From assembly GCF_002571385.2 (NCBI RefSeq), contig NW_019217874.1:191602-242192 (forward strand): 50,591 nt of DNA. The letters run 5' to 3'. Positions within the stretch are counted from its first letter, which is position 1, and each line of letters starts with the position of its first letter. The notes under the pieces were generated by a model. The model was not told the DNA's origin, did no database searches, and was given only the letters and a program-made list of their open reading frames with translations. The translations under genes were made by a program, and so were the position numbers. The stretch comes from Stylophora pistillata (lineage: Eukaryota). Below are positions 1 through 50,591 of the stretch, piece by piece.

Positions 1-2572
1 CCCAATCCTAACCCTGACCCTAACCTTATCCCTAATCCCAAACCTAATCCTTAACTTTAACCCTTAACCCTAACCCTAGATCTAATCCTCTGATTAACTA
101 ACCGACAGAATCAGGCTAATTGCAGTGAAGATCTTGCTCTCTCGGATTGTTATATCCTTATCTTGACAAAACCCAATATCTCTATCATTGTTATCAATAA
201 AAAAACAGTTAGTTACCCCATAGCAAGTGAAAAAAATATTGTGGAGCAAAATTACCCAGGTTAAAAAAATTGTACCTAGTGAAAAATAAAATTTACCTCA
301 GAAAAAAAATTACCTGCAACATATACATACATTGGCATCATCCATGCGGTATCTGCAGTTTGATGCAGACATGAATCTGAAAAGCCCTCAGTGGAAACAA
401 AATTTTATGTGACTAAACAATGTACATATACCCTTTGCCTCTTCCCATGTCTAGAGTAGTACATTATAGTTTAGCACTATGTAAATTCCACACTGATATC
501 TCTATAATGAGGCTGAAAATAAAATGCTAATAGGCGCATGGAGTCAGTCAGATAAATTGTCAATCATCATGAAGTCATCCTATTTATATTATGCAATTCA
601 TCATGTTTTTGTTTTTTGACATTTTGGTTGATAAGTTTGCCTGTGAAAGTTCTTACAGTCCACAGAATTATTCTAAACTGTGAATGTTTTAGAAAGTTGT
701 TAATTAATGACATTTTGCTTCCTTATTGCAGAGATGCCACTGCCATTGATTCAGATATGTAAAGTTATCCTGAGGAAACAACTCGCTTGTCACTGGGATT
801 CTATACAGGAACTTCCTATACCATTGACATTAAAAAGTTTTCTTATAAACGAATGCTAACTCTTGAACCATTATGTATCAAGGCTGTGCTCTAAGGAAAA
901 TTAAATGGGGCCCAGCGCTTTGAAACTGTGAAATCCAGGGTGCCCAGCATATGCTTTGTATGAGAAAACTAAAATTCCTGATTTACCCAAGAGCACAAGT
1001 AAGGCACCAGGGGCCACTGGGCCCTGATAGACCACAGCCTTGCATTATTTACAGATAATTACTAGCTTGACACAGGGGTGTTGTAAATAACATTTATTAT
1101 TAAATTAGGTATAGACAGGGAGTTCCTTCAAGGAAAAAAAAAGACTGAAAAATGATAGCAACTTTTATTTTATTTCTTTAGGAAGTAATTTTATTTCATG
1201 CAGTGCTGGGGGGGGCGTGCTTCTTGAAGGTCCCTGTAGCTTGACAGGATAGTAAAGCTGTTCTGTTTTCATTCAAGATGGGGTTTCCAAAAGTTTTGAA
1301 AATTATGCTATGCAAACTATCAGCTCAATGGACTGTTTAGGGTGCCAGAACCTGCTTCTCCATGCTTTAAAGTTTGATTTTTAGATAGACTTTGGGCCTG
1401 CTAAGTTATTGAAATTTTTGAGAAAAGGTTCCCAGGACCACTAATATTACCATGAAAAAAAAGTTTTTGTTAAAAAGTCTTAAATAGAAAAGTAATGGTC
1501 TGTAATGATGCTGCAATTTTGAAATTGAGGCCACCATTGCTGTCAGACCATTAATTCCGTCATACAAAATAATCCAATACTCCATATTTTCCTTTTGTCA
1601 CTGTAGGTGTGAGACATGTTGAGAATGATTTTGTTTACACTTTGAATAGACAACTGCCAAGTGACAGTGAATATTCAAAACTAAGCAAAAGAGGACAAAA
1701 GTATCAGTACCTTGGAGTGTCTTATTTTGAAATTTCAGGGTTAAAATTTTAAAAAGGCATCTAAAGACATAGGCCATTTCCTAATTACCTTTGCCCAAGA
1801 ATGCATGTTTATGTAAACTTTTTATCATATAAATAGATAAGCACCAGGACTCTGTTTGAAAAAGAGACTAAATGTAATTTGGAAATGGGCAATTGTTTTG
1901 AGGGGTTGATTGGGAGTATCAAGATAAAATTGGGGGATTTCAAAGAAATATTACCACCAGTGGTAGACGACTAAGATAAATTTGTAGGATTTTAAAACAA
2001 ATAATCATGGGATCATAGAGATACTGACATTTAGTATATACTTAAACAGTGAATAGCTTTGAAGGTGAGCTCTGGTTGGCTACTCACCTCTGAGCAAGGG
2101 ATTTGGGCCCAAAAATATTGTTATCATTGCAGGATTAATGAGTTAAAATCATCTTTTCATGCTATATAATTTCATAATTTTAGTATATAACACAACTGTT
2201 CACCTCAGTGTTTGGGGCTTGTGGAGAACATTTACCTCATCACTTTGTTGATAAAAATCCACCAGTAGCCAACTCCACTTCAGTGAAAAGAAGTTAATTA
2301 CTGTCAATAGCCATGGAACACTTTTTAAGTTTGAGTAGAAATAAATAGATGCCACAATGCAGTGGTCACTGACAAGGTTGGATGAAATATTCAACATGAC
2401 ATCAGCAAGTATTTTTGGTCACCACACTAATTTAAAACCAGCCTCCAATAATTTATCTTTTTATTCAATGTTTTAAATACCATCCAAGATGTTTTTGATA
2501 AATGTAATAATGTAAAGGAGAAATTCCAGGTTTGGTGCACTCTCACCAGCGATAAATTTTTTTAAGAAAACC

Positions 2573-4180
2573 CTAGTCTTGTCCAGAGTATAATTTTGCA
2601 AGTCTTTTAAATTTCTCTGCTTCTTGGGGATTCTTCTCCACCCCATCACCCAAAGCATACATTCGACTGACATTGATACATCCCCATGGGTGTGACATCT
2701 CACAGCTTTTTAAGGATAGTTCAAAAGCTTTTTTCATGTCTTTTGGGATTCCATCTTTTCCAGTGAGATAAATTGCACTCAAATTGAAGCAACCGTTCCT
2801 ATGTCCATAGTTACAGGCCTTGGTAAAAAGTTCTATAGCCTTTGGCAAATCCTTTTCTATTGTCGATCCTTTTACTCCTTTTTGATACAGGAGTCCTGCA
2901 TTATTGCAAGCTCCTGGAGATTTCTTCTCACAACCTTCTTGGAATAAGCTCATTGCTTTCTCAGGATCTTTGAATTCTTGAATAAACACACAGAGAGTAA
3001 AAAAATCATCAGTTAGTAGAAGTACACACACTATGTAAATATTTTCTTTGATTTCAATTTGCTATTGAAGAAATTGACTGCAACAAAAAATTTTCTCTTC
3101 ACTCCAAAGTTTGACTTGACAAAATAAAGGTCTTGAAGTTAAGGGTGCATCTTACAACCAAGTGGATCTCAAACAAAATTAATATCATAACGGCAAATAA
3201 ATTATTGTTCTAAAAAGAAAAAACTAATGCTTTCTCATCCTTTGGCAAATATCAACTTGATTGTACAAGTATAGTTACATCAAAAAATCTTCCAGAGGCT
3301 ACTCACAATAGTGCTCTAGATGCAAATCTCAAGAAATATAGAACCACTTACTTTTGTTGGTCAGATAGAGGTTTCCTAAAGCCAGGCAACTTTCATTAAA
3401 ATTAAGCTCTTTACAGGTGTGTTCATAGAGTTCCTTTGCTTTATCTATATCCATTTCAATTGAAGCATAAAATTCTGCAAGTATGTGGCAAGCTACAATG
3501 GAGAGACAAGAGGAGACTTTGAAAAACTTTAAAATATAAATAAAAGTGCATCAAGTGTGAAATCACATTGACAGGTGCCAACACAGGGACAGGAGATTGT
3601 ATACCAAACTAGTAGTTACCATGTAATAAACTGAACCTTGAGATGTGTTAAAAGAAGAAAATTAAAAGTGTGGGGGGGGGGCATTGGACTTCTGTTAGGC
3701 ATAAAAACTGAGCCAATTCAAAATGGGTATCTATAGACAGGATCATTTCATTGACAAAAATAAATGTAACAAAAAAAAAAAAAAAAAACCCATACTGCCT
3801 GTCAAAAGTATAGTAGAAAATACAATTTAAGATAAATTCCTTTCAACAATTCCGCCATCCAAATATTCGTTTTTCCGAAATTATACAAAGATAACCGGCT
3901 AGATTGTCGAACATCTGCTAATATGCGAGTTATACTGCAGCTCCCGTAGTCCCACAGTCACCCTCGATAACGCACATAGCCCGTGGACAGTTTTACGCAT
4001 GTCATGAGGAGTTACATGATTGAACTGAAACATTAGGTAATCCTTGTAGTGCTGACCAAACAACTTACACTCTTTCTTTTTGGAACCGTAACACTCATGC
4101 TTGTAGAGATCGCGCAGTTGTTGACCATACTCTTCAGTAGCTTTGGCTACTTTGTCCTCTGGAGAGAGACCAAAAGGCAT
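2573..4180 (-). CDS. COA7: Cytochrome c oxidase assembly factor 7 / SEL1-repeat protein, 3 exons, ~218 aa
   Basis: Exons 4180-4069, 3492-3352 and 2976-2573 join in phase 1/1 across GT-AG introns (657 nt). The product has Cys-paired SEL1-like repeats (ECYGSKKKESCHILAEF, GCEKKSPGACNNAGLL, ACNYGHRNGCFNLSAIYLTG, SCEMSHPWGCINVSRMYALGDGVEKN), the pattern of COA7/SELRC1. Confidence 0.88.
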
Positions 4181-4481
4181 CTTTTCACCACTCTCTTTGC
4201 ACCAGATTACAATTTCGTGAAAATTTTCCAGGCGTCTCCCTCGTTATTCGTGGAATTTTGCGCATACATTCTTCAAACTATCCACTGACTCAGATGCCAC
4301 TGACTCACTTGATCGAGAGCTGAGGCTGTCAACGATCGTGACGTCACGGAGTGGTGGACTGATCTCCCAAACGAAGTCTGGCGACCTGAAGTATGTTTCC
4401 AGATTTCCATCCTGCTGAAAAAATGGGGTGAAAATCATCGCCTTGTCTGTCTATTGAAGACTTGAATCTAGTATTCTGACC
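4181..4481. promoter_or_regulatory. Bidirectional promoter between COA7 and the p85 gene, with two AP-1 sites and a perfect CRE
   Basis: 301 bp separate the divergent ATGs and the interval is locally CpG-rich. CCACTGACTCA occurs twice (TGACTCA at 4286-4292 and 4301-4307) and the palindrome CGTGACGTCACG lies at 4337-4348. Confidence 0.6.
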
Positions 4482-7400
4482 ATGGATTCTGGCTGGGCTC
4501 AGTACCGAGTAATTTATTCGTATCAGCCTCGTGATGAACGAGACATAGCTATTAGAGAGGGTGATATTATGGTGGTCGCAAAGCCTGTGTCCGACCCAAC
4601 TGGCTGGCTTACCGGAGAAAACACGCGCACTAAAGACGTTGGCGAGTTCCCTGGAACGTATGTGGAATATATCGGCGATGTTAAGGAACTTCCTCAGGAG
4701 GAGAAACCTCCAACACCACCTCCAAGGCCACCAAGGCCTGCACGACGGAACGCGGGAGGAAATAACAGTGCGCGCACTGATGCAAACGGTTAGTTGGGAA
4801 CTTGTTTGTGTATTTATTTCAACAGTGTTTGACTATTTCGTTTTCATTATAGAAGCTTAAGGGATAGTAGTTATTTAGCACCACTCGATAAGAAATCGAT
4901 GCCTTTTGTAGTCATGAATTGTATTTTATTAGCTGCACGATAACGTTTAGGCATCATTGCAGTTCTTAGCTTCCTTACAAACTGATCTTTTTCGCGGATA
5001 TCTACAGGATGTATTCGGGTTTTTGTTATTATTTTGGCTTTCCCTATTTATACTAACGTTGCATCTATTGTGGTGAACATATCGGTTCGTAATGTCAAAT
5101 GGTGGAAGATTATTTACGTGTATATATATATCATAAAACTTACAATCAACTGTTTGTTTATTTATGATGATTCATTTGTCGATTTCCTTGTTTTGAGCAG
5201 AAAGAATGCATGCTCTAAAATATACAAATACCCGAAGCTGGTAGTTCCCTGAAATTTTTTGCAAGGAGTAGTCACTAGAAGTCAACTTATCACTAGTTTA
5301 AAATGCATCCCTGAGCCACTCTGTAGCCCTTTATCTATTTTTTTACGGCCTCTTGCTTCTCATTAACATGGTTTTTCCATAATTTACAAAAAATTTTTCA
5401 ACAAACCATTTTTTGTGCCTTACAGATCAAACAGGTGGCCATACACTGACTGAGACATCTGCTATGAAACCTGTGTGGTGTTGCCAATGTGAGTAGCATG
5501 CAACGTGAAGTCCAATCCACAATGAAAAAATTATCAATTTGTCAGTGTAATAAATTCCAAGGGGACTTTCTCAGAGCTTGATCGTTAATCTCCTGTGGGA
5601 AACTGTAACTAAGTGTGAATGTAATTCATGAACAGTTTATTTGTAAACGACAATATTACATTTACTCTTGGCAACATTGGTCTTTATCTAGTCAATTAAT
5701 TTCATTTTTATTCACCTCTGAATGTTTTCTATTGTACTCATGTAATACATTTATTTAAAATTTTGGGTTTGTGTTTGAAAATGTGCAGCTATTTGCATAG
5801 TACTTCAGTCCTTATTTGATTAAATTGACTAAGGGAAAACTGAAAGGGTTGGCTATTTACACAAGATCTAACCCAAACTGTGGTTTTACTCAAACACTGG
5901 GCCTTACATATTCTCTACAAGGGGTTGTTTACATTAAATAGTGGTCCTCCAACTGCAAGTTTTTGGCCCTCTTGACACTGTTCACAAAAATATATGTTCA
6001 GATAAAAGTTCAGCTAAATTTAAGATTATTTAGAATGCGGTTTTGTTAAACAATGGCTAAACTTTGTCAAAAAAATCAGCCAAAGTAAGTTCCAGTTTGC
6101 TTCCTGACTTCTGATGATTTTTAAATTAATTTTTGTAACTGTTTTAATTTGTAGGTGAAGACTTCATCTGGGGAGTTGGAAGTGAATTGTACAGATGTGC
6201 AAGTGTGTAATAGTTATTATGATCAGATAAAATATTTGATATTTATTTATTATAATTTATTACAATTTAATGCAATTAACAAAATAAAATACTGTAACCT
6301 AATTAAGAAAGGAGAAATACTGTAAGGTTGATCTGTAAAGGAGTCATAGACCCCATATACAGAACAATCACTTTACTAAATTAATGTGATATACTGTTAG
6401 GAATAATAGACCAATAGTTATATAAAAGAAAGTCTCAACAATAATTGTCAAAAAAAGATTAAACTATGTAACTCTGAATTTTTTATAATTAGACCAATTC
6501 AGTTGGTATTCTTGAAAAAGTTCCTCACACCTGGCTCTTAACAAATAAAGAAACCCCAGCTGTACTCTGTTCTGTTGTAAAGCAAGCAGTAAGCAGCCAC
6601 AGCACAAAATAAGTGTAGAGAGAAACACAGGACATAGTTGAGTGTTTTTCCCCACCTCTTGAGTGCTCTAGCTGCTACCCAAGTACTTTATAACAGAACA
6701 GAACTCAGTCAAGGCTTTTTTATTTGTTCCATAAAAGAGAATCTGTCATATTTGGGTAACTTTCTATTTTCGGAAAAAATTATTAGTTTTGATGCACACA
6801 AAATTGTTGTCAGCATATTTTATACTTTCGCAAAACATGCTGAAATAAGCAAGCAGAATCCTTGTTAGAAGGGTTCAATTAATCTGATTGGTTGAATAAG
6901 ATCAAAGCTGTCAAAAATGTCAGACCATAAAAGTTCATAAAACATCAAATTTTGCAATCTGCAATAGTTACCAAACTGAAACAGTTTGGAAAGTCAAATT
7001 TGACACTTTTGCTTGTAGATTTGTAGTCTTAATACAGATTGTGAAAGTGAAATGTTCAGAGAAATCTAGCTTAATTGTGGCTGATAAAACCATGCAAGTT
7101 TTTTCACATAACAATTAGAAAACAGATTCTCCAGGTGGTGTTTTATCAATGAACAACAGCCAAATTCATGGAAACAAGAAGTTTGCTTGGGGTGACAGTA
7201 CTTCAAAACTCTGCTGCTGTGATTGACATGGCCTTCCACCCAATGTATTGAAAAGGATATTAGAGCAAGCTCCTAGTTGTTCACTTAAAGGGCGAATGTT
7301 ATTTCCAAGGCTTGCTCAACTGTGTTGATTGCAATGGACCACATGGTTGCAGTCGCTCTGACAACATCATGATTTATACAAATTTTAACATTTATGCCAG

Positions 7401-10400
7401 TTTGGTTATACTTTTCATCATTCCTGTTTTTGAACAAGAAACTATATAAACAATACAAGTGTAAGAGTTTTATTACCATATGTAAACCTATGATCTTACT
7501 GAGTACAAGAACCCTCAAAACTCGGACAAACTATTTTGTTTTAATTATGGTGATTTTTGTCTCTGCTCACATTATAATAATGTCATATAAAACAGGCTGT
7601 TTCAACCAATGACAAAGCAAGTTATATCCAAACTTTATTATAATTGCATTTAGAAGCGATTATTCATGACAACAATACAATTTAAAAGACTAAACATAAA
7701 AGGATTTATTTGAGCATAGTTCTTTATTGTAAGTTTCTCTCTCTCTCTTTGTTTCAGTGGGCACAAAGTAGTATGGCTGTATAAGTTAGCAGTCAAAGAA
7801 ATATCCAAATTGATATAACCATTCAAAACTATCATTAATGTACCAATTATCTGTTTTTACAGTGTGTGATTTAGCTTGGCATCCTCAATGTGCAGTGGAA
7901 TTGTCTAAGTTTCCCTGTAAGATTCTCAAAAAAGAATCAGAAGAACCAGATGAAGATTATATCAGATTTGTTGCTGTAAGTACATTCTGAATGAAAGCTT
8001 TTATAATATGCTGCTCTTTGCTGAGGATTTGCAAATCAGTTATGTACAACAGTTTGGTCACAGTCTCAGAATGGCCCAAAGATCCTTTTGAATCAGACAA
8101 ATATATTAAGTATGAGTTGCATTTCGTGTGAATACAACAAAGTATGATTTGAAAGAAAGGGGAGAGGGACAAGTAAAAGAATCAAAGGAAATCAACATTA
8201 CCTCAAAACTCAGCAGTTTCAGAATAATTGTGATGAAATAAAGTAGGACATTTCTTTTTGCAACCAAATTAAGTTATTGATGCCTTCAAGGGATTAGAAT
8301 CAAGCGACTATGGGTAGGGATGCACTTTCATGTGGATTAACTGCTGGATGAAAATTGATTGGGTAGCAAGTAAGTCAATACAGGCAATCAACTTCTAATA
8401 ATGAAGATCTCTTAGAGATTAGGTAAAACAATTAGATATTCATTTATGTAATGATAATTTCAACACACATGTGCAATAATGGCATCATTTGATTTGATAC
8501 CAAATACATGTACCTAATGGTGACCACTATTTCTGAAACAAAGCTTATATTTCAAAACTTTTATTGTTGATTTATGTTTAGTAAATTGCACAGTGTTACA
8601 TGCATGTATGTCAGTGATCATAGGTTCTTCCGAGGGAAAAAAGGCCTGAAACCAGTTCGCTTAACAATTCAATGTGGCAGAATTATCTCTTTCTTTCTTA
8701 TGATGTAATTGAAACTCCGCATAAGAATTAGACATTCTGTGCATTTAATTGAATATTTTGTCCATTAGAACTGTGTTCTTCAGTTACAAAGTGAACTGTT
8801 TCAAGTTTTATAAGTTGTTTTCTTTATATTCATTCTCGGTATGCTGCAGTATGGCAAGCCAATTGTAGCAATATTCAATAAATGGATTTTTTAATTCAAA
8901 GAGTCTAGTTTAGTTCAATTCAACGTGTAAATTTATGTTCAGCATACTATTTTTTGGGTTCAATGTCCCATTTTGCATTCAATACACTTTGTTATCTTTC
9001 AGTGCGATTGCTTCAGTTCAACCTCTTTTTTTATTTCAATTGAGCATATTATGTTCAACACTTTTTATTTTGTTCAATGCAATTTATTTTCGTTCAATTA
9101 TTTACTGCACAGCGGTTGACCGAAAGAACTCTAGCTTCCCCAGTGTTCACTTCTTGCTTGCCTTCCTAGCCCACCATTTTGAAGAAAACAATGAGTAGTT
9201 GTCAGGACAAAATAATGGATCGCTCATCTCTTTTGAAGTTGTCGTCTTGGCTTGGAGAAGCTTCAGAGCTTGTGAAAGAGATTTTAGACGAAGAGACTGC
9301 TAGCTCTGAGACATCCCGGCCTGAAACTTCAAGTTCTTGTGGGAACCGAGTGTTTTCAGCGTTGCAAAGAGCGAGGTCCATGTTAAACTCATCACAATCA
9401 AGGTGTTAAATGGGGTTGACAGGGTTCAGCCAAGGTTCTAAGCAAGCTAATTGTTTAATCGACAACTGTCTGCGTTTGCAAACTATCTAGCAGTCTCCTC
9501 CAAGTAAAAACTGTTCTGCTTTGTCCAGAACTGTATGAAGAAATGTTGATAGGTCCCTGTCAGCATTAAATTTGATTGTAAAGACATTACGATCGATCAC
9601 GAAGCAAAAAATTAAAATGGCTTCTCAAAAAGTATTCCAGCTTTTTGTGACCTGCCGAGATCAAAAGGGACTGGGCAATAATGGTCAACCGCTGTGCAGT
9701 AAATAACTGGATGAAAATAAATTGCATTGAACGAAATAAAAAGTGTTGAAAGTAATATGTGCAATTGAAATAAAAAGAGGTTGAACCGAAGCAATCGCAT
9801 TGAATGATACCAAAGTGTATTGAATGCAAAATGGGACATTGAACCCAAAAAATAGTATGCTGAACATAAATTTATGCATTGAATGGAACTAAACTAGACT
9901 CTTTGAATTGAAAAATCCATTTATTGAATATTGCTACAATTGGCTTGCCATACTGCAGTAAACTTAATTGACTTTTCAATTTAAAGTTTTTAATTAAAAA
10001 TGTTGCTATGAAAACTTATTCACCAAAAAGGAAAATAGGAAGCATAATGCAGTAGCACAATCACTTCCACTTATTTCAGAGTCCAGATGAATGGGATATG
10101 AATGATGTTTTGGTGTGGCTTGCTGCAACCAACCATTTCCTCTATGCTGAGATTTTCAGAGAACACGAAATCACAGGAATTCAACTGCGGGACTTGACAA
10201 CCACCTCATTAGACCAGATTAATATTACAGATAGCTTTCATAAGCAATCTATCCTGCTAGCTATCCAAGAATTGTTCACCGGAGAGTCAGAGACTGTGAG
10301 TGTTAGCTGTACAATTGTACATTACATTGTGCAATTGTATATTACAATGTACAAGTGTAATATTCAGTACTTATACCTCACCAGTGATCTGTGCCTATTG

Positions 10401-13400
10401 CATGCTCATTAGTTAACTAGGAGTCATTTCACTGATTACCATTTACCTGAGCTCTTTGTGGCCCATTACGGGCAAACTGCCTTGTGGTTACTTTGAGATG
10501 AAACTGTTTTTGAAAGGAGGAGGGTGTCATTAAAAAAAAAAATTCGAATTGGGGAGAGAGTTTGGTTGACTTTGACCGTATGAAAATCATGTACATGAAT
10601 TGCAGGTTAATAATGAATTAATGTGAGAATGATCTTTGCAGTAATGAACACCACTTATTAAGTAGTAATGAAAATAGAGCCTGAAAAATATTCAGGCCTG
10701 CATGGGAGTTGAAGCCATGAACAGGTGTTACCGGTGCACTGCTCTACCAACTGAGCTTAGAAGTCAACTGGGAGTTGGTCATTTTGTTGGTTTGTAAGAA
10801 ATTCATCAAGTGTTGAATAAATGACTGGCAGTGAATATAGTATAAGAAAACCATATAATTTTATGTGAACTGTGGACTAACAAAAGACTATGAGGGTGAT
10901 CTTCACAGGGATGAACACTATATGTAGGGTGTATAATGGTGTAAAACAATGTTGATAAGTAATGATAAATCATCTCTTTACAATCAAGGTAATGTTGACA
11001 TGGTTATTGTGACTACACTATCATGTTAGTAGTCTGACAATGTATTCTCTTTATTACAAACAGAGAACATCAGAAGTATTTAGTGGTTTTCAGTCAGCCC
11101 AAAGAGGTCAGTTTGATGCTATGTTAAGTATGACATTCATATTTAGTTAAAGGAACTTTAAGTTGAATGTGGCCAGTAATCTTGGATTGCCCTGGTTTTG
11201 CTGTGCTTCACTCTGATTGCTAGAGGAAAGTCTTGCAACACTCTTTCTGTCTATCAGGTGCAGGAGTCCATTCATTTTTGTTTTATTAGCAAAATTATTA
11301 CATTTGGAAAGTTGAATTTTTCAAGTGAGGAGAATAAAAGATATTAACCTTTTAACTTTCAAGATCTGATTGCTAATTCTCCCCTCTAGCTGCTACACAC
11401 TTCCTTGTAAAGTGGTAATGAGAATTTGGTGTTAAATCAGGGTAACAACTACCTGATAAGTTTGAATACTCTCATTACCTGTTTGCTGGGTAAGGTATGG
11501 AGAAGATAGGGAGAATTTTTATTTTGATCACTTCTGGGAGTTTATTGGTTAAATTCACTGAGCTTAATATCAGGAATGAGATTTGACTTGACAGATATTT
11601 GGAAATTCTTGATTTGCTGTTTGGTCCAAAAATCTGAAGAAAAAGTCAAATTAAACATTTTGTTTTTGGGCATTCAATATTGCTGACTTGAATGATATTT
11701 TGCTCCTATTTCTTGTTAGTTATCTGCTGTCATTGTAACTTATTAGTCAGATGGAGACTGATTGTGCTAGAGTGTTTATTTTATTGATAGGTACAAAGGG
11801 TAGTCATCTCCCCAAAGAACAGAACTTCACGTCTCTGCAGTGGTGTGACAAGTGTGGCAAGTGTCTGTGGGGATTGTTCAGACAGGGAGTTTTGTGTTCA
11901 GAGTGTGGCTTTCAATGTCACAAGAAGTGTATGTTTGACAGTGTTGTGGTATGTCCAAGGAGAAGGGTTAGAATACGAAGAGAAAGTGACGCTGATGGTA
12001 AGATATGGATGCCTTTGCTTATCAATTTATTTGGAGGAGTCACTAAGGACTATTATAAACCGCAAAACTGTAGAAAAAATCATCAAAATTGTAAAACCAC
12101 AAAAAAATTTCGTCAAAACTAAAAACTGCTTGCAAAACTGTCTAAACCAACAATAAAATTTTTTGCATCCCAGTTATCAAAACCTGAAGTGATCCAACAC
12201 ATTGGTAACAAGTGGAGCATACAGAGGTTTCACAGTTATTTGAGATTAGTGGAGAAGCATAATTGCCTCCCTTGTTTGAGCCAAGAGGTCCAACGCTTTT
12301 TTGAAAAATTAAGGGTGTATATATCTTATTTAATCAGTTATGTCAGAGACTAGTTAAAAATATACACTTATTTAACTTCTTATTAATTGCATTTGAGTTT
12401 ACTAATTTTTTGTTTCCTAATTCTAAATTTTTCAATTTTGTTACTTTTTAGTTCCTGTGTTTGGAGCAGAGCTGGGTGCACAGTTTCAACCAACTGATAG
12501 ACCAGCACCAATGGTTGTCACAAAATGTGTTCAGGCCATAGAAAAAGGAAATACAATAAGGACAGTTGGTATCTACAGCATTGTGCCATCAGGAAGTGAA
12601 AAGAATGCTCTTAAGACTGCTTTAAATCAAAGTGAGACTATGTAAAATCTTAAGTTATTCTCTTACCGCAGTATAAGAGTTCATTGTTTTCCCCTTTCAC
12701 TCCCAAAATCTCTTTTATTAGCAATTCTCCTTACAGCCTGCCACACAATTCATATGATGTTAGTTTTGAGAATTTGGTGTTGGATCAACTACTAATCCCT
12801 TATAGTCATAATTCTCATCATCTGACTACGGTACTTGATATTGTAAGGAGAAATTCTGTCTTAGTCACTTATGGGAGTGAAAGGGTGCATCGATCATCTT
12901 ATTGGATGATTAGAGTTTGTCATTTTTGGACTGTTTTTTGTCAAGTTAAATTGTTTTTATTCATGTTGGTTTGTGCTGCTCTGTGTGATGGTAAAACGGG
13001 GGTGTTCAACTTATGCTGATTGTAGGACAGAGAAAAAGTATGATAATGGACTTGTTCCTGTAATAATCCTAACTTATCAGCATGAATTTGTGTGCCACAG
13101 GTGCCAAAAATGTGAACATGGATGATGAAGAATGGAGGAATCCTCATTGTGTTGCCACAGTTCTTAAAATGTATCTAAATGAGCTTCCAACATGTGTGTT
13201 CACTGAGGACAAGTATCTATCATTTGTTAAAATCTTTAGAGGTAAGTAATTGTCAAGGATGTACTTGTAGTTACTCTTAAAGTACGTAGAAAACTACTAA
13301 ATGCAGTTACAAACTGAAGACTCTAAATGGCATCTACTTATGACCTTAATATGATCCCAAGCAGGATTAAAAGACCTTATTCCTGAAAGTGTAGAATAAA

Positions 13401-32859: not shown

Positions 32860-35719
32860 TTGAATCTGATGCATCTAGGCATTTTTATTGACTTAAAAGA
32901 ACTCTATGAAGCACACTTAACTAAATGGTGTGTGACTTGGTTTTAGGTGGTGTATCAAATTGCTTCGTGTGTTGAAGTTAGCAGAAAAAATAGGCCTCTT
33001 CCATTGTCTATACTTTTATAATTTCTTTTTAAAGGAAAACATGGAAATACTGAAATGCAACTTGGTAATCTTCTTTTGCTCTTTGTATGCATCCATCAAT
33101 TATTATCTTTTTCAAGCATGGAAAGGCCCATCCCCTGTGGTTACTCTTGCTTTAGTTACCAAACTAATTTAATTTCATGTTTAATAATAAAAAAAAAGAT
33201 AAGAAACAACTTTGTAACATATTTTATGGTTTGCTTTCCTCCCCTGTTATGTTGTGGCATTTGTGCTTCCTTGCATGGAAAGCCCAGATGAAAAGGGGAA
33301 CTGAGAATTTGTGCAATGACTGGAGAAGTAAGAGCATTAAGAGTGTATTATGAATGGAATAAACTATTTAGATGATTATCTCTCAAAATAGTAACATGAA
33401 GAACCCAAAAATGAATGATGAATCTGTGAAGATTCATAGTCGAGACAAATCATTACCAAATTAAATTGTATGTTGAAGTTAAGGTTTAGATACTCCCTGC
33501 AGAGTAGAGAACAATATGAATGACTGCATGCAGATATGCAGAGCTAAATCAAGCATGCAACCTTATTGTTGTCCTTTATTCTTATCACCATTTATGGTAA
33601 GTTCAATTAAAGAGATTTCGCGTATAATCGTTTTCATGCGAATGTAAATTAGTGCACCTAAATTAAGGTCACTTCCCACCAGTAGATGCTGACTAAATTG
33701 GAGTCACATTTTAACTTTACGAAAAAACAAAAATCCCTTATTGCGTGCGAGTTATTTAGAAGAACGTATTTTCAAATTTCAATAAATCTGGAAGGTGTGA
33801 CAATCTCGTACCTGGGTGAGTCCCCTGGGGGTATTCTCGTGGCAAGGACTCTTTTTCATGTTTTCTGCATACTTGATGAAAGCGACTGATACTTTGCTCC
33901 ACGCTGGCGTTCAGATGTCGTATAAAGAAGTCTCCGTCAAAACAAAATTTTTCGTTTATTAAGTTAAAAACGAGGTTACCAGCCTTGATACAAAAACATT
34001 CACAAGCGCCTCGAATCCAGTTTTTCCATTTTTGCTGCGGGTTTTTCCGTTGCCTTTGACAACTTTGCCCATTTTTGTGTCGTTCTCCTCAACGCGCCAC
34101 CGAGCGATTGGGATAAAAAAAGAAAAAAACGCGTCTGCAATGCGTTACTTTCCCGGGAAATCTTGATTCGTCGTCATTGCGCTTCACGCCTTATCGGGTC
34201 CTGACGCTTTTTATTGGGAAAACTCGCTGAAATTATATTATTATCGAAAACTTCATAGTTTGCTAGGATTTTAGTGATGCTGACGCGCGTACGTATTTCT
34301 TCCGAAGGACATCCACGTAGGTGGGAGGTAATAGCGCTAAACTGGTAGATTCTATGCAGTAGCTAATGTTTTATCGGTGGAACATCAAACCAACAAAATT
34401 CCAGATCACATTGTAGACCATCAACGAATCCTTTTTCCTTGACACGTGTTTCGGTTTCAGGCGAAGGTTCATACAGGTCACTGGTCTTTTATGGGCTCAG
34501 CGCTGACTCCCAAACAACTGGCTTCCCCATAATCTTTCAATAGCTGAGAAAAATAGGTGTTTTTAGAGAACCTATAAATTTATAATTATTTATTATTCTT
34601 GAGGATTCTAACTTTTGAAGAGCTCAACTTCTTCTCGGTTGTTTCTCATTTCGGTCTGCCACTTCCGGATCCTCGCTGTCTGCCTACTCCATGGGTCACT
34701 ATTTTACTTCAGAAGAAGTTGTTTCTAGTAGGGCCTGAATCGTCGGTACAGCGCCAGGAAGAAGTACTTTTTTGGTTTTTAAGGCCCATTTCAACCATGT
34801 AGCTTTTCCCGTAACAATCGGGAGAAAATTGACTGGTATAAGCAACAGAATGTTCGGAAGGCTCGACGACATCGGCTCTTCTCAATTGAACAAATTTGCA
34901 CCTTTCGGAAATTTATGCCCGATTTTGTTTGAATTGGTACAAAACTGAGCGACAATGCTTTACCATCATGAAAAAATTGAATATATTCAAACAGATTGTA
35001 AGCACAAAAATCGTGACGAGACCGGCAAAGAACGGCTTCGAAAAAGACTTGCACGTATTTCAAGTACGTATTTCAAGTATTACACGTAGTACCATACTAA
35101 CTATGTAAAAATTTTTGACCGCCAGTACCGCAAAGTGCCACAAACAGCTTTGTGAATAGAAAATGAACGTTTTTGGGGCTTACACATAGTACCATACTAA
35201 CTATGGCTTAAATGCCCTTTAAACTGTGTTCTCAGGAAAGGCATCTACATGGGCAGTAGCTGCTCAACCATTCCCAAATTATCATGCGTACATTGGTAAT
35301 ATAACCCTGGCTGGAGGGAACCAAAGTAAGGTTTGGTAAAAATGGGACCAACAAGATGGCAAGACGTAACTTGACTCAAACATGATCAATTTAAGAGAGA
35401 TTGTCTTCTAGAAAGAACCTTTCTGTTACAACTGGACCCTTTGAAAAGTCAACATCTAAGGCCTGATACTAAATCATCAAATTTACTTTCAACAAGATTT
35501 TCCAAGTTTTAAAGAATGTCTAAAGGAAGTGAAACTCTATTAACTGCTTTTCAGCCCATTGATACTGATAAAAGATTTGTGCATGAGCAAAATTAACAAA
35601 ATGTTCACAAGATGTTGTATTCTACCTTGTACCTTACCTTTCATGGTAGAATAGAGGGGCCTCTGAATTTGTGTAAGCCAGTTGAAAATGAGTCATGGTT
35701 TCTGGACAGAAAAACAATT

Positions 35720-36691
35720 TTAAGAATGTTTGTTAGCAAGGCTGGCCACAGCCTCAACAAATTTGTAGTAGTTGTACTTGATATCATATTCCATATCATA
35801 CCAAAAATTGACTGCAATGCACCCATGAGATTGTTGAACATGATGAAACCATAAGGAAGGTAGATACAACATCTCCCCTGCAGTCACTACACATGTGACA
35901 GGGTTAGCTTTTGCATAGTTTGGATATTTATTCAGATCTGGATTCAATGGATCAATAGCAATCCAGGGCACTTTTTGTTTTAGTGCTGCTTCTGTAAAGT
36001 TCTCAACAATTTCGTCCACAATTTCAAAATCACCATTATTGCTAGCTTTATATCTGGCTGGGGAGTATAATTCATAAGGAATCAAAGGCAAGTCACTTGG
36101 TGGTAACAATGTGAAAACTTTAGAACCAGAAATCACGCAATATAAATTTTCATAATGATCTTTGTGCATCGAGGTGACAGCTCTTTTGTCTCCCATCCAA
36201 AAGTTGACTGCATCAGGGTTTTTATCAAATGCCTCTGTTGCCCAAGGTATATCACATGCAGCTTCTTCGCATAATTCTTTAAAATCGCTCGTTAAGTTAG
36301 AATTTTGCTTCTGAACGTAAAATATCCCTTGTTCTTTAGATTTTCCTTCAAGAATGTCTAGAAACTTGGAGAATTCCATCTCCCGTTCTTCCGGCATGAC
36401 GAACTTATCTCCCACTACGGCATCCGCGTATCCATTAGGTGTGACCGCAACAGTTACGGTCCTGTGTCCAATTTTCTGTCTCAAATAATCGCTATTCCAT
36501 TTTTCAAGCGCTGGCCAATGATTGAACGCGTTTTTTATGATAACTGGAACATTTGGGCTCACCCAGTCCCTCAAAAATTCCAAGGGAGTCGGAGGTTTTC
36601 CAAGCCTTGGCACCTCTAAATTAAGATAAAGTTCTTTCGCTTCGACTGATAAGTTTTCTAGCGCTTCTGATAACCTATTTACCGAGGCCAT
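35720..36691 (-). CDS. JMJD7: JmjC domain-containing protein 7 (lysyl hydroxylase), intronless CDS, 323 aa
   Basis: [44 protein letters not shown] (HxD) and [28 protein letters not shown]. Confidence 0.95.
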
Positions 36692-36850
36692 TTTGTCGGA
36701 AAGGCCAAAGCATAATTTTTAGACGTTGTCCGCCATAATGAACGTAAAGCTTGGTTACCAAGTTGATAAGTTCCCAGGAATCCTCAGCCTAATTTTATTC
36801 TACATTCCTTCCCTTCGTTGAGATTTATTGCGTCTCTTGCTGGAGTAATT

Positions 36851-37453
36851 ATGCTTCTAATTCTTTCTGAGCAGCAAAAAGAACATTTGAAGTTCTTGAC
36901 ATCTTTGGAACTCGATATAGTCCTTGAGTTTGCCCGAATATCCCTGGATTCTATTCTCAAAGGCTCTTCGAATCCCAAAATCTTCCAAGCGGCTGCTCAA
37001 AAGCTCGGCGTTGAGGTGGACACGGTGAAAAATGGAATTAGTGGTTTGCAAAATGTCTTCACAGAGAGTTCTCGCTTGATGGTTGGTCAAATTGACTTTC
37101 AGGATTCCATTATGACACTTGGTTTCTCCGAAGAAATGATCGGTGCTTTGTTGAAGATGTATTTGGAAAATCGCAAAGAAATTAGGAACATCTTGGGAGA
37201 GATGAGCTTGCGAACCGCACATTACCACGATCTGGAATGGAGATTTGATGTAGAGCTTGCCAGCAGGTCACTGCAGCATCAGACAAACCCTGTGATCATT
37301 ATGAGGTTACATACAAAACGGGGAGAGAAGAAGTCCGCAGACATACTTCAAACTGATCCAGTGAACTTGATTCATCTTACTTCAGAGTTGGAAAACGCAA
37401 TGCAGGAAATGAAAACTGCTCACTGCCGAAGAATTGTTCGAAATATAAAATGA
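36851..37453 (+). CDS. COMMD2: COMM domain-containing protein 2, intronless CDS, 200 aa
   Basis: The N-terminus MLLILSEQQKEHLKFL, the COMM domain YHDLEWRFDVELASRSL...LQTDPVNLIHL and the C-terminus MKTAHCRRIVRNIK all match COMMD2. The ATG at 36851 is preferred over the upstream TTG. Confidence 0.95.
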   Translation: MLLILSEQQKEHLKFLTSLELDIVLEFARISLDSILKGSSNPKIFQAAAQKLGVEVDTVKNGISGLQNVFTESSRLMVGQIDFQDSIMTLGFSEEMIGALLKMYLENRKEIRNILGEMSLRTAHYHDLEWRFDVELASRSLQHQTNPVIIMRLHTKRGEKKSADILQTDPVNLIHLTSELENAMQEMKTAHCRRIVRNIK

Positions 37454-37912
37454 ACTACTGAAATGAATTGATAGCCAGCCCAAAAGACCCATGCTTTTAT
37501 TCTCGTACTCAATTCCAGGGAATGCCTCCCTTCAAGGGTTGGGATGTGTGGGAAGAGGGGAAGGCTGTTTCTAAATACACCTGCACAAGTATGCTCACCC
37601 CTAACTGCCTTCAGAAAACTAAGCAGTGTCCACAAATTTCTCTGTGGGCTAGTGGTAACCACTTGGGATTAACTCCAAATGATATCCTTGAAAATTTGTT
37701 ATTCTTTTAACCTGTTTACTTAGCAGTGAATTAAAATTTGAATGAAGATTTAGCCAATAATCACTCTTGAGAATCAAAGGGATGTAACCCACTGTACCTC
37801 CATTTTCTATAACTGGCTTGGGTTATTTTCTTTTTTAAGGGTTACCTTTGTGATCAAAAGTGGCCTTTGTTGGATAGGGATGTGGATCTAAGGGTACCAC
37901 CCACCCCACCTA

Positions 37913-38518
37913 AAGGAGGGGGCATTGGGGTCTAATCTAATCTAAATGTCTAATTTGCAAAGGGTGATACAGCCCATCCATCCAGGGAAGGATATCCACC
38001 ACACTGATCTTGTGCATGGGAAATGAACCATCTCCTACCCCTAACCCTGCAGGGGATGGGACCTATGGTTTCTTTGTCCTTATCCAAGAAGACTAGAATC
38101 ATCAGAAACCGCAAAAAATTCGATCAAGACTGAAAACTGCTTGCAAAACCTTCTAAACCAACAAATTTGAACATCTCAGTTGTCAAAATCCTAATTGATC
38201 TGATACTATGGTTACAAGAGGAGCAACATAGGTTTCGCAGCTATTCAAGATCAGTAGAGGCACATGACTGCTGCTCAGATTAAAGAGAAACTGGAACCCC
38301 AATATGAAAAAGCGAAAAAGCACATCAGTTACCAAATCCGAGTACCTGTCAAAATTTAGACGAAAACCGAAAACCAAATGCTGAAAAGAGAAAATCTGCA
38401 AAACGCAATGACCAGCAAAACCGAAAAACTGAAGGTTATTTTTGGCACAAAAACCGCAAAAACCAGTCTAAAAAATGGCCAAAACCACAAAATTACAAAC
38501 CTCAATGCCCCCCTCCTC
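37913..38518. mobile_element. TA-flanked MITE with GGAGGGGGCATTG TIRs; related partial copy near 12030-12270
   Basis: Inverted termini lie at 37913-37931 and 38499-38518. The internal AAAACTGCTTGCAAAAC..TCTAAACCAACAA is shared with 12121-12154. A probable SINE fragment sits inside at ~38050-38100. Confidence 0.5.
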
Positions 38519-38725
38519 TAGTAAAACCAACTAGAAGACACAAGTTTGACAGATCCATTCTACATAGCTTTCAACATTTTTTTTCCTCTTTGAACTCCCT
38601 GAAATGACAAATGTTTTCTCTCTATGAACTTATTGTGTAGCAGATTAGGGTTTTATATTTAATGCTTCTTTAGATTGATGTTAGCAGTTGACTGCTTTGC
38701 TAGGCCAGCTGAGAGAATCATGGTA

Positions 38726-38756
<31 letters not shown>

Positions 38757-40620
38757 AGGCAGCCAGCGCCCCTATTATTGTCTGTACTATTATTATAAAT
38801 TTTTCTTTCTTGTATATTTTGGGGTGAANAAATAAAGTTGTTGTCGTTGTTGGTAAAATAGTATCCACTGAATATTGTGCAAGATAATGGTAGGGCTTAT
38901 CATGATTGTAAAAATGGAAAGGAAATATGAGCCAAAAAAGCAGTTAAATATACCAAAGCCCTCTATTGTTTTTAAGGTATTAAAAGGTATCTCAATTTGT
39001 TAATTCTCAGTCTTTTACCCTTTCAATTTATTTGATGAACTACATACAGAAGTTCCATTTTTAACTACTAACTTGGATCACATTGTATTCAGTGAGATCA
39101 TGGTTCAAAACACTGCACAATCCAGAAAGTTATGGTATCTGTTTTTAAGTTTTCATTATGTTACTATTGTCCTCTACTCAGATGTCATCACCAACAAATA
39201 AACAATTTTTGGACATGGTTCAGCAAAATATAGTGACTTCTTAATGGCAGACATACTATTTACAAAAGAGGAAAACTTAGACGTATAACAGATGAGTGTG
39301 ATACGGACAAATCACAATATTTCAAAATGATCCTGTTCAATAGTTTATGGAGTTTGTTTTCATAATTATTTTGAGGGTTGCCAAATCTGAAGGTATATGG
39401 AGGTGATCTGCTATTTTCCACAGATGTTCATAAGCAGAATATTCTTTGGAGCAAAACATAGTTTGCACATGGGCAACATCAATTTGTGGGCAGTTATTTG
39501 CAGGTCAAATGGTGGGTCCTTGGCCACTGAACCAGAAAATATGCACATCTTGATAATCCACTTTGCTGCTCACCTGTTTTGATGTTGTGGCAGCAAACAC
39601 AATCACACAAACTGTTAACAGTCTAAAGTTTCAGTATAACTCAGTTTTTCTTGAATCAGTTACAACTGATAGATAACAATAAAAATAAGTTTAAATAATC
39701 AATCAGCTTTTTTCCAAACAGCCGCCTTCTTATGAATAGAACCTACCTGTAAGATTAGTTTTTTACAATAACCCTAACTTACTCTGAGAACGAGAAACAG
39801 TCATTCTCCTGCCTCATAATCTCGCACATTGACATGATGTTAATTCAGGTTCTCTCAAAAATACTCTGGAAAATAATCATCCATGGATCTATTTACAAAG
39901 GTCATAAAAGACCGGCCAGCCACTCCTTAGTTACACCTTGATATTACTCAAAATTTCTCAGGTTGCAACCAAATTCTGACAAACGACTCTACTTCTTAAA
40001 AAAAACCCTCTATCAAGTGGACTCCCCAGTATAGACAAAGTACAGTAAATCTTGGCTGTAATCCTTTCCCTCCCATGATGTTGTTAGTGATTCTCCTTAC
40101 TGTCTGCCATATAATTCTTATATGGCAAGTTTGGAGAATTTGGTATTAGATCAACTAATAATCCCTTAATTGATATTTTTCTTTATTCTCATGGCTTGTT
40201 TACCTGATTTTGTAATGAGAAAATCTATCTTGGTCACTCATGGGAATTAAAGGGTCAAAGTGATCAGGTGACAGAAGCTGATGTATGTGATACAATCTCC
40301 TGTTCCCAGTCACACAAACATTGGTGTTTTTTTTACTGAAGCTAAGCCTTACAAAAGAAAATCAGATTCGTTTGGAGAACTCTACGTTCTCATATTGATA
40401 GGGACATGGTCCAGACTATCCTAAACATTCTGAATTATCCCCATCACTTTTCATATAAGTTTTTTTTAAGAGAGTCAAGGATTGCTACTTGAGTGTGCTA
40501 CCATACCACTATTCAACTGTGGAATCCCTGTTGCATAATATCTTAGTTCTGCTGCTTAGTCAAGACTTCTTGCTATTGTTCTCACTGGAAGTAGAATTTC
40601 AGTTTAAAATGCAGACGTTC

Positions 40621-41349
40621 TCCTCCACTGTTTTTGAAAATATCACTTAAAATGCTCTTTAAGTGTCCAAAAGTAGATTTTTCAGAGAGAAAAATGTTCT
40701 CTCCCCTTAGTTTTTTTTTTTGGCCTCTCAAAAGAGGCCTTCATGACCAGTTCGAAAGTTCCGCGGTCACCATTTTGATTGGTGCGCAAGGCTCTCTGGG
40801 GTGATGACGTAAAATGGTTGCTCGATTCCCTTGCCCTTGGTAAAATTGGTAGCAAAATGCCGCATTGCGTTGCTTTTGAGTGTAGTATTCAAGCTAAAAA
40901 CAGGAAAGGGGTAAGTCTTTTCAAAGCAATGCTGTTCGAAGTGCTTCGAACACAGACGCAAGTCTTTGGGCAAGGATGTCCTTCCAACAGCATGAATCCA
41001 AGCTCGTTGAATCGCTGCATCATTCGGAAAATTGTGGAAATGAATTTCGGGATCGTTTTTCCTGTTTTTAGCTTGAATACTACACTCAAAAGCAACGCAA
41101 TGCAGCATTTTGCTACCAATTTTACCGAGGGCAAGGGAATCGAGCAACCATTTTACATCATCACCCCAGAGAGCCTTGCACGCCGATCAAAATGGCGACC
41201 GCGGGACATTCGAACTGGTCACGAAGGCCTCTTTTGAGAGGCCAAAACATAAAATCTAAGGGGATAGAACATTTTTCTGTCCAAAAAATCTACTTTCGGA
41301 CAGTTAAAGAGAATTTTAAGGGATACTTTCAAAAACAGTGGAGGATCCT
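40621..41349. mobile_element. Fold-back element made of two inverted 5' ends of a THAP transposon (Kolobok-like)
   Basis: The arms 40621-40907 and 41058-41345 are inverted copies. The right end reads TTAA-AGGATCCTCCAC on (-). Each arm includes the THAP start codon. Confidence 0.75.
40767..41108 (-). CDS. THAP-domain mini-ORF (113 aa), transposon-derived; expression unknown
   Basis: MLHCVAFEC...FHNFP...RAWIHAVGR...LRLCSKHFEQHCF keeps the C2CH ligands and the conserved P, W and F. Confidence 0.55.
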   Translation of the reverse strand: MLHCVAFECSIQAKNRKNDPEIHFHNFPNDAAIQRAWIHAVGRTSLPKDLRLCSKHFEQHCFEKTYPFPVFSLNTTLKSNAMRHFATNFTKGKGIEQPFYVITPESLAHQSKW

Positions 41350-41705
41350 TTAAAATAAGTTCAATTAGGCAAATTTGTTTTCCATGCTACTTTTTACATA
41401 GTGTAAGAGAAACATATATTTTTGGGTTTACATGCCCTTAAAGATCAAGACAGGTGGAAACTTGAGTATTACAGAAGAATGTTGAAGACTTTTGGGGGCT
41501 TACACGACTACAATTTACAAATCGTTTATTTTACTCCTCCCACCACTCTTCCCTCTGCCTCTCTGTACCTGATGACAGTCTTGACAGCTGTTCTCCACTT
41601 GCTCCTATCTGTGGCCAGTGCTTCCCAATTAGCTGGGTTGATTACCCCTGTCTTCAGAGTGAGGTGTTATTGTTTCCTGTTTGTTGATGAACCATTTCCA
41701 ATATT

Positions 41706-41936
41706 CAGATACAATGAAATATATGAAGTTCATATATTTGCGGTATTAGATACATATGATACATGATCCTCGCAGTAGATAGCGCTATTTAAGCAATAGC
41801 GAAAAACAGACCTGACCGCTGCACTAGTATCGCAGAGGTCAGTGGTTCGAATCCCGTACAGGCCTGATTTTTTTCAGGTCTGTTTTTCGCTATTGCTTAA
41901 ATAGCGCTATCTACTGCAAGGATCATGTATCATATG
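41706..41936. mobile_element. Short internally inverted insertion of the tRNA-like element, with a 13-bp TSD
   Basis: CATTTCCAATATT lies at 41693-41705 and 41937-41949. The inversion junction is at ~41816, and both arms match the 250-bp unit. Confidence 0.85.
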
Positions 41937-42035
41937 CATTTCCAATATTATTCTAAATATATGTTTGACCTTTTGACTAAAGAGTGAAAAGTCAGTGCTG
42001 TCTCATCAGTTACACAATCTTTCGCATCATATTGC

Positions 42036-43685
42036 TTACTCACTTTCCTCACCAGATCTATTGTCCATTTCCATGCTGATATCATTGTCTTCTTTCATGT
42101 CTGTGTTGACCTCAATTGTTAGCTGTTCAAGAGTTTCACCCAGCATGTGAACACTAAAAGTATCCTCTCGTTGAATTCCAAGTGCCTTATGGAAATAGCC
42201 TATTGCTTCATGGTGATTTCCTAAGAGACTACTGACAAAGCCAAGGGCAGAGAAAGTGGAAGCCTTGTTTGGAACAAGAACAAGTGCTTGCTTGTGGTAT
42301 CGTAATGCTTCTTGGTATCTCCCTAGCTTGCGGCAAGCGTGGCCAAGGTTACTAAGCAGAGTTTCCCAAGTTTCTGAGAGAACTTCCCCGCTAGTGATCT
42401 GCGCTTTCTGGAGAGCTGCCTTGAAGTTCTTTTCTGCTGAAAGATAATCTCCATTTTGAAAGGCAATCACACCCATTTCCTGCTTCACAAAAGGATCATC
42501 TGGTGAAAGAATTAAAGCCTGTTCAAAAAACCTTTCAGCCAGTTTTGCATTATTGGTTTTTCCATACTCCAGGCCAATATAGAGAAGAGGCAGATGGCAT
42601 CTTGGCATCAGCTTAGATGCTGTGAAGTAAGCTGCCATTGCTTGATCATGCTCTCCTTCTGCAGCAAAAGCATGCCCAAATGCAAGCCATGCTGGTCCAT
42701 AAACTCGTTCCAGACTGGTAGCTTTGCTAAAGTACCTCCTAGCCTGCTCATACTTTTCAATAACATAGTAATAGCAGCCAACTGCATACCAAGCGACTGC
42801 CTTATGGGGATAGTTATCAACCAGCTTATGTCCAAGGTAAAACAATTCATTCATTTTCTTCAGTTCTACCAGGCAGGTGATATGAATGGGCAAGCAAGCT
42901 TCATGATAAGGATCAGACATCAGGACAGCAGATGTCATCTTGTATGACTGATGGTAACTGCAGTTGTAAAAGTGCCGCTCAGCCATTCCAGCGACTACAT
43001 CCAGGTTGTCATACAAGCTTTCCAAACCAGGAGGTAGCTTCGGGTCAACTGGTTTGCAGTACCTTTTCATCTTTCCTTCGTACAAGAATTTCAACAAATC
43101 AACCTCTTCAGGCATGCATTGCTCCGAGAAAGGCAGAGAAGAAAGCAATTCTCGTTCTTCTTTATCGGTCAGCATGTGATGAGAAACAAGTAGATCAAAC
43201 GCTTCAAAACAGCGCACGTCATTTTTGAGGGCATCTTTGAAACAATCTGTGGCTAAAGCTCGGTTATCCATAGCCTCATACACGACTCCTTTCAACAAAC
43301 AAACTGCACTTTCGAGCTTTTTCGTTCCGCCGACAAAGCAAATCTCCGCTAGATCCTTTTCTGTCGGCTCCTTTTGCTCCATGTCCAGAACTTCTAGAGC
43401 TTCCTGCCATTGTTTACATTCTGCATGGCACTTGGCGGCCAGATAGCGGCATGCTAGGCTCGTCTGAAGAACGCCTCCACGGCTTCTAAGCACGTGTGAA
43501 GCTCGATGGAATTGAGCAGTTAGAAATAAAGTCTGGGCAAGCCAGTATACATCTTGGATGTCTCCATTAGACAGGGATACAGCTTTATCTGCCCAAAACA
43601 AAGCCGTTTTGTACAAATGCATGTCTATATATTGACGAACAAGGTTTCGAAGTTGAGAGATATCAACCTTCCCGCCAGTCGCCAT
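42036..43685 (-). CDS. CDC16: Anaphase-promoting complex subunit CDC16/APC6 (TPR repeats), intronless CDS, ~549 aa
   Basis: LRNLVRQYID..YKTALFWADK, WYAVGCYY, FSKATSLERVYGPAWLAFGHAFAAEGEHDQAMAAYFTA and LSNLGHACRKL. The likely start is MATGGK at 43685 (AAGATGGCG context), not the ORF-track TTG at 43835. Confidence 0.95.
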   Translation of the reverse strand: MATGGKVDISQLRNLVRQYIDMHLYKTALFWADKAVSLSNGDIQDVYWLAQTLFLTAQFHRASHVLRSRGGVLQTSLACRYLAAKCHAECKQWQEALEVLDMEQKEPTEKDLAEICFVGGTKKLESAVCLLKGVVYEAMDNRALATDCFKDALKNDVRCFEAFDLLVSHHMLTDKEERELLSSLPFSEQCMPEEVDLLKFLYEGKMKRYCKPVDPKLPPGLESLYDNLDVVAGMAERHFYNCSYHQSYKMTSAVLMSDPYHEACLPIHITCLVELKKMNELFYLGHKLVDNYPHKAVAWYAVGCYYYVIEKYEQARRYFSKATSLERVYGPAWLAFGHAFAAEGEHDQAMAAYFTASKLMPRCHLPLLYIGLEYGKTNNAKLAERFFEQALILSPDDPFVKQEMGVIAFQNGDYLSAEKNFKAALQKAQITSGEVLSETWETLLSNLGHACRKLGRYQEALRYHKQALVLVPNKASTFSALGFVSSLLGNHHEAIGYFHKALGIQREDTFSVHMLGETLEQLTIEVNTDMKEDNDISMEMDNRSGEESE

Positions 43686-44131
43686 CTTGGATTTTTGGGG
43701 AATACCGCTTAAATGTTGTGAATTTACCTTGGCGCAAATTTCTTTTGTGGGGGTGGGGAGAGGGGAGTCAAAAAATATTGATTCACTAATTTGGTTATCT
43801 TTTAGTCCTTTGATTTTGGATTCCCTCTTAATCAAATTAAGATACCTTATGTATGGTGCTGCATTTTCGATATTTCAATTCAACTCTCAATCTTTGATTC
43901 GTTATTGATTCGTTCCTTTTAGATTTTGTCACCTCTCCCCACAGGACAATTTGACTAAACTGCGACTGCGGAGAAAATGGCCGCGAATTGAAGTGGAATG
44001 TAATTGTTAGGCAGTTTTCCCCTTAATTTCTTCGCGGCCGTGTCCTTATGAGGATTTTGTTCACCATATGTTACGAGATATCGGCTAGTTTCTGCTGAGC
44101 TGTGGTTGTTACAACTCGAGGCTTTCCAATC

Positions 44132-47100
44132 ATGTCTTCCGGTGAGAAACTTCCTAAAGGCAAGGGCAAGAAAGCTGCCCCGAAAGCTAGTTCCACTAAA
44201 GGTACGACATGTTTTGTTTCTGTCATGAAATTTGGTTTTAGATAACGAACTTGGAGCCAATAGGTAAATGAATTTTTCTTTAATAGCGTTGTTGAGAGAC
44301 ATCTAAATTTCACCCGGATGATATGTAGAATTATTGTTCTTAACCATGTATGACATTCCAGTCAGTTTTACGCCCCTACGCTCAAATTGCGCGACCCGTG
44401 TCCATAACAAACATTGACAAACATCTGTTTTGATGAAGAGTGAAATAGTTCTGTTTTTTTTTTATACGATACCATTCATTTCATTGCCTTCCTTTTTTTC
44501 TTTTTCGTAATAACAAGGTAAAGAACCTCAGCTGAACGACCGTCGATTCCGAGGAGAAGGCGTAAAATTCAAGTGCAAAGTAAGTTCTTCAATGTCTCCT
44601 CCTACACGATTTAAACAAGGAACTCAAAACTGTGAATCGCTAACGCATCAGTTAGATTTTGGTTATAACCATACTTGAATTCTTGTGTTATATTATTTAA
44701 CGTATAGTAACGTTAAACAGATCTTCGGTAAAACATGATATAAATTATAAGAATTTGTAAACTGTTGTAGGCTGAGGGGTGATGTACATTTAAAGACGTG
44801 CAATTGCTTAGTAACGGTTGTCTCTATTTCTTGCAGCTTGTAGGCACAGCAGATGTGAACAACGCAAGAGGTGATGCAATGTGTGCAGAGGTCATCAACA
44901 ATTTAAAGGTTGGTAGTTGTTTGAATTAATATTGTAGCATACAATTTTAGTTACATCACGTAAATATCGATTTTGATTGGTTCTGTGCGGGCTTATTTGG
45001 GTGTTACGAAAACTAAGACCCTCAAAAAAGAAGACCTAAGACCCGTCTTAGTTTTCGAGATTACAAAAACTAAGACCTCCTAAAATCGAATCCGTCGAAA
45101 TATAAAGTCAAATTGTAACCAAAACAGGTCTAATCTGTCAAATTATCTCCTGTCCGATCCTTTCCTCCGAGTTTTAGGTCAAATTTAACAGTAAATTTAG
45201 GGGTCTTAGTTTTCATAATCTTGAAAACTAAGACCCCTCTTAGTTTTCGTAATTGGGAAAACTAAGACACCCCCAAAACCATTCTATAAAATGACTACAA
45301 AGTCAAACTATGACTGTGGACATTATATTAAGAACCCACAGAAAGCTCATATTCAGTCAATCGAGCAATAACACTGGTATACTTGCAATAAGTGGTTTGC
45401 ACATTATGTCATTGCTGCCATGTTGGTGGGGGCAACCCTAAAACCAGGAAACCGGAAACCGGAATCCGGAATCCAAAAATAAAGCAAAAACAAAGTTTTT
45501 CAAATACACAAAAGTTAAGTTGCAAATTTTTCTCCTGGAAATATAAAAAGGTCAATAAAAAATGGCATCAAAGCACAGCTCTTTTGATAAAAAGGACTCC
45601 CGGCATTTCAGTTCAATAGACAACCGTTAATCCTTGTGAGGGCTATGGATATGTTGTAGTTCAATTTTATCCTTGGTTCAAATTTTATTTTCCTTTGTTC
45701 TTGGTCATGTTAATGTTTGGTAATGAGTTTGAAACAAAGGAAAATAAAATTTGAATCAAGGATAAAATTGAACTACAACAGATATACCAACCATACCAAT
45801 GCATCATAATTTGATTCTAAGTACTCGAAAAGCGACTAAAGTGCGATTGCTTGTAACTGCCTTGTTGTTAAGTGATCTGCATGCAATTTTCCAGAGTTAT
45901 AACTTGGCCTTCATGCCCAGTAGATACACAACAAGTCAGCAAATGTCATAGAGAAGAGGCATTTCTATTAATAACTGGTTAAGGGGGTAACAAGTCATCA
46001 TTTTGCTTTCCACCCTGTCCTGCCCAAGTAATCTAAATCCTTGGTACAAGTGGTGGCGAGAAATGGTCTGTTTATGTTCATGTGGGCCTGGAATCTGTTT
46101 TTAAACAAAGATGGAGGATCAAAGCTTGAACAGTGTCATGAAAAAGAAAACCTTTAATTGCAAATGTTTGAAGAATAACTTGTCTTGGGTTGTGCTCACT
46201 GGTAAGTCTCATTACATACTTAAGGTTTCGTAAAACAGTTCAACCACTCGACCAGCATCCTTAGCTATAAGCTGAAATATTACGAACTAAACTTGACCAA
46301 GTATTTTCTCGAATTGTCCGTCCACCAGATTACAACTTAAATCAGTATATCTTTACAAAACCGGTGTCCGGATTCTGGTTTCCGGCTTCTGGTTTCCAGA
46401 TTCTGGATTCCAGATTCTGATTTCCGGTTTCCATTTTGCTGGTTTTATGGTTGCCCTGTTGGTGGACGTAAACAATAGATATCTCATCAACTTCTTTTGT
46501 TGGGAAAGCGCTAACATCGATTTTATCTGTTTCTGAACAAAGGAGTTAATCTCCGACACTGGAAATCGCGACCAGTATTCCTTGTGACTCCCCAAGTTTG
46601 TTTTCCAATTTGTCCTAGCCGCTGCTGATCACTTCTTGTGTAAAAACTTACGAAACCTGTGAAGTGGAACTAGGGTGGCTACTGTTGCTTGCCGATATTA
46701 TTCATCGGCAAAATGTAGTAAGTCAGTAAAAGTGGCCAATTCTGCCAGGGAAATTTTATTGTCTGGAGCTTGGACTTGTCAGGAGAGTTTCCTTGACAGC
46801 TGGATTACACCCCATGTTGTGAAACCATTTGTGAAGACATCACGTTTTTTCTTTGCTTCTTTTGTCACATTTCTTCACTTTGTTATGTTTTTTCTTTGCT
46901 TTTTTTGTCACATTTCTTCGCTTCATGATGTTACAGTAGCACGGGAAATCTAACCGAATTTATTATCGAATATGAGCTGTGGGTTCTTAAGTTAATGTCC
47001 ATGTGCAATCCGCCAAAACCTAGCACGTGTGCAGAAGTTATTCAGCACCGTCACAGGTAACGCAATCTCGATCGCAGAGACACGTAGAATAACATCCATC

Positions 47101-49595
47101 TTCAATGGAAAGCCAATGTTATGATTTAAAGGATAGACAACAAAATTAAAGATCAATTGGGGTAAGGCATATTTTCAGTGTACAATTATACGTAGGTAGT
47201 GTATTGCTTTCATCGTCTCTATAAAGCCACAATGCTGAAAATATGTCTGCAAATTGTTAGAAGAAGTGGATCGTCTAGCACGCGTACAATTATAGTTTTT
47301 GGTTGTTTTACGGATTATAGTCTTTGAACGGTCATAATTCAACTTTGTAGACATTTTACAGACTGGTTTGGTGGGGGTCTTAGTTTTCGTAATTACAAAA
47401 ACTAAGAGGGGTCTTAGTTTTCGAGATTATGAAAACTAAGACCCCTAAATTTACCATTAAATTTGACGTAAAACTCGGTGGAAAGGACCGGACAGGAGAT
47501 AATTTGACAGATTAGACCTGTTTTGGTGACAATTTGACTTTATATTTCGAAGGATTCGATTTTAGGGGGTCTTAGTTTTTGTAATCTCGAAAACTAAGAC
47601 GGGTCTTAGGTCTTTGGTCTTCGTTTTTGAGGGTCTTAGTTTTCGTAACACCCAGGCTTATTTTGTGATTCAACTGTTTCTTTATTCCATTCATTTACTT
47701 AGTGTTTAGTATTTATCTAATATGATCATTACTTCTTTGTGTTTTCACATATTCACAGTTTCTGTTGTTGAGAAAAGATGTATTATGTCTACTCATCCCA
47801 ATCTTGTGACTCTCAGAAATTGTTAGACGATAATGAGTAATGGTAATAGAGCCTAAGGAGTCCAATTTGGTTTGTAATCATATAAGTGATTAAAAGAATT
47901 GAATGGCAGCAAAACTGGATTCTGATATCTCAGTCACAAATAATTATGATTACTGAGCAAATTAGACAACATGAATTCCTAGTGTCAATAACTATTGCAG
48001 TTACTGAGAAAAAAATGTATCTTTGAAAGAGAGGCTTGTCATTGCAATCTTAAATACTTAACTATTACAATCTTGTGATGAAAGTGCAATGGAAGCTCTA
48101 TGTTTTGTCTAATGAACTAATTTCTTCCACTCTGGGGAAATCCCCAGTTTTGGATGGTAAGTGGTGCTATGGTGACTATCATCAAGTTTGTGATTGGTGG
48201 ATTCATGTGAGTACATGTATACTCAGTGTGATTGGCTGATGTAGCTGTTGGATTACAACTTTACAGATGAATGTGTAAAAAAAAATCAGTTCATCCACCA
48301 ATTACATTTGACAAGACTAATGGTTATAATTATAACCAAAGACTTCAGATATTTTTTAGCCATTTGCCATCTGAATTATAATTTCCACTCACCAGAACAA
48401 TTTTCATGGCAAGTTAAAAATAAGCCAGAGCTAAGTTGGGTAAAGCAGTTTGTCGAAAATGCAGATTCAACTGCCATGGTAATACATGGTTTTTATCCAT
48501 GGTTAACCTAGTAATTTATTTTTGTTCACTCAATTTGAGTTCTGTCAAGCTAGTTTGTTATATGTTACCATAATTTTGTTGTGATTGGTTGGTGTGATTA
48601 GTTTGGGTTTGGTTGGTGTCACTCAGTTCAGGAGGGGTTCAGCTGTCCAAACTTTGATGGTGATTATAATGCCAGTGCATTTGTATTGTCTAGAGAATAG
48701 TTTGTTTTTTGGTCAGATGTGACTATAATTTGTGTGTTATTTTCATGCAAGTAGTTTATTTCCTACAGTTTCTGTCTTTATAAAAATGCTATCAGATGTT
48801 TGTCCTGTCTTTGCAACTTTTAATAGTTTTGTTGTGTAAAACTTTTGCTCTTTTTTTTTATGTGGATGCAAAATGAATTTCATAAAATTATTTTGGTGCC
48901 AGCATTTTGTAATCCTTAATATGTATTTCCTAAAGTTTCTGTTTTGATCAGGGTTTATTCTAGAAATTGGCCAAAGATGGCCCATTGGCCTCCTTTAAAC
49001 ACTGGGGGACCCTTTTCCAAGGGAGGTTGCTTAGAAAATGATTATCTTAACAAGTGTTTAAACTTAATGGTACTCCTGTTATAAAGTCAGTGTGTAGGCA
49101 TGAAAAAAACTACAATCGAGACAGTAAAATGGTGTTAAGCTTGAAGTGACTGTAGCAGCTGTTGTATCAATTGAGACAGTAAAATGGTGTTAAGCTTGAA
49201 GTAACTGTAGCAGCTGTTGTAAAATGGTGTTAAGCTTGAAGTGACTGTAGCAGCTGTTGTATTAGTGTTTTATGTGCCCATTTGAAGCTCAGTTTTATGG
49301 AGAAAGGTTTTTTGAATTGTGGAAATCCTGCAATAGGATAAACCCTGTTGACAAAATCGGTACCAAATTGTTTATCCTCTCAATATATTTCAGTTAAGTT
49401 GGGGATATAAACTTTTCTGTGTTGTTGTTTTTTCTGTTGCATGTTTGGATAACATTTCATAACTTTATTTGGTACTTAAATTTTCTAATTCAGGTGCAAG
49501 CCTTAAAGATGAATAAAGAAAGTGGGGAGCACAAGCAGAAAATAATACTCTATACTTCTTTGAAAGGAATCAGGATTGTGGATGAGAAGACTCTG
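44132..49595 (+). CDS. DAB: Disabled (DAB1/DAB2-like) PTB adaptor, first four exons; the gene continues past the window
   Basis: Exons 44132-44201, 44518-44579, 44837-44908 and 49494-49595 give RRFRGEGVKFKCKLVGTADVNNARGDAMC..LK..GEHKQKIILYTSLKGIRIVDEKT, matching the DAB PTB pattern RFKGEGVRYKAKLIG..ARGD..GEHKQKI..DEKT. Confidence 0.88.
45430..46456. mobile_element. Nested non-autonomous element with a 9-bp TSD TGTTGGTGG (Mutator/MULE-like)
   Basis: TIRs GGGCAACC(C/A)TAAAACCAG, subterminal 7-bp GGAA(A/T)CC repeats, and the TSD at 45421-45429 and 46457-46465. Confidence 0.8.
45649..45784. mobile_element. ~135-bp hairpin MITE nested inside the MULE-like element
   Basis: TGTTGTAGTTCAATTTTATCCTTG.TTCAAATTTTATTTTCCTTTGTT and its near-perfect reverse complement flank a ~30-bp loop. 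Confidence 0.8.
49119..49261. repeat. Three imperfect tandem copies of a ~42-54-bp unit
   Basis: GTAAAATGGTGTTAAGCTTGAAGT(G/A)ACTGTAGCAGCTGTTGTA occurs three times. Confidence 0.9.
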
Positions 49596-50136
49596 GTAAG
49601 CAATGTCTAGTTATAGGGGCAGATATTGAAAAGAAGGTATGCTTATACATGCAAACAATGAATTGACAGTGAAATAATGGCTTTCAACTCACTCTATTTC
49701 ATGGAGAGTAGTGAAACATCTGACCACCAGATCAATCAAGTTTACCCAATTTACTTGCCTGTTGAATCATCATACTTGCTCTAGGCAATTGGGCAAGTGC
49801 TTGTGTAAAACACTATTAGATTTTTTTACTTCAGAATGTAGTATCCAAAGTAGGCACCCCTGATTATTCTAGTAGACTTCCTCGACATGTTGCTGGATCC
49901 CATTCATGCTTATAGGTGGAAGGACACTATTTTCGTTAAAAGTGAAGAACAGCTCCCCTAAAATTCTGTCAGCTGACTGTCGGCTAACTGTCGGCTAACT
50001 GTCAGCCAGCAGTATACCAACAGTTGACCGACAGTTGACCAACAGCAAATTGACACTTAATTTGACAAGTGTAAAGACATCACAGTTACTCGACCCTTAC
50101 CGTTCTAGTAGAATCAGGCGCATGATGTACCACAAA

Positions 50137-50591
50137 TTAGATCTTGTGATTACAAGATCTGATGATATTGTTTCGAATTTAACAATTGGTTCTCCTTTTG
50201 TCATCTCTGATCATGCTGCTGTTCACTTCCAGCTCTCGCTTAATAAGCCGCCGCTCGACAAGAAGGTTATTTCATTCAGAAAGCTTCGATCTATTGATTT
50301 TGATAATTTCTGTGCTGATGTTATGAATTCAAGCCTTCCTGACCTTTTTGCCTCGTCATCTTCATCCTTGGATTATTTGATTGATCAATATAACAGAGTC
50401 CTTACTTCCATACTCGAGACTCATGCTCCACTGCAAACCAAGATAGTTACTTTGCGTCCCGCTGCACCTTGGTATTCTGAGGAGATAAATAATTTAAAGA
50501 GATCCCGTAGAAAACTTGAACGACGCTGGCGAATGACCAAACTTCCTTCTGATCGTAAGTTGTTTATTGAGGGATGTGATGCTGTCAACAA
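50137..50591 (+). mobile_element. 5'-truncated L2/CR1-group LINE ORF2 (end of the APE endonuclease plus linker), running off the window inside a DAB intron
   Basis: An uninterrupted frame reads LDLVITRS..ISDHAAVHF..FRKLRSIDFDNF..ILETHAPL..APWYSEEI..KRSRRKLERRWR. Confidence 0.88.

What the first reader, a model, noticed from the sequence alone, without database searches (positions are those of the whole stretch)
4482..26893. p85 PI3K adaptor with an extra C1-SAM-C1 module: a candidate lipid-sensing, oligomerising PI3K regulator
Seen: between the SH3/proline-rich region and the RhoGAP lie a C1 domain split over exons 2-4 (H-x12-C-x2-C-x13-C-x2-C-x4-H-x2-C-x8-C, invisible in the ORF track), a SAM domain ([23 protein letters not shown]) and a second 50-aa C1. 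Known: vertebrate p85 is SH3-BH-SH2-iSH2-SH2 only, and C1 next to RhoGAP is the chimaerin arrangement. Inference: this may be an ancestral, longer p85 coupling DAG or membrane sensing and SAM interactions to p110. Similar architectures may already be annotated in other invertebrates, but I know of no functional characterisation.
Basis: partly seen in the sequence, partly recalled or inferred. Interest (0 to 1): 0.7.

Follow-up and report, generated by a model that had tools for sequence, protein, structure and literature searches.

The report
Ancestral long-form PI3K p85 subunit
This coral gene is spliced into one message for the regulatory (p85) subunit of the growth-signalling enzyme PI3K, with an extra C1-SAM-C1 block that many invertebrates and choanoflagellates share and human p85 lacks; the block likely docks the protein on membranes, but in corals probably does not sense the lipid messenger DAG.

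Summary
A 24-exon gene (4482-26893, +) encodes 957 aa: SH3-C1-SAM-C1-RhoGAP-SH2-iSH2-SH2. A transcript-derived protein matches it at 956 of 957 residues, and RNA joints link the C1/SAM exons to the SH2 exons. It is the only p85 found in this genome. The architecture is not special to this coral: it occurs in choanoflagellates, a sponge, hydrozoans, a crinoid, molluscs, annelids and arthropods, many already named PI3K regulatory subunits. A 2015 paper reports C1 and SAM in non-vertebrate p85 (PMC4617754). So it is likely the ancestral p85, trimmed in vertebrates. DAG sensing is doubtful in corals: both C1 domains fail the four-residue DAG consensus, and the RhoGAP lacks its arginine finger. Both features are intact in two sponges and one choanoflagellate. 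Oligomerisation was not tested. New leads: the module is predicted to pack with the RhoGAP as one unit, and a basophilic kinase motif in the C1-GAP linker recurs in 9 of 21 lineages. My searches found no functional study.

The parts
4482..26893 (+). Class IA PI3K regulatory subunit gene, 24 exons, 957 aa. Exons: 4482-4788, 5426-5488, 6155-6202, 7863-7975, 10080-10295, 11064-11106, 11791-11997, 12452-12631, 13101-13241, 13606-13708, 14432-14527, 15593-15681, 16362-16458, 16546-16641, 17164-17344, 18458-18598, 19209-19327, 20038-20214, 20311-20370, 20636-20650, 21167-21208, 22080-22130, 26345-26440, 26701-26893
4494..4742 (+). SH3 domain (aa 5-66) and first proline-rich motif (aa 76-87)
   Evidence: Pfam SH3_1 E 2.2e-7; aligns to human p85alpha 6-109; coordinates
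5440..7918 (+). First C1 domain (aa 108-158), split over exons 2-4. All 8 zinc ligands present; Pro11 and Gly23 kept, Gln27-Gly28 replaced by Glu-Leu; net charge -2
10086..10280 (+). SAM domain (aa 180-244), exon 5
   Evidence: Pfam SAM_1 E 3.6e-10; PDB matches aveugle, SAMD12, DGK-delta, Shank, E 1e-5 to 2e-3
11805..11954 (+). Second C1 domain (aa 269-318), exon 7. Trp22, Gly23, Leu24, Gln27 and Gly28 kept; Pro11 replaced by Leu; net charge +3
11955..11987 (+). Basic C1-GAP linker (6 Arg in aa 320-327) ending in an RxRxxS motif at Ser329, a predicted basophilic-kinase site
   Evidence: sequence
12466..15653 (+). RhoGAP/BH domain (aa 338-526). Ser375 at the usual arginine-finger position; Arg499 aligns to human Arg274
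15675..16390 (+). Second proline-rich motif (aa 534-545)
16433..17320 (+). N-terminal SH2 (aa 560-652); Arg586 and Lys606 align to human Arg358 and Lys379
18485..20353 (+). iSH2 coiled coil (aa 670-820); Asn788 aligns to human Asn564
   Evidence: Pfam PF16454 E 1.8e-23
22108..26857 (+). C-terminal SH2 (aa 855-946), exons 22-24, spliced across a 4.2-kb intron that holds the assembly gap

Best explanation
This is one spliced gene for the coral's class IA PI3K regulatory subunit, in a long SH3-C1-SAM-C1-RhoGAP-SH2-iSH2-SH2 form that is likely ancestral; it likely binds and gates p110 as p85 does, while its C1-SAM-C1-RhoGAP half is predicted to fold as one unit that would dock on anionic membranes and GTPases rather than sense DAG. 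Shown: gene structure, splicing, domain order, distribution, and the residue changes in both C1 domains and the GAP. From established p85 biology (recalled, with PMC7458397 passages): nSH2-iSH2 hold and inhibit p110, and the SH2 domains bring the complex to phosphotyrosine receptors. Inferred: the basic second C1 and the arginine-rich linker add an electrostatic membrane contact like the RacGAP1 C1-GAP unit; the acidic first C1 and the SAM are structural or protein-binding; the coral GAP is weak or inactive on Rho/Rac; phosphorylation of Ser329 by Akt or a similar kinase would loosen membrane docking as feedback. Confidence is about 0.97 for the identity and about 0.5 for the docking mechanism.
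For: Human p85alpha matches aa 338-949 at E 5.9e-118, with the SH2 arginines, Lys379, Asn564 and Arg274 positions kept. One nSH2 match and one p110 p85-binding domain were found in the genome. Of 150 best 50%-identity representatives, 56 have a GAP and two or more SH2; 28 of these 56 carry C1-SAM-C1 and 13 more SAM-C1. Named carriers span choanoflagellates to insects. Pfam found SAM and C1 in 10 of 10 non-vertebrate proteins and neither in turtle p85beta, which groups with bilaterians (quick tree, SH-aLRT 97). DAG consensus: 0 of 12 corals complete in either C1; arginine finger in 0 of 11 corals with a residue there. AlphaFold: no disordered segment between SAM, second C1 and GAP; the Lottia N-terminal half gives pTM 0.82 over 526 aa. 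C1-SAM-C1 with GAP as two chains: weak support, score 0.40, best control 0.01, contact agreement at least 24%, partner pLDDT at least 84. That mark was reached by 51 of 78 solved and 2 of 108 mismatched pairs, but at 0.60 or under by only 5 of the 78 and by all 4 mismatches that passed of 180; in eukaryotes by 39 of 65 solved pairs without a like complex (71 of 105 in all) and 2 of 126 unrelated pairs. These are halves of one protein and chimaerin C1-GAP structures exist, so likeness may contribute. Linker motif in 9 of 21 lineages against 0.74 expected, and 11 of 12 corals. Precedent: RacGAP1 C1 and GAP bind PS/PIP2 membranes together (PMC12895376).
Against: No binding, lipid, GAP or phosphorylation experiment was possible. 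The second C1 keeps Trp22, Gly23, Leu24, Gln27 and Gly28, and Gln27 is kept in 57 of 58 rows, so some DAG or other ligand binding is not excluded. Its net charge is only +3 and ranges from -2 to +6 across the family; the basic linker is missing in many relatives. The linker motif is absent from 12 of 21 lineages (all 6 arthropods, all 3 choanoflagellates, Ephydatia, Dimorphilus, the fluke) and from P. damicornis; it was noticed in the query first, and kin are not independent. The pTM 0.82 is for a mollusc orthologue; the full coral model has pTM 0.52. One of three complex runs scored 0.17. The tree is a quick one, holds one vertebrate, and places choanoflagellates beside cnidarians, against the species tree. 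The survey profile was built from coral long forms and so favours them.
Confidence: 0.55

Rival explanations
1. The coral protein is a true DAG/phorbol sensor: the second C1 captures DAG made by phospholipase C and recruits or opens p85-p110.
For: The second C1 is closest to PKC beta and delta C1 domains in the PDB (E 1.6e-12) and keeps Trp22, Gly23, Leu24, Gln27 and Gly28. It is 82% identical among corals, more than SAM or GAP. Two sponges and Salpingoeca urceolata have all four consensus residues.
Against: Pro11 is Leu or Met in 12 of 12 corals, and position 20 is Cys or Ala rather than a large hydrophobe. PMC9110374 calls this proline strictly conserved in DAG-sensitive domains. The first C1 lacks the Gln-Gly pair in 12 of 12 corals. 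Many bilaterian second C1s have Arg at position 22.
Confidence: 0.2
2. The module's main job is SAM-driven clustering: p85 self-associates or binds a partner SAM protein and so concentrates PI3K at receptors.
For: The closest solved SAM domains are aveugle, SAMD12, DGK-delta and Shank; their hetero- or homo-association is recalled. Human p85alpha dimerises through its N-terminal half (PMC7458397).
Against: The best-kept SAM positions across 53-57 rows are mostly hydrophobic or glycine, and many others vary. The predicted compact module suggests the SAM packs within the chain. No self-association test was run.
Confidence: 0.15
3. In corals the module is a lipid-independent scaffold or a relic kept for fold stability.
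For: Catalytic and DAG residues are altered in corals. Turtle p85beta lacks the block, as does human p85alpha, so a p85 can work without it.
Against: The block is 70-82% identical among corals, as high as GAP and iSH2, and is kept from choanoflagellates to insects, which argues against a relic.
Confidence: 0.1
4. Two neighbouring genes, or a chance join of exons.
For: The gene spans an assembly gap (24637-24794) and a duplicated stretch.
Against: RNA joints chain from exon 4 to the last exon, including 33 and 39 reads across the gap intron. P0002 is whole, and orthologues have the same order.
Confidence: 0.005

Closest known systems
Vertebrate p85alpha/p85beta (PIK3R1/PIK3R2)
   Same: SH3, proline-rich, BH, proline-rich, nSH2, iSH2, cSH2 in the same order; aa 338-949 match human p85alpha at E 5.9e-118; key SH2 and iSH2 positions kept.
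   Different: About 230 extra residues (C1-SAM-C1) between the first proline-rich motif and BH; Ser where human has Arg151.
Invertebrate and choanoflagellate long-form class IA regulatory subunits (RefSeq 'PI3K regulatory subunit alpha-like'; Philippon et al. 2015, PMC4617754)
   Same: Same domain order in named stony corals, Hydra, Clytia, Sycon, a crinoid, Owenia, Dimorphilus, crustaceans, dipterans and Salpingoeca. The paper reports C1 in Mollusca, Cnidaria and Ichthyosporea and SAM in Mollusca, Arthropoda and Choanoflagellida.
   Different: The passages read do not describe a two-C1 sandwich or a SAM in cnidarians, and assign no function; its Fig. 6 was not visible. Corals share a lost arginine finger and a strongly basic linker. 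A CDD family for such C1 repeats (C1_PIK3R-like) is recalled, not checked.
Chimaerins (alpha, beta2)
   Same: C1 directly before RhoGAP; aa 268-525 align to beta2-chimaerin as one stretch, E 4.6e-34; the Sycon orthologue does so with the arginine finger and full DAG consensus.
   Different: No SH2 before the C1; coral C1 and GAP residues altered; only the GAP superposes on 1xa6/3cxl (193-194 residues). GAP-only matches do not single out chimaerin, so special kinship is not shown.
RacGAP1/MgcRacGAP C1-GAP unit
   Same: A C1 of conventional fold that binds anionic lipids together with the GAP domain (PMC12895376 passages): the working analogy used here.
   Different: RacGAP1 is an active Rac1 GAP with a coiled coil and no SH2; no sequence match of the tandem was tested.

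Membership tests
Class IA PI3K regulatory subunit (p85) | nSH2-iSH2-cSH2 at the C-terminus | tested here: met
   Pfam SH2 twice and PF16454 over cut-off
Class IA PI3K regulatory subunit (p85) | SH3, proline-rich motifs and BH/RhoGAP in the N-terminal half | tested here: met
Class IA PI3K regulatory subunit (p85) | SH2 phosphotyrosine arginines and p110-contact positions kept | tested here: met
   Arg586, Arg880, Lys606, Asn788 align to the human positions; their roles are recalled
Class IA PI3K regulatory subunit (p85) | A p110 with a p85-binding domain in the same genome | tested here: met
   PF02192, E 2.1e-27, at G000:C188
Class IA PI3K regulatory subunit (p85) | Binds and regulates p110 | not testable with these tools
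   needs co-precipitation and a kinase assay
C1 domain fold | His/Cys zinc-ligand spacing in both repeats | tested here: met
   model pLDDT about 90 in both
DAG-sensitive (typical) C1 domain | Pro11, Gly23, Gln27, Gly28 all present (PMC9110374) | tested here: not met
   first C1 2 of 4, second C1 3 of 4
DAG-sensitive (typical) C1 domain | Binds DAG or phorbol ester | not testable with these tools
   needs a binding assay
Chimaerin | C1 immediately before RhoGAP | tested here: met
Chimaerin | SH2-C1-RhoGAP order | tested here: not met
   SH2 domains lie after the GAP
Chimaerin / active RhoGAP | Arginine finger | tested here: not met
   Ser375 opposite the arginine; Ser or Gly in 11 of 11 corals with a residue there
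Chimaerin | Closed C1-GAP geometry that hides the lipid pocket | tested here: inconclusive
   only the GAP superposes, on a predicted model of a mollusc orthologue
Polymerising SAM domain | Head-to-tail self-association | not tested
   the one complex job went to the C1-SAM-C1/GAP question

The most novel reading that the evidence does not exclude
The ancestral p85 was a PI3K adaptor fused to a DAG-gated, active Rac-GAP cassette, still intact in sponges and Salpingoeca urceolata. C1-SAM-C1-RhoGAP is a rigid, undescribed supramodule, and an Akt-type site in its C1-GAP linker gives many marine invertebrates a direct feedback switch on PI3K. The vertebrate BH domain is what remains after C1-SAM-C1 was lost.
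Probability: 0.2. Interest if true: 0.68.

Novelty: new member of a known kind. Interest (0 to 1): 0.38.

Why it matters
The gene itself is the ordinary p85 of a stony coral. What matters is that the textbook p85 layout is likely a shortened vertebrate form, and that many other animals carry a 230-residue block for which my searches found no functional study. If the block and the GAP form one membrane-docking unit, that would explain the origin of the weakly active BH domain. Sponge and choanoflagellate p85 would then be the place to test whether DAG and PI3K signalling once met in one protein. It also bears on insulin and growth-factor signalling in corals, molluscs and mosquitoes.

Tried and rejected
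Two genes or mis-joined exons: rejected. A coral-specific innovation: rejected. A second p85 paralogue: PF16454 gave this locus and one match below cut-off in an 1840-aa frame, not followed up; the nSH2 exon gave only this locus; counts in this genome are lower bounds. Special descent from chimaerin: a search for C1-GAP outgroups with the Sycon tandem returned only the query, so no GAP tree was built; not shown. The careful tree did not finish; the quick tree was used, with 26 named rows, leaving out chimaerin, Lottia and all unnamed rows. The Atlas gave clusters with C1, SH2 and RhoGAP, commonest in arthropods, for the Montipora homologue: a lead only. Paper searches for this architecture or its function gave only PMC4617754 as relevant; some searches were for C1 criteria. 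A recalled 2011 survey of SH2 proteins in 21 species was not held and may show the architecture; most subscription journals are not searched. The 12 supplements of PMC4617754 were listed but not read and may bear on novelty. Earlier findings of this scan: none.

Full report
Observation. I rebuilt the gene from the sequence: 24 exons from 4482 to 26893 on the + strand, every intron GT..AG, one open frame of 957 aa. A search with the SAM exon returned P0002, a 957-aa protein from Logan contigs of at most 3986 bases. It equals the model except A192T. Pfam gives SH3, two C1 stretches, SAM, RhoGAP, two SH2 and iSH2. The nearest named relative is from Pocillopora damicornis (90% identity), so the host is inferred to be a stony coral.

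One transcript. Four RNA runs laid on 4200-20400 show 15 listed joints, from 7975>10080 to 20214>20311, each in all four runs (10 further rows hidden). Laid on 19900-27300, three RNA runs show 21208>22080, 22130>26345 (33 and 39 raw reads, across the assembly gap) and 26440>26701. The 15-base micro-exon appears as letters between 20370 and 21166. The joints of exons 1-4 were not listed; they rest on P0002 and on one contig with exactly 225 letters beyond 4787. One X7 contig of 1379 bases carries exon 4, SAM, the second C1 and GAP exons together. No long read spans the whole message.

Family. Human p85alpha matches aa 338-949 (E 5.9e-118) and the SH3 region. The positions of Arg358, Lys379, Asn564 and Arg274 are kept; apart from Arg274 (PMC7458397, passages), their roles are recalled. 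The genome search found one nSH2 match, this gene, and one p110 p85-binding domain.

Distribution. Eleven other proteins, 56-88% identical over aa 100-335, carry C1, SAM, RhoGAP and SH2; the five named ones are stony corals. A profile of these 12 against 1.84 billion representatives listed the best 150. With domain profiles built from the family, 56 of the 150 have a GAP and two or more SH2. Of these, 28 carry C1-SAM-C1, 13 SAM-C1, 4 C1 only, 1 SAM only and 10 neither; some are partial models, and the profile favours long forms. I looked up 30 of the 150; 22 clusters had an organism name. Carriers include three choanoflagellates, Sycon, Hydra, Clytia, a crinoid, two snails, Lingula, two annelids, two crustaceans, four insects and a fluke; Ephydatia lacks a detected first C1. 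Pfam as an independent check found SAM and C1 in 10 of 10 non-vertebrate proteins (two C1 stretches in 6) and neither in turtle p85beta. In a quick tree of 26 rows the turtle protein falls in a bilaterian group (SH-aLRT 97). The tree misplaces choanoflagellates, so the order of events rests mainly on the species tree: long form ancestral, block lost on the way to vertebrates (inference).

Are the C1 domains DAG sensors? PMC9110374 (passages) names four strictly conserved non-zinc residues in DAG-sensitive C1 domains: Pro11, Gly23, Gln27 and Gly28 in C1 numbering. The query's first C1 has two, its second three (Leu for Pro11). In one search, all four occur in 2 of 32 first-C1 rows and 6 of 58 second-C1 rows. 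Those 58 include one Drosophila chimaerin and two isoform duplicates; one unclassified row and domains off the zinc spacing were not counted. No coral has all four. The complete second C1s are Ephydatia, Sycon (two rows), Salpingoeca urceolata, an unnamed protein and a hoverfly that has Arg at position 22. The other two named choanoflagellates have degenerate C1s. Against a clean negative: the coral second C1 keeps Trp22, Gly23, Leu24, Gln27 and Gly28 and is nearest to PKC C1 domains.

The GAP. Ser375 stands opposite the arginine finger. It is Ser or Gly in 11 of 11 corals with a residue there, and Arg in 20 of 46 other rows with a residue, among them both sponges, S. urceolata and the crinoid. 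The second C1 and GAP align to beta2-chimaerin as one stretch (Sycon). GAP-only matches are not specific to chimaerin, and a search for outgroups failed, so common descent of the tandem is not shown.

Structure. The full model has mean pLDDT 85.5 and pTM 0.52; disordered stretches are 72-101, 168-175, 532-552, 660-670 and 826-844, none between SAM, second C1 and GAP. The N-terminal half of the Lottia orthologue (526 aa) gives pTM 0.82, which suggests a fixed arrangement. Folding aa 103-325 with aa 333-530 as two chains gave weak support: 0.40 (runs 0.46, 0.17, 0.40), best control 0.01, contact agreement at least 24%, partner pLDDT at least 84. The mark was reached by 51 of 78 solved and 2 of 108 mismatched pairs, at 0.60 or under by only 5 of the 78 and all 4 passing mismatches of 180; in eukaryotes by 39 of 65 solved pairs without a like complex and 2 of 126 unrelated pairs. 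On the Lottia model only the GAP superposes on chimaerin, so the predicted arrangement is not the closed chimaerin one.

Linker motif. The coral C1-GAP linker has six arginines in eight residues and an RxRxxS motif at Ser329. RxRxx[ST] or RRx[ST] occurs in the same 16-residue window in 9 of 21 named lineages (coral, Hydra, Clytia, Sycon, crinoid, two snails, Lingula, Owenia) against 0.74 expected from the same proteins, and in 11 of 12 corals. It is absent from the other 12 lineages. The test was made after seeing the motif and kin are not independent, so it shows conservation, not function. The kinase assignment is recalled.

Mechanism. Most likely the C-terminal half binds and gates p110 like any p85. 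The N-terminal half is predicted to be a compact unit whose basic C1 and linker would add an anionic-membrane contact, as the RacGAP1 C1-GAP unit does (PMC12895376, passages), with a weak or inactive GAP in corals and a possible phosphorylation switch. DAG sensing (0.2) and SAM clustering (0.15) are the main rivals.

Novelty. Philippon et al. 2015 (PMC4617754; passages, figures not held, supplements listed but unread) already report C1 and SAM in non-vertebrate class IA subunits, and databases name these proteins PI3K regulatory subunits. Searches found no functional study and no description of the two-C1 sandwich; subscription journals are mostly outside that library. Verdict: a real, expressed member of a known but unstudied kind; interest 0.38.

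Noticed in passing
window 22204-24636 and 32234-34666: A 2433-base copy (99.75% identical) of the 3' end of the downstream calreticulin gene sits in intron 22, ending at the N gap (Pfam on the upstream exon). Run X15, which covers introns like DNA, has depth 152 there against 131-194 for neighbouring contigs, and p85 reads skip it: probably a misplaced haplotype copy in the assembly.
   Followed up: partly
window 24796-26148: Five tRNA-Thr(AGT)-like copies in units of about 250 bases, three on the minus and two on the plus strand, in intron 22; very high depth in all runs, so a high-copy tRNA-derived repeat.
   Followed up: partly
window 20636-20650: A 15-base micro-exon between iSH2 and cSH2, present in the RNA.
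   Followed up: yes
window 16625-16819 and 19313-19578: Short tandem duplications that copy the donor sites of exons 14 and 17 into the intron; the listed RNA joints use the first donor.
   Followed up: partly
window 35723-36718 (-), 36770-37450 (+), 42039-43874 (-), 2576-3550 (-): Neighbours: single-frame genes for a Cupin_8 protein, a COMM-domain protein and an ANAPC3/TPR protein (APC6-like by recall), and a Sel1-repeat gene.
   Followed up: partly
window 3902-4243 (-): A 114-codon open stretch divergent from the p85 start; not identified.
   Followed up: no
P0001, P0006, P0007: Short SAM-only database proteins are the SAM exon read into the intron, so likely gene-calling artefacts.
   Followed up: partly
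P0162 (Drosophila arizonae chimaerin): Its C1 also has Leu at position 11, like the coral second C1.
   Followed up: no
P0050, P0061 (choanoflagellates): Both C1 repeats have lost zinc-ligand cysteines in these two species but are intact in Salpingoeca urceolata.
   Followed up: partly

Follow-up and report, generated by a model that had tools for sequence, protein, structure and literature searches.

The question raised by this locus is how an insert of 231 bp came to lie between two exact copies of a short target sequence with its two arms in opposite orientation. Within the window (the whole stretch of 50,591 nucleotides from Stylophora pistillata contig NW_019217874.1 that was analysed), the 13-mer CATTTCCAATATT occurs exactly twice, at 41,693-41,705 and 41,937-41,949. 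These two copies of the target-site duplication (TSD) bound the insert (41,706-41,936), and the nearest N lies at 38,829, so that a first reading made from the sequence alone was right in placing an exact 13-bp repeat around it far from any gap. Counting unit positions from the first base of a tRNA-like head (window position 25,748), the left arm (41,706-41,815, minus strand) covers unit 82-197 and the right arm (41,817-41,936, plus strand) covers unit 25-145. Both arms are 5'-truncated and meet head to head at one unmatched base (41,816), with their tRNA-sense 3' ends facing outwards. The outer end of the left arm corresponds to a "long" start site (about 196) and that of the right arm to a "short" one (about 146). 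As the same reading had noted, the plus-strand arm of a large array in the window, ending at 26,140, stops at the same point, unit 145 in both. The left arm only bears a tail of about 52 nt in unit terms (unit ~146-197; 41,706-41,752, minus strand), which includes an AT-rich hairpin and, owing to a 6-nt deletion in this arm, measures 47 bp here; the right arm contains the 3' two-thirds of the tRNA-like head, a T-run hairpin and a second hairpin. A segment shared by the two arms in inverted orientation, as originally described, is indeed present; its length is 63 nt rather than about 65 (41,753-41,815 versus 41,874-41,936), and one base differs. The two arms share three uncommon variants, this copy having rare variants of its own on both arms. 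No reverse transcriptase or GIY-YIG reading frame was found at the insert, and the 248-bp unit is too short to hold one.

The filled site is represented by contigs from four independent runs (X1, X2, X4 and X12), which enter the element from both flanks. The empty allele with a single TSD copy, which the sequence-only reading had proposed to look for, was found in one contig: this 388-nt contig of run X20 aligns to 41,328-41,705 (16 differences in 378 nt), ending with the left TSD copy as its single copy, and then extends by 10 letters that agree at 9 positions with the flank beyond the second copy. Support for the empty site is thin (one contig in one of eight runs); contigs of X10, X17 and X19 end within or at the TSD, are uninformative and were left out of the count. 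The assembly is of 398 Mb and gapped, and some of the runs holding the focal stretch are labelled as coral metagenome. The insert lies 87 nt beyond the stop of an intronless TPR/ANAPC3-domain gene (42,036-43,679, minus strand). RNA-library contigs continue from its open reading frame into the insert, which probably sits in the 3' UTR of the gene. On the minus strand, which is the strand of the gene, the arms (41,753-41,936) are predicted to give an unbroken stem of about 63 bp, and this would probably fall within the same 3' UTR.

The focal insert is a member of an abundant family of non-coding, tRNA-headed repeats with a unit of 248 or 251 bp, which is present genome-wide. Two DNA searches, from which the best 40 of 891 and the best 40 of 1136 candidates were taken, gave 61 distinct loci; 33 of them were head to head with both flanks resolved, and the other 28, which had a gap at one end or only one arm or were complex, were left out. 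Exact TSDs of at least 8 bp flank 19 of the 33 loci as compared to 7 of 1056 mismatched flank pairs (21 of 33 versus 17 of 1056 at a threshold of at least 7 bp), and therefore are not due to chance. Twelve of these 33 discovery loci, and 4 of 14 in the validation set, have no exact TSD of at least 7 bp. In all the 21 discovery copies with such a TSD (8 retrieved by the monomer and 13 by the insert), one end at unit 143-151 is paired with one at 192-200. Validation on fresh loci gave 14 resolved head-to-head copies, 10 with a TSD of 10-14 bp, and all 10 show the identical pairing of a short and a long end. These 10 also came from the insert-as-query search, and the retrieval of two of the three locus sets with the insert itself favours like ends; in the monomer-query set, unit 145-153 or 191-204 accounts for 46 of 50 resolved outer ends. 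Taken together, 31 of 31 TSD-flanked copies have one end at about 146 and the other at about 196, leaving a tail of 45-55 nt, and their TSDs measure 7-14 bp with a median of 12. The collection of TSD lengths and 3' endpoints over many copies, suggested by the sequence-only reading as a check, thus gave a regular answer, and the preferred 3' priming point that it had postulated exists, since one arm stops at about 146 in every TSD-flanked copy. Because all 31 share the other end as well, the left end of the focal insert is a second fixed start and not a random twin-priming site.

A few loci combine two ends of the same class, and older subfamilies end at the same two sites. The copies show no poly(A) or simple-repeat 3' tail. 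The inner junctions are variable: some overlap by 0-10 nt, some contain a short filler, and some fold back at palindromes within the unit (54-59 and 165-185). The TSDs are AT-rich (76% versus 62% in the background), and nicks were found 5' of RTT in 14 of 31 cases (background 4.9%) and 5' of NTT in 14 of 31 (background 11%). A C at position -1 was considered as a target motif and dropped, being present in 15 of 21 discovery copies but in 2 of 10 validation copies. In 733 kb (overlaps included) that had been fetched for Penelope-like proteins and not for the element, 13 distinct loci hold a copy, which points to thousands of loci genome-wide. One locus (L055:1501-1780), with the end of both arms at 196 and flanks that are mutually reverse complement, represents either a fold-back or an assembly artefact. 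At L234-L252 a diverged dimer of the unit lies within another repeat and was amplified along with it.

Insertion of the element was likely the work of a Penelope-like retrotransposon (PLE) and its endonuclease/reverse transcriptase; the fixed ends of the element at about 146 and about 196 are the two limits of a PLE "tail", set by two internal starts of reverse transcription. In two earlier papers (PMC3846280; PMC8557442), PLE insertions are characterised by a 5'-truncated copy in inverted orientation, by junctions of the head-to-head type, by a tail of 30-40 bp on one end and by TSDs of 8-10 bp. A purified Poseidon protein cuts and extends both DNA strands, prefers AT-rich DNA with an ATT motif, and has two internal reverse-transcription starts that bound the tail (PMC11167929). 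As controls we used autonomous PLEs of the same genome (Poseidon-type, GIY-YIG confirmed, 18 loci). Inverted arms were present at 17 of the 18 loci, 15 of these 17 had a TSD of 11-14 bp, which the TSD of the tRNA-headed family resembles, and tails were one-sided, with a length of 19-38 nt in 13 of 15; the RTT preference is lacking in these controls (2 of 15). The PLE protein would nick both target strands about 12 bp apart in AT-rich DNA; each nicked 3' end would then prime reverse transcription at one of the two internal sites of a tRNA-sense RNA, and both cDNAs would halt early and be joined head to head. Target-primed reverse transcription with twin priming, the mechanism originally put forward, was thus correct as to priming from both target strands, and not as to the second start, which is fixed about 50 nt downstream. 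Because this start is fixed in 31 of 31 copies, the pattern is the signature of a PLE tail and not of L1 twin priming (PMC11167929, PMC8557442).

Three other explanations were weighed against PLE mobilisation. A tRNA-derived SINE moved by a LINE, through twin priming on a multimeric or circular RNA with one fixed 3' start and an internal second primer, would account for the long TSD, the inverted and 5'-truncated arms and the A and B boxes of the tRNA head; microhomology at the ends, which is slightly in excess (21 versus 12 and 16 versus 8 matched bases; p about 0.03 each), goes in the same direction. We consider this improbable, as an internal second primer is largely refuted by the constancy of the second start in the TSD-flanked copies; moreover, the copies lack the 3' tail, the autonomous PLE controls match the layout, and inverted arms, which are a minority among L1 insertions, are the rule in this family.

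It is more doubtful still that the element moves at the DNA level, as a MITE, a fold-back or rolling-circle DNA transposon, or a satellite seeded by repair, with its hairpins acting on single-stranded DNA. The hairpins would form in DNA too, some junctions do fold back at the internal palindromes mentioned above, and the flanks of L055 are inverted. However, the TSD length varies from 7 to 14 bp, the termini are two different unit positions and not terminal inverted repeats, the inner point of truncation varies in both arms, fold-back copying cannot supply the tail at 146-197, and the one-sided changes in the first hairpin are of the G-U type on the tRNA-sense strand. As for an assembly artefact or a segmental rearrangement, many assembly gaps occur at arrays of this repeat and their internal units look consensus-filled, which lends this explanation some force in general. 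At the focal locus the chance that it is true is close to nil: the contigs of four independent runs that enter the element from both flanks, the empty-site contig and the rare variants of this copy on both arms refute it for the focal insert; it may hold for the large array at 24.8-26.1 kb.

A partner PLE was searched for, with an outcome that counts against the PLE reading. Neither blastn nor a covariance model showed similarity in sequence or structure between the unit and the PLE 3' ends examined, and a search for the partner with the GIY-YIG family and three PLE protein queries gave nothing above chance outside copies of the element; these protein searches covered the best 150 of 1235-2846 candidates each, and Naiad was not recovered among them. 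Some loci looked like chimeras of the element with a PLE. One of them (L281) proved to be an independent insertion of the element inside a PLE, with its own 13-bp TSD, and three others (L322, L324 and L327) are one duplicated composite with non-coding spacers, in which a PLE piece, a spacer and an array of the element follow one another and the right ends differ. At L290:3070-3220 the arm of a Neptune-type PLE is joined head to head to an arm of the element that ends at the long site. This might be a two-template insertion, which would name the partner; the far end of the locus lies in a 6.3-kb gap. A young Neptune-type PLE family (L090-L110) has two 3' ends about 95 nt apart, a distance that exceeds the 30-40-bp tail in print.

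The nature of the template is a separate matter. The sequence-only reading had argued that duplication of the 3' segment calls for a multimeric or circular RNA. The focal insert alone does not need one, because both its arms lie within unit 25-197 and a single monomer read twice, from two starts, suffices. The idea stands at the level of the family: among 26 gap-free TSD-flanked copies, 18 have an arm that crosses unit position 1 and in 16 an arm exceeds one unit in length, from which we infer a template longer than one unit, either multimeric or circular. In 24 of the 26 the long arm overlaps the segment of the short arm by more than 15 nt, and inner ends rarely fall near +1 (2 of 52) or near position 38 (2 of 52). 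A one-unit circle copied round and a linear read-through transcript of a genomic array appear to us equally probable as this template; the junction sequence of the circle is that of the tandem array, so contigs alone cannot separate them. In 22 of 31 cases the two arms of a copy resemble one another more than they resemble foreign arms (mean rank 0.29, p=2.6e-4), a similarity that could also arise by gene conversion or by consensus-filling in a gapped assembly; both arms would likely have been copied from the same or closely related RNA.

The tRNA-like head carries A and B boxes. In the reference copy (25,748-25,820, plus strand) it is called as tRNA-Thr AGT by ARAGORN and scores 48.9 bits with the Rfam tRNA model; pairing in its D, anticodon and T stems is partly non-standard and its anticodon hexamer is self-complementary, and the T stem of the young family has two mismatches. 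The unit folds better than 200 of 200 shuffles (z -4.1). Four helices are kept across 12 sequences of four subfamilies, with 92% of cells paired versus 30-43% in slid controls and three pairs with a two-sided change; the helix score was reached by 3-4 of 500 shuffles, a comparison that can be inflated by the relatedness of the sequences. The hexamer at 31-36 is palindromic in 83 of 104 locus-level counts (69 ACTAGT and 14 ACCGGT). Its conservation is suggestive only, since the change between ACTAGT and ACCGGT is also a double CpG-decay path. Position 33 of tRNAs is nearly always U, and the ACCGGT type carries C33. Folding predicts, in 4 of 4 variants, that a transcript stopping at the first T-run closes an acceptor stem of its own (P 1.00) and that a read-through transcript lacks this stem (P 0.00). 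With the end at the second T-run, the predicted fold contains a composite acceptor (P 1.00) and a cross-anticodon helix (P 0.16-0.90), and this composite fold lies 0-1.2 kcal/mol from the minimum in 4 of 4 variants.

These predicted folds allow the tentative and rather unlikely proposal that the element is a retrozyme without ribozyme, whose one-unit circle would be released as an "intron" by the tRNA splicing of the host and then copied by a PLE. RNA polymerase III would pass the first T-run and stop at the second; the conserved hairpin would hide the acceptor strand of unit 1, and the 5' half of unit 1 would pair with the 3' half of unit 2. The self-complementary anticodon loops of the two units may then form a junction similar to a bulge-helix-bulge, and the read-through transcript would resemble an intron-bearing pre-tRNA whose intron is one unit. 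From this, tRNA-splicing endonuclease and RtcB would release the circle, which a PLE dimer would copy from the two fixed sites into both target strands. The predicted read-through transcript would have a proximal pair, C32-G, that precedes the 37/38 cut by 6 nt. Against the proposal, most polymerase III should terminate at a run of seven T's, a mismatch at 31-39 shifts the bulge, the T stem of the young family is weakened, and the cross-anticodon helix is fully paired; fully paired helices splice worse, according to part of PMC6614914. On neither strand of a unit dimer was a hammerhead core motif found, and no Rfam ribozyme scored at E<=10.

The closest known systems are animal non-LTR retrozymes and the non-autonomous Chlamys elements. 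As outlined in sections of PMC7229834 and of bioRxiv 10.64898/2026.07.22.740005, the former have a non-coding unit of 150-450 bp in head-to-tail arrays, occur in corals (220-245 bp in Acropora), and have been proposed to depend on PLEs and on a circular RNA template. The element likewise forms head-to-tail arrays of a unit in this size range. By contrast, retrozymes are defined by a type I hammerhead and are pLTR-related, whereas the element carries a tRNA look-alike in place of any hammerhead and has a circle that is only predicted; a term search of the accessible portion of the bioRxiv text gave no mention of tRNA. Like Chlamys elements such as MRC1, it behaves as a non-autonomous passenger of PLEs with multicopy head-to-tail insertions; the pertinent part of PMC8557442 has Chlamys elements generally sharing 3' sequence with an autonomous family, none being found for the element among the PLE loci fetched, and mentions no tRNA module. 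With PLEs that have an endonuclease (Penelope/Poseidon, Neptune, Naiad), as characterised in excerpts of PMC3846280, PMC8557442 and PMC11167929, it shares head-to-head 5'-truncated arms, partial tandems, a one-sided tail between two reverse-transcription starts, a TSD of about 12 bp and AT-rich targets. It differs from them in having neither ORF nor hammerhead, in its tRNA-like head, in the absence of detected pLTR similarity, and in a tail of about 50 nt against the 30-40 given in those excerpts and the 19-38 of most sampled Poseidons.

The tRNA-like head with A and B boxes, target-primed reverse transcription and TSDs are common to tRNA-derived SINEs (SINE2); unlike these, the insertions are circularly permuted and do not start at the head, have two fixed internal 3' ends and carry no LINE-type tail. 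Unlike L1 twin priming, the inverted arm starts at a fixed site and the arms overlap, by more than 15 nt in 24 of 26 copies. The predicted C-G proximal pair, 6-nt spacing and one-unit "intron" recall tRNA intronic circular RNAs as presented in part of PMC6614914; the predicted "intron" differs from those in being the element's own copy, with a fully paired helix, a 31-39 mismatch and a weakened T stem. The element behaves as a PLE passenger, and it lacks the hammerhead of retrozymes, the insertion pattern of a canonical SINE and the variable second start of L1 twin priming. No description of a tRNA-headed PLE passenger was found in the literature, and an unnamed entry may sit in Repbase, Dfam or the supplement library of PMC8557442; the family is not described in the sections of PMC5786205, PMC2888827 and PMC12070523 concerned.

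The integration of PLEs is the least understood among eukaryotic retrotransposons, and this family supplies many short natural products of it, in which the two start sites are each used once per event, on different target strands; the two starts had been reported in vitro without a strand difference (PMC11167929). The parasites of PLEs extend beyond hammerhead retrozymes to a tRNA-headed type. tRNA callers count units of the element as genes, which may inflate tRNA numbers in cnidarians; the relevant part of PMC2888827 gives more than 17,000 mostly clustered tDNAs for Nematostella. If the splicing model were true, a mobile element would borrow host tRNA splicing for its replicative circle.

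The large array consists of a left arm of about three 251-bp units (24,796-25,563, minus strand; outer end at unit 147) and a right arm of about 2.3 units of 248 bp (25,562-26,140, plus strand; outer end at unit 145). Both outer ends are of the short type, the left one abuts a gap of 158 N (24,637-24,794), and no TSD is visible; the array is possibly an assembly join. The focal insert had been taken as independent support for the finding made on this array; this is weakened by the two short ends, the gap and the lack of a visible TSD, which make the array a weak corroborator. Hypermutation of the terminal array units was considered and rejected in favour of query selection and consensus-filled internal units. 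A 2.4-kb duplication (22,204-24,636 and 32,234-34,666; 99.75%) ends at the N gap beside the array. Sequence comparison also revealed an older relative of the unit, about 75% identical, at 10,566-10,800 (minus strand); it has a GGT anticodon, and a weak second unit lies upstream (10,566-10,985 in all; model match E 6e-4).

Other repeats were observed in the window. A minimal hammerhead-like motif at 29,240-29,290 (plus strand), below the Rfam gathering score, belongs to a repeat common to PLE-containing loci, and at 29,324-29,542 (minus strand) a PLE-like element, represented by its 3' end and bearing a hammerhead-like motif, adjoins a (TA)n run. A self-inverted repeat of 725 bp (40,621-41,345; 83%), MITE-like and in high copy in the reads, holds a short Cys-rich reading frame, which we take to resemble a THAP start. 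The window begins with a degenerate CCTAAC-type hexamer repeat (1-78), and inverted repeats of about 325 bp (44,998-45,317 and 47,328-47,654; 91%) with internal 34-bp repeats likely belong to a DNA transposon.
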